The notes under the pieces: model-generated | Told to the model about the DNA's origin: nothing | The model's database searches: none | Seen by the model: the letters and a program-made list of their open reading frames with translations, nothing else | Source of the DNA: a virus | Lineage: Duplodnaviria > Heunggongvirae > Uroviricota > Caudoviricetes | Reading direction: 5' to 3' (one strand) | Length of the DNA stretch: 42,973 nt | IMG/VR virus record: IMGVR_UViG_3300011626_000001 | Span: 1 to 42,973 of that record | Program-made: the position numbers and the translations under genes | Shown here: piece by piece, positions 1 to 42,973 of the stretch | How positions within the stretch are numbered: the stretch's first letter is position 1 | Layout of the letters: each line of letters starts with the position of its first letter

Positions 1-309
1 TGAATTCAGGACTAAAATTTCTTCGTTTCATTGGTGCACCTATATTGTTCTGAGGTGAGCATATCACCTCTGTTCAGGTGGCCAAATTCAGTAAACCACT
101 TCAAGTACATGGATACGAGACGCGAGATGATGCAATGGTGGGCTGACTACATAGACGGAAAGGTTAGCTGAGGATTAGCAATCATTGGCTCTGCGGCTGT
201 GAGATTACTCTATATTAGAAGCGGGACCTTATAATCTTCTCCGCAAAATCATAACATTCGTTCGCACACAGCAGCACAAACAACCATAAAGTTACACACC
301 TTCATGATT

Positions 310-331
310 GCCCGCTTTAAGCGGGCTTTTT
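310..331 (+). terminator. Terminator-like hairpin GCCCGC-TTTAA-GCGGGC followed by T-run; same hairpin family as the array at 35.0-35.5 kb
   Basis: Perfect 6-bp inverted repeat plus T5 read directly; no obvious plus-strand gene upstream, so the terminated transcript is unknown. Confidence 0.4.
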
Positions 332-392
332 CATGCCTGCGGCCTGTTGGACATTTATACTGTACTGCCCCGGGTGACACTCAGCATCCCAT

Positions 393-734
393 TCATATCG
401 TCGGCCGGTCCGGTTCTTCATCGTCGAGAATCGTCGCCGTCACTTTACCCAGCACGATGATCCTCTCCATCACATCGCCTTCCAGCGTTTCACCGTCTGG
501 CGTAATCAGCCCGGAAGAAAACAAAATCCCTATCATCGGATAGCCATCGTACTGAAACGCCACTTCATCACCTGCTTTCGCTCGTTCCGCGCTGTCCACG
601 ATGACAAAGCCATCTTGCGTCTCGATGCGGAAGCTGCTCGATGTGAAAGGCGTATAGTCCGGTTCCGCCTGGTTTAGGTCGTACGGCTCAAATGAGGCTG
701 TCACATCACGTATCCCATGTTGCGCAGCGCCCAC
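393..734 (-). CDS. Hypothetical protein (about 107-113 aa), second gene of the SOS-box operon
   Basis: ORF in track; GTG start overlaps the stop of the upstream 78-aa ORF (translational coupling); no family recognised. Confidence 0.4.
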   Translation of the reverse strand: MGAAQHGIRDVTASFEPYDLNQAEPDYTPFTSSSFRIETQDGFVIVDSAERAKAGDEVAFQYDGYPMIGILFSSGLITPDGETLEGDVMERIIVLGKVTATILDDEEPDRPTI

Positions 735-937
735 GTCTTGTTTTCCTTCACAGCGTCTATCTCAAAGAAATTCGACTGATAGCGCAGGATATACTCGTTG
801 CACTGCTCCAGCGTCCAGTGATGGTTGTACTTTGCCAGTGCCAGGCGGAACTCGTTCGTTGTCACCATCCGTCGGCTACGGCTGTCCAGTTTGATAGCGT
901 CCCGAAATGCCCAGCCAACTTCATACCCGCGCGCCAT
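701..937 (-). CDS. Hypothetical protein (78 aa), first gene of the SOS-box operon
   Basis: ORF in track; purine-rich SD (GAAGGGGGAA) before the ATG; LexA box about 20 bp upstream; no family recognised. Confidence 0.45.
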   Translation of the reverse strand: MARGYEVGWAFRDAIKLDSRSRRMVTTNEFRLALAKYNHHWTLEQCNEYILRYQSNFFEIDAVKENKTWALRNMGYVM

Positions 938-957
938 AAATTTCCCCCTTCAAAAAT

Positions 958-977
958 TACTGTATATAAACACAGTA
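958..977. promoter_or_regulatory. LexA (SOS) operator TACTGTATATAAACACAGTA overlapping a promoter
   Basis: Matches CTGT-N8-ACAG and 17 of 20 positions of the enterobacterial consensus TACTGTATATATATACAGTA; on the minus strand a TTGCCA -35-like hexamer lies 18 bp upstream. Confidence 0.6.
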
Positions 978-1127
978 ATATCGAGAGGGTTTTTTGGCAA
1001 GCCGCTGCGTTTGGGACTTTTGTAAGGAGTATGATGCGAAAGGGATTTTTTCGGAAGGTGTTGGCGTGAGCAGCTAACCTGTAGTCACTCACCCCGCAGC
1101 TTGCTGAGACAGGCGCGGTACGTAGCT

Positions 1128-1150
1128 GCCCCGTCGCCGGGGCTTTTTTA
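1128..1150 (+). terminator. Rho-independent terminator (GCCCCG-TCGC-CGGGGC + T6)
   Basis: Hairpin plus T-run on plus strand immediately beyond the tail-fibre stop; may end a short plus-strand transcript from the LexA-box promoter and/or act bidirectionally. Confidence 0.5.
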
Positions 1151-2230
1151 TCACGCGCCGGGAGTCAGTATTGCGGCTTTGATTTCGTCTATGTGCTTCA
1201 ACGCAGTATCGGGTTCTGTGAGCGCTAACTCTACCAGGCTGAAAAGCGACTTTATTGCTTCGGTGTGATAAGCCGCGGAGACCCCTGCGGTGTTGAGCGA
1301 CTTAAAGTCTTCGATAATTTTTCCGTCCGAAAACTCTCTCCGGCCAATGTTAATCACTGCTACCGGGCAAAATGACTCTACATCTTGAGCGATAAGGCCT
1401 ACCTCTGAGCCGCCATCCTGCTTGTCGTAAGTGCAACCGCGCCATGAAAGGACTGCTGCGAGCGGATTGGCTACGCATTGGATGTTGCTTTTATGCCTTT
1501 CATCAGAGCCATTAACCCAAGAACCTGGCGCGTTAGCATTGCCTGTAGAATAAAAATTCCAGTATTTGGAACCGTAACCCGCCCAGTCGAGCGTTATGAG
1601 AGCGTAAACATTCGTGCCCACTTGCTCGCCACAGCTTAGTGAGGCAAAGCCACCCTTGCTTGAAATGTTTGCCCCTCTTCCTTTCATAACTGAGCGAAAC
1701 GCTGGCGCATTGTTATATGAACCATTTGTTGCTGACGGATTTGCTGGCCCAACTACCTCTACATTGCTTGTCAGTGCGTTGAGTGCAGTAATATCGTTAT
1801 TGGAGCCAGAAGCAGCTTTGCTGTTTAGTGAGCCCGACAGGTAAAGCCATGAAGGCCCATTATATTGAGTGCCATCTGGAAGCGTGACCGTGATATTCCC
1901 TGATGAACTATACACCTGCTGCCAGTTGACCTTATCGAGATTCAGGCCGCGAATGGCTTTTGCTACATCAGCGGCCACCTGAGCGGTAATACCAACAAGA
2001 GCAGCATTTGGAACGGCTGTCCACGAAAGACCAGAAGCCGTCGGTCCGTTATAGGCTGTGATGAGCGTTACGCCGGTTGCTGAATCTACAGACTTAACGC
2101 CGAGGGTATATGTCACGCCGCCGACGATGGCGACAATAAAGTCATTCGCCTTTAACTCTGTGGTGAAGCTTGTGCCTGATCCGGCAACTGAGGTCGAATT
2201 ATTCGTGAGTGTGATAGTGCCTGCTGGCAT
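1151..2230 (-). CDS. Tail fibre protein with C-terminal intramolecular-chaperone (peptidase S74-like) domain
   Basis: G/S/T/N-rich beta-type N-terminal part; C-terminal segment with DERHKSNI and GLIAQDVE motifs typical of self-cleaving tail-fibre chaperone domains. Confidence 0.75.
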   Translation of the reverse strand: MPAGTITLTNNSTSVAGSGTSFTTELKANDFIVAIVGGVTYTLGVKSVDSATGVTLITAYNGPTASGLSWTAVPNAALVGITAQVAADVAKAIRGLNLDKVNWQQVYSSSGNITVTLPDGTQYNGPSWLYLSGSLNSKAASGSNNDITALNALTSNVEVVGPANPSATNGSYNNAPAFRSVMKGRGANISSKGGFASLSCGEQVGTNVYALITLDWAGYGSKYWNFYSTGNANAPGSWVNGSDERHKSNIQCVANPLAAVLSWRGCTYDKQDGGSEVGLIAQDVESFCPVAVINIGRREFSDGKIIEDFKSLNTAGVSAAYHTEAIKSLFSLVELALTEPDTALKHIDEIKAAILTPGA

Positions 2231-2244
2231 ATTTTTCTCCGGGC

Positions 2245-2270
2245 AATAAAAAACCCGGCGCAGTGCCGGG
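2245..2270 (-). terminator. Rho-independent terminator (CCCGGC-loop-GCCGGG + T7 on minus strand)
   Basis: Inverted repeat and T-run read on minus strand, between the two fibre genes. Confidence 0.5.
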
Positions 2271-2292
2271 TTATATTCGTTTAAGGGATTAA

Positions 2293-3378
2293 TCAGAAAT
2301 AGTAGCTGGCTTCAATGCAGGGAAGCTGGCAGGCCGCCTGAACAGCTTTCGGGTACTGATAAACAGCGATTTCCCTGCCTGTAGATTTGGCCCGGGCAGT
2401 GGAAATTGCGTTGCCGTTCATTTTCATGCCGGACTCAAGGCACTTCCTGAAGCTGTAAATGCTGTTGTTCCTTGAGTAATCGCCCCTCTGCACACCGAGA
2501 CTGCATAAAGGCACCATCGGCTGTGAAACGGAACCGGTCGGATTTACCCATGAAAGAACTTCGCCAGTCGAGCCGTCGAAATTTTCATAAGCGCCCATGT
2601 CATAATAAGCATCGGTCCACATGACGGGCGGGTATTTACTGGAGTAGGTTACCTGGTTGGCGGCATTCCTGATAACCATGCCGTAGCCCGAAACAGGGAG
2701 CGATGGCGAGAACCCACAAGAAACAATGACAATCTGAACATTGCTTACTGACCCGCCCTGCACCGAACCGTCAATACTGCCAAATGATGTATAAGTCCTT
2801 ATGGCATTGGTTGCCCTGTCAAGGTATAGCGGCGTATCGGTATTTGACCACCTGGCAAAAACAATATAATTCCCGAGGTTCAGCACGTCAGATGGAATTG
2901 CCCATTCGCCGCTGATATTTATTGTTGCCCTGTAGGTCACAAATCCCAGATATGAAACATCCCCTATTTCCATAAAGTTGGAGCCATTGGTGATTCGAAC
3001 TCCATACTGAACGGCGGGGTTAGCTGCATAAGACACAGAAAAAACGTCTGCATAACCGGCCTCAACTGCAGATGGTGTATTTCCATTGGGGCTAATATAT
3101 TTCGCGCTATAGATTAATGAGCTTCCGTCAAATGAAAGGCTTTTTATATAGGTCATCGGCGGCCCTGCGGGGTTTGTTCCCTCATAAACCCTCACCAGAT
3201 TACGCGGCACAATCAGCGCCCGGCTGCCCGCAGGCTGCTGCTTAAAACCGCCAGCAGAGCCTGCATTTGCCATCATTGATGCGCTGCCGAGATAAGATGC
3301 GTACCGCATTGAGGCATCGAGTATTATTTGCTTGCCGCCATCATCTGGCGTGATTCTCACTCCGTAAATATCCGCCAT
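2293..3378 (-). CDS. Putative tail fibre / receptor-binding protein (361 aa)
   Basis: Position directly after the J-like gene; beta-rich composition; function inferred from context only. Confidence 0.45.
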   Translation of the reverse strand: MADIYGVRITPDDGGKQIILDASMRYASYLGSASMMANAGSAGGFKQQPAGSRALIVPRNLVRVYEGTNPAGPPMTYIKSLSFDGSSLIYSAKYISPNGNTPSAVEAGYADVFSVSYAANPAVQYGVRITNGSNFMEIGDVSYLGFVTYRATINISGEWAIPSDVLNLGNYIVFARWSNTDTPLYLDRATNAIRTYTSFGSIDGSVQGGSVSNVQIVIVSCGFSPSLPVSGYGMVIRNAANQVTYSSKYPPVMWTDAYYDMGAYENFDGSTGEVLSWVNPTGSVSQPMVPLCSLGVQRGDYSRNNSIYSFRKCLESGMKMNGNAISTARAKSTGREIAVYQYPKAVQAACQLPCIEASYYF

Positions 3379-6050
3379 CAGTTAAGTTTCCCCGCTTTAA
3401 ACCTCTCCACGCCGTTGGCGTCATAAACAGCCAGCCCCGTTTCATTAAGTACGCTCCCTCCGGATGTACCTGAGCCTCCATATAGTTCAAAGGTGCCGTC
3501 GTTTCGCATAATCGTTCCCGATTTCCCGGCAACGTAATTTGCTGAGTACCACGACCCCACTTTAGCGAGCGTAATCGAGGCGTAGTTGATAAGCGCATCA
3601 TTGATAAACACCTGACCATTAACGGCAGTAAACGCCAGCTGGTAGCTCTGGTTAGTTGTGTTGTAAATCGCAAAGGTGTCTGCACTGAATAAGGCAAAAG
3701 ACTGCGTAGAGCCGCCATTCCCTTCAATGCCCAGCTGCATACCGGCCACATATTTCGTGCCATTCTTGTCAATCTGGACTTTTACGCCCCACTGAGCAGA
3801 CAATTTCCCGCTCAGATCAGCGTAAGCGCTGGATACCTGCTGTACTGATGAGGTGTTCTGGTCAGACTGCGCCTGAATCTGATCCATACGTTGTGCGTAG
3901 GCCGAATCATTCGTCGCGATGGTCTGCCTGACGCTGATGATATCAGCGCGGTTGCGCCCGCTAGCTTCAAACTGATGATCTACGGAAGCGTCCAGGTTAA
4001 GCGCGTTCTGGAGGATTGCATCAATACCCGTATCGATAGTGGAGCTAAGCCTGTCAAAAGCTTCTGACTTGCGTATTTGCGTGTCGATGTAATCAATCAG
4101 CTCACCAGTATCCGTGTTACACACTACGGGAACCTCAACAAACGCCGACGTTCCAAATGCGTTTATAGTCCGCACGTACCAGTAATAGGTTGGTCCAATC
4201 TTGAGCTCGTGTGCCGTCCAGTTGCTGCCAATACCTGCCCGGCTGGCATTGGCTTCCACGGTTGCCTGGGTGGTGTTTGGGAGCTTCGTTAAGCCTGACG
4301 TCCAGAAATCAAACTGCGTCGAAACATTCGTGATCTCATTGATGCGAGGAATGAGCGTTACAGCAAAATACCCCTGCTTTTGTTCAACGACAGAAGGCGG
4401 CGGCGGCGCTTCGATGCTGAATTCAAGATAGGCCTCCGGTGACTGGGCGCCCATCTGGTTTACAGCTATAACGTGTGCAGTATAAGTATCGCGCAGCAGG
4501 CCGGTCAGGCGAGTGAATGAACCAGGTACCTGAACGGAAAGAACCAGTTCCCCATCCTTGCGAATAAGAACCTGGTTATAAACATACTGACCAACGTTCT
4601 GCCATGAAAGCACGCCCTGAACTACCTGTCCGATTTCCTCAACGGTATATTTCAGGTTCTGAGGCTGAGCGACGCCTCCTGTAGGAAGTTGCGTAAATGG
4701 TGGGCGCTCAATAGGCTTGCCAATGGCATCACCCCACACCTCAGCAGTTTCCTGCTTCAGCGTCAGTTGCACACCATTCTGGACGCCAAATTTCCAGTCG
4801 GTTACCCGCATTTCAACGTCAGTAATACCGAGTGATGGAAAATTAACCTTCACGTACATGCCCGGTCGATATCGGTAGCCGCTCAGATTGAGAGTGACGT
4901 TCATCGTTCTGGAGATGCGTGTACGTTTAAGCTTAACGTCAGCCAGACGCTGCGCCTGAAATTCAGAGGTAACAAAGCGCAGTTTGAGGTCTTGTGAGAT
5001 TTCCACGCCGTCTTCTGCCACCCACTCAGAGACTGAGACGGTTGGGAAATCCACCTCGGAAAACCGCTGCATCGGGTCGATAAAGGTGCCTTTAATGGTA
5101 TTCACACGTTCTGATTGCGATACTTCAGGCATCATTTCTATGTCGCCAGCGAGCTGACTTTCGGTAATCACCTCTACAGCTGGCCCGTAATAGGCCCCGA
5201 CGAGGATGCCGTGTTTGCCAGCAATGTAGGTCGCCTCGCCTGCGCATGCTGAAAGCATGGCCTCCAGTATGCTTGCCTTATTCTCGCTCAGGTCAAATTC
5301 ACCATTAATGGTGTAACGCGGCTCCGTCTGATTACTGCTGCTTGTTACCCTTTCATCTGAAATATTTGCCGCTTCCTTGAACTGGTCCCAGTTAATGTCT
5401 GAGTCAGGCACTTTCAGGTAATTGCGGTAATAATCCAGGATGCACAGAGCGGCATTATTGCTGTAAACCGTGGCGCCGGTTCTGGGGTCATAAACCTTTT
5501 TGCCCATCTTCTCGACGGTGATGTTAGGGATACCCGCGGGGAATTTCTCCGCATCAAACTTCAGCGTCACCCTGAGCCAGCTGATGCCTTTACCAATCAT
5601 GTCCTCTTTCCATGACGGCGCGTTCTGCAGCAGGTAGGGGTCTGCAGTCTGTCGGTCGATGTGCACCTCGTAAGAGGCTTTATCGCCAAACGTAGAGATG
5701 TCATTGTCACCCAGATAAACTGCACCTACGCCAGTAATTGGATGCCCGGCAAGCGTAATTGCAAGGTGAAGAAGTTCGCCATCTGTCTGCTCTCCTGGTT
5801 GCTCCTCAGAAAAGAAAAGCGTCCCGGCAGAAAGGGATTTCCCGTAAATTACCGTCTTTGCACTGGCAGCGGCTCTCAGTACCTGCTTGCGTTCCTGAGT
5901 ATCCCTGTAACCGTTCATTGATGGTTTTTTTGTAAGGGCCTGAGAAGCAAGCTGGGCGGCTATGGTAATAACCATGGCAATGGCGTAAGCCTGATTCGCT
6001 ACAGCAATACCGCCCGCGATAGCGGCCACAACGGGAATAGCAGCAGGCAT
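3378..6050 (-). CDS. Host-specificity / central tail tip protein (J-like, 890 aa)
   Basis: Large protein directly after the minor tail proteins; N-terminal hydrophobic region and repeat-rich beta-type C-terminal region; operon position. Confidence 0.8.
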   Translation of the reverse strand: MPAAIPVVAAIAGGIAVANQAYAIAMVITIAAQLASQALTKKPSMNGYRDTQERKQVLRAAASAKTVIYGKSLSAGTLFFSEEQPGEQTDGELLHLAITLAGHPITGVGAVYLGDNDISTFGDKASYEVHIDRQTADPYLLQNAPSWKEDMIGKGISWLRVTLKFDAEKFPAGIPNITVEKMGKKVYDPRTGATVYSNNAALCILDYYRNYLKVPDSDINWDQFKEAANISDERVTSSSNQTEPRYTINGEFDLSENKASILEAMLSACAGEATYIAGKHGILVGAYYGPAVEVITESQLAGDIEMMPEVSQSERVNTIKGTFIDPMQRFSEVDFPTVSVSEWVAEDGVEISQDLKLRFVTSEFQAQRLADVKLKRTRISRTMNVTLNLSGYRYRPGMYVKVNFPSLGITDVEMRVTDWKFGVQNGVQLTLKQETAEVWGDAIGKPIERPPFTQLPTGGVAQPQNLKYTVEEIGQVVQGVLSWQNVGQYVYNQVLIRKDGELVLSVQVPGSFTRLTGLLRDTYTAHVIAVNQMGAQSPEAYLEFSIEAPPPPSVVEQKQGYFAVTLIPRINEITNVSTQFDFWTSGLTKLPNTTQATVEANASRAGIGSNWTAHELKIGPTYYWYVRTINAFGTSAFVEVPVVCNTDTGELIDYIDTQIRKSEAFDRLSSTIDTGIDAILQNALNLDASVDHQFEASGRNRADIISVRQTIATNDSAYAQRMDQIQAQSDQNTSSVQQVSSAYADLSGKLSAQWGVKVQIDKNGTKYVAGMQLGIEGNGGSTQSFALFSADTFAIYNTTNQSYQLAFTAVNGQVFINDALINYASITLAKVGSWYSANYVAGKSGTIMRNDGTFELYGGSGTSGGSVLNETGLAVYDANGVERFKAGKLN

Positions 6051-6448
6051 TATTTAACCCTCCAGGCACTCAATAAATTTCCACGCAAACTGACGAGCCC
6101 GTTATCACCGGGAACCCATACTGAACCACCGTAAAAAACGCCTGCACACCTGCGGCCAGCATTCTCTACTACGGCAACATCACCTCGCTGAATCAGTGAG
6201 GGATTAACTTCATCCAGGAACCGGGCAAGAACTCGCTCAAGCGATCCACCTCCGCGCAGTAACGCTTTTTTGGCTCCGGTTTCGCTGTCATATTTCCCAC
6301 GAAATTCAGCCGCAAAATCCTCACCGCACATTGCCTCAACGCAATCTGCGGCAAACAGGCAGCAGTCATGCTCACCCCATGAAAAAGGCCGCTTTTCGGC
6401 GGCCTTAATTACGGTTACGAGTCTTTTCTGCCAGTCAGGGTGTTTCAT
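6050..6448 (-). CDS. Minor tail / tail assembly protein (132 aa)
   Basis: Operon position between minor tail proteins and tip protein; start overlaps upstream stop. Confidence 0.45.
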   Translation of the reverse strand: MKHPDWQKRLVTVIKAAEKRPFSWGEHDCCLFAADCVEAMCGEDFAAEFRGKYDSETGAKKALLRGGGSLERVLARFLDEVNPSLIQRGDVAVVENAGRRCAGVFYGGSVWVPGDNGLVSLRGNLLSAWRVK

Positions 6449-6454
6449 AAAACC

Positions 6455-7039
6455 TCACGAATAGGTAAAGCCTGGCGCATCCTTCTTGCTGCCCCAGAAG
6501 ATAGAGCGTTCTGACATTTGCGCGACATACCGAAAAATTCTGTCGCCGGGCTGAACAGACTGGTGTGACTCATCAGTAAACCGATCCGGGAAAGGCCTCT
6601 GCCAGTCTTCGAAAATATTACTGACCGTATACTGGAGCGCGTTGGTTTCGCCTGCAGTAGCGCCGGTACTGGAAACCTTGCCCTGAAATATCAGATCAGC
6701 AATCTGAACCTGGCCGTTGTCGTCTATTGCCACCAGGAAAATCTCTGCGGTTCGGCCTACACAGCGCTCATTAAGCGTTTTAGCGAACAGGGACATATCC
6801 AGCCCTGACAGCGTCATCTTCAACTGTGAGGGGCTCGTGGTGTTGGTTTCATTCACGTCATCAATAGAGCCCATTCGCCCCATGCCGTAATAAACAAAAC
6901 CATCTATTACGATCGTTCCCGTGCCGGAATGCACATAGGCGGTGCCGGACTCAAACTGGATGTTTGCGGCCACAACAACAGTGACACGATCTCGTGATAA
7001 CCAGTCCACCATTGAGTCTGAAAACGGTGAATACATCAT
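6455..7039 (-). CDS. Minor tail protein (194 aa)
   Basis: Operon position after tape measure; coupled with neighbours. Confidence 0.5.
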   Translation of the reverse strand: MMYSPFSDSMVDWLSRDRVTVVVAANIQFESGTAYVHSGTGTIVIDGFVYYGMGRMGSIDDVNETNTTSPSQLKMTLSGLDMSLFAKTLNERCVGRTAEIFLVAIDDNGQVQIADLIFQGKVSSTGATAGETNALQYTVSNIFEDWQRPFPDRFTDESHQSVQPGDRIFRYVAQMSERSIFWGSKKDAPGFTYS

Positions 7040-7632
7040 CAGAATGCCTCCTCAAACTCGATAGTCGTGGAAGAAATAAGGCCGGGCGCGCGCCGGATTT
7101 CACCCTGCGAGTTATCTTTCAGCTTGAATATTCCCCATGGGTTTTGCACTTCCAGCGGGGCACTGGCAGCAGGCGAAGAGCGCAGCATCGGCGCAAACTG
7201 AATAACCGCGGCGCCAGATGCATCACTGATGACATCAGCAGTCACTTTTTTCAGTTCGAAGTTAACCGTGAAGTAGTCGCCTGCTCGCAGAACCAGCGTG
7301 TTTGCTGCCCAGCCTTTTGTTGAAAGCGCCACGCCAGTCTGGTCAGCATCGGAAACCACAGGGCTGCCAGCCGGGGCTTTTCCTTCCCTTCCCCAGTCCC
7401 GTATTCTCACGCGTCCGTATTCTCCATCGAGAGCGACAATCACCGCCTCAATCTTACGGGCCTGAGCTTCTTCCAGAACGGCATACTCGACGGTGCACTT
7501 CCACCGCGAACCGGGAAAGCGAACCGTTTGTGACGCTCCGTTAAAGGGGGATCGGAAAGTTTTGGTGTTTGATTCGAGATGCCAGCTAAGCGAGGAAGGA
7601 TTGGGGCCGGGCCATTCCAGTACATCTGTCAT
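7039..7632 (-). CDS. Minor tail protein (distal tail-like, 197 aa)
   Basis: First gene after tape measure; overlapping start/stop with next gene. Confidence 0.5.
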   Translation of the reverse strand: MTDVLEWPGPNPSSLSWHLESNTKTFRSPFNGASQTVRFPGSRWKCTVEYAVLEEAQARKIEAVIVALDGEYGRVRIRDWGREGKAPAGSPVVSDADQTGVALSTKGWAANTLVLRAGDYFTVNFELKKVTADVISDASGAAVIQFAPMLRSSPAASAPLEVQNPWGIFKLKDNSQGEIRRAPGLISSTTIEFEEAF

Positions 7633-7646
7633 TCGTTACTCCTTCG

Positions 7647-16843: not shown

Positions 16844-17581
16844 TTATTTCGATGCCTCATGCGCCGCTTTAAGTCGGGCATGTTCGGCGGGGTTATTTCG
16901 GCGGAGTTCAACTTTCTCCATGCCGCTCATTTGCTCCCATGTTTTGGTAACCCTGTCACCACTCTTAGGCGCGGCCCCGCCGCCACCTGCCTGACTGCCG
17001 CGCACGAGGGATGCGTAACGCGGAGAGGTTTCAAACTCTCTCTGGAGATCGGCCAGAGCGCTAACGGTGAGATTCCCTGAATCGTCAGTTACGCGCACCT
17101 GGCCTTCTGCCACTTTCAGCCGCTTGGCGATGAATTCTTTGAGGATGTCGGCGTTGTCGCCGTCTGCAATCGCCGTAGCGATGCGCGTGGCCGCCAGGTT
17201 GATGTCGCGCTGCTCAATGGACCGGCGAAGCTCTACGAGGCTGCTGCGTTCGCGCTCGAGTTCTGCCTGCGAGCTCTGGAAGAGCTGCTGATAATTGCCT
17301 TCTGCTGCCAGCCGCTCTTCTTCTTTGCGTCGGGCCTCTTCTTCTGCTGCGCGGCGACGCTCCTGCTCGGCTTTCTTCTCTGCCAGAAGCTCGTCACGCT
17401 GGCGCTTAAGGCCACTCACGTCTTCCTGAGGGATGCCATCAACCTGCAGTTGGTAGAGATCGCCCTGTTGCACATACAGCGCTTGTTTGGCTTCATCAAG
17501 CTGAGCGAATTCCTCAGCGGTAAGCTGATACTTCAGAGTCATACATTCTCCTGAATGAATGTGTGCTGGCCCGGCCAGCAT
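16844..17581 (-). CDS. Scaffolding protein (245 aa)
   Basis: Highly charged coiled-coil (RRAAEEEARRKEEERLAAEG); directly before the capsid gene. Confidence 0.55.
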   Translation of the reverse strand: MLAGPAHIHSGECMTLKYQLTAEEFAQLDEAKQALYVQQGDLYQLQVDGIPQEDVSGLKRQRDELLAEKKAEQERRRAAEEEARRKEEERLAAEGNYQQLFQSSQAELERERSSLVELRRSIEQRDINLAATRIATAIADGDNADILKEFIAKRLKVAEGQVRVTDDSGNLTVSALADLQREFETSPRYASLVRGSQAGGGGAAPKSGDRVTKTWEQMSGMEKVELRRNNPAEHARLKAAHEASK

Positions 17582-17637
17582 TGGAAGTAGGATAGAAAAT
17601 TAGTTAAATTAGGTTTTTCATTCGAAACGACCAGAAA

Positions 17638-18138
17638 ATGACTGCAAATAGTTCAGGCACATCTTCCTTTGCCATCATCTTTCCAGTTGTTTGCACACTT
17701 TTGGGTGGTGCAATAACATCTGGCTTAACTTGGGTGAGCACCTATCAAGCGGCGTCTTTAGCTCAGAAAAATGCATGCATTTTGCAATTCGACCAGCAAG
17801 AAAAAGAGATTCGCGCGAAGGCAGGTAACTTCCTTTCTGCATACGGGGATATTGTTGCTTACTTGACAGTAGCTGAACGGTTGAATCCTGTTGATATGCA
17901 AAAGTCTTCGGCGCCTCTGTTTAAAGCTGGTTTCGAGCTTGTTGCATATGCGCCTTCTGACTTATCGATCACGACAGCTCAATTGTTGGCTGCACTTAAA
18001 GATAATGTTGTTGATGAAATTAATGGCGAGAAGTCAGAGCAGCACCAAAAAACTGCTGCTGAAGTTTTTGGTAACTGGACGCATCTATACAGTAAACAAT
18101 TGCTAAGCCTGAAAGAGCAGAAAAACTCTTGTAAATAG
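17638..18138 (+). CDS. Hypothetical N-terminally membrane-anchored protein (166 aa); opposite-strand moron
   Basis: Low GC relative to flanks; N-terminal hydrophobic helix FAIIFPVVCTLLGGAITSGL; convergent with the MuF-like gene. Confidence 0.5.
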   Translation: MTANSSGTSSFAIIFPVVCTLLGGAITSGLTWVSTYQAASLAQKNACILQFDQQEKEIRAKAGNFLSAYGDIVAYLTVAERLNPVDMQKSSAPLFKAGFELVAYAPSDLSITTAQLLAALKDNVVDEINGEKSEQHQKTAAEVFGNWTHLYSKQLLSLKEQKNSCK

Positions 18139-19185
18139 CTAACTGATTTTTGCAAGCTCGAGAGCATGCGGCTCTAAATCTTTGAGTTGGTCGAGGGTGT
18201 ACTGCTTGCCGTTGTCATCAACAAAGCGATCAATGCTCAGCTCGCCTTTGCTGAAAAGCCTGTAGCGCGCAGGGCCAAGCACCTCTTTCTGGAACGCTGC
18301 AGGTTGTCTTGCCAGCCAGTCGCCGTAACTGGTGTTACTGCTGACCTGCTCAACGCCGTCCAGACCTTTTGATGGTCGCGTGCTGCCAGGAATCTCTCGC
18401 TGATACTCTGGTTTGAGCACCGGCACGATTGACGATCGGCACCCCCAATGTGCAGGTGGCTTTGGCCCATCCAGCGGATAAACCTTTCTATCACGCGCAC
18501 GGCATACCGGCGTTGTTCTGCTGTCGAGCGTTGCTATCCAGCGATGCCCCTGCAGGATGTCTTCATTCTGCTTCAGCGTTTCCGCCCGTGCAGATGAGGC
18601 GACGTGGTTGGTCATCGTTCTTACCAGCGATCCGACCTGCTCCTCATGTGACACACCGAGAGAAGTGAGACGACGGATAATCTGCTTTTGCGTCTCACCG
18701 AGCGATGACCCGATAGCGATTTCGCTGAGGATATCAGCCGCCTTCTTGCTGCCGAACTGCGCCAGCGCGCCAGTGATGTCGATAACCTGCCTGCCATGGC
18801 CTACAACAAGCTCTAACGGGTCAGCCAGTACAGCAGCGGCAATCATCTCCGCCGATGGCTCAGCGAGACGCACAGAAGCTTTAACGATTTGGCCGAGCAA
18901 TTTGCTGTTGAAGGCGAACTCGTATTGCGCGAACTCACCCAGGTCGAGCTTCTGTTGCTGTGACAGCTCACCATAGATGGTATTAAGGTCACTCCTGAGC
19001 GTTTCTATCTGCCTGTTGTAGCGTGCGGTAGCATACTGGCTCAACCCTCCGTTTACAGCTTCTTTAGCGCGCCTGATAGCCTTGCGGACGAACTTAGCTG
19101 CCTTGCCTGCCAGCCCTGACCCAAATCGCTGTACGTAAACCTGATGGCGCGTGGCGGCGTCTGTCGTGTAACCGTCTGCGCTCAT
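18139..19185 (-). CDS. Head morphogenesis protein (Mu F / SPP1 gp7 family)
   Basis: Motif ATLDSRTTPVCRARDRKVYPLD characteristic of the family; position after portal. Confidence 0.8.
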   Translation of the reverse strand: MSADGYTTDAATRHQVYVQRFGSGLAGKAAKFVRKAIRRAKEAVNGGLSQYATARYNRQIETLRSDLNTIYGELSQQQKLDLGEFAQYEFAFNSKLLGQIVKASVRLAEPSAEMIAAAVLADPLELVVGHGRQVIDITGALAQFGSKKAADILSEIAIGSSLGETQKQIIRRLTSLGVSHEEQVGSLVRTMTNHVASSARAETLKQNEDILQGHRWIATLDSRTTPVCRARDRKVYPLDGPKPPAHWGCRSSIVPVLKPEYQREIPGSTRPSKGLDGVEQVSSNTSYGDWLARQPAAFQKEVLGPARYRLFSKGELSIDRFVDDNGKQYTLDQLKDLEPHALELAKIS

Positions 19186-19187
19186 GG

Positions 19188-20648
19188 TTATTCCTCAGTA
19201 GCCGGGTCAGGCTCGTTAGTAACGGCATCGCCTTCAACCGGTGGATCTTCAGCGCGATCTGAATCAATGTCATCGTCATTGCGATCAGCGTCGATGATTG
19301 CTGCCTGGCGAAGATTGGTGCGAAGGTCAGATTTTGCGATGAAGCCCTGCTGCCAGAGCTGGATTTGCGCCAGAATCATCTGTGCATCCATCGTTTCGTC
19401 GAAGAACTCCTGATTCAGCCAGAACACTGTGTTAGCCATGTCAACTACGCCACTCATATAGAGCTGCGCATCCAGAATGGCTCGCTTAAGCGCTTCGCTG
19501 ACGTTGCCAGCAATCGTACCCAGCACGCTGTTATCGCTGCTGTAACGGATACGAGCGGCTTCTGCTGTCTCGTTCTGCCCTGACTGCTGCACAATGCGCG
19601 CACCAATCATCAGCATCTGGTTCTCTTTTTCCTGCATCAGCTTCAGCGCGAGCTGGCTTTCGTTAGCCTGAACCAGCGTTGCTGTGCCTGATTTGCCCAG
19701 GCTGTAGCCACAGGTTGAGCCGATTTGTATCCCGTTAGGGTTCCACTTCTCAAACTCGTCCTGAGTAATATCAGTCGTGAAGAACAGCGTCGGCTGGCTG
19801 CTGATGAACCCCGACTCTTCCACGGTGGCGCTGTTGCCGTAGTGAAGCACGTTAACCTCAGCCAGGTCTTCAAGCGGTGCCTTATCAATGCGGGCGTCGT
19901 TGCTTTCCGCGCCGAAGAAGTAGAACGGAATATGATCGAAGGTCTTCCCGCTGAAGTCGGTCGGGTAAACATCAAGCTGCGGCGTTTCATAAGGATCGCC
20001 TTCATGCCACATGCGATGACGATACACACCATCCTCAAGGGTCAGCGCGCGAAATTGCTTTCTGACGTCAAAGGTGAACTCGTCGCCTTCTGTTTTGTTG
20101 TAGCACTCTGCGAACACGACCAGTGTCAGCTTGCGCACGCCGTTAATCACATCCTCGCGCCAGTTAATGATGCTCAGCGCTTCGTAGAGATGGATATGAG
20201 CGAAACGCCCTGCCGTTTGTGCTCGCGTCGGCCTGGTGCCTTCGGGCGCGTCACTGGTCGGGTAGTCCACGAAGAAGCCACCGCGGCCCGTATCGAGGTC
20301 TTCACCTACGGCCTCTTTGGAAAGCTGCTCAAGGCTTGTGCCGTCACCGCTGGCATTCTCGATGAGGTATTTAACCGCCTCCGGCAAATCCACCTCAGCG
20401 GTCTTGCGAAACACTGCGCCAATCAGCCCCTGACGCGTGCGCCCGGTGATGTTGAGGAACATGGCTCGCTTCAGCAGTGCTGCGTAGCGTTCTTTGTTCT
20501 CTTTGCTTTCGTTGGTCGGGTCGGGCATTGGCAGGTAGCGAATGCCCTGGTCTTTAATCGCACGGCTGCCTGCCACGCAGTCTTTGACAAGCTGCCATGA
20601 CTTTGCGGCATCGCTGTATTCTGCTCTTGCAAATGAATAGTTAGCCAT
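19188..20648 (-). CDS. Portal protein (486 aa)
   Basis: Size and position between terminase large subunit and MuF-like gene. Confidence 0.7.
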   Translation of the reverse strand: MANYSFARAEYSDAAKSWQLVKDCVAGSRAIKDQGIRYLPMPDPTNESKENKERYAALLKRAMFLNITGRTRQGLIGAVFRKTAEVDLPEAVKYLIENASGDGTSLEQLSKEAVGEDLDTGRGGFFVDYPTSDAPEGTRPTRAQTAGRFAHIHLYEALSIINWREDVINGVRKLTLVVFAECYNKTEGDEFTFDVRKQFRALTLEDGVYRHRMWHEGDPYETPQLDVYPTDFSGKTFDHIPFYFFGAESNDARIDKAPLEDLAEVNVLHYGNSATVEESGFISSQPTLFFTTDITQDEFEKWNPNGIQIGSTCGYSLGKSGTATLVQANESQLALKLMQEKENQMLMIGARIVQQSGQNETAEAARIRYSSDNSVLGTIAGNVSEALKRAILDAQLYMSGVVDMANTVFWLNQEFFDETMDAQMILAQIQLWQQGFIAKSDLRTNLRQAAIIDADRNDDDIDSDRAEDPPVEGDAVTNEPDPATEE

Positions 20649-20654
20649 AGTCGC

Positions 20655-22139
20655 TTATCGTCTGAATGTTATCGGGGCCGCTTTAAGGACGCTGCGTTTC
20701 TTCTGCGTCACGGCGAAATAACGGAAGCTGTCAGCCCCGTGTGAGGTATGGTCATGCAGTGGTTTGTCTTTCCAGCAGCCGCGCTTGTCGTCCCATTCCT
20801 TGCGGTAGCCTTCCAGCGCGAGGATGCCGTCGGCACACTTATGCTCGTCAAAAGCACACTTCGGCAGGATTTCACGCACCTGTTCGATGCCGTCATCAAC
20901 ACCAAGCTTTGGCACGACCTGAAAGGTGATCGTGTATTTCACGCCATCAATCTCGTAGCCTTCGCGCGCCAGCTCGCGGCGTGATTTCGCATCCGATCCA
21001 AACTCGCGGTTGTCAATATCGTGCGGCCCCCAGTGAGCAGCATACTCATAGCCTTTATCCTTCAGCACTTTCATGTAGTGCCGGAGGCCTTCACCTGAGT
21101 TTTCGTAGTAGTCGATGACGTGATATTCCTCGCCAACAATGCGCACGAACCAGATGGCCGTTGAGTCGCCTACGCCAATATCCCAGAACGTATGAACCGG
21201 CAGATGTGAGTTGTCAGGCAGCGTACCAATGCGCTTCTGTTCGTAGAGCTTGCGGAACTGTTTTGCGTAGTAAGCGCCCTCGACTGACTGCTGAAACGCC
21301 TCCGCCGGTATCGACGGATATTCGCGCTTCATGTCATCGCCGAGCGTTTTCTCTTTGGCGTAATACCAGGCTCTCTGGCGCTCGTCTGTAACCACCCCAT
21401 GCTTTGCCTCGATGTCAGCGAAGTAATCGCTCAGGCGCTGCGGTATTGGCTCTACGGGGTCGATTGCATACAGGGGATTCTTCCACCAGGAGAAGAAGAA
21501 AAACTTCCAGTCTAACTGTGAGAGCTGCTTGCCCTGAATGAGCGCCTTTTCTGCCGACTGGCAGTAATCGAAGAAGTAACCAGCGCGGCCTTCTGCAGTG
21601 CTTTCAATCGTCGTGAAACAGTCGCCTGATACTGCCTCAAAAGCGCCGGTGACAATCTCTCGCGCTTTGTCCGGAAACTTTGCGCATATCTTCCCGAACT
21701 CCGAAACATGGAGATAGCGAAGTGTGCCGCCGCGGAAAGACGTACTGATATAAAGTGAGCCACCTTTGCTAAATACCAGCTCACCCGCTGCATCATTGCT
21801 CGCAGGGTTAGCGGCCTTAATCTCATCCGGAAGGCGGTCGTAAGCATATTTAATTTTCTCGCGGAAAAGGCGCTTTGCGTCGTTCAGGGTGTGGGCGATA
21901 AGGGCGCATTTGGCGGCTTCGAACAAAGCCGCATCCAGCTGAATAATGCAGACTTCAGTGGTGAAGCCTAACTGGCGAGCTTTCAGTATGATGTTGCGGG
22001 TATGCATGCCTTCGAAGTATTCGAGTTGCTCAGGCGTCATCTTGAAGCGTACTGGCTTGCCTTCTTTGTCGGTTATCCAGTAGAGGTGATTCAGGCGCCA
22101 GAGTTTGTCTCGCAGAAGCTTGAGATGCTCTGGTTTCAT
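20655..22139 (-). CDS. Terminase large subunit (494 aa)
   Basis: Size; position after small subunit; ATPase-type N-terminal and nuclease-type C-terminal halves. Confidence 0.8.
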   Translation of the reverse strand: MKPEHLKLLRDKLWRLNHLYWITDKEGKPVRFKMTPEQLEYFEGMHTRNIILKARQLGFTTEVCIIQLDAALFEAAKCALIAHTLNDAKRLFREKIKYAYDRLPDEIKAANPASNDAAGELVFSKGGSLYISTSFRGGTLRYLHVSEFGKICAKFPDKAREIVTGAFEAVSGDCFTTIESTAEGRAGYFFDYCQSAEKALIQGKQLSQLDWKFFFFSWWKNPLYAIDPVEPIPQRLSDYFADIEAKHGVVTDERQRAWYYAKEKTLGDDMKREYPSIPAEAFQQSVEGAYYAKQFRKLYEQKRIGTLPDNSHLPVHTFWDIGVGDSTAIWFVRIVGEEYHVIDYYENSGEGLRHYMKVLKDKGYEYAAHWGPHDIDNREFGSDAKSRRELAREGYEIDGVKYTITFQVVPKLGVDDGIEQVREILPKCAFDEHKCADGILALEGYRKEWDDKRGCWKDKPLHDHTSHGADSFRYFAVTQKKRSVLKAAPITFRR

Positions 22140-22141
22140 GC

Positions 22142-22741
22142 TTACCCCTTGGCGAGATCGTCCATCAGGTCGGATAGTTTCTTAGATGCGTCATCACCGG
22201 CAGGGCCGTCAATGTCGTACGCCTGACGCTCCAGGCCAATTAGCGTTTTAAGCGTGTCGGATAGGTCTTTCATCGACTTCACCCGCCCCGGCATGCTGAT
22301 CACCTTGTGATAAATCTCGTTGAGCCTGTCCTGCCCTTTGTCGTCAGGCTGATACATCAGGTCACCCAGCTGCTGCAATGCAGCGACGTCAGCGCATTCG
22401 GCCTCGAGTTCATCAAAGAGTGAGTTGGCAATATTGCGGGCCCGACGAATGTCTCCACGATGCTCCATGCGGACAGTGGCAATAACCTCGGCGTTTGCCT
22501 CAATCAGTATCCGTTCACAGGTAGCCGTTTCAGTGGATACCTTGCTGGATACCTCTCGTTTGGATACCAGCGCGTCAGCCTTGGCTTTTATCTTTGCCTT
22601 TAGGTCTCGCTCCCATCCATCACGCTTTGCGCGCTTATTGATGGCGCCGTGGGTGATGCCATGCTGAGATGCGATTTCTCGGATAGACAACAAGCCAGCC
22701 CGGTAAGCCGACTCGATGGCCTCCCAATCTGGTGTCGCCAT
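22142..22741 (-). CDS. Terminase small subunit (199 aa)
   Basis: N-terminal HTH (LSIREIASQHGITHGAINKRAKRDGW); immediately upstream of and coupled to the large subunit. Confidence 0.65.
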   Translation of the reverse strand: MATPDWEAIESAYRAGLLSIREIASQHGITHGAINKRAKRDGWERDLKAKIKAKADALVSKREVSSKVSTETATCERILIEANAEVIATVRMEHRGDIRRARNIANSLFDELEAECADVAALQQLGDLMYQPDDKGQDRLNEIYHKVISMPGRVKSMKDLSDTLKTLIGLERQAYDIDGPAGDDASKKLSDLMDDLAKG

Positions 22742-22773
22742 ATTTACTCCAATAAAAAACCGCCCGAAGGCGG

Positions 22774-23211
22774 TTAGCTGTTGTCTCTTAGATAATCAAT
22801 TAGCATATCAAGGCGCACTCTATCCGGCCCATCGGAGTACCACGTATTAGGTGCGGGTTGATTAGCCTCAAAAAGCGGCCTAACGTCAACATCGTCATCA
22901 ATGATTGAAATGCCAGTATCGCTTAATTGATAACAGACAACCCGGCAACTCCCTTCTGGTACTTTATCGTAGTGATCCAGTTTTCTGCTGTTCGAATAGA
23001 TTTCGTACTTTAGCTGCCTACCATCATTTGTTCTGGTCAGGAAAGTCTGAATAAGAAATCGCATCAGTGCCTCAGCTATTGAATTGTGAGGCTCCACATT
23101 AGCGCCAAGACATTGCTGATGGAATCTTATTTTATAGGGATCGATCATCATCGGGCGCACTCGCAAATGCGCCCTGTGATGAAAGCCGTTGTGAAAGTGG
23201 CTCTCAATCAC
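22774..23211 (-). CDS. Hypothetical protein (145 aa, or about 125 aa from internal start MMIDPY...)
   Basis: ORF in track; AT-rich body; N-terminal 20 codons overlap repeated hairpin A, so the internal start near 23151 is more likely. Confidence 0.4.
   Translation of the reverse strand: MIESHFHNGFHHRAHLRVRPMMIDPYKIRFHQQCLGANVEPHNSIAEALMRFLIQTFLTRTNDGRQLKYEIYSNSRKLDHYDKVPEGSCRVVCYQLSDTGISIIDDDVDVRPLFEANQPAPNTWYSDGPDRVRLDMLIDYLRDNS
23146..23182. repeat. Repeated hairpin element, copy A (CATCATCGGGCGCA-loop-TGCGCCCTGTGATGA)
   Basis: Second near-identical copy at 24806-24843; extended imperfect palindrome. Confidence 0.6.
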
Positions 23212-23376
23212 TCCTCTTTATTTTCAAGTCTTCCATAGCGAGCAGGGCATCCAGAAGAACTTCCGCCTTTTCGACGCTCGATCTGCCGAGCGCAATACGC
23301 CCGCTGTTCAGATCCTTAAATCCATCCTTCAGATAGCGACAGATGGTTTCCAGTTGCTGCTTTTCATTTTTCGTCA
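23209..23376 (-). CDS. Small hypothetical protein (55 aa) coupled to the Rha-family gene
   Basis: Hand-translated ORF MTKNEKQQLETICRYLKDG...; its ATG overlaps the Rha-gene stop; below the ORF-track size cut-off. Confidence 0.3.
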
Positions 23377-24057
23377 TGCAGCACGCTCGCTAACTTTATT
23401 TGATGCAAGCAGACCGGCAATCCACTGAATGCCTTTTGGCGTGAACTTAACCTGAGTGAACGCATGTCCGTTGTGCTGATTCTCGCCAGTTTTTACAGTG
23501 AAGCGACCAGCGTCCAGATGCTGAGCGTATGGCGTAAGCTTTCCTGCCAAGCGGTACATAATGCCGTGCTCTAGCAGGAACAGACGGAACTCGGTTTCTT
23601 TCACCTTAAGCAGCTTTGCAGCCTCACGGAAACCCATAGAGCCGGATGCCTCTACGTAGCTATCAACGAAATCAGCCTTAGGAGCGGCAATAGCGAGCTT
23701 GCTTTCAAGTTGTGCTTTTTGCTCTGCAAGGTCAGCAGCCAGACGGAGAGCCTCAGGTAATGTCTGCGGGATGCGCACCGACTCTTCAAGCTCATGCATC
23801 CGCTTAATGACCTTCATGCGAAGTAATGCGCTGTACCCTGTTACAAGGCACTCGGTATGCTCGCGATCAAGAACGTACTCGGTTTGCTTGCGGTTCATAC
23901 TGTCCAGATAGATGCGCGCAAATTTGCTCACATCCTCCTGAAGCTGTTCCATCATGGTTTCTATGTCGCGCTTTACATCTGGATGACGCTTACCCGTCAC
24001 TTCCGCAATTTCGCGGCTTGTCATTGTCAGAGACTGATCATTTACTGGGTATTGCAT
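23374..24057 (-). CDS. Rha-family regulatory protein with C-terminal antirepressor (KilA-C/Ant-like) domain
   Basis: N-terminal LTMTSREIAEVTGKRHPDVKRDIETM matches the Rha N-terminal signature; own promoter region and AGGAG SD. Confidence 0.7.
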   Translation of the reverse strand: MQYPVNDQSLTMTSREIAEVTGKRHPDVKRDIETMMEQLQEDVSKFARIYLDSMNRKQTEYVLDREHTECLVTGYSALLRMKVIKRMHELEESVRIPQTLPEALRLAADLAEQKAQLESKLAIAAPKADFVDSYVEASGSMGFREAAKLLKVKETEFRLFLLEHGIMYRLAGKLTPYAQHLDAGRFTVKTGENQHNGHAFTQVKFTPKGIQWIAGLLASNKVSERAA

Positions 24058-24188
24058 AGGGTGGTGCTCCTATAGAGAAACAAGCCTGTCGCACAGATTA
24101 AGCCGCCCCTAAGACGCACCATTAACGGCTAATCTCAGGCTTGCTTTTCTGTAGGCTTAGGGATTGATATTTGCGCGTGCGAGGCGCA

Positions 24189-24213
24189 TAAAAAAGCCCC
24201 GCGAATGCAGGGC
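24189..24213 (-). terminator. Rho-independent terminator (hairpin + T6 on minus strand) upstream of the Rha gene promoter
   Basis: Minus-strand GCCCTGC-ATTC-GCGGGGC followed by TTTTTT. Confidence 0.45.
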
Positions 24214-24503
24214 CATGATGCTTGAGGTGCTTTGTTACTTTGTCGCGCCGTCAGAGATATTTAACTGCCATTGCCTTCAGCTCATCTTTAGCCGCTGCGC
24301 CCAGCTGAGACACGCCGCTCTCTGCAAACGCCAGTGCCCTTTTAAAATCTTGCGCCTGCGTTTGCCTTGTCTAGGGGGTGTGAGAAATTCACCGCTTACG
24401 CTTGAAGGTGTCGCGAGGTTGTCTAACCTGAAAAACGTATAAGAAAAAATGAACTCCTATCACGTCCTTGGTCCACGGATGGGCTGTTTTTTTCAAGCGT
24501 GCT

Positions 24504-24707
24504 TTAAAGTCTCTTCCCCCGCTGTCGGGTAGCACTCTTGAGTTTTGGTTCGGTAATTTTGTGGCTGAGGATTTTCAGTCCAGCGGCGTTAAATTGCTGC
24601 ATTGTGAAAGGTACAGAACAGGCAGGTTTGTAAAAGCCACCTGCGTCCCAGAACCACACTAAGGGCTCAGCTACACTATCGCCTACCCAGTAGAAACCAG
24701 TTTCCAT
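24504..24707 (-). CDS. Hypothetical protein (67 aa); possibly a gene remnant
   Basis: ORF in track directly downstream of hairpin copy B; no RBS checked; weak support. Confidence 0.25.
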   Translation of the reverse strand: METGFYWVGDSVAEPLVWFWDAGGFYKPACSVPFTMQQFNAAGLKILSHKITEPKLKSATRQRGKRL

Positions 24708-24805
24708 GATGGATGTCCGGTTGAGAATGAATCCCCACCGTACGCCTTATCTGAGACGTTATCACGGTATTACTTGCAAAGTTGTATCAGTCCCGCTTCG
24801 GTACA

Positions 24806-24843
24806 CATCATCGGGCGTACTGCTTGAATGCGCCCTGTGATGA
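24806..24843. repeat. Repeated hairpin element, copy B (CATCATCGGGCG-loop-TGCGCCCTGTGATGA)
   Basis: Abuts the Rz stop codon; shares both flanking arms with copy A. Confidence 0.6.
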
Positions 24844-25296
24844 TCACTTCAAACACTGCTCATTGATGTACTGCTGCAATCCGGCTATTTGCTTCCCGGC
24901 GAGCTCGATTCGACTTCTGAGGGTGAAATAATCCCGTTCAGCGGAGTCAGTAAGTCCGGGGCTGGCTGCATCATCCAGGCTGGCGGTGCCGGTGGCGGAT
25001 TGCTTCGTGCAGGTGGCGTTGAGCTGCAACCGGCGCTTGCCAGAAGCAACGTCACGCTCAAGCTGATCGATAGTTGCCTGAGCACTGGCTAACTCCTTTG
25101 TGTATTTGGCGTCGAGCGCGGCAACATCACGCTGGCGGATCTGCATATCGTCAATCGTCTGCTGGCGCTCGGTAGCCAGGCTGTCAGCGGTAACGTATTT
25201 GCCGTGGAAAAGAATTGCTAACCGGCAGACCGTAATGAGCGCCACCAGCAGCAGGCCAATAATTAATGCTCGCCAACTAAATGTCATTTGGACCAT
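24844..25296 (-). CDS. Rz: i-spanin (Rz-like, 150 aa)
   Basis: N-terminal TM helix, coiled-coil periplasmic domain, position after endolysin. Confidence 0.75.
   Translation of the reverse strand: MVQMTFSWRALIIGLLLVALITVCRLAILFHGKYVTADSLATERQQTIDDMQIRQRDVAALDAKYTKELASAQATIDQLERDVASGKRRLQLNATCTKQSATGTASLDDAASPGLTDSAERDYFTLRSRIELAGKQIAGLQQYINEQCLK
24885..25085 (-). CDS. Rz1: o-spanin (Rz1-like lipoprotein) embedded in the +1 frame of the Rz-like gene
   Basis: Signal peptide with lipobox LLASAGC, proline-rich mature part, fully nested in Rz. Confidence 0.65.
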   Translation of the reverse strand: MLRQLSISLSVTLLLASAGCSSTPPARSNPPPAPPAWMMQPAPDLLTPLNGIISPSEVESSSPGSK

Positions 25297-25780
25297 CCGC
25301 CAGGCACATTGAACGCTCCATATCGCGTCGATTCATCAGGCCACGAAACTTCATGCCACCGGCATAAACCCAGCGGCGTAGCTCTTCACATGCACCATCC
25401 TGATCGCCTGCGTTCAGCTTCTTAAGCAGCGTAGATTTAGAGAATGCACCAGAACCGACGTTGTAGGTGAAGCTGTAGAGCGCAGCGCGCTGATATTCAT
25501 TAAGCGGCACTTTGACCAGACTATCGACCGTCTTCTTTACCGGCTGCAGGTCATTCCAAAGAAGGCGATCGCATTCGCGGTCGGTGTACTTCTTGCCTTT
25601 GATGATGTCTGTGCCGGTGTGACCATCACAGACCGTCCAGACTCCGGCAACATCTTTGTAGGGCTCGTACACACGGCCTTCCACGCCATCTTTACCGCCG
25701 AGGAATACCGTAGCGATAAGCATGGCTCCGCCACCTGCGGCAGCGATCAGCTTGTTCCGCAGTGAGTTTGACATTGCCAT
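25277..25780 (-). CDS. R: SAR endolysin (phage 21 R-type lysozyme)
   Basis: N-terminal Gly/Ala-rich signal-anchor-release segment; YEPYKDVAGVWTVCDGHTG closely resembles the phage 21 lysozyme catalytic region as I recall it. Confidence 0.85.
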   Translation of the reverse strand: MAMSNSLRNKLIAAAGGGAMLIATVFLGGKDGVEGRVYEPYKDVAGVWTVCDGHTGTDIIKGKKYTDRECDRLLWNDLQPVKKTVDSLVKVPLNEYQRAALYSFTYNVGSGAFSKSTLLKKLNAGDQDGACEELRRWVYAGGMKFRGLMNRRDMERSMCLADGPNDI

Positions 25781-25783
25781 GGG

Positions 25784-26026
25784 TTATTCCTCGGTGAGGC
25801 CGGGTGCGGTGGGCCAGCGCTGAAGCGCCTTGATCTGCGCCAGTGTGGCTTTGCGTTTGTAATACCAGTTGATGCCGAGCGTTAGCAGGGCGACCAGAAT
25901 ACCGGCCAGGACGCCTACAGCGCTCCACTCATCGGGACTAAGCCGGGTCAGAAGACCGTTGGCAATCGTCCCGGCTGACGCGCCATACGCTGCGCCTGAA
26001 GCCAGTTTGCTCATATCGATACTCAT
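25784..26026 (-). CDS. S: Pinholin (phage 21 S-type holin, 80 aa)
   Basis: Two TM segments; SPDEWSAVGVLAGILVALLTLGINWYYKRK resembles S21; paired with a SAR endolysin. Confidence 0.75.
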   Translation of the reverse strand: MSIDMSKLASGAAYGASAGTIANGLLTRLSPDEWSAVGVLAGILVALLTLGINWYYKRKATLAQIKALQRWPTAPGLTEE

Positions 26027-26158
26027 GTGACCCCCTCGGTGTTGAGGGAGCTAGCTCAATTAGGAATTGTCTACTTTCTGAACTGAGCAAGCCCGGTTAG
26101 CTTTAATCTTGTCGAGAGAGAAAAGCACCGCCCTGCCGTTGCGTAGCCAACGTTGAAG

Positions 26159-26183
26159 AATCCGCCTGAGCGCGGATTTTTTT
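26159..26183 (+). terminator. Rho-independent terminator (AATCCGC-CTGAGC-GCGGATT + T7) on plus strand
   Basis: Perfect 7-bp stem and T-run read directly; lies upstream of the 89-aa plus-strand gene, role unclear. Confidence 0.45.
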
Positions 26184-26334
26184 ATGGATAAAAATCGCCC
26201 TCTGCCCCGGATCGCTAGATTCGAAGTGTGCAGTGATTGGCAGGGGCGAAAACAGAAAGGCACCGCCGAAGCAGTGCCCTATAAAGTTTTTCAGTTTGTT
26301 GCCGATGAGAAATCCTCTAAAACAAGGAGGATTT

Positions 26335-26604
26335 ATGGCGAACAATCATCATGTATATCGAGTTCATGACTCGAAAGTAGCATCATTTAAAACAGAAGCG
26401 ATTCGTAAGCATCCGCACTTATCTATCCATGAGATTTCTACTGGCTCTCGGGATGACATAAATACTTATATAAATAAATCAGTACACGTATTCATTGCAG
26501 TTGCCGACCAAGCTACATTGGATCACTTTAATGCTGACATCAAACTTAACATTTCATTAAATTCTCAATATGAAGAATTAAGTGATAGTGAGTTTTACAT
26601 TTAG
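26335..26604 (+). CDS. Hypothetical protein (89 aa); antisense moron between Q and holin
   Basis: Strong SD AAGGAGG 6 nt before the ATG; AT-rich; followed by terminator; no family recognised. Confidence 0.5.
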   Translation: MANNHHVYRVHDSKVASFKTEAIRKHPHLSIHEISTGSRDDINTYINKSVHVFIAVADQATLDHFNADIKLNISLNSQYEELSDSEFYI

Positions 26605-26613
26605 TCTGCTAAC

Positions 26614-26653
26614 AAAAAACGCCCTCGCAGTTGGTGAGACTGCAGGGCGTTTT
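26614..26653. terminator. Bidirectional terminator (11-bp bulged stem, T-runs on both strands); candidate tR' of the late leader
   Basis: Inverted repeat ACGCCCTcGCAG / CTGCAGGGCGT flanked by A6 and T4 on plus, T6 on minus. Confidence 0.5.
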
Positions 26654-26795
26654 GATTATCAATAATCGATAGAACTGACCGTTTAAATTTATCGCGCTAA
26701 ACAACAAGGCGCAACTTCAACTGTTAGAAATCATATCCCTGACTTCCGGAAAAGTAAATAGTCTGCGATAAAATAACAGGCTATTTTATTTGGCT

Positions 26796-27563
26796 CTACG
26801 CGGTTACCTTATTCAGTGCCGCATTTGCCCATGACTCTTCTGTTTCCAGCTTGCCAATCAGCGTTTCATAAAACTGCTTGCCACTTTTCTCCCACGTAGC
26901 CAGGCTGATTAAGTCAGTGATGCTGCTGATCGCGCGATATGCTGCGGTTGAAGGAATACGCTCAAACCCTCTTCCGCTGCATTGCTTACAGTCACCCATC
27001 ACCGGCACGCCCTGCCGCTCTGACTCTTTGCGCATTACTGCGCGCCCTCGCCCGTTGCAATCCCGGCACGCCGAAGACACGACACCTTTTCCCGCGCACG
27101 TTTTGCAGCGCACCCGAACCTGCTCACGCACTTCGCGTCGGCCGGCGCCGGACAGCATCGACTTCATCGTCACGACTTCAGCAGCGATAAATCCGGTGGC
27201 GCTGCAGCACTCGCACGGCTTTACGCTGGCGGCGCTGCGGCAGTAATCCAGATAGGCGTAAGTTGCGAGCACTTGCATTACAGCTGGTTTAATATCGGTT
27301 TCAAGCTTGCGAAGGGCGGCAACCCGATCGCAGGTCTGCAGTGCAAAATCAGTTAACAGGGATACGGCGCGTCGGGCGTCGTTCTCGCTTACTCCAACCT
27401 TCCCCATGAAGGCTGCATAACCCAGCGGCGCGCGGCTTTGCGTCATGCCCATGGCTGCTACATAGTCGGTCCCGGTCATCGCGTCGGGCGATGTCTGTGG
27501 AGCCGTGCCACTGAAGTTCTGGCCCTTCGGGAAGTGATACTTCACTGTTGCTTCAAGGCTCAT
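26796..27563 (-). CDS. Q: Late antiterminator Q-like protein (255 aa)
   Basis: Position between nin genes and the lysis cassette; Cys-rich zinc-binding segment (CKTCAGKG...CRDCNGRG). Confidence 0.6.
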   Translation of the reverse strand: MSLEATVKYHFPKGQNFSGTAPQTSPDAMTGTDYVAAMGMTQSRAPLGYAAFMGKVGVSENDARRAVSLLTDFALQTCDRVAALRKLETDIKPAVMQVLATYAYLDYCRSAASVKPCECCSATGFIAAEVVTMKSMLSGAGRREVREQVRVRCKTCAGKGVVSSACRDCNGRGRAVMRKESERQGVPVMGDCKQCSGRGFERIPSTAAYRAISSITDLISLATWEKSGKQFYETLIGKLETEESWANAALNKVTA

Positions 27564-28168
27564 GCTGCTTCGCTCCTCTGCTTAATCAGCTCTCTGGTTT
27601 TCTGCCGGTAGTGCGCCGCCAGTTCTTGCAACTCTTCCCGCGTCCACTTCTTCACCGGATGCGGCCCCATGAGGCGATCGAAAGCAGCCTGCCCGATTTT
27701 CTTAATCAGGTTTGGCGTGTAGTTTTCGATGTTGCCGGAGAGGTGCTGGTTACACGGAACGCATTGTTTATGGCAGTTGGTTTCGTCGTAACGCGTGGCC
27801 GGTGATGCGCCGCGAGTGCGGTAGTGCCCGGCATCATATTTCCCTTCATGGAAGCGCCCGCAGCTGATGCAAGGCGCTTCTGCGTCGCGGGTGCGGATAT
27901 ATTCGTTGAAGGCGGACTGGGCTTGCTTATGGAAGTAACTGAGGGGCTGTACTGCTAACTTGCGGATTTTGGTGTGGCGTTTTTCCTGCTGGGTTTCTTC
28001 TCTTCGTCGTCGTTCTGCTTCCTGTTTCGCTTTCTGCCGGTCTTTCTCCCTCTTAGCCAGTGCGATTGCCGTCCCACACTCTGCGCTGCACCACTGCTGA
28101 TTTTGAAAGGCAGGATTAAACCATTCGCGGCAGTCAGGGTTTTTACAGCGGCGTCTGATTTTTCTCAT
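27560..28168 (-). CDS. ninG: NinG/Rap-like recombination nuclease
   Basis: Basic Cys-rich N-terminus (CKNPDCREWF...CSAECG) and HxxR/Cys-rich C-terminal region typical of NinG; position before Q. Confidence 0.65.
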   Translation of the reverse strand: MRKIRRRCKNPDCREWFNPAFQNQQWCSAECGTAIALAKREKDRQKAKQEAERRRREETQQEKRHTKIRKLAVQPLSYFHKQAQSAFNEYIRTRDAEAPCISCGRFHEGKYDAGHYRTRGASPATRYDETNCHKQCVPCNQHLSGNIENYTPNLIKKIGQAAFDRLMGPHPVKKWTREELQELAAHYRQKTRELIKQRSEAA

Positions 28169-28446
28169 TGCCCCCTCCGTGCATTCTGAAGTTGTCGTCT
28201 TGCATCCAGCCGGCGCAGCAGCGGGCGCAGGCATACACCCAGTCCGTCGGCAATGCTGAACCGCAGCCAGCGCAGCTGATAGCAGACGTATCGCCAGATG
28301 GTGTGGAACGGGACGTAATCGAAGTGCTCGTAATACCAGGTGTCGCCTTCACAGATTTCACAGTTCACTCCGAATCGGTGTTTGTCCTCACTGGTGAGAA
28401 CGGTAAGGCATTTGCAGCAGCGCTTACGCCCAGCATTTGTGCTCAT
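28165..28446 (-). CDS. Small Cys-rich zinc-finger protein (nin-region, about 93 aa)
   Basis: CCKC...CEIC motif; start taken at internal Met; overlapping alternative frames exist here. Confidence 0.35.
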   Translation of the reverse strand: MSTNAGRKRCCKCLTVLTSEDKHRFGVNCEICEGDTWYYEHFDYVPFHTIWRYVCYQLRWLRFSIADGLGVCLRPLLRRLDARRQLQNARRGQ

Positions 28447-28598
28447 AGGTTGTGTCTCTCCGTGGTTCGCGGTTTCCTTCAGGCAGCAGCGCGCTGACCA
28501 GCCAGAGGCGTGGATCGGTAGCGAGTGTCTTTTGGGTCTGGATGTTGCGGGCGGCGTAGCGTGAAAGGAGTTCGTTGGCGGTGTCAAAATCTACGGGG

Positions 28599-28835
28599 TC
28601 ATGAGTGAACCAGGTTTGCCGCATGGCTGCCCCCGTTTTTTCTCAGATACTCCGGCCAGTGCTTTTCGAGGATACGCTTCGGGACATGTAAACCGAGCCC
28701 CATAACGTTGGCTTTGGTTTTCAGCGTGCTGAGCGGTTTGTTGATCGCCCTGGCAATAACCGGCGCCGGGACCTTTCCGGCCACGCGCTCGACGTATTCA
28801 AGTTCCTGCTGTGTCCAGGTGCTTCGTCTACCCAT
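28599..28835 (-). CDS. Hypothetical nin-region protein (78 aa)
   Basis: ORF in track, coupled to NinB stop. Confidence 0.4.
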   Translation of the reverse strand: MGRRSTWTQQELEYVERVAGKVPAPVIARAINKPLSTLKTKANVMGLGLHVPKRILEKHWPEYLRKNGGSHAANLVHS

Positions 28836-29289
28836 TTTGTTTTTCCTTCAGATTCATGTATTCGCTGTCGGCCGGCACCGTCAGTTTGCAGCCAAGGCTC
28901 AGCGCCCAGCCTTCCACCTGAGTGAGGTAGAAATGCATGTCGCCGGTGTCGAGGTCTGAGGTATGCCGTAGCGAACGGATTACTGTCGTTTCACCTGTCA
29001 CCACATCGACCATCTCGCGCTCTACGTAGCCGAGATAGGTGTGCTTCATCGCGTCTTTCACCCACTCAGGAGAGGCAAAGGTTTTGCCGCGCCGGATGAG
29101 CCAGTCGCTGATTTCGCTGTACCACATGTGGGATAAGGCATTCTGGTTGAGGCTGCGCTTCTCGCGCCACGGCTTGATGATTAGCCGGTAGGTTTCGCCA
29201 GAGTCGAGCATGGGGAGGATTTGCTGCCCGATGGCGCTGAAGTTCGATTTATGAAGGCGTATGCCGTCTTTCGGTATCTCCATCAACAA
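28828..29289 (-). CDS. ninB: NinB-like recombination protein
   Basis: Segment REKRSLNQNALSHMWYSEIS resembles the NinB signature region; position after P. Confidence 0.65.
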   Translation of the reverse strand: MLMEIPKDGIRLHKSNFSAIGQQILPMLDSGETYRLIIKPWREKRSLNQNALSHMWYSEISDWLIRRGKTFASPEWVKDAMKHTYLGYVEREMVDVVTGETTVIRSLRHTSDLDTGDMHFYLTQVEGWALSLGCKLTVPADSEYMNLKEKQNG

Positions 29290-29659
29290 CCTCCTTGAGT
29301 TGCTGAATAATTACGTGAAACGCATCTTCCAGGCGCCCTACGGCTGCATCTGAAAACGGTTTGTCACCCCGATGAACCATGAGAAGCTGCTGCTGGGCGT
29401 TCACGGCGTTGATGTAGGCGTTGCAGATCTGCCGGTAGTCCCGCTTTGAGATGGTGACTTGCTTGCTGCTCCTGGCTGGCGCCGCATCATCAGGTGACTG
29501 GCTGCCCATCAGGTCAACAGCTTCTGAGGCCAGCGTGCGGATATGCGTCAGCGTGTCCTGCGATGCCGGTTGTTTCCGGGCGACGTCGATGATCGCCAGC
29601 ACCAGGTTGCGCGTCTGGTCCTGCGAAGGTCGGATAATCAGCTGTGTTACCTGCGTCAT
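29249..29659 (-). CDS. Hypothetical protein (136 aa)
   Basis: ORF in track between P and ninB; a further 51-aa coupled ORF lies at about 29657-29810. Confidence 0.4.
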   Translation of the reverse strand: MTQVTQLIIRPSQDQTRNLVLAIIDVARKQPASQDTLTHIRTLASEAVDLMGSQSPDDAAPARSSKQVTISKRDYRQICNAYINAVNAQQQLLMVHRGDKPFSDAAVGRLEDAFHVIIQQLKEVVDGDTERRHTPS

Positions 29660-29807
29660 GCCCTTACTCCTTCCCGTCCGGCCAGCCAGAAGAAAAACGC
29701 GCGGTCGACAACCTCATGCAGATAGCCGAGGTGCGATCGGGTCATGCTGTGCTTGTCGCCGTGAACGCTGTGGTAAAAGCGTTCGAAGCTGCTTCTGATG
29801 CTTTCGC

Positions 29808-30524
29808 TCATGACCCTCTCCCTTTCCTGACCAGTGCTTTCAGCCGGGCAACGTTGTCCAGGGCCTTTTCACTGGCTGTAGGCATGTAGAGCTTTTCCAG
29901 CTGCGCGCGAGGTGGGGGAATTTCTTCGCCAGACTCGATGCGCGACGCCATTTTGCGAAGCTCGGCGCGGCATTTTGCTCGCAGCTCAGGCTCGGTGAGG
30001 TTGTTGGCGCGCATGGTGCTGTACAGGCCGGTGACCATCCAGTATGCCGCGTTGCTTTCCCACGGATACGCCTCAGGGCTGTCTATCAGACCGCGGCGGG
30101 CGGAGTACTTCATCACCATGTCATACAGACCGTCTTCGTCCGGCAGACCAGCGGAGCGGAGTTCGCCCTGCTTGCACCACCCGATAAATTGTCCAGGCGA
30201 TGGCCAGAACGGTGAGGTACTGGCGCGGGCGTGCTTCATGCCGGCCGACAGCTGCTGCTTCGTGCTGATGTCGTTTTCGGCGAAGGCGGCGATCCACTGA
30301 CGCTTGGCTGAGGCTTCGTCGCGCGGGTCTTTAAGCGCGGTGCTGACCGATGCGGGAAAAACCTGCTTCAGGCTCATGAACAGCATGTCGACCAGACGCT
30401 CAACGGTTTCGTTGACGCCACGATCTACCGGCTGAGGGCCGTCACCAGCCATGCGGGCCAGCGCGCTGCTGTCGCGGTTGTTTATTGCGGCTACGAGATT
30501 TCTCATATGAAATTTTCCTCCCAC
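29808..30524 (-). CDS. P: Replication protein P (helicase loader, lambda P-like)
   Basis: PFWPSPGQFIGWCKQ and YPWESNAAYWMVTGLYSTMRANNLTEPELRAKC closely match lambda P as I recall it. Confidence 0.85.
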   Translation of the reverse strand: MGGKFHMRNLVAAINNRDSSALARMAGDGPQPVDRGVNETVERLVDMLFMSLKQVFPASVSTALKDPRDEASAKRQWIAAFAENDISTKQQLSAGMKHARASTSPFWPSPGQFIGWCKQGELRSAGLPDEDGLYDMVMKYSARRGLIDSPEAYPWESNAAYWMVTGLYSTMRANNLTEPELRAKCRAELRKMASRIESGEEIPPPRAQLEKLYMPTASEKALDNVARLKALVRKGRGS

Positions 30525-31426
30525 TCTCTGCGGTCGTTCCAGTGTGGAACCTGCTGCTGTGAACTGGATTGCGCGTTGCGAGCCGGCTGGCTCATCTGCG
30601 CTTTAAGGGTCGCCCACTGCTTTCGCAGCTTCGAAGGGCTGAGGATGTTTGTCTGCCAAAACTGATTGCCGTTCGCCCAGGTGAAGACTTCGCAGATTTC
30701 CCGGTGGCTGACCTTCAGGGAATCGCGCATCAGGCGAATGTCGTTTGCCCAGGCGGGCCAGTTGGGTTGCTGGGCTGTCGGGGTGATCACCTGAACCCGG
30801 CTGAATATCCACTGAGCGGCCAGAAGGTCGTCAGCGGTTCCCCACTTATCGCCCTTCGGTGAATGAACCGCTGCATCAGGCCGGACAACAGGAAGACTTT
30901 TCAGACGCTCGTCAGAGGATTCGCCAGAATTCTCGGACGTATGTTTAATGTCTTTTTTGTCTTTTGTAATAGTGTCTTTTGTGTGTCCCTGTTTTGGTGA
31001 CAACCCTGTCACCGTTTTGGTGACACTTTTTGTCACTGTTTTGGTGACAGTGACACCGTCTTGGTGACACTCTGGAATTTGCCACTCAGCGAGGTTCTTA
31101 TTAGGCCCGATTAGCATGCCTTCCCGGACCAAAACCCCCATCTGAATAAGCTCGTTTTTCGCCTTGTTCACCTTTTGCCGCGGCAGTCTGGTGAGCTGGC
31201 TTATCTGGCTGTCAGCAATGCGATCCATCTTTTTGTTGAAGCCGTATGTTTTCCGGCAAACAGCATGCGCAACCTTCGCCTGGTTCCTGGTCAGGTTGGC
31301 CCCTATCAGCTCTTCGTACAGCTCGTTTGCCAGACGCGTATATCCGTCGTCTGTGTCTGCCACACGTTGCTCCACGGCCCGGAGTTCGGGCCTGATTGGT
31401 GTTACATTGTCATAAGCCAGATTCAT
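30503..31426 (-). CDS. O: Replication initiator O-like protein containing the origin iterons
   Basis: N-terminal LTRNQAKVAHAVCRKTYGFNKK resembles the O N-terminal domain; the central repeat VTVTKTVTKSVTKTVT is encoded by DNA iterons. Confidence 0.8.
   Translation of the reverse strand: MNLAYDNVTPIRPELRAVEQRVADTDDGYTRLANELYEELIGANLTRNQAKVAHAVCRKTYGFNKKMDRIADSQISQLTRLPRQKVNKAKNELIQMGVLVREGMLIGPNKNLAEWQIPECHQDGVTVTKTVTKSVTKTVTGLSPKQGHTKDTITKDKKDIKHTSENSGESSDERLKSLPVVRPDAAVHSPKGDKWGTADDLLAAQWIFSRVQVITPTAQQPNWPAWANDIRLMRDSLKVSHREICEVFTWANGNQFWQTNILSPSKLRKQWATLKAQMSQPARNAQSSSQQQVPHWNDRREWEENFI
30989..31075. repeat. Origin of replication: four or more iterons (core TTGGTGACA) followed on the minus strand by an AT-rich tract
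   Basis: Direct and inverted copies of GTTTTGGTGACA read within the O coding region; adjacent TGTCTTTT repeats. Confidence 0.7.
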
Positions 31427-32249
31427 TGCCGCCCCCGCCTGCCGGTATGCCAGCGCGATAATCAGCGATGATCCGCTTTATCTCTTCAGTCGTGCCATAG
31501 GAAAGAATCAGCTGGTCAAAACCTCCATCGCGGTCGAACTCCGCATCGACCAGCAGCTCTACCAGGCGTCGCGCTTTAGCCGCGCTGAACTGAGGAATAG
31601 CTGCGCTACGGGACAGTTTCTTTTTCCCAGCCGCTTTGGCCTTCTCCATCTGCTCGCGCGCTACGCTGTCAGCTTTAGGCCCGTGCTCACGAGAAAGAGC
31701 CACTGCAGTCGTCGGAGCAACCTCACCAGCTTTCACCATCGCGATCAGCTCATCGCCGCAGGCAAGCAGCTGCAGGTGATGATCAACATCCCCAACAGAG
31801 CGTTTCACCTTGCTGGCGATTTCTGAGGTCGACCAACCCTGATTAGCCAGACGCTGATATGCTGCAGCGCGCTCCAGCGAGGTGAGCGGTTTACCCTGAC
31901 TGCTGGTAACCATGAACGCGATGCGATCGGCTTCGGTACCGGAAAAGTCTTTGCACTCTAGGCGCGCAATCTCATGGCCTGCTTTGGTCGCCAGCAGCGC
32001 ACCGTGATAGCGGTGGTGGCCGTCGATGACTTTGATGCCCTGCTCAGTTACCTGAACAGCCAGAGGCGGAACAAACTCGCCGGCGATGAACGCGTTGCGA
32101 AATTCTTCGACGTGCGCCTGGTCGATTTCACGGACGTTGTAGCCCGGTTCGATGTACAGCTCTGCCAGTGGCACCAGAAACGTTTTCTTGACCGTTGTTT
32201 CGGTGCCGTTTTTGTCCTTGGCCTTGTAATGCAGTGATAAACTACTCAT
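31410..32249 (-). CDS. ParB/Srx-like N-terminal-domain protein (279 aa)
   Basis: Motif VIDGHHRYHGA typical of the ParB N-terminal (nuclease/CTPase) fold; inserted between cII and O. Confidence 0.55.
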   Translation of the reverse strand: MSSLSLHYKAKDKNGTETTVKKTFLVPLAELYIEPGYNVREIDQAHVEEFRNAFIAGEFVPPLAVQVTEQGIKVIDGHHRYHGALLATKAGHEIARLECKDFSGTEADRIAFMVTSSQGKPLTSLERAAAYQRLANQGWSTSEIASKVKRSVGDVDHHLQLLACGDELIAMVKAGEVAPTTAVALSREHGPKADSVAREQMEKAKAAGKKKLSRSAAIPQFSAAKARRLVELLVDAEFDRDGGFDQLILSYGTTEEIKRIIADYRAGIPAGGGGNESGL

Positions 32250-32283
32250 AATTACTCCTGTGAATTGATCCAGTCATTTCGCA

Positions 32284-32574
32284 TCAGGCTTCGAAGCTGT
32301 TAGCGCAGCTCGGAGCCTTTTCTTTTCCCAGAATCAGGGCCACTTCCTTCGCTACAGCTTTAGCCAGCTGCGCAGCATCGTCATCAACGATCCCGTATTC
32401 GAGGATGTCTATAGCCATGCTCATCTGGCGGAAAAAGTTCTTCTTCATGCGGCTGACCTGGTATTCAGCGATCCCCAGTTTTTCTGCGAATGTTTTCTGG
32501 CTGATAGATGCCAGCTTGTTCAGCAAGGCCGATTCGATGCGGCGCGCGTTCTTGCTTTGAGTTGCATGTTCCAT
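32284..32574 (-). CDS. cII: Transcriptional activator CII
   Basis: RIESALLNKLA and GIVDDDAAQLAKAVA match lambda CII; position after cro and nutR. Confidence 0.85.
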   Translation of the reverse strand: MEHATQSKNARRIESALLNKLASISQKTFAEKLGIAEYQVSRMKKNFFRQMSMAIDILEYGIVDDDAAQLAKAVAKEVALILGKEKAPSCANSFEA

Positions 32575-32639
32575 CTTGGATAATTCCTTTGTTAGTTAAG
32601 TGGTTGCGTGACATTGCAGTGAGCAAGTCACTTAAGGTT

Positions 32640-32681
32640 TCCCCACACGGGCGGGGACGGGTTTCAGAGTGTTAAAGAGCG
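32640..32681 (-). promoter_or_regulatory. nutR: boxA (CGCTCTTTA) plus boxB hairpin (TCCCC-GCCCGTGT-GGGGA), minus strand
   Basis: Consensus boxA read on minus strand just downstream of the cro stop; hairpin loop nearly identical to the nutL boxB loop. Confidence 0.6.
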
Positions 32682-32688
32682 GTGGAAA

Positions 32689-32904
32689 TCAGGCGGCGGT
32701 ATCGACGCCATTTCCGTATTGCAGCCAGACAGGGTCACATTGCAGAGCTACAGCTATTTCGAAGATCTTCCGTGGGCGCTTCGTGATACCAGCCTCAATC
32801 TGTTGGATTGATTGCTGCTTCACACCTGCCTTAAGCGCCAATTCGGTCTGAGTCATCTTCAGCTCTGCACGTTTCTGCTTGAGGCGCTGGGAGATAGTTT
32901 GCAT
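32689..32904 (-). CDS. cro: Cro-like repressor (71 aa, HTH)
   Basis: Internal start [10 protein letters not shown] preceded by [30 protein letters not shown]; divergent from cI. Confidence 0.7.
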
Positions 32905-33004
32905 ATAGCCTCCTTGACAAACTTTCTTGTATTTTAAATACAAATTACTTTGTTTGTCAATTACAGCTTTTCTTGTGAACATCTCTTTTTTGATGAGGTG
33001 TTAA
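32905..33004. promoter_or_regulatory. OR operator / PR-PRM divergent promoter region
   Basis: Inverted repeats TTGACAAAC...GTTTGTCAA and TTGTATTTtAAATACAA between cro and cI starts. Confidence 0.6.
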
Positions 33005-33646
33005 ATGACAATTGCGGCAAGGGTGCTTTCAAAAAGGACTGAGCTGGGTTTGACTCAGACAGAGCTAGCGGAAAAGGCCGGCACAACGCAGCAGGCGATT
33101 GTCCAGCTTGAGAGCGGTAAAACTAAAAGACCAAGATATCTGCCTGAGCTGGCTAAGGCGTTAAATTGCGACATCCAATGGCTTCTTGATGGATCAGGGG
33201 CAACCTTAGACAGCAATGTGTCTAACCCTAGGGACTACAAGCCGACTGCGCGCTACCCCGTTTTAAGCAAGGTTCAGGCTGGCGCATGGGATGAAGCCTG
33301 TGAACCCTATACGATTAAGGATGTCGATATGTGGCTTGAATCTGACGCACATACGCAAGGAGAGGCTTTCTGGTTGCAGGTGGAAGGCGATTCGATGACT
33401 GCCCCGATTGGCCTCAGTATTCCGGCAGGTACGTTCGTACTGTTCGACACCGGCCGTGAGGCGGTCAATGGAAGCCTGGTCGTGGCAAAGCTTACTGACG
33501 ACAATGAAGCCACATTCAAGAAGCTCATTATCGACGGCAGTCAAAAGTATCTTAAGGGCCTGAACCCTCAATGGCCGATGGTCCCGGTTAACGGGAATTG
33601 CAAGGTTCTTGGCGTGGCGATCGAGACGAAGATGAAGCTCGTTTAA
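33005..33646 (+). CDS. cI: CI-type prophage repressor (HTH + LexA-like S24 autopeptidase domain)
   Basis: N-terminal HTH; C-terminal GDSM serine motif and downstream Lys ([10 protein letters not shown]). Confidence 0.85.
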
Positions 33647-33690
33647 GGCTCAGTGGCCGGAAGAGACTTTCAGCTAATCAGGAGGATGGC

Positions 33691-33849
33691 ATGTCAGTTT
33701 TTGCGAAGATAGCGATTCCGATGTTCTGTATTGCGTTCGCGATGTTCTACCTGGCTCGCAAGAAGCGTGACAAAAACTACCTGATTCCTGGCTTTGTTCT
33801 GTTAGCTGCTGGAGTTGTGAATACGGTGATTGCGATTACTGCAGGTTAG
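33691..33849 (+). CDS. Small two-TM membrane protein (52 aa) cotranscribed with cI
   Basis: AGGAGG SD 7 nt before ATG; two hydrophobic helices separated by RKKRDKNY; flanked by a 15-bp direct repeat. Confidence 0.55.
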   Translation: MSVFAKIAIPMFCIAFAMFYLARKKRDKNYLIPGFVLLAAGVVNTVIAITAG

Positions 33850-33966
33850 TGGCCGGAAGAGAGGTTTGGGTAAAGATTTAGCGGTATTAGCCGAAAAGAC
33901 ATATAGCACGAAGCCGACGCAAGAACGGATCGTTTAATCTTTTCAGGGAAATATCAGAGATTAGCT

Positions 33967-34962
33967 ATGGAACAACATGACGTTTTTGTGTACACAGGTG
34001 ATATCCACCGTGATGGTTATCTCGATCTTACTAATGCCATAAAAAAACGCAAAAAAGCTCAAGGACTCAGCACTGAGGTTACTTTTTGTGTCGCCACTTA
34101 TGGCGGAGATCCAAATGCAGGCTATCGTATAGGAAGAGCGCTTCAACATAACTATGAGAAAGTGAATCTTTTAGTAGTGGGCCCCTGTAAGAGTGCCGGG
34201 ACTTTGATAGCGATTGCAGCTGATAAGCTTATCATTGGAGACATGGGTGAGCTTGGCCCCCTTGATATACAGCTTAAAAAAAATGACGAAATTGGCGAGA
34301 TGAGTTCAGGCCTGGTCATAATGACGGCCTTAGATGCGTTAAAAGATCGCTCTATTTCGACGTTCAATTCTCATCTGGTTAAGATAAGATACGAAAACCA
34401 GATAAGTACGAAGATGTCAGCTGACATTGCTGCGAAGTTAACTGAGGCGTTAGTTGCTCCCATGGCTGCTCAGATAGATCCAATTAAACTTGGAGAGCAT
34501 CAACGAGCTATGAGCATTGCCATAACCTATGGGCAGCGACTCAGTGACAAATCTAAGTGTTTGAAGGATGGAGCTTTATTTAAATTAATTGCCTCTTATC
34601 CTTCACATGGTTTTGTGATAGATCGCAAAGAGGCTCGCGAACTTTTTCACCATGTTGAAAGTCCAACTGGTTACGCTGAAGCACTTTACGAGATTTTTTA
34701 TCAAAAAATTCACGAGGGTGAAATTCAACCTTACGGTAAACCGAAGGTGCTCGATTTCACTATCGATCCTGAAACAACTGAGAATAATGGAGATGCCAAT
34801 GCACAATCACCCGGAGATGGAGGTACTGAACAAGATGATTCAGGACCAAATCCAGGAGAGTCAAGATCTGGCAAAGCGAGCAGAGCAAAATCTAAACGAT
34901 CTGAAGCGTCAACTGGAGCCCTACCAGTTCAGCAGCCCAATGACATACCGCCTCCAGAGTGA
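33967..34962 (+). CDS. ClpP/S49-fold (SDH-type) serine peptidase-like protein with charged low-complexity C-terminal tail (331 aa)
   Basis: Segment GPCKSAGTLIAIAADKLIIGDMGELGPLDIQ resembles the Ser-containing core of ClpP/SppA-fold peptidases; no signal peptide; AT-rich gene. Confidence 0.55.
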   Translation: MEQHDVFVYTGDIHRDGYLDLTNAIKKRKKAQGLSTEVTFCVATYGGDPNAGYRIGRALQHNYEKVNLLVVGPCKSAGTLIAIAADKLIIGDMGELGPLDIQLKKNDEIGEMSSGLVIMTALDALKDRSISTFNSHLVKIRYENQISTKMSADIAAKLTEALVAPMAAQIDPIKLGEHQRAMSIAITYGQRLSDKSKCLKDGALFKLIASYPSHGFVIDRKEARELFHHVESPTGYAEALYEIFYQKIHEGEIQPYGKPKVLDFTIDPETTENNGDANAQSPGDGGTEQDDSGPNPGESRSGKASRAKSKRSEASTGALPVQQPNDIPPPE

Positions 34963-34984
34963 TCTCTCACCATTTTAAGTAAAG

Positions 34985-35008
34985 CCCGGCCACCGCGCCG
35001 GGTTTTTT
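34985..35008 (+). terminator. Rho-independent terminator (CCCGGC-CACCGC-GCCGGG + T6) ending the cI cargo operon
   Basis: Hairpin and T-run read directly, 23 nt after the peptidase-like stop. Confidence 0.6.
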
Positions 35009-35144
35009 ATACCCGCCACACCAATAGCCCGCCATTGAGCTGGCTTTTTCATGCTGCTCTAAAGTTATCAGTTATGCTGCCGTTAACCTCTTTGCTCTGG
35101 AAAACAGTAGTACCAATAACGACAATATGAAATCAAGCCGGTTG

Positions 35145-35168
35145 GCCCGCTATGCGCGGGCTTTTTTT
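35145..35168 (+). terminator. Terminator hairpin GCCCGC-TATGC-GCGGGC + T7
   Basis: Read directly; member of a repeated hairpin family. Confidence 0.5.
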
Positions 35169-35312
35169 CTTTCAATACATAAACTAACGTTATCCTGACG
35201 AGTAAAATTACTACGCTATATTTCACAGCAACGTAGCGGCAGTAGCCTATGCTTTGAAAGCACATTATTTGCTGTGTGCGATGGCTTTCCCCATTGGAAT
35301 TTGTGTCTTCTT

Positions 35313-35336
35313 GCCCGCCATAGAGCGGGCTTTTTT
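35313..35336 (+). terminator. Terminator hairpin GCCCGC-CATAGA-GCGGGC + T6
   Basis: Read directly; member of a repeated hairpin family. Confidence 0.5.
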
Positions 35337-35500
35337 AAGCCAACTCCCGCTGCCCAGAACAATCCTAACTTCATGACTTGTAGGACCATTCCCACATCGC
35401 AAGAACTCACACACTCCTAACCTTTAATGGCTACACGCATACAGGATGTTGCGCGTTAGCTGTACGAGATTTGCAGGTTAACCCTGTGCTGAATCACTTT

Positions 35501-35524
35501 GCCCGCCACTGAGCGGGCTTTTTT
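35501..35524 (+). terminator. Terminator hairpin GCCCGC-CACTGA-GCGGGC + T6
   Basis: Read directly; member of a repeated hairpin family. Confidence 0.5.
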
Positions 35525-35559
35525 GTGCCTGCAGATCCCACTTCGTAAAAATAAATCAC

Positions 35560-35650
35560 CTTTGAAAACAAAGCTTTTTGTATTTCTCGCCTTTAATTAC
35601 AATATTTATTGTTTACAGTATACAAACTTTATTGTAATTTTACTCCATCA
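35560..35650 (+). promoter_or_regulatory. Candidate OL/PL operator-promoter region
   Basis: AT-rich; contains TTGTAT / ATACAA half-site-like motifs shared with OR, and TTACAAT...ATTGTAA inverted repeats; lies upstream of nutL and N. Confidence 0.45.
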
Positions 35651-35681
35651 GCAGGACGCAGTACCCAACAGGATGTTGGAT

Positions 35682-35728
35682 CGCTCTTTAACATTGATGG
35701 GGTTTATTTCTCCCGCCCTTGTGGGAGA
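35682..35728 (+). promoter_or_regulatory. nutL: boxA (CGCTCTTTA) plus boxB hairpin (TCTCCC-GCCCTTGT-GGGAGA)
   Basis: Consensus boxA read directly; hairpin loop differs by one base from the nutR boxB loop. Confidence 0.6.
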
Positions 35729-35919
35729 CCAAAGAGCAATTGGCTTTGGGGTGTAATGAGGTGTGCTCAAGCGAGCTGCAGCGCCGGTCGACGCAAAGAC
35801 CAGTGAATCGACTGTGTCACAGCAACTGGTGACCAATACAAAAACAGAGCGGCTGGAAATAAGCGAGATAGCGACTCGGTGCCTCATTACACCACCTAAG
35901 CCAATTACCGGAGGTAAAT

Positions 35920-36168
35920 ATGTTTGCAGCTACCAACAGCGTCAGCCGTCGCTACCTCAAGCGTGGCGAACTGATCGCAAAACGCCGTGCAGAAGCGGCA
36001 GAAGGTAAAGCCCGCGTTGATGTCAGTGCTGAGCGAGTTTCACGCGCTGTATCTGCACCGAGCCTTCGCGAAAAGCACGAAGATGGCGCCATGTGCCTGC
36101 CCGCCATAGCGATTTACAGCGCCGGGCATCGCAAGGTTCGCAAAGACGCGACGCACATCGTTAAATAA
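35920..36168 (+). CDS. N: Antitermination protein N (P22 gp24-like, 82 aa)
   Basis: N-terminal arginine-rich motif; C-terminal LPAIAIYSAGHRKVRK resembles the P22 gene 24 C-terminus as I recall it; GGAGG SD; downstream of nutL. Confidence 0.7.
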   Translation: MFAATNSVSRRYLKRGELIAKRRAEAAEGKARVDVSAERVSRAVSAPSLREKHEDGAMCLPAIAIYSAGHRKVRKDATHIVK

Positions 36169-36261
36169 ACGAAGTGCTGAAAAGGTTATTAACTAATTCT
36201 GTATTTGCATAATCAGCCATTTTTTCTAGGCTTAAAAAGTAACTTAAGCCCAGGAGGAAAT

Positions 36262-36588
36262 ATGTTAGAGCAGTACAAAAAATGCATCGAAGCGTGTTAC
36301 CTGTGTGCAGCTGCTTGCGATAACTGTGCGGCATCGTGCCTTGAAGAAGAGAACCTGGAAATGATGCGCCAGTGCATCAAAATGGATATGCAATGCGCAA
36401 ACATTTGCCGACTCGCTGCTCAGTTTATGGCTTTGAAAAGTGAGTCAGCCAACGAAATTTGTCAGCTGTGCGCAGATGTTTGCCAGAAGTGCGGTGATGA
36501 ATGTGGTCAGCATAACCATGACCACTGTCAGGAATGTTCCAAAGCCTGTCATCACTGTGCAGAGCAGTGCCGCAAGATGGCCGCTTGA
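36262..36588 (+). CDS. Cysteine-rich four-helix-bundle-type metal-binding protein (about 18 Cys in 108 aa)
   Basis: Repeated CxxxC spacing throughout; AGGAGG SD; own AT-rich upstream region and terminator. Confidence 0.55.
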   Translation: MLEQYKKCIEACYLCAAACDNCAASCLEEENLEMMRQCIKMDMQCANICRLAAQFMALKSESANEICQLCADVCQKCGDECGQHNHDHCQECSKACHHCAEQCRKMAA

Positions 36589-36605
36589 ATATTGCGAAAA
36601 CCAAT

Positions 36606-36628
36606 AACCCGCTTCGGCGGGTTTTTTA
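36606..36628 (+). terminator. Rho-independent terminator (AACCCGC-TTCG-GCGGGTT + T6)
   Basis: Read directly after the Cys-rich gene stop. Confidence 0.6.
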
Positions 36629-36813
36629 TTGCCTAAAACAGGCCGTTTAAGTGACACCGCAATGGCCTGTTACGACAGGTCATGACGGTGCATTTGCACC
36701 AGACGCGTAATGAGCCGCAATGCGGTACGAGAGTTTTTCGCCTTTGGCTCCTGTAGGAATGCAGGGGCCATTTTTTTAACCACACCACCCCAACCCATTT
36801 AAGGATGTCCACG

Positions 36814-36951
36814 ATGAATCTTGCGATCGCGGGCGGCACCATCGTGGATGCCGCTCAACTTTACCCTTCCCAGTTAACCCGCTTAACCGAACGCCTGCGC
36901 ACTATCTGCCGCTGGCTGACCGACACCATGAAACAGCCCGGGAGACCATGA
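36814..36951 (+). CDS. Small hypothetical early protein (45 aa)
   Basis: Hand-translated; AAGGA SD; stop overlaps next start. Confidence 0.3.
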   Translation: MNLAIAGGTIVDAAQLYPSQLTRLTERLRTICRWLTDTMKQPGRP

Positions 36952-37066
36952 TGAAAATTCGCTACTTCCAGAAAGCGCAGGAGCTTTCACGAGAGGCCCA
37001 TCTGTTCGGCGACAGCGCGAAATGGGCTATGGCAATGCTGTTGTTACGGAGAGCGCACCAGTGAAA
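36947..37066 (+). CDS. Small hypothetical early protein (39 aa)
   Basis: Hand-translated; overlapping start/stop coupling on both sides. Confidence 0.25.
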
Positions 37067-37372
37067 CTTTCATGGCGAGCAAAACAGGAAGTCGAAGAGA
37101 TTATGAAAAACCTCTCTGAGACCGATTTAGAGCGCATCGGCGATGAAGTCGACGCAATGATGGACCAGCACAAGATTAACCCGCTGATGACGGCGCTGTG
37201 TGCGTTTCTGCCGAAACATTTCGATTATCCCGCTGCCGAGCTGGTCGACCAAGACGACGAGCAGTACGAAGCCGCCGAAAACTTCCTGCGCGATGCGCTG
37301 GTGAAAGTCGCTAAGCGGGACATGGCGATCGCCATCTGGAAAAGCAGACACAGCTTCGATGAGGTGGCGTGA
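37061..37372 (+). CDS. Hypothetical acidic early protein (about 103 aa)
   Basis: ORF in track; start probably the GTG overlapping the upstream stop; stop overlaps the exonuclease start. Confidence 0.4.
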   Translation: MKLSWRAKQEVEEIMKNLSETDLERIGDEVDAMMDQHKINPLMTALCAFLPKHFDYPAAELVDQDDEQYEAAENFLRDALVKVAKRDMAIAIWKSRHSFDEVA

Positions 37373-38190
37373 TGGAGCCCGGCATCTATTACGACATCAG
37401 CAACGAGTCGTACCACAGCGGCCCCGGCATCAGCAAATCGCAGCTGGACGACATCGCTATAAACCCGGCCATCTTCCAGTGGCGCAAAGAAGCGCCCGAG
37501 GACGAAGAGAAAAAAGCTGCGCTGGATATGGGCACCGCCCTGCACTGCCTGCTGCTGGAGCCCGAAGAATTCGATAACCGCTTCATCGTGGCGCCAGAAT
37601 TCAACCGGCGCACCAACGAGGGAAAGGCGAACGAGAAAGCTTTTCTGAAAGACTGCGCCGGGCTGGGCATGACTGTGATGGACGCCGAGGAAGGTCGCAA
37701 ACTGAAGCTTATGCGCGCCAGCGCCCTCGCCCATCCGGCCGCGCGCTGGCTGCTGGAAGCTGAAGGCCATCAGGAAGCATCAATCTACTGGAACGACGAG
37801 CAGACCGGCGAGCTTTGCCGGATCCGGCCAGACAAGTTCCTGTCCGGCCAGCCTGTCATCGTCGACGTGAAAAAAGTGGCTGATATGTCCCGCTTTGCCC
37901 GCCACGTCGAAGAGTTCCGCTATCACGTTCAGGACGCCTACTACCGCGAGGGCTTCAGTAAGCACTTCGGCGAGTACCCGCTTTTCGTGTTCATCGCCGT
38001 CAGCGAGTCGATCGACTGCGGCCGCTATCCGGTGCGCACCTTCCAGCTTCAGGAGGACGATGTTGCCGTCGGCTATGACCTGTTCCGCCGCGACCTGACC
38101 ACCTATCACGAATGCATGCTTACCGGTAACTGGGGCGGCATTGAAGAAATCACGCGCCCGGACTGGGCCAAAAGGAAGGATTACGCATGA
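37369..38190 (+). CDS. Recombination exonuclease (RecE/YqaJ-type PD-(D/E)XK nuclease)
   Basis: IYYDISNESYHSGPGISKSQLDDI N-terminus and IVDVKK motif typical of phage RecE-like exonucleases; coupled to the RecT-like gene. Confidence 0.6.
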   Translation: MMEPGIYYDISNESYHSGPGISKSQLDDIAINPAIFQWRKEAPEDEEKKAALDMGTALHCLLLEPEEFDNRFIVAPEFNRRTNEGKANEKAFLKDCAGLGMTVMDAEEGRKLKLMRASALAHPAARWLLEAEGHQEASIYWNDEQTGELCRIRPDKFLSGQPVIVDVKKVADMSRFARHVEEFRYHVQDAYYREGFSKHFGEYPLFVFIAVSESIDCGRYPVRTFQLQEDDVAVGYDLFRRDLTTYHECMLTGNWGGIEEITRPDWAKRKDYA

Positions 38191-39095
38191 GCAACGAAAT
38201 TACGCACGCGCCGGTCAACGAGGCCGACACCAAAGCGGCAATCTTCAGCCCGAGCGGTCTGCAAAAGTTACAGGCTTTCGCCAAAGTCATGGCTGAAGGT
38301 CGTGCAACAGTGCCAGCCCACCTGGCAGGTAAACCTGCTGATTGCCTGGCAATTGCGTTACAGGCGGCCCAGTGGGGAATGAATCCATATGCGGTGGCGC
38401 AAAAAACGCATCTCGTTAACGGAACGCTGGGCTATGAGGCGCAACTGGTTAATGCAGTCATCACCAGTTCAACAGCCGTTCAGGGGCGTTTTAAATACGA
38501 ATACGGCGGCGACTGGGGGAAATTCAAGCCTGGTGCAGCTAATGCGGCCAACGAGCGCGGCCTGTTTGTTCGTGTCGGCGCAGTGCTGCGCGGCGAAACG
38601 GAAATCACCTGGGGCGAACCGCTATTTATGGAGTACGTCACTACGCGTAACTCTCCGCTCTGGAAGACGGCGCCGAAGCAGCAACTGGCTTATCTGGCCG
38701 TCAAATACTGGGCGCGACTTTACTGCCCTGATGTGATTCTCGGCGTTTACACCCCGGATGAGTTCGAACCGGCGCAGCGCGCGGAACGCGACGTCACCCC
38801 GGCGCGCAGCCGGGCAGACCTGAACAACCTGATCAACAGCAAGCCCGAAACGCAGCAGCCCGAGCGCGAAATTAACCCGGCGACGAACACCAGTGCACCA
38901 GCGCGCACGCCGGACGAGTTGCTTGCCGATTTCACCACCGCTGCAGCTGAAGCGGAAAACGTTGCCGGTCTGGACCGCTGCTACAAATACGCGGCACGCA
39001 TGCTGGCGAATGAGGCTGACACGCTCGAAAAAGCCACCGATGTTTACCTGCTTCGCAAAGCAGAGCTGGACGAGGACGGGGCCGCCAATGCGTAA
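38187..39095 (+). CDS. recT: RecT-family single-strand annealing protein
   Basis: Follows the exonuclease with overlapping start; sequence features consistent with RecT family; paired exo/annealase architecture. Confidence 0.65.
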   Translation: MSNEITHAPVNEADTKAAIFSPSGLQKLQAFAKVMAEGRATVPAHLAGKPADCLAIALQAAQWGMNPYAVAQKTHLVNGTLGYEAQLVNAVITSSTAVQGRFKYEYGGDWGKFKPGAANAANERGLFVRVGAVLRGETEITWGEPLFMEYVTTRNSPLWKTAPKQQLAYLAVKYWARLYCPDVILGVYTPDEFEPAQRAERDVTPARSRADLNNLINSKPETQQPEREINPATNTSAPARTPDELLADFTTAAAEAENVAGLDRCYKYAARMLANEADTLEKATDVYLLRKAELDEDGAANA

Positions 39096-39486
39096 GCTCG
39101 CACAGTATCGTCGTAACACCCACCCCAACAGCGGCTTTAAGGAAAAGGTCGCATGGCAGCTTTCAAAGGGACCACGTACAGGGCGCGAATTAAGCGCCCT
39201 TTTTCATATGACGCTCGGCGAGTTCAACGGGTTGATGCGCGGCTGTCTGCGCGGCAAAACGGTCATTATCGAAGCCAGTGAGCCTGTGCCGGTCGATGGC
39301 TGCACCGACTTCACTTACACGCTGGTCAGCACCCGGCGCATCACGCGTTCCCATCCCGAAACCATGATTGTCAGCCGCCGTTCGTTCGCAGAGCGCGGCG
39401 AGGACAAACGTCAGCAGAACATTATCGCAGCTGAGAAGCGCGCCAGGCTCATTAGCCGCGGCTGGTATCCCGGCTGTCTGGAATAA
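39088..39486 (+). CDS. Hypothetical early protein (132 aa)
   Basis: Internal start overlapping the RecT stop (ATGCGTAA). Confidence 0.4.
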   Translation: MRKLAQYRRNTHPNSGFKEKVAWQLSKGPRTGRELSALFHMTLGEFNGLMRGCLRGKTVIIEASEPVPVDGCTDFTYTLVSTRRITRSHPETMIVSRRSFAERGEDKRQQNIIAAEKRARLISRGWYPGCLE

Positions 39487-39514
39487 ATCGCCGCCATTGG
39501 CGCAGGAGATACAG

Positions 39515-39685
39515 ATGAGTGGACATTGCGATAACTGCGGTTGCCGTAAAGTTTCCGGCTACTGCACTAACTGCCAGGAAGAAGCCTATATCGTTTTCGA
39601 GCAGGCACCAGAAATGGAGTTCAGCGAAGAGTTTATGCAAAAGGCATGGGATCAGCAGAAGGAGGTTTCACGTGAAAATCACTGA
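39515..39685 (+). CDS. Small Cys-rich (CxxC...CxxC) protein (56 aa)
   Basis: AGGAGA SD; four Cys in zinc-ribbon-like spacing. Confidence 0.4.
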   Translation: MSGHCDNCGCRKVSGYCTNCQEEAYIVFEQAPEMEFSEEFMQKAWDQQKEVSRENH

Positions 39686-40121
39686 AAACGAAATGCGCGG
39701 CCTGCTGGCGGGTAAGTGTCTCCCGTCAGATATTCTCGTTGGCGAGAATCTGGCTGCATATTTGGTACGGAAGTTCTCCGCGCTGCAGCAAAAGCTGGAT
39801 GCAGCCGAAGAGGAGGCTGAAGCATATAAGGCTTTTGCAGAACAGGATTATTTCGGGAACTTGGTGATTCATGCCAGGGCCAGAGCAAGTAAGGCAATGA
39901 GTAAGTTTCCACAGCCTAATTACGTGCTGACGAAGGTAGCTGAAGAGTCTGGCGAGCTGGTAAAAGCAGGCGTGCATTTCGCAGAAGGCCGCGAAACATG
40001 GGGAGCAGTTGAGCAGGAGGCGATTGATACTATCGCCATGATAATTCGGCTCATGACAGAGGGTGATGAAGTGATCGGCTTATTCCCGCCCCAACTCCGC
40101 GCCGGTAAGGATGGTGAGTGA
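39672..40121 (+). CDS. MazG-like nucleoside triphosphate pyrophosphohydrolase (about 150 aa)
   Basis: GTG start after AAGGAGG; acidic EExxE...ExxxD-type motif region (AEESGELV...EQEAIDT). Confidence 0.5.
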   Translation: MKITENEMRGLLAGKCLPSDILVGENLAAYLVRKFSALQQKLDAAEEEAEAYKAFAEQDYFGNLVIHARARASKAMSKFPQPNYVLTKVAEESGELVKAGVHFAEGRETWGAVEQEAIDTIAMIIRLMTEGDEVIGLFPPQLRAGKDGE

Positions 40122-40333
40122 TGGCTAAGCAAAACCGCTATATCTACCATTACTGCGCAGCGCAAGGTAATGCGACTGTCTCGGGTATCGCTCAGCTGAC
40201 TTTCCGAATTGTCTCTCAGGAAGACCTGAACAGACTGAAGCAGTTTGTCTCTGACGATCTCAGCTTTCAGGCTGTCGCCATTGTTTCTCTCTCGTATTTA
40301 GGCCGAGAGAATGAGGATGCAGCCCATGCGTGA
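40118..40333 (+). CDS. Hypothetical protein (71 aa)
   Basis: ORF in track, coupled to neighbours. Confidence 0.35.
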   Translation: MMAKQNRYIYHYCAAQGNATVSGIAQLTFRIVSQEDLNRLKQFVSDDLSFQAVAIVSLSYLGRENEDAAHA

Positions 40334-40913
40334 ACGCCCAATCCTCTTAAACGCCGACATGGTGCGCAATACCAACACCAACGCCCGAATCTACCCAGGC
40401 AAAGGTTTAGACCAAAATTCACCTGAGCATTTGGCGCGCCGACTTGCAAATGGGTGCTGCATCAACGAACAAACCGAATGCTGGGAGTGGCAGCGGCACA
40501 CCAACAATGCTGGTTACGGGAAACTAACCATCAATGGCCGTGGAGTTTATGCCCATCGACTGGCCTATCAGTTAACTAAAGGAGATTTACCACAAGGCAT
40601 GGAGGTTTTGCACTCCTGCGACAATCCGGCGTGCATTAATCCAGCACACCTGGCTGCCGGAACTCACTCGCAAAACATGAAAGATTGCAGCGCCAAAGGT
40701 CGCGCCAAAATGCCAACCGTTATCGTGCGCGGAGAAAGAAATGGCGCTGCTAAGTTGCGCGAGGTGGATGTTCGTTCTATCAAGCGCCTTTTGGAAAAGG
40801 GTTGGACGCAAAGGGATATCGCTGAGCGGTTCGGCATATCGCAAAGTCAGGTCAGCCATATAAAGCTTGGCAGGGCTTGGGTCATCGAGTTTAAGCGCGT
40901 GGAGGTGGAATGA
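40311..40913 (+). CDS. HNH endonuclease with C-terminal HTH
   Basis: CWEW...GYG...AHRLAY...HSCDNPACINPAHL is a classic HNH_3 / AP2-type signature; C-terminal HTH (TQRDIAERFGISQSQVSHI). Confidence 0.75.
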   Translation: MRMQPMRERPILLNADMVRNTNTNARIYPGKGLDQNSPEHLARRLANGCCINEQTECWEWQRHTNNAGYGKLTINGRGVYAHRLAYQLTKGDLPQGMEVLHSCDNPACINPAHLAAGTHSQNMKDCSAKGRAKMPTVIVRGERNGAAKLREVDVRSIKRLLEKGWTQRDIAERFGISQSQVSHIKLGRAWVIEFKRVEVE

Positions 40914-41473
40914 TGCAGGGATATACGGAAGAGCAGAGAAAGGCGCTGGTTGATTGGCTTAAACCTCAAATCTCAGAACTAGAGGCGGTATGCGATGAAA
41001 TCCCGTTCGGTCTGGATGAGGACGATTCAATGCAGTTACAGGTCATGAAAATCGCGCTCGCGTCGCTAACGGCGGAGCCTGAATATACGCGCTATGACTG
41101 CGGCTGTTGTGGTTTTGAAGTGATAGATGAGTGGCGTGATAACGATGTTTGCCCTAAATGCAATCACAAGCCGCTGGGAAAAACTGAGCTTTACACCGCA
41201 CCGCCCGCCCCGGCGCTGCGCCTTCCTGACGCAGTTTCTTGTGATGGTTTCAACGAAAAAGAACCGGACGAAGCCAGAAATCTAGGACAGTGTGAGGGAT
41301 GGAATGCGTACCGAGCCGAAGCTGTGCGCCTGAACGCCACCGCGCCGCAGCCGGTGAAAGTCAATTTGACCGGCATACTGGCTTCCTTCCCCGCTGTTGG
41401 CGAAGGGATTTATCTTGAAAAGGCTGGGGTTGAAAGAGCTATCCGACAAGCAGGCGGCCAGGTGGAGGAGTGA
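40910..41473 (+). CDS. Hypothetical protein with Cys-rich zinc-ribbon (187 aa)
   Basis: ORF in track; CGCCGF...CPKC motif. Confidence 0.45.
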   Translation: MMQGYTEEQRKALVDWLKPQISELEAVCDEIPFGLDEDDSMQLQVMKIALASLTAEPEYTRYDCGCCGFEVIDEWRDNDVCPKCNHKPLGKTELYTAPPAPALRLPDAVSCDGFNEKEPDEARNLGQCEGWNAYRAEAVRLNATAPQPVKVNLTGILASFPAVGEGIYLEKAGVERAIRQAGGQVEE

Positions 41474-42132
41474 TTATGGAAAAGCTGAATGAATTAGCTG
41501 AGTTGGCTCAAGCAATGATGAATGCTGAAACGCGCAAGGAAGCGTTTAGCATTGGAGAGGAATTTACTCTGGCTGCAAGTACTAATGCCATCCTCGCCAT
41601 TGCCGAAGCATTCCGGGCGCTGGAGCAGCGCGCAGAAGCAGCAGAGGCTAACTATGCAAATGAGGCTGATGCACGCAAACAGGTGGAGCGCAATTATGCA
41701 CTGCTTGAGGCGAAGCTGGCAGAGCTGGAGAGGCAGAAGCCCGTCGGCACAGTAAGCATTGCTATGGACTGGAACACTCACCGCAACATCGCGACAGTGA
41801 ATATGCGACCGGACCTTGTTGTAGCGGAGATGAAAGATGGTGATGAACTCTTCACCCGCCCCGCGCCAGCTATCAATCTGGCGGAGCTGGTGCCGGACGG
41901 CTTCGTGATGGTTCCGCGCGCATTGACGGCAAAGAACGGCGCAAAGGCTGCATTATCAGGCGAGTTTAATCTGGAATATGACCTCGTATGCCACGAGTGC
42001 TTTGGCGAAGGCTGTGATGATTGCAGCGGCGAGGGTCGTTGGACTAATAGCATTCCTGTTGACTGGACAACCATCAAGGAAATTTGGGCAAAAGGGGTTG
42101 AGCACTTTCAGGCAGCACTGGAGGCGAAATGA
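41470..42132 (+). CDS. Hypothetical protein (220 aa)
   Basis: ORF in track; coiled-coil N-terminus; coupled to neighbours. Confidence 0.45.
   Translation: MIMEKLNELAELAQAMMNAETRKEAFSIGEEFTLAASTNAILAIAEAFRALEQRAEAAEANYANEADARKQVERNYALLEAKLAELERQKPVGTVSIAMDWNTHRNIATVNMRPDLVVAEMKDGDELFTRPAPAINLAELVPDGFVMVPRALTAKNGAKAALSGEFNLEYDLVCHECFGEGCDDCSGEGRWTNSIPVDWTTIKEIWAKGVEHFQAALEAK

Positions 42133-42973: not shown

Follow-up and report, generated by a model that had tools for sequence, protein, structure and literature searches.

What does a LexA (SOS) box do past the tail-fibre genes, at the far end of a prophage, and what would the genes behind it contribute once the DNA of the host is damaged? 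The question arises in a 42,973-nucleotide stretch of viral DNA (IMG/VR record IMGVR_UViG_3300011626_000001), here called the window, which is a lambdoid prophage of Pantoea type; between about 23 kb and 1.15 kb its minus strand carries the late and structural genes. The features on which the argument turns are given below in coordinates of the window.

100-171, plus strand: prophage/host junction with a 3' integrase fragment (...YMDTRREMMQWWADYIDGKVS*), placed by comparison with viral contig L023
393-734, minus strand: ORF2, 113 aa from the first GTG (734), a UmuD'-like (HumD-like) protein of S24 fold
701-937, minus strand: ORF1, 78 aa, a predicted small helical protein of family phrog_3893, with a Shine-Dalgarno GGGGG at 947-943
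958-977, no strand assigned: LexA (SOS) box TACTGTATATAAACACAGTA, lying over the -10 hexamer and the predicted transcription start
972-1000, minus strand: operon promoter, -35 TTGCCA at 1000-995, 17-bp spacer, -10 TACTGT at 977-972
1151-2230, minus strand: last tail-fibre gene, 359 aa, with a C-terminal Peptidase_S74 chaperone domain; the stop codon directly adjoins the hairpin of an intrinsic terminator
33005-33646: CI-type repressor, HTH_3 plus Peptidase_S24 (E 5.7e-24)

The position of the operon within the prophage was fixed by comparison with L023, which is 100% identical to the window over 420-104, with the identity ending at about 104, and which encodes a complete 385-aa integrase, convergent with ORF2. 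Window positions 104-171 are the 3' end of that integrase gene. The operon is therefore the final transcription unit ahead of the prophage/host junction. Searches of phage and E. coli collections for DNA nearly identical to 250-1200 gave no match; the element does not come from E. coli.

A sequence-only reading of this DNA had proposed a LexA operator over the promoter of a coupled two-gene accessory operon beyond the tail fibres, and this arrangement holds and recurs in relatives, with several details to be corrected. The box has the palindromic form CTGT-N8-ACAG with an AT-rich spacer by which gammaproteobacterial LexA operators are recognized; it agrees with the consensus TACTGTATATATATACAGTA at 18 of 20 positions, one more than had been counted, and differs from the E. 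coli umuDC box TACTGTATATAAAAACAGTA by a single mismatch. The overlapping TTGCCA/TACTGT promoter is present with a spacer of 17 rather than 18 bp, and the two coupled ORFs encode 78 aa and 103-113 aa, the range for the second having been put at about 107-113 aa. The shorter form of ORF2 (393-704, 103 aa) would start from an alternative GTG at 704 that overlaps the stop codon of ORF1 as GTGA.

Transcription of the operon is predicted to start near 965. In E. coli, the promoters of umuDC and sulA have this same layout, TTGATC-17-TACTGT, and there too the -10 is where the LexA box begins; the window differs from them in its -35 hexamer (TTGCCA versus TTGATC), and the operon promoters of relatives read TTGATC-17/18-TACTGT. 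A generic promoter scan of the window did not call the minus-strand operon promoter because TACTGT agrees with TATAAT at only 3 of 6 positions. The arrangement of box and promoter, which is observed directly, predicts tight repression by LexA in the lysogen and derepression by damage independently of CI, and from it we infer both LexA binding and SOS induction.

Such a palindrome could also have arisen by chance and have no regulatory role. Within the window, CTGT-N8-ACAG occurs twice where 0.53 occurrences are expected, and two were reached in 5 of 100 shuffles, so that a single box within one window is by itself not significant and constitutes weak evidence. The decisive information comes from other genomes. 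The comparison drew on 16 genome loci and 80 viral contigs and covered 99 loci with an ORF2 homologue. The palindrome lies 20-30 nt before the first gene in all of the four loci compared first, and the exact form was found at the equivalent position, 20-30 nt upstream of the first gene, in about 89 of the 99 loci, with a one-mismatch version in 3 more, counts that are not independent since many of the contigs are closely related. The conserved boxes comprise at least 27 distinct 20-mers in which the CTGT and ACAG arms are constant and the spacer is variable, and about 7 further occurrences of the motif were found across 476 kb of flanking DNA. This number of distinct variants shows selection on the site. 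The position of the box is retained in about 90% of the loci, while identity between the adjacent proteins has fallen to 30-50%. The box itself lies in an intergenic gap bounded by the ORF1 start at 937 and the tail-fibre stop at 1151, and the plus-strand ORF at 692-1069 that spans it is an antisense shadow of ORF1. On the basis of these comparative data, the chance reading can be regarded as effectively refuted, with next to no probability left to it, and control of the operon by LexA, the regulatory half of the explanation we favour, as very likely.

Homologues of the gene pair sit between tail fibres and att/int, with protein identities of 30-47%, in lambdoid phages of Cronobacter (phiES15), Erwinia (Midgardsormr38), Pantoea (AH07), Klebsiella, Enterobacter and E. 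coli (HK225, mEp390). ORF1 and ORF2 are usually coupled, and each is also found alone: HK225 carries ORF1 without ORF2, adjoining dinI; the contigs L007, L017 and L020 carry ORF2 without ORF1; and in several Pantoea and Lelliottia loci the box lies immediately before ORF2. A strict two-protein complex is thus not required.

The sequence-only reading had assigned both products of the operon to no recognized family. For ORF2 that description no longer applies. The protein matches the 'UmuD-like' family phrog_3469 (E 4.6e-16); a profile of its family searched against the PDB returned as top matches only UmuD (8gmt_B, E 5e-4) and UmuD' (1umu); and hhalign aligned it with E. coli UmuD at 95.3% probability (E 2.4e-8). 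In the alignment described below, its identity to UmuD is about 23%. There was no match in Pfam, NCBIfam or PADLOC, and the Pfam Peptidase_S24 (PF00717) threshold was not reached either by ORF2 of the window, which gave no match, or by the best member of its family (E 0.11). An AlphaFold2 (AF2) model has a confident β core at residues 23-93 (pLDDT of about 89), and the top 18 Foldseek matches to it are all C-terminal domains of LexA, CI (lambda CI) or UmuD', at TM scores of 0.45-0.59 and all with E > 0.001; the best of them are S24 domains at TM 0.55-0.59. Taken together, sequence profiles and the predicted fold show ORF2 to be a remote UmuD' homologue of the UmuD lineage.

The alignment also indicates what has been lost. 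RecA-mediated cleavage of UmuD takes place between Cys24 and Gly25, and the distant family members in phiES15, Midgardsormr38 and AH07 start with MGFPSPA(T/N)DY, which corresponds to the cleaved N-terminus of UmuD'. In ORF2 of the window this N-terminal arm is degenerate, with only a DLNQ remnant recognizable. An 11-residue deletion takes out SGDSMIDGGIS, including Ser60, and a further 5 residues are deleted from the S24 core; the Lys97 column is Gly in the phage family and the following column is Ile in the window. The Ser60/Lys97 dyad is therefore absent, and no Ser is invariant across the family. ORF2 is accordingly a protease-dead minimal UmuD' core, apparently pre-processed, and without an active site it can act only by binding partners. 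Its shortened core and degenerate arm may no longer bind UmuC.

An origin of ORF2 as a copy of the C-terminal domain of the prophage's own CI was considered and rejected, as the two have no sequence similarity (0.06% probability). ORF2 is unlike CI and matches UmuD, which assigns it to the UmuD lineage and not to the repressor lineage. No umuC adjoins it as an operon partner: the att junction follows ORF2, and ORF1 is unlike UmuC. The operon thus differs from E. coli umuDC both in having no umuC downstream and in an ORF2 that has neither a cleavable N-terminal extension nor an active site.

The closest known arrangement is that of phiKO2 genes 22 and 23, in which, as in the window, a LexA box lies directly after the tail genes and a UmuD'-like product is encoded in the same genomic slot. 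The phiKO2 gp23 protein has 127 aa, begins GFPSPAADY, is 69% identical to HumD of P1, weakly matches members of the ORF2 family, and sits behind an annotated LexA site that it has in common with a divergent dinI. The dinI/umuD pair is reportedly regulated by LexA (Casjens et al. 2004, J Bacteriol 186:1818). Like ORF2, gp23 has no catalytic Ser, and it starts at the equivalent of UmuD Gly25. The two loci differ in that gp23 retains a full-length S24 core with no ORF1 ahead of it and with dinI diverging from the shared site, whereas the window has ORF1, an ORF2 of 103-113 aa that has lost 11 and 5 residues, and, where dinI would stand, a noncoding unit. An upstream LexA box is shared with the HumD/gp23-type homologues, although here the box is separated from ORF2 by ORF1. 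P1 HumD itself, a UmuD' homologue that the phage encodes in pre-processed form, is reported to be able to take the place of UmuD' in function; ORF2 is shorter and much more diverged. The operon can be read as a shortened, partnered variant of the SOS-controlled humD/umuD-like genes of P1 and phiKO2.

ORF1 is harder to place. It belongs to phrog_3893, a PHROG family of unknown function, with 76 representatives in a 50% library and 578 clusters in a 90% collection, all of them from Enterobacterales. It has no family in Pfam or NCBIfam, no PADLOC match, and no similarity to any solved structure in searches against PDB sequences; the AF2 model has four helices at a pLDDT of 67, too weak to trust, and gave no match in a fold search. 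Many proteins of the family bear the name 'DNA polymerase V' in NCBI or UniRef. We considered whether ORF1 is a UmuC fragment that would justify that name and rejected it, as it has no similarity to UmuC. In the explanation we favour, ORF1 is most likely a small helical co-factor.

That explanation runs as follows. In the lysogen, host LexA would occupy the box at 958-977 and keep the operon off independently of the phage CI, because the box overlies both the -10 hexamer and the point where transcription starts. DNA damage would activate RecA, LexA would cleave itself, and ORF1 and ORF2 would be transcribed from the end of the prophage and translated as a coupled pair. ORF2, made directly in the 'processed' form, would join the UmuD'/UmuC/RecA* network of the host in the manner of P1 HumD, and would there alter translesion synthesis or SOS signalling during prophage induction. 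The homology and the fold of ORF2 are what we observe; its binding partners and its physiological effect we infer from them. As a whole, a LexA-controlled operon whose ORF2 acts as a HumD-like protein in this network is an account that we consider probable, if well short of certain.

The main rival accepts the same regulation and reverses the effect. ORF2, with ORF1 as its partner, would be a decoy or inhibitor that damps co-protease activity or Pol V in a DinI-like role, either by filling the groove of the RecA* filament or by forming dead-end heterodimers with UmuD or UmuD'. Such a role is plausible because core residues of ORF2, its catalytic dyad among them, have been lost and because dinI is present at the locus in other phages: a divergent dinI is likewise driven from this LexA site in phiKO2 and HK225, so the locus appears to collect genes that modulate RecA*. 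In addition, the fold matches of ORF2 include the S24 domains of LexA, CI and UmuD on RecA filaments (8gmt, 8gmu, 8gms). However, HumD, the nearest characterized relative, is described in the title of its report as a functional UmuD'-like homologue that facilitates, rather than blocks, SOS mutagenesis (McLenigan et al. 1999, J Bacteriol 181:7005). We regard inhibition as plausible, and as a good deal less than probable.

The sequence-only reading had also raised an induction-coupled module, and the systems that come to mind are Tum of phage 186, AntC of N15 and GfoA/GftA of the Gifsy phages, products of small LexA-box genes, often beside dinI, that are expressed upon damage from a repressed prophage. 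Small LexA-controlled phage proteins adjoining dinI act as antirepressors in the Gifsy phages and in phage 186 (PMC3121763), and ORF1 adjoins dinI in HK225, so that ORF1, or ORF1 together with ORF2, might have the same role here. The repressors set the two situations apart. Those of the Tum/AntC/GfoA phages are not self-cleaving, and the Gifsy repressors that rely on antirepressors lack the S24 cleavage signature (PMC3121763), whereas the prophage in the window has an S24-type CI of the self-cleaving kind, directly cleavable by RecA*, which needs no antirepressor. Moreover, ORF2 is dissimilar to this CI, PHROG places ORF1 in its unknown-function family and not with antirepressors, and scans of PHROG, Pfam and NCBIfam revealed no match of ORF1 to antirepressors. 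Since CI combines HTH_3 with Peptidase_S24, we consider an antirepressor role improbable.

If the favoured HumD-like explanation is right, the operon adds to a pattern in which enteric temperate phages repeatedly put SOS-controlled genes (dinI, humD/umuD-like genes, antirepressors) at the end of the prophage, from where they are expressed out of a repressed prophage once DNA is damaged. The family is widespread in Enterobacterales prophages, in which ORF2 is labelled 'phage repressor protein' and ORF1 'DNA polymerase V'; neither label fits, because ORF2 has neither the protease dyad nor a DNA-binding domain and ORF1 is unlike UmuC. The practical gain is a corrected annotation and another candidate phage modulator of SOS mutagenesis. 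ORF2 is furthermore a natural minimal UmuD' core that lacks catalytic residues and is paired with a small protein, and its binding partner would reveal the UmuD' surface that is worth retaining for a phage.

The remaining part of the locus lies on the other side of the box. Divergent from the operon, on the plus strand, is a conserved noncoding stretch with the following parts.

978-1150, plus strand: conserved noncoding unit, divergent from the operon and ending in an intrinsic terminator
978-1056, plus strand: 5' conserved part of the unit, with an SD-like AAGGAG; a mini-ORF at 1031-1069 begins here
about 1057-1091, plus strand: variable stretch of the unit
1092-1118, plus strand: 3' conserved core CCCCGCAGCTTGCTGAGACAGGCGCGG
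1128-1149, plus strand: intrinsic terminator, with its stem at 1128-1143 and its T-run at 1144-1149

Across 43 distinct variants of the unit that were aligned, the mean column identity is 73%, next to flanking proteins that are 30-50% identical, and a search that started from the core motif alone recovered ORF1 and/or ORF2 divergently upstream in 61 of the 67 viral contigs with enough flanking sequence. The terminator and the 150 nt ahead of it have thus been conserved together, and the plus strand may therefore carry something functional.

That strand had been proposed to give a short transcript with a strong ribosome-binding site and a 12-codon ORF. The ORF (1031-1069), the AAGGAG and the terminator do exist; the ORF is not conserved and no convincing promoter accompanies it. 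Inspection by eye for a plus-strand sigma-70 promoter (-35 TTGGCA or TTGATC; -10 TAATAT or CAGATT) found no pair with both good hexamers and good spacing. Among relatives the mini-ORF has 6 codons in most (M-x-x-K-G/D-F) and 2 in some, with a range of 2-22, and it is absent from 4 of the 43 variants; we therefore rejected it as a conserved peptide. Two further candidates were also set aside: a 21-codon minus-strand ORF through the hairpin, in which substitutions have no bias to synonymous sites, and a remnant of dinI inside the unit, for which tblastn gave nothing credible.

These observations bear on the suggestion that the locus is a toxin-type module, with the plus-strand RNA as an antitoxin or the 12-codon ORF as a small toxin. 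The analogy is with SOS-controlled type I systems, and a short, terminator-bounded plus-strand unit is indeed present. The mini-ORF, however, is hydrophilic besides varying so much in length and being absent from some variants; ORF1 and ORF2 have no toxin-like features and no match in Pfam, NCBIfam or PADLOC; and the plus-strand unit lies outside the operon mRNA, with which it does not overlap, so there is no cis-antisense action. We consider toxin cargo of either kind very improbable.

It is possible that the unit encodes a small RNA. A search of Rfam with the unit at permissive thresholds returned a chance snoRNA match only, consensus folding with RNAalifold, of 8 variants and of 42, gave covariation support to no structure except the terminator, and the z-scores from single-sequence folding (-1.2 and -0.3) are unremarkable. 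By eye, three G-U wobbles in a stem of the form CCGC-A-GCYU...AGGC-GCGG favour the plus strand; there is no compensatory change in it, and we do not rely on it.

Two alternative readings of the locus are conceivable, which we consider unlikely even when taken together. In one of them, ORF1 and ORF2 could together be a novel modulator under SOS control, such as a protease-dead S24 decoy that targets RecA filaments or UmuD, and prophage induction or mutagenesis would then be tuned in a manner undescribed for HumD. In the other, the 173 bp at 978-1150 could be a divergent transcription unit that shares the palindromic -35 region with the LexA-controlled promoter, whether it encodes a small RNA or serves as a 'cargo slot' made up of promoter and terminator; the 3' core CCCCGCAGCCTGCTCAGA..GGCGCGG would then be an RNA seed or a recombination site.

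The slot is suggested by what relatives carry there. In about half of them, an Acyl_transf_3, GtrA or family-2 glycosyltransferase gene follows right after the terminator in the same direction, and in others, such as L006, a gene of this kind lies within the unit, in place of its variable middle. From these comparisons, the unit has the look of a transcribed slot into which O-antigen-modification cargo fits and which holds none in the window, and if it is a divergent unit of this kind, the expression of surface-modification genes in the relatives would be wired to the SOS locus.

At its far end, the early-left operon has a second good LexA-type box, ahead of a small open reading frame:

42454-42473: LexA-type box, ATACTGTTTATGCAAACAGTAT, 15 nt upstream of the 87-aa ORF
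42487-42750, plus strand: 87-aa ORF of phrog_17759, a family of unknown function

The prophage therefore has two loci that are putatively SOS-controlled. For the 87-aa ORF, no match was returned by Pfam, by PADLOC or by tblastn against the phage collection. At the other end of this operon, its first gene is an unusual neighbour for the repressor gene cI, which it adjoins; the product of this first gene weakly matches ClpP-like/SDH serine proteases:

33967-34962, plus strand: 331-aa protein, phrog_21683

dinI, ORF1 and humD-like genes make up a set that is shuffled at the SOS locus, as phage HK225 illustrates. There (2162-2800 of L002), ORF1 stands alone, with dinI divergent from it across one LexA box and a DNA invertase coming next after ORF1. 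In the databases, many entries for the 79-aa ORF1-family protein (P0149, P0151, P0168, P0179 and others) are called 'DNA polymerase V', and for relatives of ORF2 the name given is 'phage repressor protein'; neither name found support in sequence or fold comparison.

In most relatives (for example, the related loci L100 and L096; columns 5-24 of alignment A7), two GATC sites, spaced by about 13 bp, flank a palindromic -35 element (CGATCGG...TTGATCAAG) that is common to both transcription directions, an arrangement reminiscent of Dam/OxyR phase-variable gtr promoters. The clade of the window carries TTGGCAAG at this place, and GATC is absent.

O-antigen-modification genes (Acyl_transf_3, GtrA and GT2) interrupt or come after the noncoding unit beside the LexA box of the SOS operon in related loci (L004, L006, L013, L057, L099 and about 20 more), with transcription of this cargo directed away from the SOS operon. 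The noncoding unit of the window is without cargo, the empty site being 1057-1150. In L006, CTGCTCAGA (3595-3610), carried by the inserted acyltransferase cassette close to its 5' boundary, is a partial repeat of the conserved 3' core (CCTGCTCAGA); this repeat could be a recombination footprint or a coincidence.

The prophage/host junction was placed at about position 100-105 of the window, which has two features near it:

104-171, plus strand: 3'-terminal portion of a P4-type integrase gene (int)
310-331, plus strand: terminator, separated from int by the junction in the prophage

The related viral contig L023 carries all of int, so the attachment crossover falls within int or at its end. The terminator is like lambda tI/sib in its position relative to int.

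Follow-up and report, generated by a model that had tools for sequence, protein, structure and literature searches.

Morons are a main route by which prophages change the phenotype of their host, and most of them are still labelled 'hypothetical'. In phage lambda, the lysogenic-conversion gene bor lies antisense and downstream of Rz, and its product Bor is a small outer-membrane lipoprotein. In the Mu-like phages of Pseudomonas, an anti-CRISPR/accessory locus is found between gene G and the protease/scaffold genes; the genes in this locus are co-stranded with the head genes and specify cytoplasmic proteins. Phage P22 carries sieA, which encodes an inner-membrane protein of 164 aa, is antisense and convergent to late gene 16 (22 bp after it) and has its own promoter. 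The SieA proteins have three predicted transmembrane segments and no large periplasmic domain, and the identity between their various sequence types is below 30% (PMC10883804). In the sense of Juhala and Hendrix, a moron is DNA that is extra with respect to syntenic relatives, deviates in base composition, has its own promoter and terminator and is expressed from the repressed prophage; the morons of HK97 are extra late-operon DNA of differing GC content and specify a small protein of the envelope by which the lysogen is protected (PMC3594210). Of the HK97 proteins, gp15 (an exclusion protein of 62 aa, YebO family) is encoded in the orientation of the late genes and followed by its own terminator, and gp23 was annotated as a 'reverse moron'.

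The window analysed here, i.e. the whole stretch of 42,973 nucleotides, contains a gene for a 166-aa protein that resembles sieA in size and layout and is reverse-oriented like the gene for HK97 gp23. We propose that it is probably such a 'reverse moron': a promoter-like element plus one gene, situated in the hypervariable MuF/scaffold junction of a lambdoid siphovirus-type Pantoea piersonii prophage, with the exclusion of superinfecting phages as its most likely role. For lysis, the window encodes its own holin and endolysin as well as Rz (24844-25296), in which Rz1 (24885-25085) is embedded, and a second antisense gene is located in its chaperone/TMP slot, the same slot as that of HK97 gp15. 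An exact overlap of the contig ends is absent, so circularity is not demonstrated. The features of the locus are the following:

16844..17542, minus strand: head scaffolding gene, 232 aa (phrog_206, E = 3.6e-39), the downstream neighbour in the late operon
17565..17579, no strand: conserved palindrome GCTGGCC-C-GGCCAGC, part of the backbone; it lies shortly before the ribosome-binding site of the scaffold gene and bounds the insertion slot
17580..18138, plus strand: inserted cassette of 559 bp (promoter-like spacer and ORF), delimited by the empty junctions in 20 related loci and by its GC content (0.43 versus 0.56-0.58)
17581..17609, plus strand: candidate Sigma-70-type promoter, with a -35-like TTGGAA (17581-17586), a 17-nt spacer and a -10-like TTAAAT (17604-17609)
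17638..18138, plus strand: CDS of the 166-aa protein, stop codon included, ATG start; a predicted single-pass membrane protein with a four-helix-bundle ectodomain
17668..17736, plus strand: codons of the transmembrane anchor, residues 11-33 (FAIIFPVVCTLLGGAITSGLTWV), modelled as a helix
17776..17778, plus strand: codon of Cys47, one of the two residues that never vary in the family; it lies at the alpha-1 base
18130..18132, plus strand: codon of Cys165, the other invariant residue of the family, located where alpha-4 ends; its inferred partner in a disulfide is Cys47
18136..18141, no strand: abutting convergent stops TAG/CTA, with no intergenic DNA and no terminator
18139..19185, minus strand: MuF-like head morphogenesis gene, 348 aa (PF04233, E = 8.2e-10; phrog_241, E = 9.6e-113), convergent with the 166-aa ORF

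The initial annotation had described a plus-strand ORF of 166 aa, and this ORF was indeed recovered at 17638-18138 with an ATG start; the start coordinate given there (17582) precedes the ATG by 56 nt, and the range thus takes in the promoter-like spacer. Its claimed position between a scaffolding and a MuF-like gene agrees with the profile matches in the flanks (phrog_206 and PF04233/phrog_241, respectively), and the stop codons abut as had been reported (TAG at 18136-18138 and CTA, which is TAG on the minus strand, at 18139-18141); the same abutment with MuF, or a short overlap, was seen in most lineages of the gene family. The distance of about 55 bp to the scaffold start holds for the longest ORF only (ATG at 17581) and not for the real start, which is the ATG at 17542, as indicated by a conserved AGGAGA ribosome-binding site plus ATG and by homologues of 232-233 aa; the divergent spacer is therefore 95 bp. 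The lower GC content was found as described (ORF 0.427 versus 0.56-0.58 in the flanks). With a mean of 0.527 for the window, the dip corresponds to z = -2.2 and an equally low GC content occurs in 3.3% of the 501-nt windows; the GC3 of the ORF is 0.38 versus 0.61, and the family gene had a lower GC content than its flanks in all 11 lineages examined. Disruption of the ORF in relatives, which had been named as an argument against that reading of the gene, was not observed: the ORF was intact in every relative found, with a dN/dS of 0.08-0.12 at a dS of ~1 and with saturated synonymous sites (flanking MuF 0.09, scaffold 0.12). Because of this conservation, and because 64 cluster representatives match it, the ORF goes beyond chance and is a real gene under purifying selection.

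The proposed comparison of synteny was carried out for related head modules that were collected with MuF as the query (n = 46), and close relatives were found to have either an empty 47-bp junction or unrelated cargo. The MuF/scaffold junction was empty in 20 of the 46 modules (46-49 bp, typically 47) and contained other low-GC cargo in 20 more, with at least nine other cargo types, an HNH endonuclease among them. Members of the 166-aa family occupied the junction in five modules, in all cases antisense, and a sixth copy was located on a truncated contig. In the empty-slot relatives about 11 nt separate the MuF stop from the palindrome and it is these that the cassette replaces; the palindrome itself is kept in the empty-slot, other-cargo and family-carrying relatives for which the junction sequence was inspected. 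The arrangement is like that of the anti-CRISPR locus of the Mu-like phages in that a hypervariable slot, situated within the head operon directly in front of the scaffold gene, holds different small genes or none, but the 166-aa gene differs from the genes in that locus by being antisense and membrane-anchored.

We then inspected the spacer in front of the gene. Two blocks, TTGG and GTTAAATT, separated by 16-17 nt, are invariant in five copies that occupy two different slots (the window, L001, L003, L004 and L010, the L010 gene being in the other slot), and the sequence between the blocks varies. Each hexamer of the candidate promoter has four of six consensus positions, too few for the threshold of the consensus scan, which reported no promoter. 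As the comparison shows, the conserved promoter-like element also accompanies the gene in a second slot, between the lysis and terminase genes. A terminator-like hairpin with a T-run was not found downstream of the ORF, neither in the window nor in the homologues, and therefore any transcript must run antisense into MuF. The cassette thus differs from that of HK97 gp15 both in its antisense orientation and with respect to the terminator. The claim that the gene is a moron stands as regards the extra antisense DNA and the foreign composition and does not stand as regards a terminator of its own. On the whole, the comparison supports the reading of the 166-aa gene as an antisense insertion (moron) in the head operon, since the junction is empty or filled with other cargo in relatives, the composition is foreign, the gene moves independently of the virion genes and a promoter-like element accompanies it.

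The family to which the protein belongs comprises 64 cluster representatives (50% identity; full-length matches, E ≤ 1e-3). No match to it was found in Pfam (window protein, E ≤ 0.01), PHROG or NCBIfam, and the window protein had no match among the anti-phage defence profiles of PADLOC-DB at E ≤ 1. Matches to HrpB7, TrbK entry exclusion, sigma factors and one holin PHROG were dismissed, as each was limited to a single member and not common to the others. The DNA of the locus had no match in deposited phages or E. coli genomes, and when four proteins of the family were searched against the phage collection, one computationally derived P. aeruginosa prophage record was the sole match; a tblastn match in Vibrio phage 1.173.O (28.8% identity, E = 0.2) lies in a replication-module context and was treated as chance.

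The alleles of the family are divergent, a trait shared with SieA, and their distribution over the phage backbones was compared with that of the virion genes. In L009, the virion proteins are 93-98% identical to those of the window and the allele is ~21% identical; in L001, an allele of 81% identity accompanies a TMP and an MCP of 68% and 80%; L010, despite another head module and another slot, has an allele 52% identical to that of the window. Elsewhere, alleles of 30-32% identity occur in modules with a 94% identical MuF, and the allele type was not found to co-vary with the tape measure or any other virion protein. Judged by these identities, the exchange of this family among phages is uncoupled from the virion genes. 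In the P0005 and P0010 lineages the gene is again antisense and lies between lysis cassette and small terminase gene, where it abuts an Rz-like gene, a slot that matches lambda bor in position and orientation. The family is also present in a lambda-type head module without MuF, and every phage-embedded copy examined is antisense to the late operon. The P0007 member adjoins an IS4 element and chromosomal genes and has no phage module in its vicinity, a context that was counted in favour of a stand-alone function.

The N-terminal hydrophobic helix that had been reported for the product is confirmed: residues 11-33, modelled as a helix, form the only hydrophobic segment of the protein, in which the best 19-residue window (residues 12-30) has a Kyte-Doolittle mean of 1.96, and a hydrophobic segment is present in every family member (minimum 1.53). 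The AlphaFold2 model (pLDDT 93.7) has helices at residues 10-78, 84-104, 107-128 and 134-164 and very confidently predicts a transmembrane helix that runs on, via a continuous alpha-1, into a compact four-helix bundle. The only invariant columns among 61 sequences are C47 and C165, which the model places in register in the antiparallel pair of alpha-1 and alpha-4 (78-47 = 165-134 = 31). The number of K/R residues averages 2.0 N-terminal to the transmembrane segment versus 1.2 C-terminal to it (61 members), the N-terminal side being higher in 39 of the 61; the window protein has none before and one after the segment, and the positive-inside signal is therefore weak there and moderate in the family. 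From the two invariant in-register cysteines and the charges favouring N-in we infer an N-in/C-out topology, with a periplasmic domain stapled by a Cys47-Cys165 disulfide. Foldseek searches against viral and PDB libraries yielded nothing significant. Two other types of envelope protein were considered and rejected. A lipoprotein does not fit, as C19, the only N-terminal cysteine, has the context FPVVC, with no [LVI][ASTVI][GAS]C lipobox and no basic n-region, and is absent from most members; the lack of a lipobox and the predicted inner-membrane anchor also set the protein apart from Bor. An i-spanin (Rz, PF03245) does not fit either, as there is no PF03245 match, the window has its own Rz/Rz1, the gene is antisense and the bundle is compact rather than an extended coiled coil.

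On the basis of this layout the reverse moron could act as follows. In the lysogen, with the late operon silent, the gene would be transcribed from its own Sigma-70-like promoter, and during lytic growth antiterminated late transcription would cross the gene in antisense and silence it, the cassette being self-contained and oriented against the late operon. The product would be a bitopic inner-membrane protein with a short N-terminus in the cytoplasm, whose transmembrane helix (residues 11-33) would lead through a 13-residue stalk into alpha-1 of the periplasmic four-helix bundle, with the invariant Cys47-Cys165 pair closing the base of the bundle. This bundle may then block the delivery of the genome of superinfecting phages at the inner membrane, in a manner resembling that of the unrelated P22 SieA and HK97 gp15. 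Superinfection exclusion is our leading guess for the role, and a tentative one: the function of SieA has been demonstrated, whereas that of the 166-aa protein is argued solely by analogy, given that no homology was found to SieA (hhalign of the family profile with P22 SieA, probability 0.1%) or to HK97 gp15/YebO (probability 1.3% over 5 columns). In architecture too, a single transmembrane segment with a bundle of ~120 residues is unlike SieA. With allele types that follow neither the tape-measure gene nor other virion genes, the comparison does not speak for an exclusion specificity directed at the phage itself.

The bundle could alternatively mimic a sensor domain, and act as a decoy that pairs with a host sensor or sequesters a periplasmic ligand and thereby rewires the signalling of the lysogenic host, which would amount to lysogenic conversion and not to defence. 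In the model, the transmembrane helix runs on into alpha-1 as in chemoreceptors and histidine kinases, a four-helix bundle continuous with TM1 being also the arrangement in the 4HB_MCP/TarH-type sensors (Tar, Tsr, TorS, NarQ, QseE), and conserved charged residues (D52, E55, R59) line alpha-1. The fold match to sensor domains is, however, not specific, because designed bundles score similarly. Neither the window protein (Pfam, E ≤ 0.01) nor the weak matches of the 61 members pointed to 4HB_MCP/TarH or other sensor families, and a profile search of PDB sequences gave only noise (E ≥ 1). The sensor domains moreover have a TM2 and a cytoplasmic signalling module, both of which the 166-aa protein lacks, ending one residue after Cys165, and they do not share its invariant cysteine pair. 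The occurrence of alleles of 20-30% identity in near-identical phages suits a target in an arms race better than a conserved host sensor, and we consider the mimic unlikely.

A role in the lytic cycle, as an antiholin-type regulator of lysis timing or a factor in envelope remodelling, with its own promoter active in infection and not in the lysogen, appears quite unlikely. In two lineages the gene lies directly beside the lysis cassette, and the combination of an N-terminal anchor with a cysteine-containing helical domain in the periplasm bears a superficial resemblance to T4 RI and the i-spanins. Against this, the phage-embedded copies examined are all antisense to the late operon, the gene is missing in most close relatives and hence dispensable for growth, the window already has its holin, endolysin and Rz/Rz1, no PF03245 or holin match was obtained save one weak match of a single member, and one member resides outside any phage module.

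We regard as very unlikely that the protein confers periplasmic immunity to an envelope-acting toxin (a bacteriocin, or a MuF-type polymorphic toxin of related phages) and so shields the lysogen from the toxin of its kin. The gene tightly adjoins MuF in 11 allele lineages, its allelic diversity resembles toxin/immunity polymorphism, and periplasmic immunity proteins with a membrane anchor and a disulfide are known, that for colicin M being one; in addition, the MuF of the window aligns to positions 12-365 of the 679 positions in the phrog_241 profile, which implies that some relatives have an extra C-terminal domain. In the window and in all related loci inspected, however, MuF measures 348-365 aa and has no toxin module; PF04233 was the sole domain found in the Pfam/PHROG search, with no C-terminal toxin domain in the window MuF, and the pairing with a MuF toxin is largely rejected on that ground. 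Immunity genes usually follow the toxin gene on the same strand, whereas the 166-aa gene is on the strand opposite to MuF, and the family also occurs in the lambda-type module that lacks MuF and outside phages.

A chance ORF, or a functional antisense RNA without protein product, for which the weak or absent Shine-Dalgarno sequence and a putative transcript running antisense into MuF could be adduced, is effectively refuted by the dN/dS of ~0.1 at saturated synonymous sites, a reading frame that is kept down to ~20% protein identity across the 64 clusters, the very confident fold supported by co-evolution and the absence of an Rfam match.

Returning to the reverse moron with exclusion as its role, we put forward, as a speculation, that the family may represent an unrecognised class of periplasmic superinfection-exclusion or envelope-immunity proteins, in which a disulfide-stapled bundle would be held by a helical stalk ~2 nm above the inner membrane, alleles of 20-30% identity would be swapped as promoter-plus-gene cassettes between two fixed antisense slots in the lambdoid late operons of Enterobacterales and Pseudomonas, and each allele would have its own exclusion specificity. 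In a bolder variant, the bundle would act as a decoy of a sensor domain and so take over a chemoreceptor or a histidine kinase of the host. The family is without annotation in Pfam, PHROGs, NCBIfam and PADLOC and has a confident predicted structure and a clear topology prediction, which makes it a compact experimental lead, and the two fixed slots with divergent alleles in nearly isogenic backbones constitute a natural panel for work with allele swaps and phage challenge. The MuF/scaffold junction of this widespread type of head module is a hot spot for accessory genes that could be mined for defence and counter-defence genes. If exclusion holds true, the protein would be a structurally new type among the few inner-membrane exclusion proteins that are mechanistically understood.

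The contig, 42,973 bp in its entirety and derived from Pantoea piersonii, has a lambdoid siphovirus-type prophage layout, in which the genes between ~0.4 and 26 kb lie nearly all on the minus strand: holin, endolysin, Rz/Rz1, small and large terminase, DUF4055 portal, MuF-like, scaffold, major capsid protein and tail genes. Within this block an ORF between the MuF-like and scaffold genes runs in the opposite direction, and is arranged as follows:

16844-17542, minus strand: scaffold gene, start at 17542
17581-17586 and 17604-17609, upstream of the ORF: promoter-like blocks TTGGAA and TTAAAT, 17-nt spacing
17638-18138, plus strand: reverse ORF, ATG start, 166 codons, between the MuF-like and scaffold genes
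18139-19185, minus strand: MuF-like gene

The initial annotation had described a 166-aa plus-strand ORF of low GC with an N-terminal hydrophobic helix and a stop codon abutting that of the MuF-like gene, and all of this was recovered: the GC content is 0.427, against 0.56-0.58 in the immediate flanks and 0.527 for the window (a value as low is reached by only 3.3% of the 501-nt windows of the contig), GC3 is 0.38 versus 0.61, the hydrophobic segment spans residues 11-33, and the stop TAG (18136-18138) directly adjoins the reverse-strand MuF stop CTA (18139-18141). The distance of ~55 bp to the scaffold gene fits only the longest scaffold ORF (ATG at 17581, 245 aa), which would overrun a conserved palindrome and the promoter-like element. 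Because a conserved AGGAGA ribosome-binding site precedes the ATG at 17542 and the homologues measure 232-233 aa, the true start is at 17542 (232-aa form) and the divergent spacer is therefore 95 bp; automatic annotation that selects the longest ORF would misplace this start.

With MuF as query we assembled a set of 46 related head modules (MuF 68-95% identical; 9 reference genomes and 37 IMG/VR records, two sets that are partly redundant) and compared the sequence from MuF stop to scaffold ATG (L014-L022 and L028-L064; 17543-17637 and 18139 in the window). The junction was empty in 20 loci (46-49 bp), consisting of ~11 nt, a conserved palindrome GCTGGCC-N-GGCCAGC and the scaffold ribosome-binding site, which bears out the earlier reading of an insertion. 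Five loci carried the family gene, every copy antisense, and a sixth copy was found on a truncated contig. The remaining cargo, in 20 loci, was 227-1060 bp of mostly low-GC DNA (0.40-0.54) of at least nine unrelated types, including small same-strand ORFs of 58-93 aa. Examples, all on the head-gene strand, are:

L014/L029: 65-aa CxxC...CxxC protein
L016/L040: 86-aa acidic protein
L017/L032/L033: 62-aa protein
L019/L049/L051: 59-60-aa protein
L031, L037: 82-aa and 92-aa proteins
L045/L052: crAss001_48-like 70-aa protein
L048: 293-aa HNH endonuclease

By this comparison of sequences the MuF-scaffold junction is a hypervariable accessory-gene slot, in which the same-strand cargos are possibly counter-defence or homing elements. 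The cassette of the window (17580-18138) lies directly beside the retained palindrome (17565-17579, a perfect GCTGGCC-C-GGCCAGC just ahead of the scaffold ribosome-binding site). The palindrome is conserved in empty, other-cargo and family-carrying relatives, and an analogous one (GCAGGCCCTGCCTGC) occurs at the matching position in the more distant modules L006 and L027. An intrinsic terminator was ruled out, as neither strand has a T-run after it; possible roles are in RNA processing or stability, in translational control of the scaffold gene or as a boundary of recombination.

Among 5.8 billion proteins, word-indexed searching returned only three relatives (83, 81 and 60% identity), all in the same slot and orientation; searched with a profile, 1.84 billion cluster representatives gave 64 proteins (E ≤ 1e-3), most of them 150-200 aa long and matching end to end except for a few shorter fragments. 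Disruption of the ORF in relatives that retain the DNA, which the initial annotation had named as a refuting outcome, did not occur. Pairwise Nei-Gojobori dN/dS is 0.08-0.12 at dS ~1, indistinguishable from MuF (0.09) and scaffold (0.12) in the same genomes. No consistent match to Pfam, PHROGs, NCBIfam or PADLOC was obtained with the window protein and 61 aligned members, the source names (from Pantoea, Enterobacter, Pectobacterium and Pseudomonas) are all 'hypothetical protein', and only one of 50,697 deposited phage records, the computationally derived P. aeruginosa prophage vB_PaeS-D14H, has a member; the family has been neither described nor annotated before. Two P. piersonii chromosome contigs (3.88 and 1.5 Mb) encode, elsewhere in the genome, a second, divergent allele of 164 aa (P0085 and P0092, P0008 type) that shares ~30% identity with the window protein, so two alleles are possible in one host.

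The alleles do not follow the phage backbone. In locus L009 the virion proteins are 93-98% identical to those of the window and the allele only ~21%, in L034 and L063 these values are 94% (MuF) and 30-32%, and in L001 the tape measure (68%) and major capsid protein (80%) are diverged, yet the allele is 81% identical; judged by these identities, alleles and virion genes vary independently. The MuF-scaffold slot is kept by members down to ~20% identity, in Pseudomonas and enterobacterial prophages with differing terminase and capsid types. A second slot, flanked by the lysis cassette and the small terminase gene, is used in two lineages; there the family gene is antisense and abuts an Rz-like gene, and one of these lineages has a lambda-type head module without any MuF. 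Lambda bor has the same location and direction. A Pectobacterium aroidearum member (P0007; L067 5001-5510, L068 703-1212) has ordinary chromosomal genes as neighbours (aas-like acyltransferase, MFS transporter, acetyltransferase, entericidin), joined in one of the variants by an IS4 transposase, with no phage morphogenesis genes in view; the family gene may be maintained and active without a prophage.

The two promoter-like blocks are invariant in four close relatives and in the 52%-identical second-slot copy (L010), while the bases between and around them vary, and they plausibly form a candidate promoter belonging to the cassette, for which they are the best available evidence; each hexamer matches at only 4/6 positions, and a generic promoter scan made no call there. 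No terminator was found 3' of the family gene in any lineage examined, and any transcript of it must therefore run antisense into MuF, while the late transcript must traverse ~560 nt of antisense cargo before the scaffold gene. From this layout we infer that the cassette and the late operon would be expressed in a mutually exclusive way. In L013 (~2330-2370) and L023 (~4770-4810) the spacer between family gene and scaffold has a strong GC-rich hairpin (AAAAAACCCGC...GCGGG), set between an A-run and a T-rich stretch, that resembles a bidirectional terminator within the late operon; Q-type antitermination would be needed for read-through.

The AlphaFold2 model (61-sequence alignment; mean pLDDT 93.7, pTM 0.77) contains an uninterrupted helix 10-78, which includes the hydrophobic segment, followed by helices 84-104, 107-128 and 134-164, and therefore suggests a TM segment (11-33), a single-helix stalk (34-46) and an up-down-up-down four-helix bundle. 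Cys47 and Cys165 are the sole invariant columns; E55 and R59 are conserved in >90% of the alignment, and D52, K61, F65, the AYAP turn (103-106), W147 and a basic residue at 162 likewise show strong conservation. Since 78-47 = 165-134 = 31, the cysteines lie in register at the base of the antiparallel alpha-1/alpha-4 pair, which points to a predicted disulfide staple, and the invariance of this structural pair favours an oxidising compartment. K/R residues average 2.0 ahead of the TM segment and 1.2 behind it (N side higher in 39 of 61 members), in agreement with an N-in/C-out topology.

Of the features that characterise a moron, the extra DNA and deviant composition were found, an own promoter is plausible at candidate level and an own terminator was not found; we classify the feature as a reverse moron with an envelope-protein gene. 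[quoted passage not shown] SieA types are <30% identical to each other and block the ejection-protein conduit (PMC10883804). HK97, which also has an annotated 'reverse moron', encodes the inner-membrane exclusion protein gp15 on a moron (PMC3594210). Membership of the SieA family (no homology; one TM here versus three) and of the gp15/YebO family (no homology) was rejected, as were Bor/Cor/Llp-type lipoproteins (no lipobox) and Rz (no profile match; the phage encodes its own spanins).

The slot of the gp15 moron, between tail assembly chaperone (12073-12582) and tape measure gene (7647-10493), is occupied in the window by a second opposite-strand gene (11274-11801, plus strand, 175 aa, phrog_3556, unknown function), overlapped by a low-GC island (~10461-11450), and in L009 by an opposite-strand ParA-like ATPase (CbiA/AAA_31; 1104-2186). 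Two further low-GC islands as extreme as the studied one, at 26061-27010 (upstream of the holin, with a plus-strand 123-aa ORF, 26233-26604, lacking a PHROG match) and 33871-35670 (early/immunity region), are likely additional accessory cargo.

The gene is a selectively maintained, horizontally exchanged add-on of foreign composition, set against the late operon, and its product crosses the membrane once and has, in the model, an ectodomain folded as a four-helix bundle. The candidate promoter would drive expression in the lysogen, and the protein would insert N-in into the inner membrane and display the disulfide-closed bundle in the periplasm. As its leading function we tentatively propose, by analogy with the exclusion proteins SieA and gp15, interference with genome delivery of incoming phages at the inner membrane. 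That alleles have diversified strongly among near-isogenic backbones is in keeping with such an arms-race function; the missing homology to SieA or gp15, the lack of a PADLOC match and the absence of co-variation between allele type and tape measure count against it. Considerably less probable is a sensor-domain decoy or ligand binder; the bundle has its generic fold in common with 4HB_MCP/TarH sensor domains, membership of which was rejected (no profile match, TM2 or output domain). A lytic-cycle accessory, e.g. a lysis-timing factor, is slightly more doubtful still, as the gene is antisense and dispensable and a complete lysis cassette is already present:

24844-25296, minus strand: Rz-like i-spanin, 150 aa, N-terminal TM
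24885-25085, minus strand: Rz1-like lipoprotein ORF, 66 aa, lipobox LLASAGC, within the +1 frame of the Rz-like gene
25277-25780: endolysin
25784-26026: holin

Immunity against a periplasm-acting toxin is improbable, the MuF-like protein being without a toxin domain; it matches only positions 12-365 of the 679-position phrog_241 profile, and many phrog_241 members therefore have an extra C-terminal region that is absent here. A non-coding or chance ORF is effectively refuted by the 64-protein family, the dN/dS of 0.08-0.12 and the fold modelled at pLDDT 93.7. As a category the reverse moron will not surprise the specialist; useful, testable leads are the protein family with its two fixed antisense slots, the swapping of alleles and the hypervariable MuF-scaffold junction.

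Follow-up and report, generated by a model that had tools for sequence, protein, structure and literature searches.

Covarying hairpins at the joints of accessory cassettes in lambdoid phage late operons

Lambdoid phages are the textbook example of mosaic genome evolution, and what determines the joints between their modules is still debated. In the phage DNA analyzed here (the window, a stretch of 42,973 nucleotides), two hairpins with almost the same arms bracket a self-contained module that harbors an antirepressor-like gene and its own terminator. They lie in direct orientation, 1.66 kb apart, between the lysis and the packaging genes. This arrangement raises the question whether the hairpins are the duplicated junctions of one inserted regulatory cassette, as the original prediction proposed, or RNA structures of the late transcript, which it gave as the alternative. 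The elements turned out to belong to a covarying hairpin family (hp2) which, together with a near-invariant partner hairpin (hp1), is found at late-operon joints, is unannotated and is absent from Rfam.

Layout of the late operon and its cassettes

Both hairpins are located in the late operon of a lambdoid prophage, probably of Pantoea origin, with the minus strand as the coding strand. A pattern search recovered exactly two copies of the predicted hairpin (23146-23182 and 24806-24843), with none expected from 100 shuffles. All features up to the terminase gene described in the following are encoded on the minus strand. The Rz spanin gene (24844..25296; Pfam Phage_lysis, E=4e-39), in which Rz1 is embedded (24885-25085), ends with a TGA stop codon (24844-24846) that, as had been noticed, abuts hp2 copy B. 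This copy is a short form of the element (24806..24843) and scores 48.6 bits (E=3e-13) with R1, the covariance model used to score hp2 copies. It is followed by a first cassette between the two hp2 copies (cassette 1, 24195..24707), consisting of a 67-aa ORF (24504-24707), a remnant 3' gene end (about 24255-24372), and an intrinsic terminator detected by a terminator scan (24214-24195); both the ORF and the terminator had been predicted. Intact homologues of the gene remnant, present in relatives, terminate at an hp2. The Rha/ANT antirepressor-like gene (23374-24057) was likewise confirmed by its Pfam domains (ANT, E=9e-29; Phage_pRha, E=2e-14), and the interval between copies A and B comprises two cassettes, not one. 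A promoter region had been proposed for this interval, but no sigma-70 consensus promoter was found upstream of Rha.

The ORF coupled to Rha is present and overlaps it by ATGA (23204-23377), with a length of 57 aa instead of the predicted 55. Its stop is directly followed by hp1 (23181..23205), positioned immediately 5' of hp2 copy A (23146..23182; R1, 58.4 bits, E=2e-16), and hp1 and copy A have 2 nt of the hp2 lower stem in common. An ORF indeed follows copy A, with its stop at 22774; its start is probably not the ATGATG within the hairpin and rather the ATG at 23064, which is preceded by a GAGG Shine-Dalgarno sequence and marks the position where the alignment of distant homologues begins. 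A further intrinsic terminator from the scan (22775-22758) is located just ahead of terS (22142-22741). The hairpin is carried in sense orientation by the polycistronic late message, which runs from holin, endolysin and Rz through hp2 to the 67-aa ORF, further to Rha and the 57-aa ORF, and through hp1-hp2 to the downstream ORF, terS and terL. The late antiterminator Q is encoded at 26796-27563, and the phage also encodes RecT and a PDDEXK exonuclease. No transposase or recombinase was found in or adjoining the cassette, where Pfam detected only Rha with ANT and small ORFs. Besides hp1, the original prediction did not mention a third, diverged hairpin of the hp2 type on the plus strand (36655..36690; R1, 25.2 bits, E=1.7e-5).

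Architecture, conservation and distribution of the hairpins

The hp2 element shows a lower stem of 5-6 bp, a conserved CA/GA internal loop, and an upper stem of 9 bp that is often closed by a UNCG-type tetraloop. The consensus arms are (U/C)CAUYA and URAUG and contain no bulges. The CA/GA internal loop is strictly conserved, the AUG of the 3' arm is nearly invariant (as GAUGAUG or GAUAAUG), an apical U.G pair is conserved, and the loops include UGCG, UACG, and UCCG. On the minus strand of the window, copies A and B have the same 5' arm (TCATCACAGGGCGCATT) and 3' arms that differ at one of 16 positions (AGTGCGCCC vs AGTACGCCC), while the loops between the arms have different sequences and lengths (8 and 9 nt). 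Copy B reads UCAUCA/CA/GGGCGCAUU-loop-AGUACGCCC/GA/UGAUG, its upper stem containing one C.A mismatch; copy A forms otherwise the same hairpin with the tetraloop UGCG. RNA folding of the two copies yielded -24.6 and -17.8 kcal/mol (z about -3). The third copy, CACCG/CA/AUGGCCUGU-UACG-ACAGGUCAU/GA/CGGUG, folds with -27.4 kcal/mol (z=-5.2). It runs in the same direction as the plus-strand early genes, follows the terminator of a DUF326 gene, and recurs without change in 20 viral contigs whose upstream flanks vary.

Several conventional identities were tried for these sequences and rejected. The tail after the hairpin (GAUGAUGAUCG or GAUAAUGAAAC) contains no U-tract, and the terminator scan, which detects the terminators at 24214-24195 and 22775-22758, omits the hairpin, excluding an intrinsic terminator. 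A coding explanation fails, since a 37-nt and a 38-nt copy would not stay in frame. No promoter consensus was found at or adjoining hp1 or hp2; in the hp1 loop, TTCACA occurs without a suitable -10 sequence. A search of positions 22000-26500 against Rfam 15 (E<=1) returned no hp2 family, the one match being a chance match elsewhere in that stretch. GTGATA and GGATAA motifs are present downstream of hp2.

The partner element hp1 follows the consensus GAGAGCC-NNUUUCACAAC-GGCUYUY and is near-invariant in at least 120 viral contigs. The copy in the window, GAGAGCC-ACUUUCACAAC-GGCUUUC, has a stem of 7 bp including two G.U pairs. The last 9 nt (UUUCACAAC) of its 11-nt loop are invariant across genera. 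The three positions left free by the search pattern were Y-T-Y in 112 of 114 contexts, i.e. they allow only G-C or G.U pairs. hp1 and hp2 also occur independently of one another.

Structure rather than sequence is conserved in hp2. Among 46 hp1-anchored sequences, 97% of cells were paired, compared to only 28-45% in slid controls, and 104 compensatory cells were counted, a number reached by none of 500 shuffles. Across the analyses, 7-9 stem pairs were changed on both sides, and the compensatory cells numbered 104 and 89 (0/500 shuffles as high). The alignments A1 and A2 were chosen by fold energy or pairing, so that the percentage of paired cells is inflated and the number of double changes is not. 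Among 33 distinct hp2 sequences, 9 of the 14 pairs were changed on both sides, and RNAalifold independently recovered both hp1 and hp2. In the upper stem of hp2, read on the coding strand, G.U pairs outnumber A.C combinations by 33 to 7. Of 97 informative contexts, 96 show the element co-oriented with the genes, and 93 of 102 contexts place it between genes. In 36 of 68 contexts, the short form begins 0-5 nt past a stop codon that ends a frame of 50 codons or more. Thus, hp2 displays the compensatory changes, the strand signature, and the fixed sense orientation of a conserved structured RNA motif. Covariation can also arise in inverted repeats that a dimeric protein recognizes on DNA. RNA is favored over DNA by three features only, namely the bias toward G.U pairs, the loops of the UNCG type, and the orientation.

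The exact hairpin was found in 16 viral contigs whose flanks are unrelated on either side, and covarying versions are present in 153 phage records; a hairpin widespread elsewhere is what the original prediction itself had named as refuting its proposed insertion. Copies A and B are not identical to one another, and each fully matches copies of other phages (copy A 100% in L001, L002, L010, and L016/L017; copy B 100% in L004 and L013), which speaks against duplicated junctions. Covarying hp2 versions occur in P22, HK022, Sf6, HK620, and ES18, unannotated in each, as well as in Stx phages and E. coli O157 prophages. In ES18, SPN9CC, Oslo, ENT47670, and Flyfo Tbat2_3, they are found behind Rha or KilA-N genes. 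Orientation and position after the stop codon are kept across phages of Pantoea, Salmonella, E. coli, Cronobacter, and Hafnia. No hp2 was found in phage lambda between positions 44000 and 48502. In E. coli, 1364 of 5426 genomes, about a quarter of the complete ones, carry covarying hp2, with a median of one place per genome; all three sampled places are between lysis and terminase genes. A scan of genome contigs for the exact Pantoea arms, which says little on diverged copies, returned four Pantoea species and one chance match in Treponema, with the exact hairpin once per matching Pantoea genome record. A host repeat of the REP/BIME type was rejected on these grounds, i.e. the single copy per Pantoea record and the low number and phage-gene neighborhood of the E. 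coli places. A full-text literature search for hp1 sequence strings gave no match, and the papers on epsilon34, phage L, and the P22 pid locus do not describe the element.

Cassette joints in related phages

Comparison with relatives bears out the hairpins as markers of cassette boundaries. One relative (L013) matches the window except for an additional cassette of 2.57 kb, which sits precisely at hairpin B (breaks at 24806 and 24843). The element at 23145-23205 forms an island of homology in seven others (L001, L003, L007, L009, L012, L014, and L023), and in L006 and L010 the same segments appear in other orders, joined at hp2. Many phage loci harbor two to three hp2 copies between different cassettes. 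Homology among related phages stops exactly at the hairpin ends; breaks that match the ends of an element are expected for any conserved island and are no proof of recombination catalyzed there. An empty site, i.e. one copy without a cassette, was not found among about 200 loci, the relatives carrying other or extra cassettes at this place. Homologues of the ORF downstream of copy A are nearly all preceded by their own hp2 variant, and among these, too, there is no empty site. A transposon or IS element as the source was considered and dropped, as the 'transposase' of ENT47670 and Oslo is a PhageMetallopep protein and neither an HUH nor a tyrosine recombinase is encoded nearby.

Candidate functions of hp2 and hp1

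The explanation that we consider probable is that the hairpins are independent members of a widespread structured intergenic family that punctuates lambdoid accessory cassettes and would act in RNA stability or processing and as a recombination joint. Of the two interpretations in the original prediction, the RNA structure is the better supported one (covariation, G.U bias, UNCG-type loops, and co-orientation with the genes); its cassette boundaries hold as well, and its duplicated insertion junctions are not supported. At the RNA level, hp2 would serve as an intercistronic stability or processing element that blocks 3'->5' exonucleases and thereby protects the upstream cistron, and its internal loop may offer an entry point for an RNase III-type enzyme. 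In this way, each cassette in the late transcript of >20 kb could be given a separate mRNA fate. At the DNA level, the 36-60 bp common to co-resident lambdoid phages would provide sufficient homology for annealing recombinases of the RecT/Red/Erf type, so that cassettes could be gained, lost, or swapped precisely at hp2 elements, and such exchange would thus place one copy on each side of the Rha module. If segmental mRNA stability or processing applies, it would explain how morons (antirepressors, KilA-N, and virulence or defense genes) are expressed independently within an antiterminated transcript of 20 kb. If hp2 is a preferred crossover point, it would supply a testable mechanism of cassette exchange and a landmark for prophage annotation and engineering.

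Hairpins that stabilize or process intercistronic regions are known from several systems, among them the malE-malF REP, the T4 C(UUCG)G hairpins, the T7 RNase III sites of the R1.1 type, and lambda sib. hp2 resembles these systems in that a stable hairpin, in many cases bearing an internal loop and a UNCG-type loop, directly follows a cistron of a polycistronic phage mRNA. With its order of 5-6 bp, a 2x2 loop, and 9 bp, it may partially resemble an R1.1-type site. However, its stem is shorter than those of the T7 sites, and with 14 bp and a 2x2 loop it falls short of classical RNase III substrates in general, which counts against the explanation. None of the known elements has an equivalent of the CA/GA loop or of the flanking hp1, and a simple exonuclease barrier explains neither the CA/GA loop nor the near-invariant AUG of the 3' arm, hinting at a specific partner.

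The Rha, KilA-N, and ANT genes that stand between the lysis and the terminase genes with terminators of their own represent classic morons, a concept reportedly introduced by Juhala and co-workers in 2000; unlike hp2-bordered cassettes, the concept includes no conserved structured element at the cassette boundary. Morons as promoter-gene-terminator insertions in phage late operons are discussed elsewhere (PMC2629481). For T4-type phages, promoter-early stem-loops (PeSLs) have been described as repeated intergenic stem-loops in hyperplastic regions, each composed of a strong sigma-70 promoter and a terminator stem-loop, whose copies recombine with the result that non-essential genes are shuffled, deleted, or inserted (PMC2839356). 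hp2 is a small repeated intergenic stem-loop, too, but it contains neither a promoter consensus nor a U-tract and resides inside the Q-antiterminated operon of temperate lambdoid phages.

A bolder interpretation, which we regard as possible though doubtful, is that hp1 and hp2 together, and the wider hp2 family, constitute an unrecognized class of functional RNA or DNA punctuation, in which conserved host factors read the elements at the cassette ends and these elements double as designated exchange points. Candidate readers of the invariant hp1 loop would be the ribosome, 16S rRNA, or NusB/E, and an RNase or some other protein might recognize the CA/GA loop. Such a punctuation, if true, would amount to an integron-like system of moron cassettes based on general recombination and RNA-level control.

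The likeness to integrons also suggests a DNA site for site- or structure-specific recombination, similar to attC or a tyrosine recombinase core, on which a recombinase would act in folded or duplex form; we consider this unlikely. The co-oriented, promoterless cassettes form an array, each ended by an imperfect hairpin beside a stop codon, and the joints are found exactly at the hairpins. The imperfect inverted arms of 14 bp with a spacer of 8-9 bp, the unpaired central spacer, the variable loop, and the preservation of structure over sequence recall attC as well. In contrast, the R''/R' core motifs (RYYYAAC/GTTRRRY, the R-box consensus) and extrahelical bases are absent, and neither the integron integrase IntI nor an additional recombinase was found among the genes flanking the element in the window and in eight annotated relatives. 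hp2 is also far shorter than attC (36-38 nt vs 57-141 nt), and the excess of G.U over A.C and the UNCG-type loops are features of RNA and favor it over folded single-stranded DNA.

Improbable, too, is a passive boundary sequence devoid of function, whose copies resemble each other only through repeated homologous exchange among lambdoid phages. An island of identity at mosaic joints, the RecT of the phage, and an existing concept, the bsq elements annotated as bsq2-bsq7 in Sf6, are in line with it. The concept is said to go back to Clark et al. in 2001 and Casjens et al. in 2004, and bsq elements are thought to favor recombination at module joints. hp2 shares with them that it is short, conserved, and placed between unrelated flanks at module joints, but it is structured, shows compensatory changes and the strand signature of RNA, and is not merely a conserved sequence. 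Moreover, the Sf6 copies of hp2 (37835-37870 and 38499-38538) do not overlap bsq2-bsq7 of the GenBank record. A passive linker would not be expected to keep its pairing through 7-9 double substitutions, and it leaves the strand-specific G.U bias and the constant orientation and post-stop position in five host groups unexplained.

The layout of two hairpins recalls nut and put sites, and the hp1 loop, which we take to resemble rrn boxA, is an exact complement of the 16S rRNA string GUUGUGAAA. Accordingly, hp1 and hp2 could be envisaged as a nut/put- or boxA-like RNA bound by a protein or the ribosome and modifying transcription elongation or the expression of the downstream packaging genes; this appears quite unlikely. 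An invariant 9-nt loop shared by at least 120 contigs points to a partner that is sequence-specific and conserved among hosts, and the invariant CA/GA loop of hp2 fits with it. However, the two hairpins also occur separately, both variable loop bases fall into the core of the boxA-like match, and Q already renders late transcription resistant to terminators. A 9-nt complement to the rRNA is expected by chance in roughly 1-2%, and its target belongs to a structured part of 16S rRNA.

Very unlikely as a general function is a translational device, in which the hairpin would hide a downstream AUG until terminating ribosomes open it, leading to coupling or reinitiation. Many copies have a stop codon directly against their 5' arm, the AUG in the 3' arm is nearly invariant, and the AUG of copy A opens a reading frame in the window. 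Yet the frames opened by this AUG are short (median about 10 codons, 7/72 with at least 40), the third copy ends in CGGUG without an AUG, and the alignment with homologues of the downstream ORF does not begin before residue 30, a position with a Shine-Dalgarno sequence of its own; translational start or coupling was rejected on account of the short frames and the third copy.

The insertion scar or target-site duplication of one Rha cassette, for which the direct orientation and the bracketing of a self-contained module spoke, is largely refuted and highly improbable, given two copies that differ in loop length, loop sequence, and one arm base and are each fully identical elsewhere, an interval of two cassettes, hairpins that stand singly, doubly, or triply beside many unrelated genes in >150 phage records and in 1364 genomes of E. 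coli, the lack of a mobility gene, and no relative with an empty site among about 200 loci. The hp2 element also flags probable mis-annotations in phage genomes, e.g. orf25 of P22.

Hairpin copies in the window

The window holds a complete lambdoid prophage with its late genes on the minus strand, namely the Q antiterminator (26796-27563), a P21-type holin (25784-26026), lysozyme (25277-25780), Rz/Rz1 (24844-25296), a Rha/ANT gene (23374-24057), a 57-aa ORF (23204-23377), an ORF without Pfam match (22774-23151), terS (22142-22741), and terL (20655-22139). The pattern CATCATCGGGCG-N8-18-CGCCCTGTGATGA has exactly two matches in the window (expected: 0), which confirms the two hairpin copies of the original prediction, A (23146-23182, -24.6 kcal/mol) and B (24806-24843, -17.8 kcal/mol), both on the minus strand. 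The element, denoted as hp2, reads UCAUCA-CA-GGGCGCAUU-loop-AGUGCGCCC-GA-UGAUGA on the coding strand. As proposed, the Rz stop codon is immediately followed by copy B. Copy A is located after the Rha/ANT gene and the ATGA-coupled 57-aa ORF; this coupling had been foreseen, but for an ORF of 55 aa. The placement of copy A before the next ORF (22774-23151) also held, but the start of this ORF had to be corrected, probably to 23064. Distant homologues align from residue 30 only (ATG 23064, preceded by GAGG), and many relatives harbor a small hairpin covering the Shine-Dalgarno sequence between hp2 and the equivalent start.

Between the copies, the predicted 67-aa ORF and minus-strand terminator (24214-24195, before Rha) were both recovered, and no consensus promoter was found upstream of Rha. 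Further intrinsic terminators reside just before terS (22775-22758, minus strand) and past the 67-aa ORF, there on the opposite strand (24469-24486). Q-modified polymerase presumably reads through the terminators of the late operon, and in the lysogen these would insulate the morons. A 123-aa ORF without Pfam match, encoded on the opposite strand between Q and holin (26233-26604, plus strand) and adjoining a tR'-like terminator (26280-26257), may be a moron.

A covariance model of hp2 (R1) detected a third copy in the early-left region (36655-36690, plus strand; 25.2 bits, E=1.7e-5). It shows the same architecture (CACCG/CA/AUGGCCUGU-UACG-ACAGGUCAU/GA/CGGUG), has the orientation of the early genes, and is preceded by a Cys-rich DUF326 gene (36205-36588) and its terminator. 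This copy is found exactly in 20 viral contigs; their downstream flank is conserved, and at least eight different flanks occur upstream.

Distribution and structure of the hp2 family

An exact-arm scan of viral contigs retrieved 16 contigs with unrelated flanking sequence on both sides of the hairpin; judged by these flanks, it is not a local duplication. Since the exact hairpin is found in four Pantoea species (contigs, one genome per species), the host of the phage is probably Pantoea. Two forms occur: a short one beginning directly after a stop codon (TGA, TAA, or TAG, then UCAUCAC...) and a long one with a 23-25 nt extension in front (GAGAGCC-NN-TTTCACAAC-GGCTYTY). BLAST with the long form yielded diverged versions just after a Rha, Ant, or KilA-N gene, between Rz and terminase genes, in Salmonella phages ES18, SPN9CC, PS34, and Oslo, Cronobacter phages ENT47670/ES2, and a bat-gut siphovirus; in Hafnia phage yong1, only the extension was found. 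Members of the family were detected in 153 phage records, among them HK022 and Sf6 (two copies each), HK620, ST64T, ES18, Stx phages, and P22; of 5426 complete E. coli genomes, 1364 contain the hairpin as well. P22 (L202) carries one copy (40311-40347), many phages two or three, and the right end of phage lambda none. In every phage and genome case hp2 is unannotated, so that a strongly covarying motif lacks annotation in some of the best-studied phages. The annotated P22 orf25 (40329-40406, 25 codons) is probably not a gene, as its start ATG sits inside the hp2 loop. Genes labelled 'transposase' downstream of the element in ENT47670 (L023, 4576-5220) and Oslo (L025, 3309-3947) match Pfam PhageMetallopep (E ~1e-42), and these labels are mis-annotations.

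The upper stem exists as GGGCGCA/UGCGCCC, AGGCGCA/UGCGCCU, AAGCCCA/UGGGCUU, AAGCGUC/GGCGCUU, AUGCCCG/CGGGCAU, and AAAGCUC/GAGCUUU and the lower stem as CAUCA/UGAUG, CAUUA/UAAUG, and ACCA/UGGU, while the internal loop is always CA/GA. Among 46 sequences anchored on the extension, 97% of the cells are paired and seven pairs show changes on both sides, and 33 distinct hp2 sequences display double changes in 9 of 14 pairs (both alignments were picked by fold energy or pairing, which inflates the percentage paired, not the compensatory changes). None of 500 shuffles reached the 104 compensatory cells of the anchored set, and sliding the partners as a control lowered pairing to 28-45%. RNAalifold recovers both hairpins, hp2 and that of the extension, unaided; hp2 has no Rfam match.

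When detected by flanks only, the upper stem contains, on the coding strand, 33 G.U vs 7 A.C cells. The apical U.G pair is kept in 40 of 46 sequences, loops are often of the UNCG type (UGCG, UACG, UCCG), and the element runs in the direction of the surrounding long ORFs in 96 of 97 informative contexts and avoids long open frames in 93 of 102. All four features point to an RNA rather than a DNA structure, and the alternative offered in the original prediction, RNA structures of the late transcript, is supported by the covariation, the G.U bias, these loops, and the co-orientation.

Cistron ends, mosaic joints, and possible function

In 36 of 68 short-form contexts, the element starts 0-5 nt past the stop codon that closes a frame of 50 codons or more. 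For the ORF that follows copy A, nearly all homologues have an hp2 variant 35-130 nt upstream, with unrelated sequence farther upstream. In BLAST comparisons of the window region with relatives, homology stops exactly at the hairpin edges. L013, for instance, matches the window from holin through hairpin B (to 24806), then carries other DNA over 2.57 kb, and picks up the match at 24843 with the extended hairpin and the 67-aa cassette. In L001, L003, L007, L009, L012, L014, and L023, the element alone (23145-23205) is conserved, and in L006 and L010, an hp2 links pieces found elsewhere in the window. A gene remnant (24255-24372, minus strand; ending ...AQLGAAAKDELKAMAVKYL and stop) is truncated by an in-frame stop upstream of it; its intact homologues (L006, L010, L011, L016, L017) end exactly at hp2, whereas the remnant is followed by the terminator. 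Remnant and terminator are the trace of an earlier rearrangement.

By these comparisons, hp2 is a conserved intergenic RNA-type structure on the sense strand, placed at cistron ends and coinciding with mosaic breakpoints, i.e. a structured boundary element, the molecular function of which we infer. The hairpin may serve stability or processing of the transcript between cistrons, as a barrier to exonucleases and perhaps, at the CA/GA loop, as an entry point for RNase III. In addition, the shared sequence would make hp2 the site of cassette exchange. A few tens of homologous bases are enough for annealing systems like RecT plus exonuclease, and both RecT and a PDDEXK exonuclease are encoded by the window phage. 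A general function in translational start or coupling is unlikely, as the hairpin AUG opens frames with a median of ~10 codons. A passive linker would leave the covariation unexplained. An intrinsic terminator was rejected: the element has no U-tract and is absent from a scan that finds true terminators. The insertion scar of the original prediction, with A and B as duplicated junctions of an inserted Rha cassette, is unsupported because the copies differ (loop of 8 vs 9 nt, one arm base), hp2 is widespread, and no mobility gene lies in or next to the cassette. In other phages, by contrast, 100% identical counterparts exist for copy A (L001, L002, L010, and L016/L017) and for copy B (L004 and L013). 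An attC-like site is unlikely for want of core motifs, extrahelical bases, and an IntI integrase among the genes flanking the element in the window and in eight annotated relatives.

Classical intercistronic hairpins (REP, T4 C(UUCG)G hairpins, T7 RNase III sites) are a close concept. The annotated 'boundary sequences' of Sf6 (bsq2-bsq7) are also among the closest, although hp2 is not included in them, and the PeSL cassettes of T4-type phages are similar but contain promoter and terminator (PMC2839356). Sequence text searches and the papers on epsilon34, phage L, and the P22 pid locus yielded no description of the element; prior mention in the genome papers of HK620, Sf6, and ES18 is possible.

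The companion hairpin hp1 and downstream segments

The extension of the long form is a hairpin of its own, hp1 (23181-23205, minus strand), directly 5' of copy A, with a 7-bp stem and an 11-nt loop, the last nine bases of which (UUUCACAAC) never vary. A scan detected at least 120 loci, with 110 distinct downstream contexts among the matches listed. Among these matches, the three stem bases left free by the search pattern are Y-T-Y in 112 of 114 contexts, therefore allowing only G-C or G.U opposite G. Slightly more than half of these matches are followed by hp2, which then takes many covarying forms. The genes upstream (among the matches listed) encode KilA-N (35 loci), P22-type Rha (34), Rha+ANT (16), small ORFs (27), HNH, and others; therefore, the element does not represent the tail of a single gene family. 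The loop (window and L029-L146) is the exact complement of a verified 16S rRNA string (GUUGUGAAA, helix 35 region), with a chance of roughly 1-2%, and also resembles rrn boxA (10 of 13 positions in the UC variant). Both similarities may be coincidence. The invariant hp1 loop and the invariant CA/GA loop suggest specific partners.

In L009 (oriented, position 41), a canonical intrinsic terminator (GCCCCGUCCGGGGCUUUUUU) takes the place of hp2 after hp1, and in Hafnia-type phages, hp1 is directly followed by a Shine-Dalgarno sequence and start codon; hence, hp1 and hp2 are separable modules. Conserved segments downstream of hp2 may represent a third structured module: E. coli and Salmonella phages exhibit inverted TATCCCC...GGGGATA / GGATAA repeats (L147, 3540-3590; L149, 3733-3790), and Pantoea phages a GTGATA(G) motif 35-45 nt after hp2 (window ~24740-24800, minus strand).

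Follow-up and report, generated by a model that had tools for sequence, protein, structure and literature searches.

An antisense 89-aa gene with a predicted sigma-28-type promoter in the late leader of a lambda-like prophage

The window, that is, the whole stretch of 42,973 nucleotides that was analysed, is a lambda-like prophage contig whose organism in the source collections is Pantoea piersonii. Its late genes follow one another on the minus strand in the order NinG, Q, holin, lysozyme, and Rz, with a gap of 769 bp between Q and the holin. The Q protein shares 71% identity with that of Erwinia phage vB_EhrS_49. The genes that frame the gap are listed below.

27560-28234, minus strand: NinG
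26796-27563, minus strand: late antiterminator Q of the P22 gp23 / phage 82 type (PF03589, E 3e-37; phrog_127, E 4e-92)
25784-26026, minus strand: holin of the P21 S type, gene 1 of the lysis cassette (PF04971, E 2e-20)

A first, sequence-only reading of this DNA had placed a plus-strand open reading frame with a near-perfect Shine-Dalgarno sequence and a low GC content in the gap, antisense to its neighbours. Each of these observations was borne out. The PF03589-type Q, the P21-type holin, lysozyme, and Rz all lie on the minus strand, AAGGAGG occupies 26324-26330 ahead of the frame at 26335-26604, and the frame has a GC content of 34.4% (GC3 28%), against 58-60% for Q and holin and 52.7% for the window. 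An Rfam scan of the whole window matched no family, and the gap sequence matched nothing when compared by megablast and blastn with phage and E. coli collections. The elements associated with the frame are as follows.

26282-26308, plus strand: predicted sigma-28 promoter, TAAAGTTT-N11-GCCGATGA (-35 at 26282-26289, -10 at 26301-26308)
26324-26330, plus strand: Shine-Dalgarno sequence AAGGAGG, read directly, 4 nt before the ATG, its columns conserved in eight of eight family loci
26335-26604, plus strand: 89-aa gene with ATG start (dN/dS 0.11; orphan family)
26614-26653, both strands: shared hairpin, tR' on the minus strand and 3' hairpin of the 89-aa gene on the plus strand, called from its energy, z-score, and detection on both strands

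Comparison with the ortholog in a P. ananatis prophage, which is 87% identical in amino acids and 82% in nucleotides, revealed that 33 of 49 substitutions fall at third codon positions and that dN/dS is 0.11, a pattern that marks the frame as a genuine coding gene under purifying selection. Its family was searched for with a word-indexed method over 5.8 billion proteins, with exhaustive HMMER over 1.84 billion representatives, and with a profile search. Only eight clusters were obtained, with members of 85-93 aa and 31-87% identity; the named hosts are Pantoea, Citrobacter portucalensis, and Erwinia rhapontici, the remainder being metagenomic. Long repeat proteins from the exhaustive search (P0005, P0007, and P0009) were dropped as repeat-driven artefacts after their sequences had been read.

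The protein gave no match by tblastn against 50,697 phage records at E values up to 1, nothing useful against Pfam, PADLOC, NCBIfam, or PDB sequences, and no significant family membership in PADLOC, Pfam, NCBIfam, PHROG, or PDB; one weak match (E 0.0056) was to phrog_9492, itself a family of unknown function. The AF2 model has a pLDDT of 63 and the element order beta-alpha-beta-beta-alpha-beta, and the product is predicted to be a small soluble cytoplasmic alpha/beta protein, slightly acidic with a pI of 6.0. The homology and structure search that had been suggested from the sequence was thus fruitful in that it uncovered the family of eight clusters, but it brought no informative homolog.

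In contigs read from all eight clusters, the family gene lies just upstream of the holin gene and antisense to it, and the late regulator, where present, sits on the opposite side of the family gene from the holin. This position is constant while the neighbours change. The regulators are of four types, namely PF03589 in the window and in two of the compared loci (designated by L numbers; L012 and L014), PF06323 in L008, PF06530 in L015, and an unannotated 240-aa protein in L010, and at least four Pfam families are represented among the adjoining holins. L001 lacks the regulator region, and an insertion sequence follows the family gene in L013. A hairpin is found within about 12 nt after the stop codon in six of the eight family loci. 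Because both Q and holin vary among family members, the 89-aa protein probably targets the host and not one given Q or holin. An influence on motility or the flagellum, or a protection of flagellated lysogens against superinfection, is a speculative guess taken from the type of its promoter only.

The hairpin with T-runs on both strands that had been noticed at 26614-26653 is real. It is composed of A6 (26614-26619), a stem-loop (26620-26649), and T4 (26650-26653), starts 9 nt past the stop codon of the frame, and folds with -24.7 kcal/mol on the plus strand (z -4.4) and -24.1 kcal/mol on the minus strand (z -5.4), while none of 200 shuffles folded as well on either strand. The tail on the late (minus) strand, UUUUUUGUU, amounts to U6 and is better than the gene-strand tail, UUUUGAUU; in the late direction the element has the sequence make-up of a canonical terminator. 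Since the plus-strand tail has only four U's before a G, termination in both directions is rated as plausible and not higher.

A late promoter was sought between 26653 and 26796, where the sequence-only reading had proposed to look for PR', and a candidate homologous to sites beside related Q genes was found on the minus strand. It is listed here with the other elements of the late leader.

26757-26785, no strand assigned: inverted repeat at the Q end, abutting the PR' -35 and kept in related loci
26730-26758, minus strand: predicted late promoter PR', TTTACT-17-TATGAT, with a start inferred near 26723; conserved in L001 and L006
26247-26280, minus strand: second late-strand terminator tR'2, a hairpin at 26280-26257 plus a U-rich tail, just past the 5' end of the 89-aa gene
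26159-26183, no strand assigned: conserved holin-leader element, A7-hairpin-T7, with the make-up of a canonical terminator on the plus (anti-late) strand only
26030-26051, minus strand: hairpin pairing the holin Shine-Dalgarno sequence GAGGGGG with CTCCCTC, from direct reading

Within 25700-27100, no sigma-70-like site other than the PR' candidate was called for the late strand, which in silico puts the late promoter on the Q side of the 89-aa frame; the hairpin at 26614-26653 would therefore be the first terminator of a late leader of about 115 nt. The arrangement found, a sigma-70 promoter just past Q and then an intrinsic terminator ahead of the lysis genes, is that of PR' and tR'. The proposal that one hairpin doubles as tR' and as the terminator of the small gene is consequently supported in its first half, and its second half is plausible: the position 9 nt past the stop codon speaks for it, but the tail of U4 does not.

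PR' homologs lie about 40 bp past the Q stop codon in 9 of 14 related prophages and in vB_EhrS_49, where the promoter reads TTTACA-17-TATAGT with the same Q distance and spacer motif as in the window, and the homolog in L016 is at an equal distance from Q. Conservation extends to the spacer, TTTCCnGAA...GGGGA; the initial transcribed CTAACAGT was noted besides. In relatives, the inverted repeat at the Q end carries changes on both of its arms (CCTG/CAGG, CTCA/TGAG, and CCCA/(C)GGG). A comparable layout was seen in family members adjoining lambda-type and 21-type Q genes. It can be said to hold across Q types because L015 has a strong lambda-type promoter, TTGACA-18-CATAAT, that overlaps the Q end and is followed, about 60 nt beyond, by a hairpin that abuts the stop codon of the family member.

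The tR'2 hairpin folds with -18.4 kcal/mol on the minus strand (z -3.4) versus -10.3 kcal/mol on the plus strand (z -0.8), and homologs with the same downstream TTTTCGyCCCTrCCAATCA are present in L016, L019, L020, and L023. Both tR'2 (26280-26257) and the gene promoter at 26282-26308 were absent from the sequence-only reading. The plus-strand terminator that it did place at 26159-26183 was confirmed as a hairpin plus T7 (stem 26159-26165 / 26172-26178, T-run to 26183) of -15.8 kcal/mol and z -3.8. Its stem, AATCCGC/GCGGATT, recurs with variable loops in L010, L013, L015, L016, L017, L019, L020, and L023; because the element is present whatever occupies the slot of the 89-aa gene, sequence conservation assigns it to a holin-leader scaffold and not to that gene. 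It was also considered as the end of an anti-holin small RNA, for which inspection by eye yielded no convincing promoter. A CCCC/GGGG hairpin equivalent to the one at the holin Shine-Dalgarno sequence occurs in L010, L015, and L016.

The putative promoter of the 89-aa gene departs by one mismatch from the sigma-28 (FliA) consensus, TAAAGTTT-N11-GCCGATAA (PMC4183435, PMC12784957), and has the 11-nt spacer; its -10 variant, GCCGATGA, also occurs in E. coli trg (PMC4183435). In the whole window, four matches to the consensus with up to three mismatches were found versus 0.36 expected. A FliA weight matrix was derived from the 23 E. coli ChIP-seq sites whose fold-above-threshold score is at least 9 (PMC4183435). 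With this matrix, which is of E. coli and not of Pantoea, the site at 26282-26308 scores 22.2 bits, about 0.0007 such sites being expected per window on both strands. For comparison, tar scores 26, flxA 23, motA 21, and tsr 19, and the leave-one-out scores of the 23 E. coli sites run from 9.3 to 26.2.

The same site recurs across the family. In each of the seven other loci, the top match in up to 20 kb is the one ahead of the homolog's ATG, with 14.7-22.8 bits. The -10 ends 23-30 nt from the ATG, mostly 26 nt, in all eight loci, and the 11-nt spacing of the two promoter halves is exact throughout, while nearby non-coding bases diverge. When the eight upstream sequences were aligned, the invariant non-coding columns were those of the -35, the -10, the Shine-Dalgarno sequence, and the ATG, plus one far upstream, the conserved promoter blocks being TAAA and, 11 nt on, TGCCGnT. 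Loci L019 and L020, in which the gene is absent, have no sigma-28 site in the slot, so the predicted promoter travels with the gene. With numbering as for the P. aeruginosa fliC promoter (PMC12784957), transcription would start near 26316 and yield a 19-nt leader.

Other sigma factors were considered as well. No sigma-70-like site was called ahead of the frame, and TTGGCA (26237) and TATAAA (26280), inspected by eye as possible sigma-70 hexamers, were rejected because their partner hexamers are missing. A sigma-54 look-alike, GGCAC-N5-AAGCA, within the 26257-26280 hairpin was rejected, since it has no counterpart in six of the eight family loci and the hairpin accounts for the match. Motility and genes of the fli, flg, che, and mot groups are on record for the host species (PMC7558591). 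The gene is therefore credited with a predicted promoter of the sigma-28 (FliA, flagellar class 3) type, the activity of which a change of the -10 from GCCGATGA to GCTTATGA would be expected to abolish. A good FliA motif does not prove regulation, since many FliA-bound sites in E. coli drive no detectable regulated transcript (PMC4183435). The earlier view that the gene is expressed in the lysogen is too simple: with a conserved sigma-28 promoter and no sigma-70 promoter, the gene is predicted to be expressed only while the late flagellar regulon is active.

The slot that holds the 89-aa gene is variable among close relatives. In L019 and L020, which have a Q of 87-93% identity and the same holin and flanks as the window, tRNA-Asn replaces the cassette, L016 carries an unrelated gene, and vB_EhrS_49 has the unrelated, Cys-rich gp73 between the two terminators. 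Because the content between the two late-strand terminators differs in this way, the slot can be regarded as an exchange point. Presence or absence at one site (L019, L020, and L016), a promoter (26282-26308) and a terminator of its own (the hairpin 9 nt past the stop codon), both as judged from sequence, and a base composition of 34.4% GC that deviates from window and neighbours lead to the prediction that the 89-aa gene is a horizontally acquired moron with an unusual motility-linked promoter.

On balance, the evidence leans towards a self-contained antisense sigma-28 moron cassette that occupies a late-leader cargo slot and is off after Q read-through. Along the minus strand, the order would be Q, PR', the leader of about 115 nt, tR' (26653-26614), cargo, tR'2 (26280-26257), holin leader, and holin; the cassette itself would comprise the sigma-28 promoter at 26282-26308, the 19-nt leader with its strong Shine-Dalgarno sequence, the frame, and the hairpin shared with tR'. 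In the lysogen, PR' transcripts would stop at tR' and never reach the 89-aa gene, which would be transcribed only where sigma-28 is free, namely in cells expressing late flagellar genes, and its transcripts would end at the shared hairpin, short of PR' and Q. After induction, Q-modified polymerase would pass both terminators and cross the gene in antisense, and collision together with antisense pairing should then silence the gene. The crossing in antisense had been foreseen from the sequence, and its architecture is supported in silico by the position of PR' and by tR'.

The gene could instead be an ordinary constitutive moron, served in every lysogen by a weak or unrecognised sigma-70 promoter, with the sigma-28-like motif being incidental or a part of the 5'-UTR or an operator. 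Three observations would suit such a gene: the antisense genes that often occur right after tR' in this Q family are for the most part devoid of sigma-28 motifs, TATAAA at 26280-26285 looks like a -10 hexamer, and FliA motifs may be bound without regulating anything (PMC4183435). The reading is nonetheless considered rather improbable, as the search for sigma-70-like sites called none ahead of the gene and TATAAA lacks a usable -35, whereas the motif keeps its exact 11-nt spacing in eight loci whose proteins are down to 31% identical and whose non-coding surroundings have diverged, and the sigma-28 scores are as high as those of validated class 3 promoters.

It is unlikely that the RNA and not the protein is the working part, with plus-strand transcription acting as a cis-antisense brake on the late leader, which would reduce leaky or Q-driven expression of the lysis genes when sigma-28 is active, and the frame being secondary. 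Strong purifying selection on the protein (dN/dS 0.11), conservation of the protein down to 31% identity, a distance at which the DNA can no longer be aligned, retention of the near-perfect Shine-Dalgarno sequence in all family members, and a transcript that overlaps neither the holin gene nor its ribosome-binding site are difficult to reconcile with this idea. They outlast the points that had recommended it: the unit converges on PR' and lies wholly in the late leader between two late-strand terminators, unrelated slot cargo shares both its sigma-28 promoter and its orientation, and the weak plus-strand U-tract could let transcripts enter PR' and Q.

If the product were a toxin or an abortive-infection-type effector, harmful when expressed, antisense transcription of the late leader would keep it down, or its expression would be limited to a narrow range of physiological conditions. 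Such a role would agree with a small, orphan, low-GC prophage gene and with the toxin-antitoxin-like cargo in the Q-holin slot of relatives, such as the HicB-like ORF in L026. However, there is no partner gene, no PADLOC defence model matched, the predicted fold shows no resemblance to a toxin, and late-strand transcripts could not act as an antitoxin because they are predicted to stop before the gene in the lysogen; this role is thus given little credence. A spurious frame in an AT-rich spacer with chance hairpins, as the tiny family and the want of annotation or a known domain might suggest, is highly improbable, being refuted by the substitution pattern (dN/dS 0.11 with third-position bias) and opposed by full-length homologs of 31-53% identity at the equivalent position in Citrobacter, Erwinia, and metagenomes and by hairpin z-scores of -3.4 to -5.4.

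The preferred reading of the 89-aa gene as a sigma-28 moron cassette can be set beside other occupants of the slot. The gp73 gene of vB_EhrS_49 has a sigma-28 promoter of 21.9 bits. An exact-consensus scan of viral contigs returned at least 120 stretches, with the lambdoid L045 and L082 among the matches listed. In both, an exact sigma-28 consensus precedes a small antisense ORF (87 aa in L045; a 67-aa zinc ribbon in L082) with a hairpin shared with the late leader, and the unit adjoins a P21-type holin. The 87-aa L045 protein was examined as a distant homolog of the 89-aa family and rejected (hhalign probability 0.4%).

Other slots are devoid of the motif. None of 14 Pantoea-group prophages with a related Q has a sigma-28 match in the Q-lysis gap, and the motif was not found in the slot of phiEt88, HK225, mEp237, ST104, a Klebsiella phage, PHB10, or Midgardsormr38. 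Antisense slot genes that lack it are HK225 gp66, phiEt88 gp66/67, those of PHB10 and Midgardsormr38, and Fels-1 STM0904. The distribution of the motif indicates that the sigma-28 link is a property of some cargo and not of the slot.

A wider proposal is put forward tentatively, and it may well not hold: in some Enterobacterales lambda-like prophages, the tR'-to-lysis leader might be a swappable antisense cargo slot wired to the flagellar sigma factor, through which the prophage reads the motility state of its host. It draws on at least four unrelated proteins, namely the 89-aa family, gp73, the 87-aa L045 protein, and the 67-aa L082 protein. If true, only flagellated lysogens would receive the dedicated functions of the slot, such as defence against flagellum-dependent phages or motility control, and Q read-through would switch them off at lysis.

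Among known systems, the closest in kind are the lambdoid morons, a concept reportedly due to Juhala and Hendrix. Morons are usually seen as constitutively or stress-expressed lysogenic-conversion genes, and lambda bor, which encodes a lipoprotein, is one that is oriented against late transcription and located after Rz. The 89-aa gene resembles bor and its like as an extra late-region gene of atypical composition that has its own promoter and terminator and is missing in close relatives. As it shares with bor the orientation against late transcription, it is predicted to be expressible from the repressed prophage. It differs in its promoter, which is of the sigma-28 type where that of bor is of the sigma-70 type, in a terminator shared with tR', in its position inside the late leader between tR' and holin, and in its product, a soluble orphan.

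A second parallel is offered by the PR'-tR' cargo site of Stx and other lambdoid phages, which hold tRNAs, stx, and other genes past tR'. The slot is alike in that Q-sensitive terminators flank the cargo, and tRNA genes are found in it here too (tRNA-Asn or tRNA-Met in L018-L020; tRNA-Phe in phiEt88). That cargo, however, is in sense and expressed by Q read-through on induction, whereas the 89-aa cargo is antisense and predicted to be shut off. Position and orientation are matched by vB_EhrS_49 gp73, HK225 gp66, PHB10 QBJ00751, Fels-1 STM0904, and Midgardsormr38 ORF84/85, and in HK225 the annotators marked a rho-independent terminator just ahead of gp66; the sequences of all these proteins are unrelated to the 89-aa protein, as judged by tblastn over the 50,697 phage records at E up to 1, and most of the genes lack the sigma-28 motif.

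With respect to the promoter, the relevant precedents are flxA of the Qin prophage and ykfB of the CP4-6 prophage in E. coli K-12, which are transcribed from FliA promoters (PMC1935009; PMC4183435). They are like the 89-aa gene in being FliA-promoter prophage genes of unknown function, but their proteins are unrelated to the 89-aa family, for which the exhaustive search gave only the homologs of the small family. In Qin, the interval from the Q-like gene to the holin gene presumably does not contain flxA, and we know of no antisense or terminator-sharing arrangement described for either gene. To our knowledge, flxA and ykfB are the only FliA-dependent prophage genes on record.

A conserved FliA promoter, if true, would mean that a prophage couples an accessory function to the flagellar checkpoint of its host, FlgM export. 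One stretch of DNA would then work as a two-way switch, on in motile lysogens and off once Q fires. The 89-aa family and its slot neighbours would supply several independent FliA-linked cases with a defined architecture, and would indicate where to seek phage factors directed at flagella or at superinfection that depends on the flagellum.

Elsewhere in the prophage, two further strong plus-strand sigma-28 sites lie in the immunity region, with 20.2 bits at 35060 and 19.0 bits at 33871, and the sigma-28 units of that region are an sRNA-like unit and a ClpP-like gene.

Within the immunity region of the prophage, sigma-28-type promoters precede both a protein-coding gene and a compact unit resembling a small RNA gene, with scores given on a matrix derived from E. 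coli sites:

33871-33898 (+): sigma-28-type promoter, 70 nt 5′ of the 331-aa gene; 19.0 bits on the E. coli-derived matrix
33967-34962 (+): 331-aa gene, with a weak match to ClpP/SDH-protease
35060-35168 (+): unit of a sigma-28-type promoter (sequence TAAAGTTA-11-GCCGTTAA; 20.2 bits on the E. coli-derived matrix) and a terminator

Lying between the repressor and N, the 331-aa gene occupies a rexAB-like position, and a PADLOC search gave no match for it. Roughly 60 nt 3′ of the 35060 promoter stands a strong terminator (hairpin 35144-35161 followed by T7), and the product of this unit, encoded between the 331-aa gene and N, would be a putative small RNA of about 75 nt. An analogous unit was found at the equivalent position of another mosaic prophage (L002, 18952-19065), comprising a promoter (21.3 bits, again on the E. 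coli-derived matrix), about 85 nt, and then a terminator, but its sequence differs from that of the window.

A weaker site of this kind is located in the tail region, upstream of a cassette that adjoins the tape-measure gene and is oriented opposite to the tail genes:

10918-10945 (+): sigma-28-like site with 3 mismatches; 11.8 bits on the E. coli-derived matrix
10979-11801 (+): two-gene cassette (97 and 175 aa), 3′ of this site; no Pfam match for either product

The exact sigma-28 consensus is present in at least 120 viral-contig stretches, including L035, L064, and L079, with up to four copies in a single contig among the matches listed. In at least five Fels-1-like contigs (L044, L067, L077, L107, and L148) it is sense-oriented and lies in the interval from Q to the lysis genes; the motif of Fels-1 itself (L152, 3074-3101) is degenerate, scoring 14.4 bits on the E. 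coli-derived matrix.

In P. ananatis (L001, 9381-11143) the ortholog block is complete from the late promoter through the second terminator. Because a different lysis cassette lies downstream, no Q gene lies near the block, and early-left-type genes begin directly past it, L001 is suggested to be a rearranged or defective prophage in which the cassette of the 89-aa gene family is still retained under selection. Other relatives carry sense-oriented tRNA genes (Asn, Met, Thr, and Phe) in the slot after tR′ (L018-L021, at about 4950-5110 and 5715-5789; L153, 4516-4591), as do Stx phages.

Further elements flank this slot in the window:

26757-26785: inverted repeat located where Q ends, adjoining the −35 of the predicted late promoter
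26159-26183: holin-leader element consisting of an A-run, an AATCCGC/GCGGATT hairpin with a variable loop, and a T-run
26030-26051 (−): hairpin pairing the holin Shine-Dalgarno GAGGGGG with CTCCCTC

The inverted repeat is preserved in relatives despite changes on both arms, and could serve as an early-transcript terminator or a protein-binding site. The A-run/hairpin/T-run element is kept in holin leaders regardless of cargo, Q type, or holin type (L010, 7845-7864; L013, 809-830; L015, 150-169; L016, 3900-3921). It forms a canonical terminator on the anti-late strand only, and a search by eye revealed no promoter that would convincingly account for an anti-holin RNA ending there. CCCC/GGGG hairpins equivalent to that at 26030-26051 precede differing holins in L010, L015, and L016, which, at the sequence level, suggests translational control of the holin.

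Follow-up and report, generated by a model that had tools for sequence, protein, structure and literature searches.

Gene content of the locus

The window, i.e., the whole 42,973-nucleotide stretch of viral DNA that was analyzed (IMG/VR record IMGVR_UViG_3300011626_000001), comes from a lambda-like prophage of Pantoea. On its minus strand lies a 279-residue ORF with an ATG start, flanked by the genes for cII and for the replication proteins O and P (Table 1). An earlier note on this DNA, made from the sequence alone, had described a gene of this length with a DGHHR-type ParB N-terminal signature inserted between cII and O. This position was borne out by a PF05269 gene upstream and a PF04492 gene downstream, all on the minus strand, and the ORF itself was confirmed by matches to PHROG 1033, PF17762 and Spo0J, together with a dN/dS of 0.11 overall (dS 1.4–2.0, which is saturated). 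It is thus a genuine gene on which strong purifying selection acts.

Table 1. Features of the ParB-like gene and of the surrounding early-right region (window positions)
Feature	Position	Strand	Evidence or detail
Helicase loader P	29808..30524	-	PF06992 E=1.2e-64
Replication initiator O	30503..31426	-	PF04492 E=1.6e-36
Origin iterons inside O	30984-31071		four copies of TGTCACnGTTTTGGTGACA
ParB-like gene (279 aa + stop codon), PHROG 1033	31410..32249	-	ORF, PHROG, AF2, dN/dS
O start overlapping ParB-like gene 3' end, 17 nt	31410..31426	-	ORF coordinates
Small C-terminal domain, aa 211-279, helix-strand-strand-helix	31413..31619	-	AF2 secondary structure
Conserved basic linker, K205-A-A-G-K-K-K211	31617..31637	-	alignment
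ParB-type helix-turn-helix DNA-binding domain, aa 119-210	31620..31895	-	PF17762 E=1.7e-7
Recognition helix K149-L162	31764-31805	-	within HTH domain
T115-S-S-Q-G119, box III (ENLQR) position, Glu and Asn lost	31893..31907	-	HMMER alignments 1vz0, 6sdk
N-terminal ParB/Srx-fold domain, aa 1-118	31896..32249	-	Foldseek (ParB, Noc, KorB, Srx); Spo0J/ParB alignment
D76-G77-H78-H79-R80, box II P-motif (GxxR), GERR position	32010..32024	-	conservation, alignment, motif variants across family
N38-V-R40, counterpart of canonical ParB Q-x-R phosphate motif	32130..32138	-	conservation, alignment
oop-like antisense unit	32224..32327	+	promoter scan, fold, alignment to lambda cII-O intergenic region
Shine-Dalgarno AGGAG of ParB-like gene	32255..32259	-	inside invariant ACAGGAGTAATTATG
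cII activator	32284..32574	-	PF05269 E=1.5e-24
pR-like promoter TTGACA-18-TAAAAT among OR operators	32931..32960	-	promoter scan, 11/12 matches

Family membership and domain structure

The match to PHROG 1033 (E = 8.5e-85) aligned residues 3–247 of the protein with positions 17–260 of the 334-position profile, and the helix-turn-helix (HTH) profile HTH_ParB (PF17762) scored 31.7 bits against a cut-off of 22.6; the same Pfam search gave no match to PF02195 at E ≤ 0.01, and a match to TIGR00180 (E = 1.1e-9), at 38.3 bits, was below the curated cut-off of 58.45. A phmmer search of the PDB identified Spo0J (1vz0) at 2.8e-9, and a family profile matched Spo0J (2.5e-24), M. xanthus ParB (6e-22), Noc (7e-19), and KorB (1e-12). 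There were 743 homologs at E ≤ 1e-5 and, in a separate count, 3362 cluster representatives, the nearest named relative being a Pantoea septica protein with 97% identity. All 57 diverse family members matched PF17762, and eight of the 57 matched PF02195. The earlier description of a ParB/Srx-like N-terminal domain named the right family but was incomplete, as HTH and C-terminal domains are also present; in the profile check that it had proposed, the protein grouped with ParB, Noc, and KorB and not with Srx or DndB. It is a complete ParB-type protein, ParA-less ("orphan") and more than an Srx-like domain, and we hold its identity and architecture as a full-length orphan member of the ParB family to be virtually certain. 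The family is common and has been annotated before, and it also fits the class of orphan ParBs described in 2025; our literature search found no functional study of the PHROG 1033 ParB-like family.

The AF2 model of the protein had a pLDDT of 93.6, with values above 90 up to residue 267, and Foldseek matched it to ParB, Noc, and KorB at probability 1.0 (TM-score ≤0.72 normalized to the target), chromosomal ParB, Noc, and KorB being the best structural matches. Conservation is highest in the N-terminal domain (86% mean identity), which includes a conserved peptide at residues 1–23. Among the 57 diverse members N38 is invariant and R40 is at least 90% conserved, both aligning to the QPR of B. 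subtilis and M. xanthus ParB, while in the DGHHR region (VIDGHHRYHGALLA, residues 74–87) G77 is invariant and R80 at least 90% conserved, aligned to the GERR of Spo0J/ParB. In canonical ParB, the catalytic Glu of GERR and the ENLQR of box III serve in Mg2+ binding and CTP hydrolysis. Here the GxxR arginine and the box I Asn/Arg are retained, and the canonical hydrolysis residues are swapped (E78 to H, E111 to T, and N112 to S in B. subtilis numbering), TSSQG being the family consensus at the box III position.

The HTH domain is as constrained as the N-terminal domain (dN/dS of 0.09 for each), with R150, S151, and D154 of the recognition helix invariant among relatives down to 43% identity. In the linker that follows, A204, G208, and K209 are invariant in the alignment, and GKKKLT is invariant among long forms of the protein. 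The C-terminal domain is the least conserved (60% mean identity, dN/dS 0.29); we presume it to be a dimerization domain, and no similarity to the ParB dimerization domain was detectable at the profile level. The long forms (435–446 residues) have a C-terminal extension that is absent from the window; the extension gave no Pfam or PHROG match, returned only two fragments in a word-indexed homolog search, and was modeled by AF2 with a pLDDT of 58.

A fixed place in the early-right operon

The lambda pR operon (cro-cII-O-P) is among the best-understood operons in biology. In the window, the pR-like promoter lies among operator repeats at 32917–32965 and is predicted to drive a cro-cII-ParB-like-O-P transcript. 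At other loci the ParB-like gene and O overlap by 1–4 nt. The stop of the ParB-like gene overlaps the O start, and the gene is translationally coupled to O.

Across 70 loci, the best-conserved DNA was the region of the ribosome-binding site and ATG of the ParB-like gene (ACAGGAGTAATTATG), the sole conserved run of at least 11 nt; in lambda, the homologous stretch is the ribosome-binding region and start of O. On the opposite strand, a pO-like promoter (32224–32252) overlaps codons 1–9 of the ParB-like gene, and an oop-like RNA of ~70 nt (about 32259–32327), which contains a U-tract and two hairpins, is antisense to the 3' end of cII. This fold had a z-score of −5.6 and was found at five other loci, including that of lambda oop; an Rfam search of the window gave nothing at gathering thresholds. 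The ParB-like gene has taken over the oop/pO/ribosome-binding cassette that stands ahead of O in lambda, and this cassette explains the conserved run at its start. Within the pR early-right operon the ParB-like gene is a fixed component.

Distribution and conservation

The cII-ParB-like-O order recurs in more than 100 Enterobacterales prophages, and also in an isolated integrating phage, Erwinia vB_EhrS_59. Among 108 close loci, cII was directly upstream in 90 and O directly downstream in 77. The 69 unique loci carried seven cII types and seven types of O N-terminal domain, with a single ParB-like type, and mean identity was 78% for the ParB-like protein versus 44–46% for its neighbors. Its divergence correlated best with that of the O C-terminal domain, a weak correlation (Mantel r = 0.41). 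Because its conservation is far above that of the specificity-determining neighbors (cII and the O N-terminal domain), these data suggest that its target is shared by many phages or hosts and is not a centromere specific to one phage.

Phages of many genera, both temperate and virulent, carry homologs, the virulent ones including Skate, 9NA, and several Klebsiella phages, and distant members of the family are also located in phage early or replication regions. The gene is rare among complete E. coli genomes (13 of 5426), and most lambdoid phages do not carry it, so it is not required for O/P-type replication as such.

Searches for ParA and parS

The earlier note had seen neither a partner ParA gene nor obvious parS repeats, and our searches agree with it on both points. 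There was no ParA-like ORF in the window, and about 115 loci yielded a single ParA-like gene, that of a Klebsiella prophage, located next to cI and not beside the ParB-like gene. The ParA-binding motif (L/F/I)G(K/R)G(L/F/I) was absent from the window protein, and a check of residues 1–60 in the 270 collected members found it in none. Searches for parS-like sites, as perfect or imperfect palindromes or as repeats, covered the surroundings of the gene and the whole window; no suitable candidate emerged, the sole elements detected being the O iterons, the OR/OL operators, and terminator hairpins. Likewise, the palindromes common to the complete related phages Eho59 and Skate were only LexA boxes and artefacts of coding homology, and a cis site inside the ParB-like gene was not indicated, with no synonymous-site constraint and a flat identity of 0.27–0.67 (mean 0.49). 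Scans for canonical parS, the KorB operator OB, and the Noc site NBS were all at chance level, e.g., one match to OB (TTTAGCSGCTAAA) versus 0.94 expected. One perfect parS core (TTTCACGTGAAA at 39666–39677) was rejected as a chance match: it overlies a ribosome-binding site and GTG start, it is missing from Eho59 and 120 other loci, and four matches were found versus about 2.8 expected. A parS-like site for the ParB-like protein, if there is one, may be non-canonical or distant.

Candidate function

ParB has recently been recognized as the founding CTP-dependent molecular switch. As the best overall explanation of the locus we tentatively propose that the protein is a nucleotide-switched clamp of the ParB type with a replication-linked role in early lytic growth. 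The protein would be a DNA-binding dimer switched by a nucleotide, NTP being bound via N38/R40 and G77/R80, and turnover would probably be slow or proceed by a different route, because the canonical catalytic residues are replaced (E by H78, and the E-N of box III by T115-S116). Nucleotide-gated DNA binding we consider reasonably probable, and the earlier suggestion of a CTP-dependent DNA clamp is plausible in its architecture. Expressed alongside O and P immediately after infection or induction, the protein would act on DNA early in lytic development. Its role is not prophage partition; we propose, with considerable doubt, that it is linked to replication, the protein organizing phage DNA as this replicates, or marking it, or modulating events connected with replication. 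Gene position and the weak correlation with the O C-terminal domain are the two observations that would point to such a role, and the earlier idea of a protein that modulates replication agrees with the conserved coupling to O. We further speculate, on what we see as a rather slim chance, that these proteins form a distinct and largely unsurveyed clade of ParB-fold switches, with GH(H/R/C)R and no box III, acting as replication-coupled clamps or organizers with parS-independent loading. In such a case loading could occur at the O-bound origin, at replication intermediates, or at a host-conserved site, for example, and a ParB function unrelated to partition would be common to temperate lambdoid phages and virulent siphoviruses.

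Several other explanations have to be weighed against a replication-linked clamp. The protein could be a KorB/VirB-like transcriptional regulator, loaded at a site and repressing or de-repressing phage or host promoters, e.g., by counteracting silencing by H-NS or by adjusting early relative to late expression. KorB is among its structural and profile matches, PF08535 is weakly matched by 11 of the 57 members, GenBank names for homologs include "transcriptional regulator" and "repressor KorB domain", and ParB-fold regulators are established (KorB, PMC11790492; VirB, PMC10770331). However, a KorA-like partner is not evident, OB-like sites were not found, and the related phages have no conserved operator-like palindrome in common; moreover, if the protein were a phage-specific regulator it should vary in step with its mosaic targets, whereas one protein type spans seven cII and seven O types. 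We consider such a regulator unlikely, and assign a similarly low probability to an anti-defense or host-takeover factor, which would coat or mark DNA, or bind a conserved host protein or site, and so block a defense or a host process. An accessory early gene present in temperate and virulent phages of many genera, and conserved independently of the phage specificity modules, would suit such a factor, and roles of this kind were suggested for phage ParB-fold proteins by a survey of orphan ParBs (PMC12704722), but strong purifying selection and a fixed place beside O are less typical of arms-race genes, and defense-related profiles gave only a chance-level PADLOC match, on which membership of a defense system was rejected.

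Nothing supports the suggestion of a nuclease, also made in the earlier note: a nuclease domain is lacking, no defense or nuclease profile was matched, and the protein has the architecture of the DNA-binding ParB, Noc, and KorB. Homologs carry the historical label "ParB-like nuclease domain", the two histidines of DGHHR could in principle bind metal, and three of the 57 members weakly match GmrSD_N, but this domain is the NTPase module of those enzymes and not the nuclease (PMC12373910), and a ParB-like nuclease attacking host or competitor DNA seems to us very improbable. Hardly credible at all is a genuine partition protein for an extrachromosomal (plasmid) prophage, which would agree with the "partition protein" of the source names and with the one related prophage that has a ParA-like ATPase next to cI. 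All loci on long contigs are chromosomal (megabase contigs and complete chromosomes), the isolated relative vB_EhrS_59 carries an integrase and an excisionase, and homologs occur in virulent phages, in which partition is meaningless; these facts largely refute plasmid-prophage partition, and the missing ParA-binding motif, the lack of parA in the window and in about 114 of the 115 loci, and the failure to find parS also stand against it.

Comparison with known systems

The closest parallels are the orphan ParB-CTPase-fold proteins of prophages and other mobile elements surveyed by Kaljevic et al. (PNAS 2025, PMC12704722), with which our protein shares a prophage-encoded ParB fold outside a parAB operon, the lack of a ParA-binding motif, a retained GxxR P-motif, and a divergent box III. 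In those proteins mutation of the GxxR arginine abolishes NTP binding; keeping GxxR is no guarantee that an NTP is bound, as 17 of the 28 ParB-fold proteins purified there failed to bind one in vitro (PMC12704722). The phage clade differs in having been largely missed by the profiles of that survey (PF02195 matched by eight of 57 members but not by the window protein, which is also below the TIGR00180 cut-off), in keeping the canonical three-domain layout with no fusion, and in its fixed place in a lambdoid pR operon, which PMC12704722 does not describe.

Compared with the chromosomal ParB/Spo0J proteins (T. thermophilus 1vz0, B. subtilis 6sdk, M. xanthus 7bnk, and C. crescentus 6t1f), to which its N-terminal and HTH domains match best and whose domain order it shares, the phage protein is the product of an early gene and has no ParA partner, ParA-binding motif, or recognizable parS. 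It also has GHHR for GERR, TSSQG for ENLQR, and the recognition helix KRSVGDVDHHLQLL where ParB has GKxRSxVANxLRLL, and its C-terminal domain is unrelated to that of ParB by profile. There was a strong fold match to KorB of plasmid RK2 (8qa8, 8qa9; PMC11790492) and to Noc (7nfu, 7ol9), both ParA-independent members of the ParB family in which the clamp serves purposes other than partition. Unlike KorB, the phage protein lacks a KorA-like partner, OB sites, and the SH3-like C-terminal domain of KorB, and it gave no match to the KorB domain PF08535; unlike Noc, it has no N-terminal membrane helix by inspection, it scored 28.5 bits against the TIGR04285 cut-off of 315, and its hosts are Enterobacterales. 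The likeness to sulfiredoxin is confined to the N-terminal domain, over which the structural alignment extends for about 85–115 residues; the motif is GHHR and not GCHR with its catalytic Cys, HTH and C-terminal domains are additional, and the Srx profile was not matched. As for DndB/DGQHR proteins, there was no NCBIfam match at E ≤ 0.1, PF14072 was marginal in one of the 57 members, and neither dndCDE nor PAPS-reductase genes were among the neighbors of the gene, here or at the related loci examined.

ParB-like genes have been noted in lambdoid early-right operons (Genome Res 2025, PMC12315714), and these are very probably of the same class as the gene described here; that study does not analyze the ParB-like family, its motifs, junctions, or conservation. 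The protein is clearly a member of PHROG 1033 ("ParB-like partition protein") and of the NCBI "ParB/RepB/Spo0J family partition protein", yet these names imply partition, which the evidence presented here contradicts; as an annotation, "partition protein" is misleading, and it should not be taken as evidence of a plasmid-like prophage. With a single conserved protein type inside a lambda-type pR operon, carried by at least one isolated phage (Erwinia vB_EhrS_59), the family offers a clean and genetically tractable case of the ParA-less ParB relatives on mobile elements, in which finding the target and the effect of loss would uncover one way in which the ParB clamp is used outside partition.

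A ParB-like gene in the early-right operon

The ORF proposed in an earlier note as a ParB-like gene was recovered exactly, as were the DGHHR-type signature claimed for it (within VIDGHHRYHGALLA, residues 74-87) and its place between cII and O, with neighbours that match their description and all lie on the minus strand. The window is that of a lambdoid (pro)phage spanning tail genes to early-left genes, and assembly GCA_031986405.1 has an identical ParB-like gene on a 42.9-kb contig. No integrase or tRNA was identified across the whole window; as it lacks an integrase end, its own integration state was inferred from relatives. The ParB-like gene is obligatorily co-expressed with O and P from the predicted pR-like promoter, and it is a real gene under strong purifying selection, with dN/dS of 0.11 over 13 divergent loci (N-terminal domain 0.09, HTH 0.09, C-terminal domain 0.29; dS was 1.4-2.0, i.e., saturated).

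Features of the ParB-like gene, its product and its operon
Feature	Position	Strand	Detail
ParB-like ORF	31410-32249	-	ATG start, 279 aa
Shine-Dalgarno AGGAG of ParB-like gene	32255-32259	-	5 nt 5' of ATG; from sequence
cro-like HTH gene	early-right operon, with cII	-	neighbour of the cII-ParB-like-O-P set
cII	32284-32574	-	PF05269
O	30503-31426	-	PF04492
Four origin iterons	30984-31071		within O
P	same operon as O	-	PF06992
LexA-type cI repressor	33005-33646		divergent from the - strand operon
pR-like promoter, TTGACA-18-TAAAAT	32931-32960		predicted; among OR operators
pO-like promoter, TTGTAA-17-CATAAT	32224-32252	+	overlaps ParB-like codons 1-9
oop-like antisense unit	32224-32327	+	promoter-like site, then ~70-nt RNA
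N-terminal domain	to about residue 118		AlphaFold2 model
Helical HTH domain	about residues 119-206		AlphaFold2 model
Small helix-strand-strand-helix C-terminal domain	about residues 214-267		AlphaFold2 model

Elsewhere in the window, the "rex" slot, immediately after cI (33967-34962, +), encodes a 331-aa ClpP/SDH-type serine-protease-like protein, possibly a lysogen-expressed moron or exclusion function, which scored below the Pfam cut-off, matched PHROG 21683 (unknown function, E=1e-158) and had no match in PADLOC. About five alike GC-rich hairpin and T-tract elements (GCCCGCC-N5-GCGGGC-TTTTTT), mostly 169-188 nt apart, lie at 34983-35529 (+), with the gene that follows cI on one side and the OL operators on the other; an extra copy is at 307-337. 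The array is either a terminator cluster of unusual redundancy or a small element present in several copies. In the early-left region, 40311-40913 (+) encodes an HNH endonuclease, possibly a homing enzyme, that ends in an HTH (PHROGs 1872, 6254, 59).

Family, fold and motifs

Profile searches among the families the earlier note had left side by side assigned the protein to ParB, not to Srx or DndB. It matched PHROG 1033 "ParB-like partition protein" (E=8.5e-85), Pfam HTH_ParB PF17762 (1.7e-7) and NCBIfam parB_part TIGR00180 (1.1e-9, yet 38 bits where the cut-off is 58), scored far under the cut-offs of the NCBIfam Noc and PRTRC-ParB models, and had no match to a DGQHR/DndB profile in NCBIfam or, at E<=0.01, to the Pfam ParB N-terminal model PF02195. 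Among diverse family members the HTH model reached 57/57 and PF02195 only 8/57, and our analysis thereby adds that most of this clade goes unseen in surveys based on PF02195 and TIGR00180. A single-sequence search of solved structures identified Thermus thermophilus Spo0J (2.8e-9) as well as the ParB proteins of B. subtilis and M. xanthus, and the family profile matched Spo0J (2.5e-24), ParBs, Noc (7e-19) and KorB (1e-12), with P1 ParB a marginal match. The AlphaFold2 model built from 57 homologues was confident (pLDDT 93.6, pTM 0.84); with it, Foldseek found ParB, Noc and KorB chains in the PDB at probability 1.0, the top target-normalised TM-scores (0.71-0.72) being to the open forms 1vz0 and 6t1f, while sulfiredoxin resembled the N-terminal domain only. 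The top matches among viral models were uncharacterised phage "ParB/Spo0J HTH" proteins. Its architecture is thus that of a complete ParB-type protein, and the core of the nucleotide pocket is conserved.

Motif equivalences were read from HMMER alignments to canonical ParB. The Q-x-R of B. subtilis (Q37/R39) corresponds to N38-V-R40, GERR (G77-E78-R79-R80) to G77-H78-H79-R80, and box III (E111-N112-L-Q-R) to T115-S116-S-Q-G. Over 57 members, down to ~27% identity, N38 and G77 never vary, and R40 and R80 are at least 90% conserved, which implies that the phosphate-contacting arginines of the pocket are kept; box II varies within the family as DG[HQE][HCR]R or EGH[RC]RR. Mutants of B. subtilis and Caulobacter ParB have established which residues the canonical protein needs for CTP hydrolysis and Mg2+ binding, and these residues are, judging from the alignments, replaced here. 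The recognition helix is KRSVGDVDHHLQLL, where Spo0J has GKxRSxVANxLRLL; owing to this divergence canonical parS specificity is unlikely. Within the family, R150, S151 and D154 of the helix do not vary down to 43% identity. A basic linker, KAAGKKK (205-211), is conserved.

The junctions with cII and O

The 34-nt spacer between cII and the ParB-like gene, with the start codon, is homologous to the phage lambda cII-O intergenic region (lambda ACTGGATCTATCAACAGGAGTCATTATG-O aligned with ACTGGATCAATTCACAGGAGTAATTATG-ParB-like in the window), and the homology stops at the ATG; ACAGGAGTAATTATG is the best-conserved DNA run over 70 loci. The ~70-nt oop-like RNA would comprise a 5' hairpin, a terminator hairpin over the cII 3' end and a U-tract (fold z=-5.6). 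No Rfam model matched the unit in the window; a two-hairpin oop-type fold is also present, with different stem sequences, in five other loci, lambda oop included. This lambda-homologous junction and the oop-like unit indicate that the ParB-like gene was inserted precisely at the start of O. It inherits the ribosome-binding cassette of O and, as its stop codon overlaps the beginning of O, hands translation on to that gene; the stop falls 17 nt within O in the window, and the overlap is 1-4 nt in other loci. This junction logic, in which the RBS/pO cassette of O is captured and translation is coupled to O, is new from our analysis.

Distribution and modularity

Among named relatives, a protein of Pantoea septica is the closest, at 97% identity. 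Scans of genomes and viral contigs turned up close loci in Pantoea, Erwinia, Hafnia, Atlantibacter, Klebsiella, Rahnella, Lonsdalea, Izhakiella and others, 108 in all and 62-98% identical; a cII homologue lies directly upstream in 90/108 and an O-type initiator directly downstream in 77/108, the rest being mostly cut by contig ends. Such loci sit in megabase chromosomal contigs and complete chromosomes, and one strain has three copies, each on a separate contig. The isolated temperate Erwinia phage vB_EhrS_59, which also encodes an integrase and excisionase, has the order cI/cro-cII-ParB-like-O-P (77% identity). In E. coli the gene is present in 13/5426 complete genomes, always chromosomal, and this rarity is probably why it has not been studied.

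By single linkage at 60% identity, 69 unique loci comprise seven cII types, seven O N-terminal types and one ParB-like type; that a single type is kept amid mosaic neighbours is a further addition of our analysis. Identity averages 44% in cII and 46% in the O N-terminal domain, against 78% in the ParB-like protein (N-terminal domain 86%, HTH 80%, C-terminal 60%). Its pairwise identities correlate weakly with those of its neighbours (Mantel r 0.41 for O C-terminal, 0.26 for O N-terminal and 0.17 for cII, phylogeny being allowed for by permutation alone), a hint rather than proof that it is co-inherited with the half of the replication module that interacts with P.

In GenBank, 322 phage records contain more remote relatives (25-48% identity), among them those of virulent siphoviruses such as Salmonella phages Skate and 9NA and those of several Klebsiella phages; carriers of the family include both integrating and virulent phages. 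The Skate gene lies within a small operon between structural genes; three sampled members (30-37% identity) were in early, replication or nin regions of phages, none of the three beside parA. Other Pantoea prophages (loci L019-L029, e.g., L023:6001-7308; proteins P0121, P0122, P0125) have a second architecture, with a 432-446-aa long form in the order initiator, Ren/PerC-like gene, long ParB-like gene, rusA, and no P- or DnaB/DnaC-type loader gene seen between initiator and rusA. Its conserved C-terminal extension (about 150-165 aa; SGxxxxACxxAxFGxKxxYxxxESKYAHxWAADS) matched nothing in Pfam or PHROG and was modelled by AlphaFold2 with low confidence.

Search for a partner and a binding site

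The failure to see a ParA gene or parS repeats by eye held up. The window encodes no ParA, parA is not beside the gene, and 270/270 collected members lack the ParA-binding motif (L/F/I)G(K/R)G(L/F/I). The sole ParA-like case among about 115 loci is a CbiA/AAA_31 ATPase (347 aa; L034:2204-3247, -) adjoining cI in a Klebsiella sp. Ap-873 prophage that also has the cII-ParB-like-O module. A search for palindromes and repeats around the gene and across the window found only iterons, operators and terminators; scans for canonical parS, OB and NBS gave matches at chance level, and no synonymous-site constraint marks a cis site within the gene. The single perfect 12-bp parS-core palindrome (TTTCACGTGAAA, 39666-39677) is judged a coincidence, falling on the AAGGAGG RBS and GTG start of an early-left ORF, and is absent from related phages. 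Any binding site may be distant, degenerate or host-borne.

The window and vB_EhrS_59 or Skate have no palindromes in common save LexA (SOS) boxes. Those of the window are TACTGTATATAAACACAGTA (958-977), just 5' of a minus-strand gene region with a UmuD-like ORF (393-734), and ATACTGTTTATGCAAACAGTAT (42453-42474), just 5' of an 87-aa ORF (42487-42750; PHROG 17759, unknown function); similar boxes occur in vB_EhrS_59, one preceding its UmuD-like gene.

Possible roles and comparison with known systems

We suggest that the protein would be a nucleotide-switched, dimeric, clamp-type DNA-binding protein whose action on DNA falls in early lytic development. As its coupling to an initiator gene is fixed in both architectures, and as cross-talk between ParB and replication is known in other replicons, a role linked to replication may tentatively be proposed. 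Phages of differing immunity and origin specificity carry a uniform protein, which argues for a generic or host-conserved target, not a phage-specific centromere. KorB is among its structural matches, and a KorB/VirB-like regulator is a rather unlikely reading, as is, to a similar degree, an anti-defence or host-takeover factor. That it is a nuclease seems very improbable, and a true partition protein more improbable still, the evidence against partition being new from this work.

We found no functional study of this family in the literature. The protein differs from canonical ParB in the ParA motif, parA, parS, box III and curated cut-offs, and does not qualify as KorB, Noc, Srx or DndB either. 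It belongs to PHROG 1033. A survey of orphan ParBs found box III often missing and hardly any variation in GxxR, and sequence did not predict whether CTP, ATP or GTP is bound (PMC12704722); the pattern here, with GxxR kept and box III replaced, agrees with theirs, and the protein fits the definition of this "orphan ParB" class (PMC12704722).

Follow-up and report, generated by a model that had tools for sequence, protein, structure and literature searches.

A direct repeat around a small gene downstream of a phage cI repressor as a probable relic of the lambda-type cI 3′ end

In the phage genome analysed here (the window, 42,973 nt), a small gene for a 52-aa protein follows the cI-type repressor gene and lies between two copies of the same 15-mer. 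This arrangement raises the question of whether the repeat is a scar that records how the small gene came to be placed behind cI, or a repeated signal that acts on the RNA, both of which were put forward in the original prediction. The 15-mer, AGTGGCCGGAAGAGA, is found at 33652-33666 and 33848-33862 on the + strand and nowhere else, as first described, and no third match exists in the 42,973-nt window even at 2 mismatches. It is the sole exact direct 15-mer repeat with copies at most 300 nt apart in the 42,973-nt window; any such pair arose in just 6 of 300 first-order Markov simulations, and two matches to AGTGGCCGGAAGAGA in 0 of 100 dinucleotide shuffles. The shuffles and simulations, together with the conservation among relatives described below, exclude a chance repeat. 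Copy 1 starts 5 nt past the cI stop codon (TAA, 33644-33646) and copy 2 starts with the AG of the small-gene TAG (33847-33849), which confirms the gene context that had been claimed, with the 52-aa gene bracketed by one copy behind the cI stop and one within its own stop codon. The similarity exceeds the 15 bp noted at the outset, in that the register is held for 26-27 nt (33652-33677 versus 33848-33873, 81% identity), and each of the ~27-nt copies is terminated by TAA. The spacing between the copies is 196 nt, and 181 nt lie between them.

The repressor gene (33005-33646, + strand, 213 aa) encodes HTH_3 and Peptidase_S24 domains and a product with the C-terminus ...AIETKMKLV. Its C-terminal half has ~74% DNA identity to lambda/HK620-type cI, and the Peptidase_S24 domain is complete (profile positions 1-116 of 116) without the repeat sequence. 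The cro (32689-32904) and cII (32284-32574) genes are located on the opposite strand, divergent from cI. The small gene itself (33691-33849, + strand) encodes a protein with two hydrophobic segments (MSVFAKIAIPMFCIAFAMFYLARKKRDKNYLIPGFVLLAAGVVNTVIAITAG), and a Shine-Dalgarno sequence, AGGAGG, can be seen at 33680-33685 on the + strand, 5 nt ahead of the ATG. Copy 2 is followed on the + strand by a leader (33874-33966) and by the gene for a 331-aa ClpP-like serine protease homologue of the SDH type (33967-34962). The match of this protein to Pfam SDH_protease (E=3.8e-7, 29.9 bits) falls slightly under the 31.3-bit cut-off; it is assigned to phrog_21683 (E=1e-158; function unknown), other PHROG matches being weaker, and PADLOC gives no match. 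The small gene and the protease gene both lie between cI and an N-like ORF (35920-36168) and are co-oriented with cI, which is the position of an accessory (moron) slot, with the protease gene as cargo. A scan of the + strand called its first terminator-like site at 35144 and none from cI to the protease gene stop, and both repeat copies are therefore predicted to be transcribed; at the copies themselves, neither promoter-like nor terminator-like sites were found. Further downstream, the phage encodes a recombination pair consisting of a PDDEXK nuclease (37369-38187) and RecT (38187-39092). Recombination systems of the RecT/PDDEXK type work with short homologies.

A likely origin of the repeat emerges from a comparison with the end of the lambda repressor gene, where the last nine codons of cI, CAG TGG CCT GAA GAG ACG TTT GGC TGA, encode QWPEETFG-stop. 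Copy 1 (33647-33677, + strand; GGCT CAG TGG CCG GAA GAG ACT TTC AGC TAA) reads (FKA)QWPEETFS-stop in the +1 frame relative to cI, and copy 2 (33847-33873, + strand; TAG TGG CCG GAA GAG AGG TTT GGG TAA) reads stop-WPEERFG-stop in frame 0 after the small-gene TAG, its first codon doubling as the stop codon of the small gene. A four-way alignment of copy 1, copy 2 and the cI ends of lambda and of Erwinia phage Midgardsormr38 gives the pattern (C/T)AGTGGCC(G/T)GAAGA(G/T)A..TT...T(A/G)A, with the invariant core AGTGGCC.GAAGA.A..TT and the stop codons in register. In lambda, 14 of the 15 core bases are identical, and the segment occupies the same place, where the repressor gene ends and the accessory slot begins. 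The shared core and the in-register stops identify both copies as a repressor-gene 3′ segment, and judging from this alignment they would derive from the 3′-terminal ~27 nt of lambda-type cI (hereafter the tail), which encodes QWPEETF(G/S) and a stop codon. The scar reading in the original prediction was essentially right, but what the repeat is, the 3′ coding end of cI, had been missed.

Unlike in lambda, where the tail is translated, the window has two untranslated copies with a gene between them. Neither copy is predicted to be read as part of cI here, since cI already terminates at its own stop codon, 5 nt ahead of copy 1. The possibility that one extra T had created the cI stop (GTT-T-AAGGCT) was considered and dropped in favour of a native stop followed by a relic, because cI alleles of the same type end with TAA, TAG or TGA at this place, and the relics behind them differ in length.

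If the repeat is a scar, a relative that lacks the small gene should carry a single copy, as had been suggested as a check. A search of phage contigs with the downstream protease gene brought up such a locus, L026, where a different S24 repressor ends with a single in-frame tail that is followed by the same leader and protease gene (95% identity in protein to that of the window), and where the small gene is missing. The window and L026 become homologous precisely from the AGTGGCC of copy 2 onward, with ~88% identity over 33848-33969 and 982 of 1116 positions identical over 33847-34962. The leader accordingly aligns to L026 and belongs to the same module as copy 2, and the tail variant ending in TAA (FG-TAA) goes with the protease leader, copy 2 matching other protease loci as well. 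With its single in-frame tail abutting the same protease gene, L026 corresponds to the predicted empty site. In Midgardsormr38, the same type of cI end is followed by a single untranslated tail and then by an unrelated gene.

The small protein is represented by 33 protein clusters at 71-96% identity, and all clusters that bear a name are from Pantoea, as are the 5 loci found among representative genomes. A median dN/dS of ~0.12, at a mean synonymous difference (pS) of 0.57 and a mean pN of 0.13, shows that the small gene is a real gene. The protein has no assigned family, with matches to Pfam and PHROGs below threshold and none in PADLOC, and at the DNA level no relatives of the gene were detected by blastn among E. 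coli genomes or among cultured phages, where the phage collection matched cI alone. More distant comparisons align the small protein with an ORF just past cI in HK97 and HK225 (hhalign probability 94%) and with an ORF in the contig L182 (86%); on the strength of these profile matches, the HK97/HK225 and L182 ORFs are probable remote homologues. In HK97 and HK225 the homologous ORF is unannotated and located 77 nt past the tail, and a second tail is absent.

Loci were fetched from several branches of the small-gene family, and both flanks of the gene were compared. The unit of tail, small gene and tail is kept in the Pantoea relatives, and the sequences that flank the unit vary. Copy 1 lies directly 5′ of the small gene in every family member, and the block TAA-(TC)-AGGAG-N-TGGC-ATG is likewise kept in all of them; the FS-stop variant of copy 1 and the adjoining Shine-Dalgarno sequence accompany the small gene in most loci. 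In L010/11, L012, L017, L022/23 and L024/25, copy 1 is in frame and forms the C-terminus of an HTH+S24 repressor, with end variants (S/C)-stop and with 9-13 nt separating the cI stop from the small-gene ATG that follows. In the window and in L015 copy 1 persists as an intact relic that is not translated, and its 5′ half is decayed in L009, L013, L016, L018 and L060. Copy 2 is present after the small-gene stop in most loci, decayed in L013, L016 and L022, truncated in L014 and L017, and absent in L024/25. Past copy 2 the Pantoea loci diverge at once, with at least 9 different sequences starting right behind its stop codon and with different genes following.

The degree of conservation along this stretch was expressed as mean pairwise identity over 12 distinct Pantoea loci. 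Codon positions 1 and 2 of the small gene have 86% identity and codon position 3 has 59-61%, compared with 72% for copy 2 (81% if the two loci without copy 2 are left out) and 26%, equal to random, for the 27 nt past copy 2. Copy 2, which is never translated, is thus more alike between loci (72-81%) than the third codon positions of the small gene (59-61%). This excess conservation calls either for recombinational "refreshing" from coding tails, which we infer, or for some constraint.

The tail is by no means confined to Pantoea. An exact 20-nt tail pattern gave at least 121 matches in at least 120 contigs of IMG/VR. A long ORF shares its frame with 73 of the 121 matches listed, and another 47 are relics that are not translated. 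Flanks long enough for comparison were available for 119 of the listed occurrences; they fall into 19 contexts on the upstream side and 43 on the downstream side, each of the latter beginning at the stop codon. Several of the downstream contexts are terminators and not genes. For many unrelated upstream sequences, the joint lies 0-20 nt from the 5′ edge of the tail, a clustering that is partly a matter of ascertainment, since the search required an intact tail, and to which a hotspot mechanism may also contribute. In HK225, the HK97 tail persists as a relic behind an unrelated repressor. Relics can also be stacked, as in one genome where a third type of repressor is followed by a relic of a 21-type repressor end and then by the lambda-type tail. 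Even in lambda, the bases just past the cI stop encode IGKVFWSAHS-stop, which matches the C-terminus RIIGRVFWSSHSW of the L079/L113 repressor, and by this match the lambda cI-rexA spacer appears to hold a relic of the end of another repressor. The stacked relics suggest that the stretch past repressor genes is a layered record of repressor 3′ ends.

Two results would at first sight speak against a scar, and both had been named in advance as grounds for giving it up, namely the existence of relatives that have the small gene without the repeat and a wide occurrence of the repeat elsewhere. Both are in fact observed, as copy 2 is missing in some relatives and the tail is widespread. The scar reading nevertheless withstands both, because among the matches listed every other occurrence is at the equivalent boundary past a repressor gene or a repressor-end relic.

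A scan of all IMG/VR for two tails 20-200 nt apart, pooled with the earlier tail sample, gave at least 5 bracketed inserts besides the Pantoea gene, with lengths of 70, 75, 113, 133 and 172 nt. The 75-nt insert contains a 23-aa hydrophobic ORF and the 113-nt insert a 32-aa hydrophobic ORF, the 70-nt insert is a relic stack, and a further one measures 133 nt. The bracketed insert of L182 holds a 50-aa ORF with two hydrophobic segments, and L178 has three tails in a row. Most of the tail-bracketed cassettes seen are genes for hydrophobic peptides of 23-52 aa.

Several other explanations of the repeat have to be weighed against these observations. The proximity of the copies, 196 nt apart and directly beside cI, could suggest a tandem duplication of the cI 3′ region in which the small ORF was born de novo, or a mere chance repeat. 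The 181-nt insert is, however, no more similar to the 196 nt of cI 5′ of copy 1 than expected by chance (local score 8.5, shuffle mean 9.0 +/- 1.4), and HK97 and L182 encode probable remote homologues of the small protein; an insert unlike cI that encodes a protein with probable homologues elsewhere led us to reject duplication with de novo birth, and this group of explanations has next to no probability. Hardly more credible is recoding, in which a +1 frameshift at GTT-TAA-G would extend cI, or read-through of the TAG would add WPEERFG to the small protein. Copy 1 does lie in the +1 frame right past the cI stop, where skipping of one T yields the in-frame sequence of the relatives, and copy 2 lies in frame 0 past the small-gene TAG. 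But in cI alleles of the same type the relic is found in the +1, +2 or 0 frame and after TAA, TAG or TGA, and these differences in frame and stop codon between alleles make recoding unlikely. The relic is moreover decayed or interrupted by in-frame stops in L009, L013, L016 and L018, and no slippery or stimulatory element is seen in the sequence. A cis-acting RNA or translation signal on the PRM transcript, such as a processing site, a stabiliser, an enhancer or a coupling element for the following gene, has more in its favour. Copy 2 is more conserved than the neighbouring synonymous sites, the 3′ half of copy 1 (GGAAGA..TT.AGCTAAGGAG) is retained ahead of the small-gene start also in loci with a decayed 5′ half, and both copies are probably transcribed, there being no terminator between cI and the protease gene. 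In the in-frame alleles, the cI stop overlaps the Shine-Dalgarno sequence of the small gene, which makes translational coupling plausible there. Nevertheless, Rfam gives 0 matches at E<=1 over 33400-34100, the folds around the two copies are no better than those of shuffled sequences (z = +0.50 and -1.60), and HK97 has the probable homologous gene without a second copy. The tail also follows many unrelated genes and, among the matches listed, precedes 43 unrelated sequences, several of them terminators. The 15-mer core is decayed, truncated or missing in relatives that retain the small gene, and such loss of untranslated copies argues against a required function in cis. The second reading of the original prediction, a repeated signal for RNA processing or translation, is therefore unsupported, given the lack of an Rfam match and of a significant fold and the decay or absence of untranslated copies, and we regard it as improbable.

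Somewhat less remote, yet still unlikely, is a role of the tail as a dedicated insertion site, into which cassettes would enter in a site-directed manner, either as Campbell-type mini-circles with one tail or with the aid of a tail-cutting enzyme. The succession of tail, insert and tail would then be att-like or a target-site duplication, and repeated entry would build integron-like arrays. At least 6 different inserts, including the 52-aa Pantoea gene and the 50-aa ORF of L182, are exactly bracketed by tails; in addition, L178 has a three-tail array, the joints are concentrated at the tail's 5′ edge, and repeat-bracketed ORFs in T4-type phages form mini-circles (PMC2839356). The layout also resembles the attL and attR of elements that integrate into the 3′ end of a gene, in that copy 1 restores the C-terminus of cI in the relatives with an in-frame tail and copy 2 represents the displaced end. 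Unlike such elements, the cassette measures only ~180 nt and comes with no integrase, and the joints are not identical between inserts. Neither a recombinase nor a transposase is found within or beside the 181 nt, where the only ORF is the 52-aa one without a family match, and the cassette lacks terminal inverted repeats. The joints vary by a few nucleotides (TAG|TGGCC, TAG|GCC, TGAG|GCC, ATGG|TGGCC), which, with the absence of a recombinase or transposase and of terminal inverted repeats, does not correspond to a target-site duplication or an att core. A duplication of 24-27 bp also far exceeds the target duplications of transposases, and homologous exchange at a short shared sequence accounts for the same pattern. 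Dedicated insertion retains a low probability on account of the recurrent exact bracketing and the arrays. It is equally unlikely, though conceivable, that the tail is an active docking site, perhaps served by an enzyme, where tiny cassettes are captured and stacked at the front of the cI-N defence/accessory slot; the "attachment site" would then be kept intact because it encodes the repressor C-terminus in many genomes. If correct, this would represent an integron-like or PeSL-like micro-cassette system in lambdoid prophages.

The explanation that we consider likely is that the tail is a relic of the repressor 3′ end and acts as a short patch of homology at the left edge of the cI-N mosaic hotspot. 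The same short sequence is found between unrelated flanks in different genomes, and the unit is present or absent with a single-copy empty site, as expected of a linker. In many lambdoid prophages the tail is the true C-terminus of the repressor and the last conserved sequence before the variable cI-N slot. In the window, copy 1 would have arrived with the small-gene cassette (tail, Shine-Dalgarno sequence and small gene) and would have been left untranslated behind a cI allele with its own stop, and copy 2 would be the displaced original cI end from the genome that donated the protease gene; the repeat would then mark two module boundaries. The 15-27-bp patch may let phage or host recombination swap the cargo 3′ of the tail and gain or lose the small-gene cassette, presumably by crossovers within the tail, at which the pairing of the TAA variant with the protease leader hints indirectly. 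Illegitimate or microhomology recombination may originally have joined the end of the small gene to a tail, and the conservation of copy 2 may result from repeated replacement during exchange of cargo with phages that have a coding tail. In the lysogen, the repeat is most likely without physiological function; its role is evolutionary. What we observe is ordinary phage mosaicism in an unusually clear case, and not a novel signal.

The interval between cI and N is described as a mosaic hotspot with accessory genes that are co-transcribed with the repressor, in passages of PMC8585504 and PMC7067206 that both cite Degnan et al. 2007; its cargo includes rexAB in lambda and bstA in BTP1. Similarly, hex sits 3′ to the 434 repressor (PMC3564112). 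The small gene and the protease gene of the window occupy the same slot, are co-oriented with cI, and differ as cargo between close relatives. The passages on the hotspot in PMC8585504, PMC7067206 and PMC3564112 do not speak of a conserved boundary sequence, though Degnan et al. 2007 may already note one, and a literature search for QWPEETFG found no mention of it. In the window, by comparison, the left boundary of the slot is set to the nucleotide by the cI tail, which persists as a relic behind unrelated repressors.

By analogy, the closest functional counterpart of the tail appears to be the PeSL cassette system of T4-type phages (Arbiol et al. 2010, PMC2839356), in which units of a promoter and a stem-loop are proposed to be linkers for homologous recombination. 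In both cases, small non-essential ORFs whose presence varies from relative to relative are enclosed by short repeats, and arrays also occur. The tail differs in being derived from coding sequence and in having neither a promoter nor a significant hairpin, and for the latter reason it is not a member of the PeSL family, the relation being one of analogy only.

Modular evolution of phages has reportedly been described by Susskind and Botstein in a "linker" model, and boundary sequences are said to have been discussed for HK97/HK022 and HK620. As in the linker model, the tail is a short conserved sequence between interchangeable modules. Most joints in lambdoid phages are thought to be illegitimate and to lack linkers. 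The tail departs from these usual joints, since one sequence of 24-27 nt recurs at one boundary in at least 120 contigs.

The finding does not reveal a new molecular mechanism; a mosaic-junction relic or linker in lambdoid phages is a known kind of feature. The repeat is a readable record of the assembly of the immunity region, in which the cI allele, the cassette with the small gene and the protease cargo have all been connected through copies of the repressor 3′ end. In many enterobacterial prophages, the sequence of 24-27 nt marks the left edge of the cI-N accessory/defence hotspot, and the tail can therefore serve as a practical anchor by which cargo genes of the repressor operon, as judged from predicted expression, are located and compared. 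It also offers a concrete case in which the long-standing proposal of short conserved "linkers" as guides of modular exchange can be tested.

A probable remote homologue of the small gene of the window (52 codons, 33691-33849, plus strand) follows cI in two phages. In HK97 it is an unannotated ORF of 51 codons on the minus strand (L003 1501-1656, record positions 28006-28161), and in HK225 an ORF of the same length is found at L004 1501-1656; both encode two hydrophobic segments (MNTFSIIAIPFFALSVVLL...), and lie 77 nt downstream of cI on the same strand. Comparison of the predicted proteins with the window small gene product by hhalign gives 32% identity and 94% probability. In the HK225 annotation, an opposite-strand ORF is called instead at this site. 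The small gene is also present in Pantoea loci (L018-L021, e.g., GCA_024520845.1) where it is situated among non-phage genes (DUF333, nitroreductase, and MFS transporter). There it is preceded by a decayed cI end and tail copy 1 (the tail being the last ~27 nt of a lambda-type cI) and followed by a good copy 2, and the arrangement resembles a piece of a prophage immunity region that became stranded.

Further tail-insert-tail units are found in IMG/VR contigs (L178, at about 8664-9110; L177; L149/L153; L100/L171-173; and L182), and L178 displays a row of three tails. The tail-bracketed inserts in such contigs include putative ORFs of 32 codons (MKIGYIFPAVCGIAGIALLVWFIASGAWMPGA) and 23 codons (MREYLIVGVVTLLSVVAIVLMVA), a 133-nt insert, and a 50-codon ORF encoding two hydrophobic segments. 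The L155 copy of one very short putative ORF of this kind has lost its ATG.

In phage lambda, the cI-rexA spacer opens, directly 3' of the cI stop, with 33 nt (L002 1696-1728, minus strand) that read IGKVFWSAHS-stop. This agrees with the C-terminal end (RIIGRVFWSSHSW) of another type of repressor, present in L079 and L113; lambda thus carries the 3'-end relic of another repressor. A further S24 repressor type (L081, L087, L093, L132, L142, L159, and L177) ends in ...EHRIYRRKR-stop with TCGCCGGAAGAGATAG, which looks like the tail in a shifted frame, and a 20-codon cI-end relic that includes a second tail is located 48 nt 3' of these ends.

Downstream of tail copy 2 in the window, a leader (33874-33966; AAGATTT..GCCGAAA..CACA.AGCACG.. 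hairpin ..TTT.CAGGG) is conserved 5' of protease homologues (window, L026, L028, L027, L047, and L049), even where these do not adjoin a repressor. In L134 and L058, the initial ~45 nt of this leader are found ahead of two genes of unrelated sequence, and the leader could be a regulatory 5' UTR. A 108-codon ORF (…HPEMEVLNKMIQDQIQESQDLAKRAEQNLN…; 34652-34978, plus strand) runs in another frame within the 3' portion of the protease gene. Both L026 and L028 keep this frame open and similar in sequence, while the frame of the protease is of low complexity here. This ORF could be an overlapping gene, or the end of the protease gene could be mis-called.

Elsewhere in the window, the minus-strand O-type replication gene at 30503-31426 contains three to four copies of CTGTTTTGGTGACA, about 23 nt apart (30989-31051), presumably origin iterons. 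Between the protease gene stop and the pL/N region, a stack of five terminator-like hairpins of similar sequence (GCCCGCC....GAGCGGGC, then a T-run) is found at 34983, 35025, 35142, 35311, and 35499 (overall 34983-35529). These may have been left by cargo modules that came one after another at the right edge of the cI-N accessory interval, or may be small RNA genes.

Follow-up and report, generated by a model that had tools for sequence, protein, structure and literature searches.

An SDH-type, ClpP-fold protease-like gene behind the cI repressor of a tailed virus may be a phage-exclusion gene

The window, that is, the whole 42,973-nt stretch of viral DNA analysed here, holds an immunity region in which two genes lie directly downstream of a cI-type repressor gene and on the same strand. 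This gene pair had been described in the same place and orientation by an initial annotation of the DNA, and its coordinates needed only slight correction. The features of the region are the following.

32917-32965, strand not given: OR-type operator repeats, with copies of the repeat family at 32917 and 32940
32960-32931, minus strand: PR-like promoter (TTGACA-18-TAAAAT) reading into cro
33005-33646, plus strand: gene of a cI-type repressor of 213 aa, with HTH_3 (2.7e-13) and Peptidase_S24 (5.7e-24) domains
33651-33677, plus strand: relic 1, a lambda-type cI 3' end (QWPEETFS-stop), left copy of the direct repeat AGTGGCCGGAAGAGA
33691-33849 (ATG to stop end), plus strand: gene of a 52-aa two-helix membrane peptide, apparently an independent cassette
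33850-33873, plus strand: relic 2, a lambda-type cI 3' end (WPEERFG-stop), 5' boundary of the protease cassette
33874-33966, plus strand: conserved 5' leader of the protease gene, with the motif GCCGA...CACGAA, a small hairpin and the sequence CAGGGAAA
33967-34962, plus strand: gene of a soluble 331-aa protein of the SDH-type clade, serine protease-like and with a ClpP/crotonase fold, containing the motif GPCKSAGTLIAIAADKLIIGDMGELGPLDIQ
34983-35013, strand not given: intrinsic terminator, hairpin CCCGGCCACCGCGCCGGG then T6, closing the protease cassette
35595-35647: OL-type operator region, made of the third operator-repeat copy (35622-35647) and an adjacent palindrome, at the distal boundary of the immunity region

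The repressor gene is about 90% identical, at the DNA level, to cI of a Pantoea vagans prophage (locus L181). The operator-like repeat, ACAAACTTT.TTGTA, is present in three copies at 32917, 32940 and 35622, and the OL-type region is homologous to the sequence located just upstream of the N gene in L181. Because the operator repeats are shared and the order at an E. coli lambda-like prophage locus (L097) is cI, protease gene, N, we infer that the peptide and protease genes sit between OR and OL, in the slot occupied in lambda by rexAB. Indeed, the protease gene has the location of a RexAB-type gene, between cI and OL/PL and on the cI strand. The cargo had been assigned to the rexAB slot in the initial annotation, an assignment that holds since operator repeats flank the cargo and other prophages carry the protease gene there. 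The locus had also been called AT-rich and closed by a strong terminator; its GC content is 44.5% over the span and 43.5% in the protease ORF, against 52.7% in the whole window, and a hairpin and T-run are found at 34983-35013. The alternative cargo of another Pantoea prophage (L182) ends in a similar terminator.

No promoter-like or terminator-like site was found on the plus strand from cI to the protease ORF, which makes co-transcription with cI plausible. A consensus scan for the PRM promoter gave no detection, and no convincing -10 element of a promoter inside the protease leader was found by eye or by scan. In lysogens, the protease gene would be transcribed by read-through from the cI promoters, and this transcription would halt before OL/PL. 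A megablast search with the locus as query, run on phages and on E. coli genomes, returned no matches, and an Rfam search gave sub-threshold, terminator-like matches only.

The protease gene is preceded by a leader whose hairpin, at 33913-33929, has a 7-nt loop of the form C-R-N-N-A-G-A. In the covariation analysis, 94% of the cells were paired and compensatory changes occurred in all five of the five pairs, giving a score reached by none of 500 shuffles; the window's own copy has only three canonical pairs. This hairpin resembles nut/boxB loosely only.

Distribution and neighbours of the protease gene

The protease family is large: clustering at 50% identity gives at least 3,156 clusters. The gene was detected in 49 of 5426 complete E. 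coli genomes, and 328 relatives were found within 100,044 species genomes. It follows a codirectional repressor gene in E. coli lambda-like prophages, Yersinia, Serratia, Klebsiella and Bartonella, and members of the family also occupy a cI-N-type slot in prophages of Pantoea and Gilliamella. A Peptidase_S24 domain is present in 31 of 61 non-redundant upstream neighbours, which come mostly from viral contigs. In a broad genome sample, S24 repressors represent 7 of 68 upstream neighbours and housekeeping genes most of them; the family is thus not restricted to phages, and its role could be a cellular one.

Further sites of the protease gene are prophage ends, integrase-proximal sites and a P2-like phage. 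Two of the loci at prophage ends (L038 and L100) present the order integrase, DinI, protease, and at another locus (L063) a Pfam search gave no matches for the other genes. The context of a phage-inducible chromosomal island was considered and rejected, the inspected E. coli copies lying in prophages and L038 and L100 being prophage ends. Some loci have SOS-linked neighbours, namely DinI, ImmA/XRE and SRAP. In Gilliamella, an array behind cI holds both the protease gene and BstA (7e-117), and a few further immediate neighbours of protease genes match defence models.

The protease gene may thus be a phage-exclusion gene, a role made plausible by its slot, its patchy distribution and its BstA neighbour in Gilliamella. 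Two other roles were weighed. The protein could be a lysogenic-conversion or housekeeping-type enzyme that aids the host in matters other than phages, for example in peptide turnover or stress tolerance. The more distant relatives, most of which stand alone on the chromosomes of many phyla with housekeeping genes around them, point in this direction, as do SppA and NfeD, two proteins of the same fold that act on cellular substrates. However, the gene has a very sparse, patchy distribution, it has been captured repeatedly in prophage cargo slots and it adjoins BstA at one locus, and we consider such an enzyme unlikely, though worth keeping in mind. The protease could also be an accessory of lysogeny or induction that acts on cI fragments, cII, Cro or an antirepressor. 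Its repeated placement directly behind S24/HTH repressors, from Enterobacterales to Bartonella, would fit this role, and so would the SOS-linked neighbours seen at some loci. Yet one version of the protease is found behind different, unrelated repressor alleles (L027 versus L032), many copies have no repressor nearby and others are located at the ends of prophages, a long way from the immunity region, all of which makes an accessory of this kind quite improbable.

The features of the locus and family that can be read as hints of defence are the rexAB position, the cargo-type sites, rarity and patchiness, and AT-richness relative to the window, whereas association of the protease with defence genes concerns few loci.

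Two cassettes behind cI

The initial annotation had treated the peptide and the protease as one module, a view that did not survive comparison with related prophages. The closest relative, L017, which is 95% identical, has cI, then 93 nt, then the protease gene, and lacks the peptide gene. Conversely, the Pantoea prophages L181 and L182 carry the peptide gene behind cI without the protease gene. The co-occurrence of the two genes across related prophages, which had been proposed as a check of the module, is therefore not observed, the peptide being absent from L017 and the protease from L181 and L182. Similarly, in most of the relatives surveyed, the gap from repressor to protease gene holds no membrane ORF.

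Each of the two genes also comes with its own remnant of a cI 3' end. The lambda-type cI C-terminus is present in phage records, and the last ten residues of the L017 cI support the reading of relic 1 as such an end. According to blastn against L017, the protease cassette extends from 33848 to 35010, and the blastn homology to L181 stops at 33871. On this evidence from sequence comparison, the peptide and protease genes appear to be two unrelated cassettes stacked behind cI and separately mobile. The protease cassette would consist of a cI-end relic, a leader of about 95 nt, the ORF and an intrinsic terminator, and would form a self-contained single gene.

A single RexA/RexB-like system formed by the two genes, for instance a membrane sensor or pore with a protease effector, would account for their adjacency on the same strand with a terminator-free gap. 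Several other loci also have a small hydrophobic ORF in this gap, such as a YoaK-like peptide in Serratia and a different 52-aa peptide with two transmembrane segments in Pantoea ananatis. However, the small ORFs of the different loci are mutually unrelated and most loci have none, the peptide is missing from L017 and the protease from L181 and L182, and a cI-end relic bounds each gene, so that a joint system is very unlikely.

The peptide gene itself is preceded by AGGAGG, 6 nt upstream of the ATG at 33691, and encodes two hydrophobic helices flanking a KKRDK loop. ORF, ribosome-binding site and helices are all present as initially described (a 52-aa two-helix membrane peptide with a strong Shine-Dalgarno sequence). 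Its relatives form 33 protein clusters of 51-53 aa with 71-96% identity, Pantoea being the only genus named, and this conservation indicates that the gene is real. A search of PADLOC-DB v2.0.0 with the peptide gave no family match at E up to 1. The peptide could be a separate small inner-membrane protein, and we can only speculate that it blocks the entry of phage DNA.

The protease-like protein and known protease families

The 331-aa protein is predicted to adopt a fold similar to ClpP, NfeD and SppA, in the protease branch of the ClpP/crotonase fold, followed by a helical domain (residues ~115-270) and a disordered, charged tail (~275-331). No signal peptide, hydrophobic segment or transmembrane segment was found in it. 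This agrees with the earlier description of a 331-aa cytoplasmic protein with a ClpP-like core and a charged tail, present here at 33967-34962.

Among 265 relatives, with identities down to ~37%, Ser76 is conserved in 264 (99.6%), and Asp100 and His214 are each conserved in 100%. The CKS76AGT motif aligns with the Ser97 motif of NfeD and with the AASMG motif of ClpP, which hold the active-site serine. The hhalign alignment to ClpP spans residues 3-81 only, and the equivalence of Asp100 and His214 to the ClpP histidine and aspartate is a matter of motif spacing alone. No lysine besides Lys75, next to Ser76, is conserved at 95% or more in the 265 sequences. Ser76, Asp100 and His214 are thus candidates for a Ser-Asp-His ("SDH-type") triad, and the Ser-Lys dyad of SppA would not be used. 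The label "S49/SppA-like" given in the initial annotation is accordingly doubtful, as the SppA-type lysine is not conserved and these three residues are. A profile search had been proposed there as a means to locate the catalytic serine and its partner; a candidate serine was located, with Asp100 and His214 as candidate partners, although the matches to SDH_protease (29.9 bits for a cut-off of 31.3) and to CLP_protease both remained below their cut-offs.

The nearest named family is SDH (PF01972 SDH_protease; NF047768), which we interpret as standing for Ser-Asp-His. It has in common with the 331-aa protein the ClpP-like fold and the GG...S-A-G-T nucleophile motif, and a serine, an aspartate and a histidine in that order are also invariant or nearly so among the relatives of the 331-aa protein. 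A precomputed PF01972 match exists for most of these relatives, and those of E. coli carry the SDH-family name from PGAP. However, the PF01972 alignment of the protein itself is limited to residues 39-105, its score against NF047768 (NCBIfam) is 37 for a cut-off of 250, and the models of the family leave out ~165 residues, corresponding to the helical domain and the disordered tail. Because of these sub-cut-off scores, the partial alignment and the extra regions, we assign the protein to a distinct subfamily, PHROG 21683.

The distance to ClpP (S14) is larger, with 12-16% identity and a Pfam CLP_protease score of 18.6 bits against a cut-off of 20.2. His122 of ClpP lies 25 residues after the serine, whereas the 331-aa protein would have Asp100 there, 24 residues after it as judged from spacing. 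Residues 100-102 read D-I-Q, and a ClpP-type histidine ~25 residues after the serine is absent. The sole invariant histidine, His214, is found ~138 residues after Ser76, unlike in ClpP. Moreover, no gene of an ATPase partner lies near the 331-aa gene. SppA and the 1510-N type of NfeD share the fold and the position of the serine with the protein. In the SppA (S49) family, on the other hand, a Ser-Lys dyad is formed with a lysine ~40-50 residues after the serine, for which the 331-aa family has no conserved counterpart, and the enzymes are membrane-anchored or exported, whereas the 331-aa protein has neither anchor nor signal peptide. Peptidase_S49 was not matched in the Pfam search of the protein.

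The protein might also be a catalytically dead ClpP-fold scaffold or decoy, disturbing the assembly of incoming phages without proteolysis. It has weak matches to ClpP-related head-maturation proteases (NCBIfam 5.9e-8; PHROG 1684, 4.6e-6), and its helical domain and charged tail would loosely recall protease-scaffold fusions. Yet these profile matches are limited to the generic ClpP core, and the invariance of Ser76, Asp100 and His214 favours catalysis, which leaves a dead scaffold highly improbable. Finally, a role as signal-peptide peptidase or as prohead protease of the phage itself has a negligible probability, even if NCBI and some phage records call relatives "SppA protein", since the gene belongs to the immunity region, with the head genes 12-18 kb away on the opposite strand, since a portal or capsid gene is the upstream neighbour in 0 of ~130 surveyed relatives, and since signal peptide, transmembrane segment and conserved SppA-type lysine are all missing. 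The prohead protease had already been discounted in the initial annotation, rightly so given that the head module, with its portal, Mu-F-like and capsid genes, is found on the minus strand, at 15.8-22.1 kb.

Comparison with phage-exclusion systems

The cargo of cI-N intervals, of which rexAB and BstA are examples, has repeatedly proved to be a phage-exclusion system. The protease gene shares slot and orientation with lambda rexAB and BstA, and its expression in lysogens is presumed; on the other hand, RexA, RexB and BstA have no sequence or fold relation to the protease, which is a single gene. BstA is described as lying behind the repressor genes of prophages (Owen et al., 2021, PMC8585504).

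The 331-aa protein had no family match in PADLOC-DB v2.0.0 at E up to 1, in line with the initial annotation, which had recognised no named defence system; PADLOC gives no match to either protein. Nothing was found by PADLOC for other cargo of the slot either (the 135-aa ORF of L182, Pantoea peptide B, the YoaK-like peptide and a DUF326 protein), and a search of the published literature for this protease family returned nothing. The Tai tail-assembly-inhibition system was also considered and set aside, as the excerpts of its description (PMC11364771) give no tie to the protease family.

Two other systems offer points of comparison. Fillol-Salom et al. are said to have described, in 2022, a validated two-gene anti-phage system of phage-inducible chromosomal islands, listed in DefenseFinder as FS_HP_SDH_sah, to which the protease may be linked. 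Its second protein presumably carries the Pfam domain of the protease family, under the older name SDH_sah. This system needs its partner "HP", whereas no partner is conserved beside the protease gene. Lit, encoded by prophage e14, is a zinc metalloprotease that is triggered by the Gol peptide and cleaves EF-Tu in abortive infection. Like Lit, the protease gene encodes a single prophage-borne protease whose cleavage of a key protein could abort infection; unlike Lit, the 331-aa protein is serine protease-like.

Altogether, the joint explanation that we prefer is that of two separate cassettes, the second of which encodes an autonomous Ser-Asp-His protease that is expressed in lysogens and probably excludes other phages, and we give this combination an even chance. 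Exclusion would come about through the cleavage of a phage or host protein, for which the protease would need no ATPase partner. A broader version of this reading is more tentative and, to us, somewhat doubtful: the family would represent a widespread, lysogen-expressed, single-gene anti-phage protease of the ClpP fold, free of an ATPase and with a rearranged Ser-Asp-His active site, whose expression would be set by the leader hairpin and which would spread among lambdoid prophages through recombination in the conserved cI 3' end. Superinfecting phages would then be blocked by the cleavage of a phage protein, such as an assembly or scaffold protein, or of a host protein.

The cI-end relics provide a concrete picture of the exchange of cargo among immunity regions, and the independence of the peptide and the protease keeps a false "two-gene system" out of the catalogues. 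If the protease gene is a defence gene, an ATPase-independent protease of the ClpP fold would join the known types of effectors.

The cargo slot behind cI

The window corresponds to a lambdoid siphovirus prophage. The feature behind its repressor, as first described, is real and correctly placed, with three + strand genes, a terminator and a low G+C content (44.5% in the span compared to 52.7% in the window) all present.

Features of the slot
33005-33646, + strand: cI-type repressor with HTH_3 and Peptidase_S24 domains
33691-33849, + strand: 52-aa ORF (two-helix membrane peptide), AGGAGG upstream
33967-34962, + strand: 331-aa ORF (protease gene), third gene in the row that starts with cI
34983-35013: G+C-rich hairpin then T-run, closing the span
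35025-35055, 35142-35167, 35311-35341 and 35499-35529, + strand: further terminator-like hairpins, spacing 117-188 nt

An operator-like repeat (ACAAACTTT.TTGTA...) is present at 32917 and 32940, beside the divergent cro promoter, and again at 35622. Lambda carries rexAB between cI and N, i.e. the place of the protease gene in an E. coli lambda-like prophage (L097) reading cII, cro, cI, protease gene, N, cIII, kil, gam, bet, exo. The repeats on either side and this gene order suggest that both cargo genes lie inside the immunity region, between OR and OL, in line with the rexAB slot proposed in the initial annotation. From cI to the 331-aa ORF, a consensus scan of the + strand revealed no terminator-like or promoter-like site, and the protease gene is very probably expressed together with cI in lysogens.

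The four further hairpins (GCCCGC-N6-GCGGGC then a T-run) fill the stretch from the cassette terminator to OL/PL, and two of them gave weak Trp-leader-like Rfam matches; the hairpins could be remnants of lost cargo cassettes, or insulators before PL. Past the presumed PL, a 27-nt motif occurs three times (35770-35796, 35928-35954, 36108-36134; spacing 158-180 nt), and an 82-aa ORF (35920-36168) has an arginine-rich N-terminus (RRYLKRGELIAKRRAEAAEGKAR) resembling N-type antiterminators. A P22-like boxB (GCGCTGACAAAGCGC) is found upstream of the N gene in a P. vagans relative (L181, about 4903-4917). The early-left operon also holds an unusual cargo, a cysteine-rich DUF326 protein of 127 aa with three repeats (36205-36588, +), to which PADLOC matched no system.

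A putative proteinase of the SDH type

The 331-aa protein weakly matched the Pfam profile SDH_protease (29.9 bits for a cut-off of 31.3, residues 39-105), scored 37 bits against NCBIfam Clp_like_SDH (cut-off 250) and matched PHROG 21683, of unknown function, at 1e-158. An AlphaFold2 model with 67 diverse relatives as input (mean pLDDT 86) is confident up to about residue 270 and disordered in the tail, which in all relatives is of low complexity, acidic and then often basic. The predicted fold is ClpP, NfeD, SppA-like, with Foldseek in agreement, and CKS76AGT aligned with the nucleophile serine of NfeD and of ClpP.

Among 265 relatives, with identities down to about 37%, Ser76 is kept in 264, and Asp100, Gln102, Ser114 and His214 are each invariant (265/265). 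Lys75 is kept in 259 and no other lysine is conserved, which rules out an SppA/NfeD-type Ser-Lys dyad and makes the S49/SppA-like label first given to the protein doubtful; a ClpP-type histidine some 25 residues past the serine is likewise excluded by residue conservation in the same set. Ser, Asp and His in that order thus remain, which fits the family name "SDH", and Ser76, Asp100 and His214 would be neighbours in space. The protein would act, as well as fold, in the manner of ClpP, NfeD and SppA but lacks the catalytic features that define S14 and S49, and is most aptly classed among the SDH-type Clp-fold proteinases, as a divergent subfamily. Strong purifying selection on Ser76, Asp100 and His214 of this putative enzyme is well supported.

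A mobile single-gene cassette

The family is large: a word-indexed search returned 3,533 proteins, and an exhaustive search of clusters at 50% identity 3,156 at E of 0.001 or below, of which 922 reached 1e-30 or below. In the closer relatives, the gene lies on the same strand immediately 3' of a prophage repressor, as in Yersinia (98-nt gap), Serratia, Bartonella and Klebsiella, the latter with a Rac-type CI. For the best 80 of 161 IMG/VR relatives together with the earlier loci, 61 non-redundant upstream neighbours included Peptidase_S24 (31/61) and HTH_3 (25/61) domains, and different repressor alleles precede one protease version (e.g., L027 and L032). The other sites are cargo sites too: prophage ends beside integrase and DinI, a position adjoining tail-fibre genes in Pantoea ananatis, one that follows the integrase in a P2-like Burkholderia phage and, in a Klebsiella phage, an opposite-strand insert beside XRE/ImmA genes. 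One-genome-per-species data yielded 328 relatives from many phyla; in this more distant set only 7/68 upstream neighbours are S24 repressors and most are housekeeping genes, a pattern also seen for a lone copy in Neisseria. In E. coli, 49 of 5,426 complete genomes encode a member. A second version in this species lies at the end of a prophage inserted beside prfC, always with a DinI-like gene before it, and with an S24 peptidase gene fragment and an invertase gene after it.

The peptide is a real gene (33 clusters, 71-96% identity, available source names all Pantoea). It and the protease gene are independent cargo; their pairing as one two-gene system, as initially proposed, is contradicted by the comparative data. 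The closest relative (L017, protease 95% identical) has 93 nt and no peptide between cI and the protease gene; L181 has a 90%-identical cI, the peptide, a second, different 2-TM peptide and N, without the protease gene; in L182 the peptide precedes a 135-aa membrane protein. At most loci, repressor and protease gene enclose no hydrophobic ORF; those that do occur are mutually unrelated, with a YoaK-like type in Serratia and different ones elsewhere. In Pantoea and Serratia lambdoid prophages, cI is directly followed by arrays of tiny, unrelated genes for membrane peptides (29-52 aa, YoaK-like in some cases). They may represent a little-studied class of lysogen-expressed small proteins.

Features at cassette junctions and in relative loci
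Relic copies, window: 33651-33677 (QWPEETFS*), 33850-33873 (WPEERFG*)
Relic copies elsewhere: L003 about 7700-7720, 7884-7905; L181 about 4160-4182; L182 3970-3990, 4157-4183
Tiny membrane-peptide arrays: L181 4001-4159, 4188-4340; L003 7608-7697, 7725-7883; L007/L008 7732-7854; L035 4522-4620
Leader: window 33874-33966 (hairpin 33913-33929); also L017, L018, L003, L019, L004, L007, L037, L039, L043
L105 cargo array, 2296-6732: cI (S24), 81-aa ORF, 67-aa ORF (YidD-like by eye), SDH-type protease, BstA homologue (7e-117)
Second E. coli version: L183 and L184 5432-6993 (prophage at prfC); also L100, L038

The junctions point to the cI 3' end. By blastn, homology of the window to L181 ends at 33871 and starts again at 35519, and homology to L017 covers 33848 to 35010. 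The peptide gene is flanked by a direct repeat, AGTGGCCGGAAGAGA, whose copies translate QWPEETFS* and WPEERFG*; the C-terminal end of the lambda-like cI of L017, which is that of lambda-type cI genes (93 phage records match it at 99% identity or more), falls at the homologous position. On these grounds, the repeats are leftovers of the 3' end of a lambda-type cI. The same relic lies between small-peptide genes of P. ananatis L003, as well as of L181 and L182, pointing to recombination at the conserved 3' end of cI as the route by which cargo is stacked and exchanged. The present cI C-terminus of the window differs from the lambda type, so this repressor joined the cargo array secondarily.

A subset of relatives (52-100% protein identity) has a common 5' leader with GCCGA...CACGAA, a hairpin whose stem of 4-6 bp closes a 7-nt loop (C-R-N-N-A-G-A) and, some 20 nt ahead of the start codon, CAGGGAAA. 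In an alignment of 10 distinct sequences, pairing holds in 94% of cells and compensatory changes occur in 5/5 pairs, a covariation score reached by 0/500 shuffles; the window's own copy has only three canonical pairs. The hairpin had no match in Rfam. There is good support for the protease gene as a single-gene cargo cassette, autonomous and mobile, and equally for its historical link to the cI 3' end.

A candidate role in prophage defence

PADLOC, run on 83 immediate neighbours from the genome set, gave a few matches, namely BstA (twice), a DRT reverse transcriptase, a type II restriction enzyme, MADS proteins and capP/capH-like regulators. In Gilliamella sp. Pas-s25 (L105), cro is followed on the opposite strand by cI, two small ORFs, the protease gene and BstA. 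The 331-aa protein itself matched no PADLOC system, and the first description likewise recognised no named defence system in the locus. DefenseFinder lists FS_HP_SDH_sah, reportedly a system of two genes carried by phage-inducible chromosomal islands (Fillol-Salom et al. 2022), whose second protein has the Pfam domain weakly matched by the 331-aa protein. Possible membership of the 331-aa protein in that system is the main caveat on novelty.

A role in phage exclusion or defence is the favoured reading because the gene lies at the rexAB position and in further cargo hotspots, is rare and patchy, is AT-rich compared to its surroundings and is found in one array with BstA. Three alternatives were rated lower: a role in regulating lysogeny or induction, a host-benefit protease without phage connection, and a non-catalytic decoy. 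A prohead protease is contradicted by the comparative data and was rightly excluded from the start, the head genes (portal, Mu-F-like and capsid, with the tail genes) being on the opposite strand at about 7-22 kb of the window. The protease gene is a good candidate for protease-based prophage defence, and one that would be cheap to test.

Follow-up and report, generated by a model that had tools for sequence, protein, structure and literature searches.

Terminator-capped non-coding units shuffled between the repressor operon and PL of Pantoea and Mixta prophages, and their possible role as small-RNA cassettes

A lambdoid prophage of Pantoea carries, between its repressor operon and the OL/PL region, a run of five hairpins followed by T-runs, the last three of which close non-coding units (U1, U2 and U3) that recur in about 20 distinct Pantoea and Mixta prophage loci with different repressor, cargo and N genes. 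The units are conserved between loci but vary in order and number, contain no open reading frame that is conserved across their variants, and are accessory to the prophages that carry them; homology between arrays tends to end at the hairpins. We infer that U1-U3 are moron-like small-RNA cassettes shuffled through shared terminators, a reading to which we give about an even chance, and in which transcription of the units, Hfq dependence, a regulatory function and the mechanism of recombination are all presumed from the sequences.

Genomic context of the array

The DNA analysed here (the window) is the whole 42,973-nucleotide virus record IMGVR_UViG_3300011626_000001, and its gene map is reversed relative to the usual drawing of lambda. 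The cII (32284-32574) and cro (about 32689-32982) genes lie on the minus strand, and the OR operators occupy positions 32916-32976. The lysogenic operon upstream of the hairpin array is on the plus strand, and its first gene (33005-33646) codes for a cI-type repressor with HTH and S24 peptidase domains (PF01381, PF00717, PHROG 4). A 52-aa ORF separates cI from the cargo gene of the operon (33967-34962, plus strand), which encodes a 331-aa SDH/ClpP-fold serine protease. The cargo protein matches phrog_21683 at 1e-158 and PF01972 at 3.8e-7, the latter with 29.9 bits and so below the Pfam cut-off of 31.3 bits; source records from Pantoea and Cronobacter name it 'SDH family Clp fold serine proteinase / SppA'.

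The hairpin run (34984-35524, plus strand) fills the interval between the cargo gene and OL/PL. Three OL operators on the plus strand (35567-35581, 35598-35612 and 35621-35635) were recognised by an operator pattern that matches eight times where 1.9 matches are expected; its motif is also present in OR. PL is placed by its position, with a putative -35 hexamer TTTACA (35612-35617) and -10 hexamer TAATTT (35635-35640) on the plus strand, and was not called by the promoter scan. The boxA of nutL, assigned by sequence (CGCTCTTTAACA, 35682-35693, plus strand), lies in a part that shares homology with nutL of Sf6, HK620-type and other phages, and is followed by an N-type antiterminator gene (35920-36168, plus strand; PF25694 at 7.9e-11) whose product is identical to WP_312158075.1 of Pantoea piersonii. 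Flanking genes, operators, boxA and N all confirm the position between cargo locus and OL/PL that a preliminary description of this DNA had assigned to the array. RecT and a DUF3799 nuclease are also encoded by the phage in the window.

Five hairpins with T-runs

All five hairpins (hp1-hp5) are on the plus strand, with their T-runs oriented as the cI operon. The first, hp1 (34984-35008; GCCCGGCCACCGCGCCGGG followed by T6, with the stem CCCGGC/GCCGGG), is 22 nt past the stop codon of the cargo gene; its stem was also listed on the minus strand by the terminator scan. The second, hp2 (35027-35049; GCCCGCCATTGAGCTGGC followed by T5, with GCCCGC/GCTGGC), has one stem mismatch, and its counterpart in the related loci L007 and L010 is a perfect GCCCGCCACTGAGCGGGC followed by T6. 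The remaining three, hp3 (35145-35168), hp4 (35313-35336) and hp5 (35501-35524), close U1, U2 and U3, respectively. The five elements noted earlier, including the degenerate second copy, are therefore present, but their spacing had been given as roughly 150-180 bp, whereas the measured start-to-start distances are 42, 117, 169 and 188 nt, in order. Four of the hairpins (hp1, hp3, hp4 and hp5) have the 6-7 GC pairs, 5-6-nt loop and T6-7 of intrinsic terminators.

In relatives, hp1 and hp2 are kept as one piece, a 67-nt block found behind different cargo genes at 83-89% identity. Because of this block and of the alignment with L007 described below, we take the two as the operon's tandem terminators rather than as cassette ends: hp1 is the predicted intrinsic terminator of the cI-cargo operon, and hp2 is a putative back-up terminator, decayed in the window and intact in relatives.

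The pattern GCCCGC-N3-10-GCGGGCTTTT has four matches in the 43-kb window, three in the array and one at 310-330, always with a T-run, and none in 100 shuffles. Likeness among the hairpin copies spans about 30-31 nt (TTGCCCGCCAYWGAGCGGGCTTTTTTGTGCC). The exact 23-mer GCCCGCCAYWGAGCGGGCTTTTT does not mark a family. The 23-mer occurs in at least 120 viral contigs, mostly as single copies, and in at least 120 genome stretches among species-representative genomes (Pseudomonas, Burkholderiales, Comamonas, Acinetobacter, Halomonas and others), and the 160 listed viral hairpin instances have 84 different upstream contexts. Because of this wide single-copy spread and the many upstream contexts, the 23-mer is unfit as a marker and was ruled out as one; its occurrences are single terminators in unrelated proteobacterial contexts, and the exact hairpin sequence is most simply read as a convergent, generic strong proteobacterial terminator. 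Locus L152 has five copies of the 23-mer, in an unrelated tandem repeat behind a tRNA gene. The locus-specific feature is the stacking of terminators on conserved, shuffled units.

Shuffling of the units among related prophages

Relatives were gathered by exact-protein look-ups, DNA word scans and a scan for the N protein; exact-word seeds bias such a collection to close copies, and the sampled diversity is limited for that reason. The collection includes Pantoea latae AS1 (L217) and a Mixta sp. (L170). The unit library comprises U1, U1', U2, U3, U4, U4v and U5, with copies that are 79-100% identical, and a high identity that could reflect recent spread rather than selection. The segments between the hairpins fall into separate BLAST clusters, in agreement with their earlier description as mutually dissimilar.

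Each locus has one to six units, and their order differs between loci. The window has U1-U2-U3, to which L013/L018 add U5 (U1-U2-U3-U5). L007 has U1-U2-U1'-U4 and L014/L016/L017 have U2-U3-U1'-U4v, while the longest array, in L217, reads U1'-U1-U2-U3-U4-U5. Other arrangements are U2-U3-U5-U4 (L258), U2-U1-U4 (L264), U2-U4 (L261) and U2-U4v (L267), and single units are found in L073 (U3 only) and L259 (U4v-like only). In L217, the array is also behind a cI-cargo operon, in which the cargo consists of a PIN-domain gene and a 238-aa gene.

The comparison with L007 is the most direct, this locus sharing the cargo protein of the window and differing from it in cI, cro and N. From hp1 through hp2, U1 (about 92%) and U2 (97%) to the T-run of hp4, the two loci are near-identical, and right after that T-run they are unrelated; beyond hp4, L007 has two other terminator-capped units and then its own PL. 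When 13 arrays were compared pair by pair, 160 of the 256 internal ends of homology blocks were no more than 10 nt from a hairpin, against 56 expected and a maximum of 87 in 1000 random placements, a statistic that is descriptive and not a formal test because array pairs are not independent.

Among 37 loci with N homologues, the 1.7-kb stretch upstream of N has no plus-strand terminator in 13, one in 14, two in two and at least three in eight. The array is thus absent or reduced in 27 of the 37, and variable in content in the rest, which is the presence/absence behaviour of a phage moron. In L274, N is 98% identical and there is no array, homology to the window beginning only at the PL transcript. 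Since 27 loci have no more than one terminator, the array is accessory and unneeded for insulation of PL, bearing out the earlier remark that one terminator would suffice.

Anatomy of the units

U1 (35050-35168, plus strand; 118-119 nt) ends in hp3. Homologues that are 86-100% identical are found in L007, L015/L217, L018 and L264, and in L264 the unit is placed after U2, not before it.

U2 (35169-35336, plus strand; 168 nt) ends in hp4 and contains the only site called by the promoter scan of the array, with CTGACG (35195-35200), a 16-nt spacer and TATATT (35217-35222) on the plus strand. The -10 position reads TATNTT (TATATT, TATGTT or TATCTT) in seven of eight variants and TTTCTT in L258. 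The predicted RNA of about 105-108 nt, with its 3' end at hp4, has a variable 5' part and a largely invariant 3' part that is made up of the GU-rich UUUGCUGUGUGCGAUGG, an internal 6-bp hairpin (35279-35296) and a U-rich stretch ahead of the terminator. Changes in the predicted U2 stems are one-sided and wobble-compatible only.

U3 (35337-35524, plus strand; 188 nt) ends in hp5; its 5' block and 3' scaffold are conserved, and a CA-rich patch between them (about 35400-35420) varies. There are 19 copies at 91-100% identity. A more distant homologue (76.6%), followed by a U5-like unit, is present in E. coli BY63/BY68 at the border of a prophage remnant next to yecD, and the conservation pattern is maintained even there.

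The U4 family, found in relatives of the window, shows patterned conservation. The almost invariant AACCGCTTACGCTTGCA ends in an invariant -35-like TTGCA (hexamer TTGCAY), all 16 columns of the spacer vary, and the -10 position keeps an invariant T-A-...-T (TACTAT, TATTAT, TAACCT, TAACAT). At least three versions of the body are followed by a conserved last 45 nt that includes the terminator. This pattern is the signature expected of a putative sigma-70 promoter, a variable RNA body and a constant 3' scaffold. In U4v, a 5-bp stem (CUGGC/GCCAG) passes, by eye, from G-C through G.U to A-U across variants.

In U2, AAUUUGUGUCUUCUU precedes the hairpin with its U6 tail, and in U3 and in a similar unit at the left end of the window (230-335) UU(U) precedes the stem. 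The units fit the build of Hfq-type sRNAs (about 50-300 nt, an intrinsic terminator, a U tail and a U-rich stretch), with the RNA lengths being predicted ones.

Coding, promoter, RNA-family and folding analyses

No reading frame is conserved across unit variants when the array and its relatives are compared. The longest open stretches pass through hairpins and switch strand or frame between variants; a 31-codon frame in U2, starting at 35281, runs through the terminator, and its C-terminus alters with the downstream neighbour. The segments are therefore non-coding, as they had been described. Type I toxin-antitoxin repeats (Ibs/Sib, Ldr/Rdl, Zor/Orz), whose units have a conserved small hydrophobic ORF with an SD and an overlapping antisense RNA, were rejected in view of the same result, no ORF being conserved across the variants.

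Promoter prediction upstream of the hairpins, one of the follow-ups that the preliminary description had proposed, gave a divided answer: the U2 site was found, but the count of promoter-like sites in the array is not above the shuffled expectation, and no convincing sigma-70 promoter was seen in U1, U1', U3 or U5. Sigma-E and sigma-32 promoters, sought by eye for U3, were unconvincing. Contig ends that fall at hairpins in Logan assemblies were considered as transcript ends and rejected, because repeats break assemblies.

The covariance-model search that had also been proposed yielded no Rfam match for any unit, either in the whole window at the gathering threshold or in the array, the left end and four relatives by E-value; sub-threshold matches (Trp leader, rseX, RyhB, and STnc370 on the minus strand) were driven by the terminators. 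The AgvB and AsxR models (RF02702/RF02703) remained unmatched even at E = 10, and a search for tRNA and tmRNA found none. RNAalifold, applied to U2 and U3 on both strands, gave no compensatory pairs and a slightly unfavourable covariation term. The array units are unremarkable in their MFE z-scores, and the minus strand of U3 folds better than its plus strand.

No DNA resembling the array units was found in 50,697 phage records or 72,556 plasmids. Near and distant DNA searches across phages, plasmids and E. coli genomes returned only the PL/nutL part, with one exception, the non-coding U3/U5-like pair in the two E. coli isolates. Between the units and the remaining prophage, complementarity does not go beyond 11-12-mers at chance level, apart from that of U2 with the left-end unit, and pairing of U1-U4 with the R1 region of E. 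coli GcvB is not above shuffles.

Two known kinds of array were also considered and set aside. CRISPR arrays have identical 24-48-nt repeats, unique spacers of near-constant length (26-72 nt) and usually cas genes; here, about 90-165 nt separate one hairpin from the next, these segments are conserved between prophages, and no cas gene is among the ORFs examined. An array of integron cassettes, which would have attC sites at the cassette ends and an adjacent intI with attI/Pc, was rejected on the grounds that the cassette ends are perfect terminators with T-runs and that no intI is among the flanking genes.

Proposed explanation and alternatives

In the reading we prefer, hp1 and hp2 would serve as tandem intrinsic terminators of the lysogenic cI-cargo operon, and U1, U2 and U3 would be independent, non-coding, terminator-capped cassettes inserted in the lysogenic-conversion slot before OL/PL. 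Each cassette would be transcribed autonomously as a short unit in the lysogen, at a time when PL is repressed, and would yield an RNA of about 80-150 nt with a GC-rich hairpin, a U6-7 tail and a U-rich stretch ahead of it, the build of Hfq-type base-pairing RNAs. The shared cassette end of about 30 nt would provide a short homology at which phage (Red/RecT-type) or host recombination could insert, remove and rearrange cassettes among co-infecting or resident prophages; Red/RecT-type systems are known to recombine short, diverged homologies. The earlier suggestion of several short terminated transcripts is thus carried forward in part: it gains from the recurrence of shuffled non-coding units and from the promoter-like hexamers of U2 and U4, but hp1 and hp2 do not end units, and promoters are not evident in U1 and U3.

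A simpler possibility is that the hairpins are a stack of insulators, which solely block read-through from PRM and the cargo gene into OL/PL and N, with functionless filler between them. The orientation of every hairpin as the cI operon, immediately upstream of OL, fits such a stack, as do the clear tandem pair formed by hp1 and hp2 with no gene-sized gap between them and promoters that are not above chance. We nevertheless consider it unlikely, because most related loci manage with one terminator or none (L274 with none), because the supposed filler is conserved as modules that recur in different orders, with patterned conservation in U4, U2 and the left-end unit, and because similar units occur where no PL needs protection, at 230-335 of the window and at the island edge of E. 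coli BY63. A neutral origin, in which short-homology or illegitimate exchange at generic terminators stitched functionless non-coding pieces together, would account for the concentration of breakpoints at hairpins, and it fits the occurrence of the hairpin sequence as a generic terminator across Proteobacteria and the 'boundary sequence' features annotated in lambdoid phages such as CUS-3. Yet it would leave unexplained the persistence of the same 120-190-nt pieces at 80-100% identity in many contexts and the fixed promoter-like hexamers beside a drifting spacer, and no piece is recognisable as a gene fragment; on this balance, we hold neutral scars to be quite unlikely. Insulation and neutral scarring, taken jointly, amount to a serious possibility that falls short of even.

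The preliminary description had offered, as a second option, successive decayed cargo cassettes of which only the terminators were left, each unit being an eroded protein-coding moron. The protein cargo of the slot does vary (an SDH-type protease here, PIN-domain and 238-aa genes in P. latae), but the segments recur at 79-100% identity with no conserved or partial frame, their open stretches cross hairpins and change strand or frame, the phage and plasmid records searched have no similar DNA and the E. coli genomes only the non-coding U3/U5-like pair, and independent erosion would not yield the same units in many prophages; this origin is very improbable. About as improbable is a chance cluster of a generic genome-wide repeat of the REP/BIME or MITE-like kind, for which the very wide distribution of the exact 23-mer could be cited. 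REP/BIME repeats have hundreds of dispersed intergenic copies in a chromosome, and a T-run is not obligatory. Here, each copy has a T-run on one strand only, the motif is confined within the 43-kb window to the array and one sRNA-like unit, and the occurrences elsewhere are single, in unrelated contexts, and fit convergent intrinsic terminators.

Relation to known systems

The slot downstream of the repressor is occupied by rexAB in lambda, nun in HK022 and bstA in BTP1. Among known concepts, the phage moron comes nearest to the array. Morons are reportedly autonomous promoter-gene-terminator units that lie between lambdoid genes and are expressed from the prophage, and the array resembles them in its accessory presence or absence, in unit-owned terminators and in its position in a known lysogenic-conversion slot. 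Unlike morons, its payload is non-coding and of 120-190 nt, several unrelated units are stacked, the shared terminators are apparently recombination joints, and promoters are plausible only for U2 and U4. Boundary or linker sequences, said to be a feature of mosaic lambdoid genomes such as HK620, and annotated 'bsq' in CUS-3, are similar in being short conserved sequences at module borders where phages exchange; in the array, however, the linker is a functional-looking terminator repeated three to six times within 1 kb, and tiny non-coding units are exchanged rather than gene blocks. Bacterial sRNA sets such as OmrA/B, PrrF1/2, LhrC1-5 and Qrr share the head-to-tail arrangement of promoter-RNA-terminator units with no genes between, but are paralogous, whereas U1, U2 and U3 are unrelated except for the terminator.

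The closest RNAs in prophages are the anti-sRNAs AgvB and AsxR of EHEC, which are 51-60 nt long (Tree et al. 2014, PMC4104026), and the prophage-borne Pas sRNAs of EPEC (bioRxiv 10.64898/2026.05.13.724894). Like the units described here, these are short prophage RNAs with Rho-independent terminators at conserved positions in lambdoid prophages, and they combine a constant 3' portion with a 5' portion or body that varies, the pattern of U4/U4v and of the left-end unit. They differ in host genus, in lying in the PR'/Q-late moron site rather than between cI and PL (AgvB and AsxR as a convergent pair downstream of PR'), and in giving no sequence or model match here; the array units are also two to three times longer than AgvB and AsxR. 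Nothing relevant on sRNAs located between cI and PL, or on sRNAs of Pantoea prophages, came up in a literature search.

If the units are transcribed, the repressor-PL slot, best known for protein exclusion and defence genes, would also host regulatory-RNA cargo, and shared terminators acting as short homologies would offer a concrete route for the exchange of regulators among prophages. The picture of prophage sRNAs drawn from EHEC and EPEC would then come to include Erwiniaceae associated with plants and the environment, and would gain a second lambdoid hot spot, with U2, U4/U4v and the left-end CA-rich RNA as a small, testable set of candidates. If they are untranscribed, the locus is still a clear case of phage mosaic joints falling on terminators.

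A unit of similar build at the left end of the window

The further hairpin copy that had been noted at the far left (310-331) is present, has the same extended shape (ending in GCGGGCTTTTTCATGCCTGC), and closes a unit of array-like build (230-335, plus strand) in which a CA-rich body lies between a TATAAT at 230-235 and the hairpin GCCCGCTTTAAGCGGGC followed by T5. The unit has an MFE z-score of -3.65 and is conserved in L269-L272, where the CA-rich core (CGCACACAGCAGCACAAACAACC...ACACACC) is invariant and the 5' part variable.

The CA-rich core could pair with the GU-rich R1 region of E. coli GcvB, a likeness to AgvB, at a predicted -29.3 kcal/mol that was equalled or bettered by one of 300 shuffles; among the units compared with R1, only this one stands out. 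Over 12 nt, the core also matches the conserved GU-rich stretch of U2 perfectly, and in all-against-all duplex predictions U2 with the left-end unit was the only pair to emerge (z = -2.8), a value that is not significant after 21 tests. Both predicted pairings, with GcvB and with U2, are leads only. A bolder version of the preferred reading would have Pantoea and Mixta lambdoid prophages maintain a combinatorial library of lysogen-expressed sRNA or sponge cassettes, in which the terminator is the recombination joint, integron-like but with no dedicated integrase, and in which the unit at 230-335 is an AgvB-like GcvB decoy and a partner of U2; we regard this version as conceivable but doubtful. 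The left-end unit is located about 35 kb from the array, just downstream of what by eye appears to be the 3' end of an integrase gene, and the window's left end apparently includes only that 3' end of the gene.

Left-end small RNA-like unit

At the left end of the prophage, directly 3′ of what appears by eye to be the terminal (3′) part of an integrase gene, lies a small RNA-like unit (positions 230-335) in which a TATAAT motif is followed by a CA-rich body and a terminator. Comparison of four relatives shows that the CA-rich core is invariant and the 5′ part variable. This core is predicted to pair with the GU-rich R1 region of the E. coli small RNA GcvB at -29.3 kcal/mol (reached in 1 of 300 shuffles), and it has a perfect 12-nt complement at 35270-35281 within U2, one of the terminator-capped non-coding cassettes of the array. 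On this basis, the left-end unit is possibly a decoy resembling AgvB, the prophage-encoded anti-sRNA of EHEC.

Array units U3 and U1

E. coli BY63 (NZ_CP090570.1, approximately 2081900-2082230; positions 3985-4290 of the extracted locus) has a unit resembling U3, with 76.6% identity, and next after it one resembling U5. The two lie in unannotated DNA on the border of a prophage remnant, between a truncated ORF adjoining yecD and a hypothetical gene. This is the only E. coli occurrence of the pair, which was found in 2 of 5426 genomes. By folding energy, the minus strand of U3 (here 35378-35524, part of the unit) forms a more stable structure than the plus strand, with values for 35400-35524 of -43.2 kcal/mol for the reverse complement versus -34.1 kcal/mol (z = -3.3), and the region may specify a minus-strand RNA or be a palindrome at the DNA level. 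U3 also shares the 11-mer ACAGGATGTTG (35441-35451) with the nutL leader (35668-35678), where it is directly upstream of boxA; it forms a small GGA-loop hairpin at both sites, and a match of this length is within chance expectation. Both U1 (35056-35064) and U1′ of the related prophage L007 (7380-7388) open with GCTCTAAAG, just past the preceding terminator; it loosely resembles the boxA start TGCTCTTTAA.

Flanking genes

The repressor operon carries a 52-aa ORF (approximately 33690-33849) and an SDH/ClpP-fold serine protease (33967-34962; phrog_21683), both lysogen-expressed cargo. The protease, a candidate exclusion or defence gene, is identical in L007, where it lies behind a different repressor. 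Just 3′ of the N-type antiterminator gene, an ORF (36205-36588) matches the cysteine-rich DUF326 repeat (PF03860, 1.5e-10), which is unusual for a slot normally held by early-left accessory genes.

Possibly tRNA-linked repeats

A unit of about 184 nt is repeated five times in tandem directly 3′ of an apparent tRNA gene in CALVWO010000008.1 (7020-7860 of the extracted locus), from a MAG labelled Clostridia. Each copy ends in the same GCCCGCCACAGAGCGGGC hairpin as the array, nested within a longer palindrome; this repeat is unrelated to the Pantoea array, and is reminiscent of tyrT/RtT-type repeats. Two adjoining RtT RNA matches (47 and 46 bits; Rfam gathering threshold 45) are present close to one end of the contig of the related prophage L016 (11412-11715), and may mark integration beside a tyrT-type tRNA locus.
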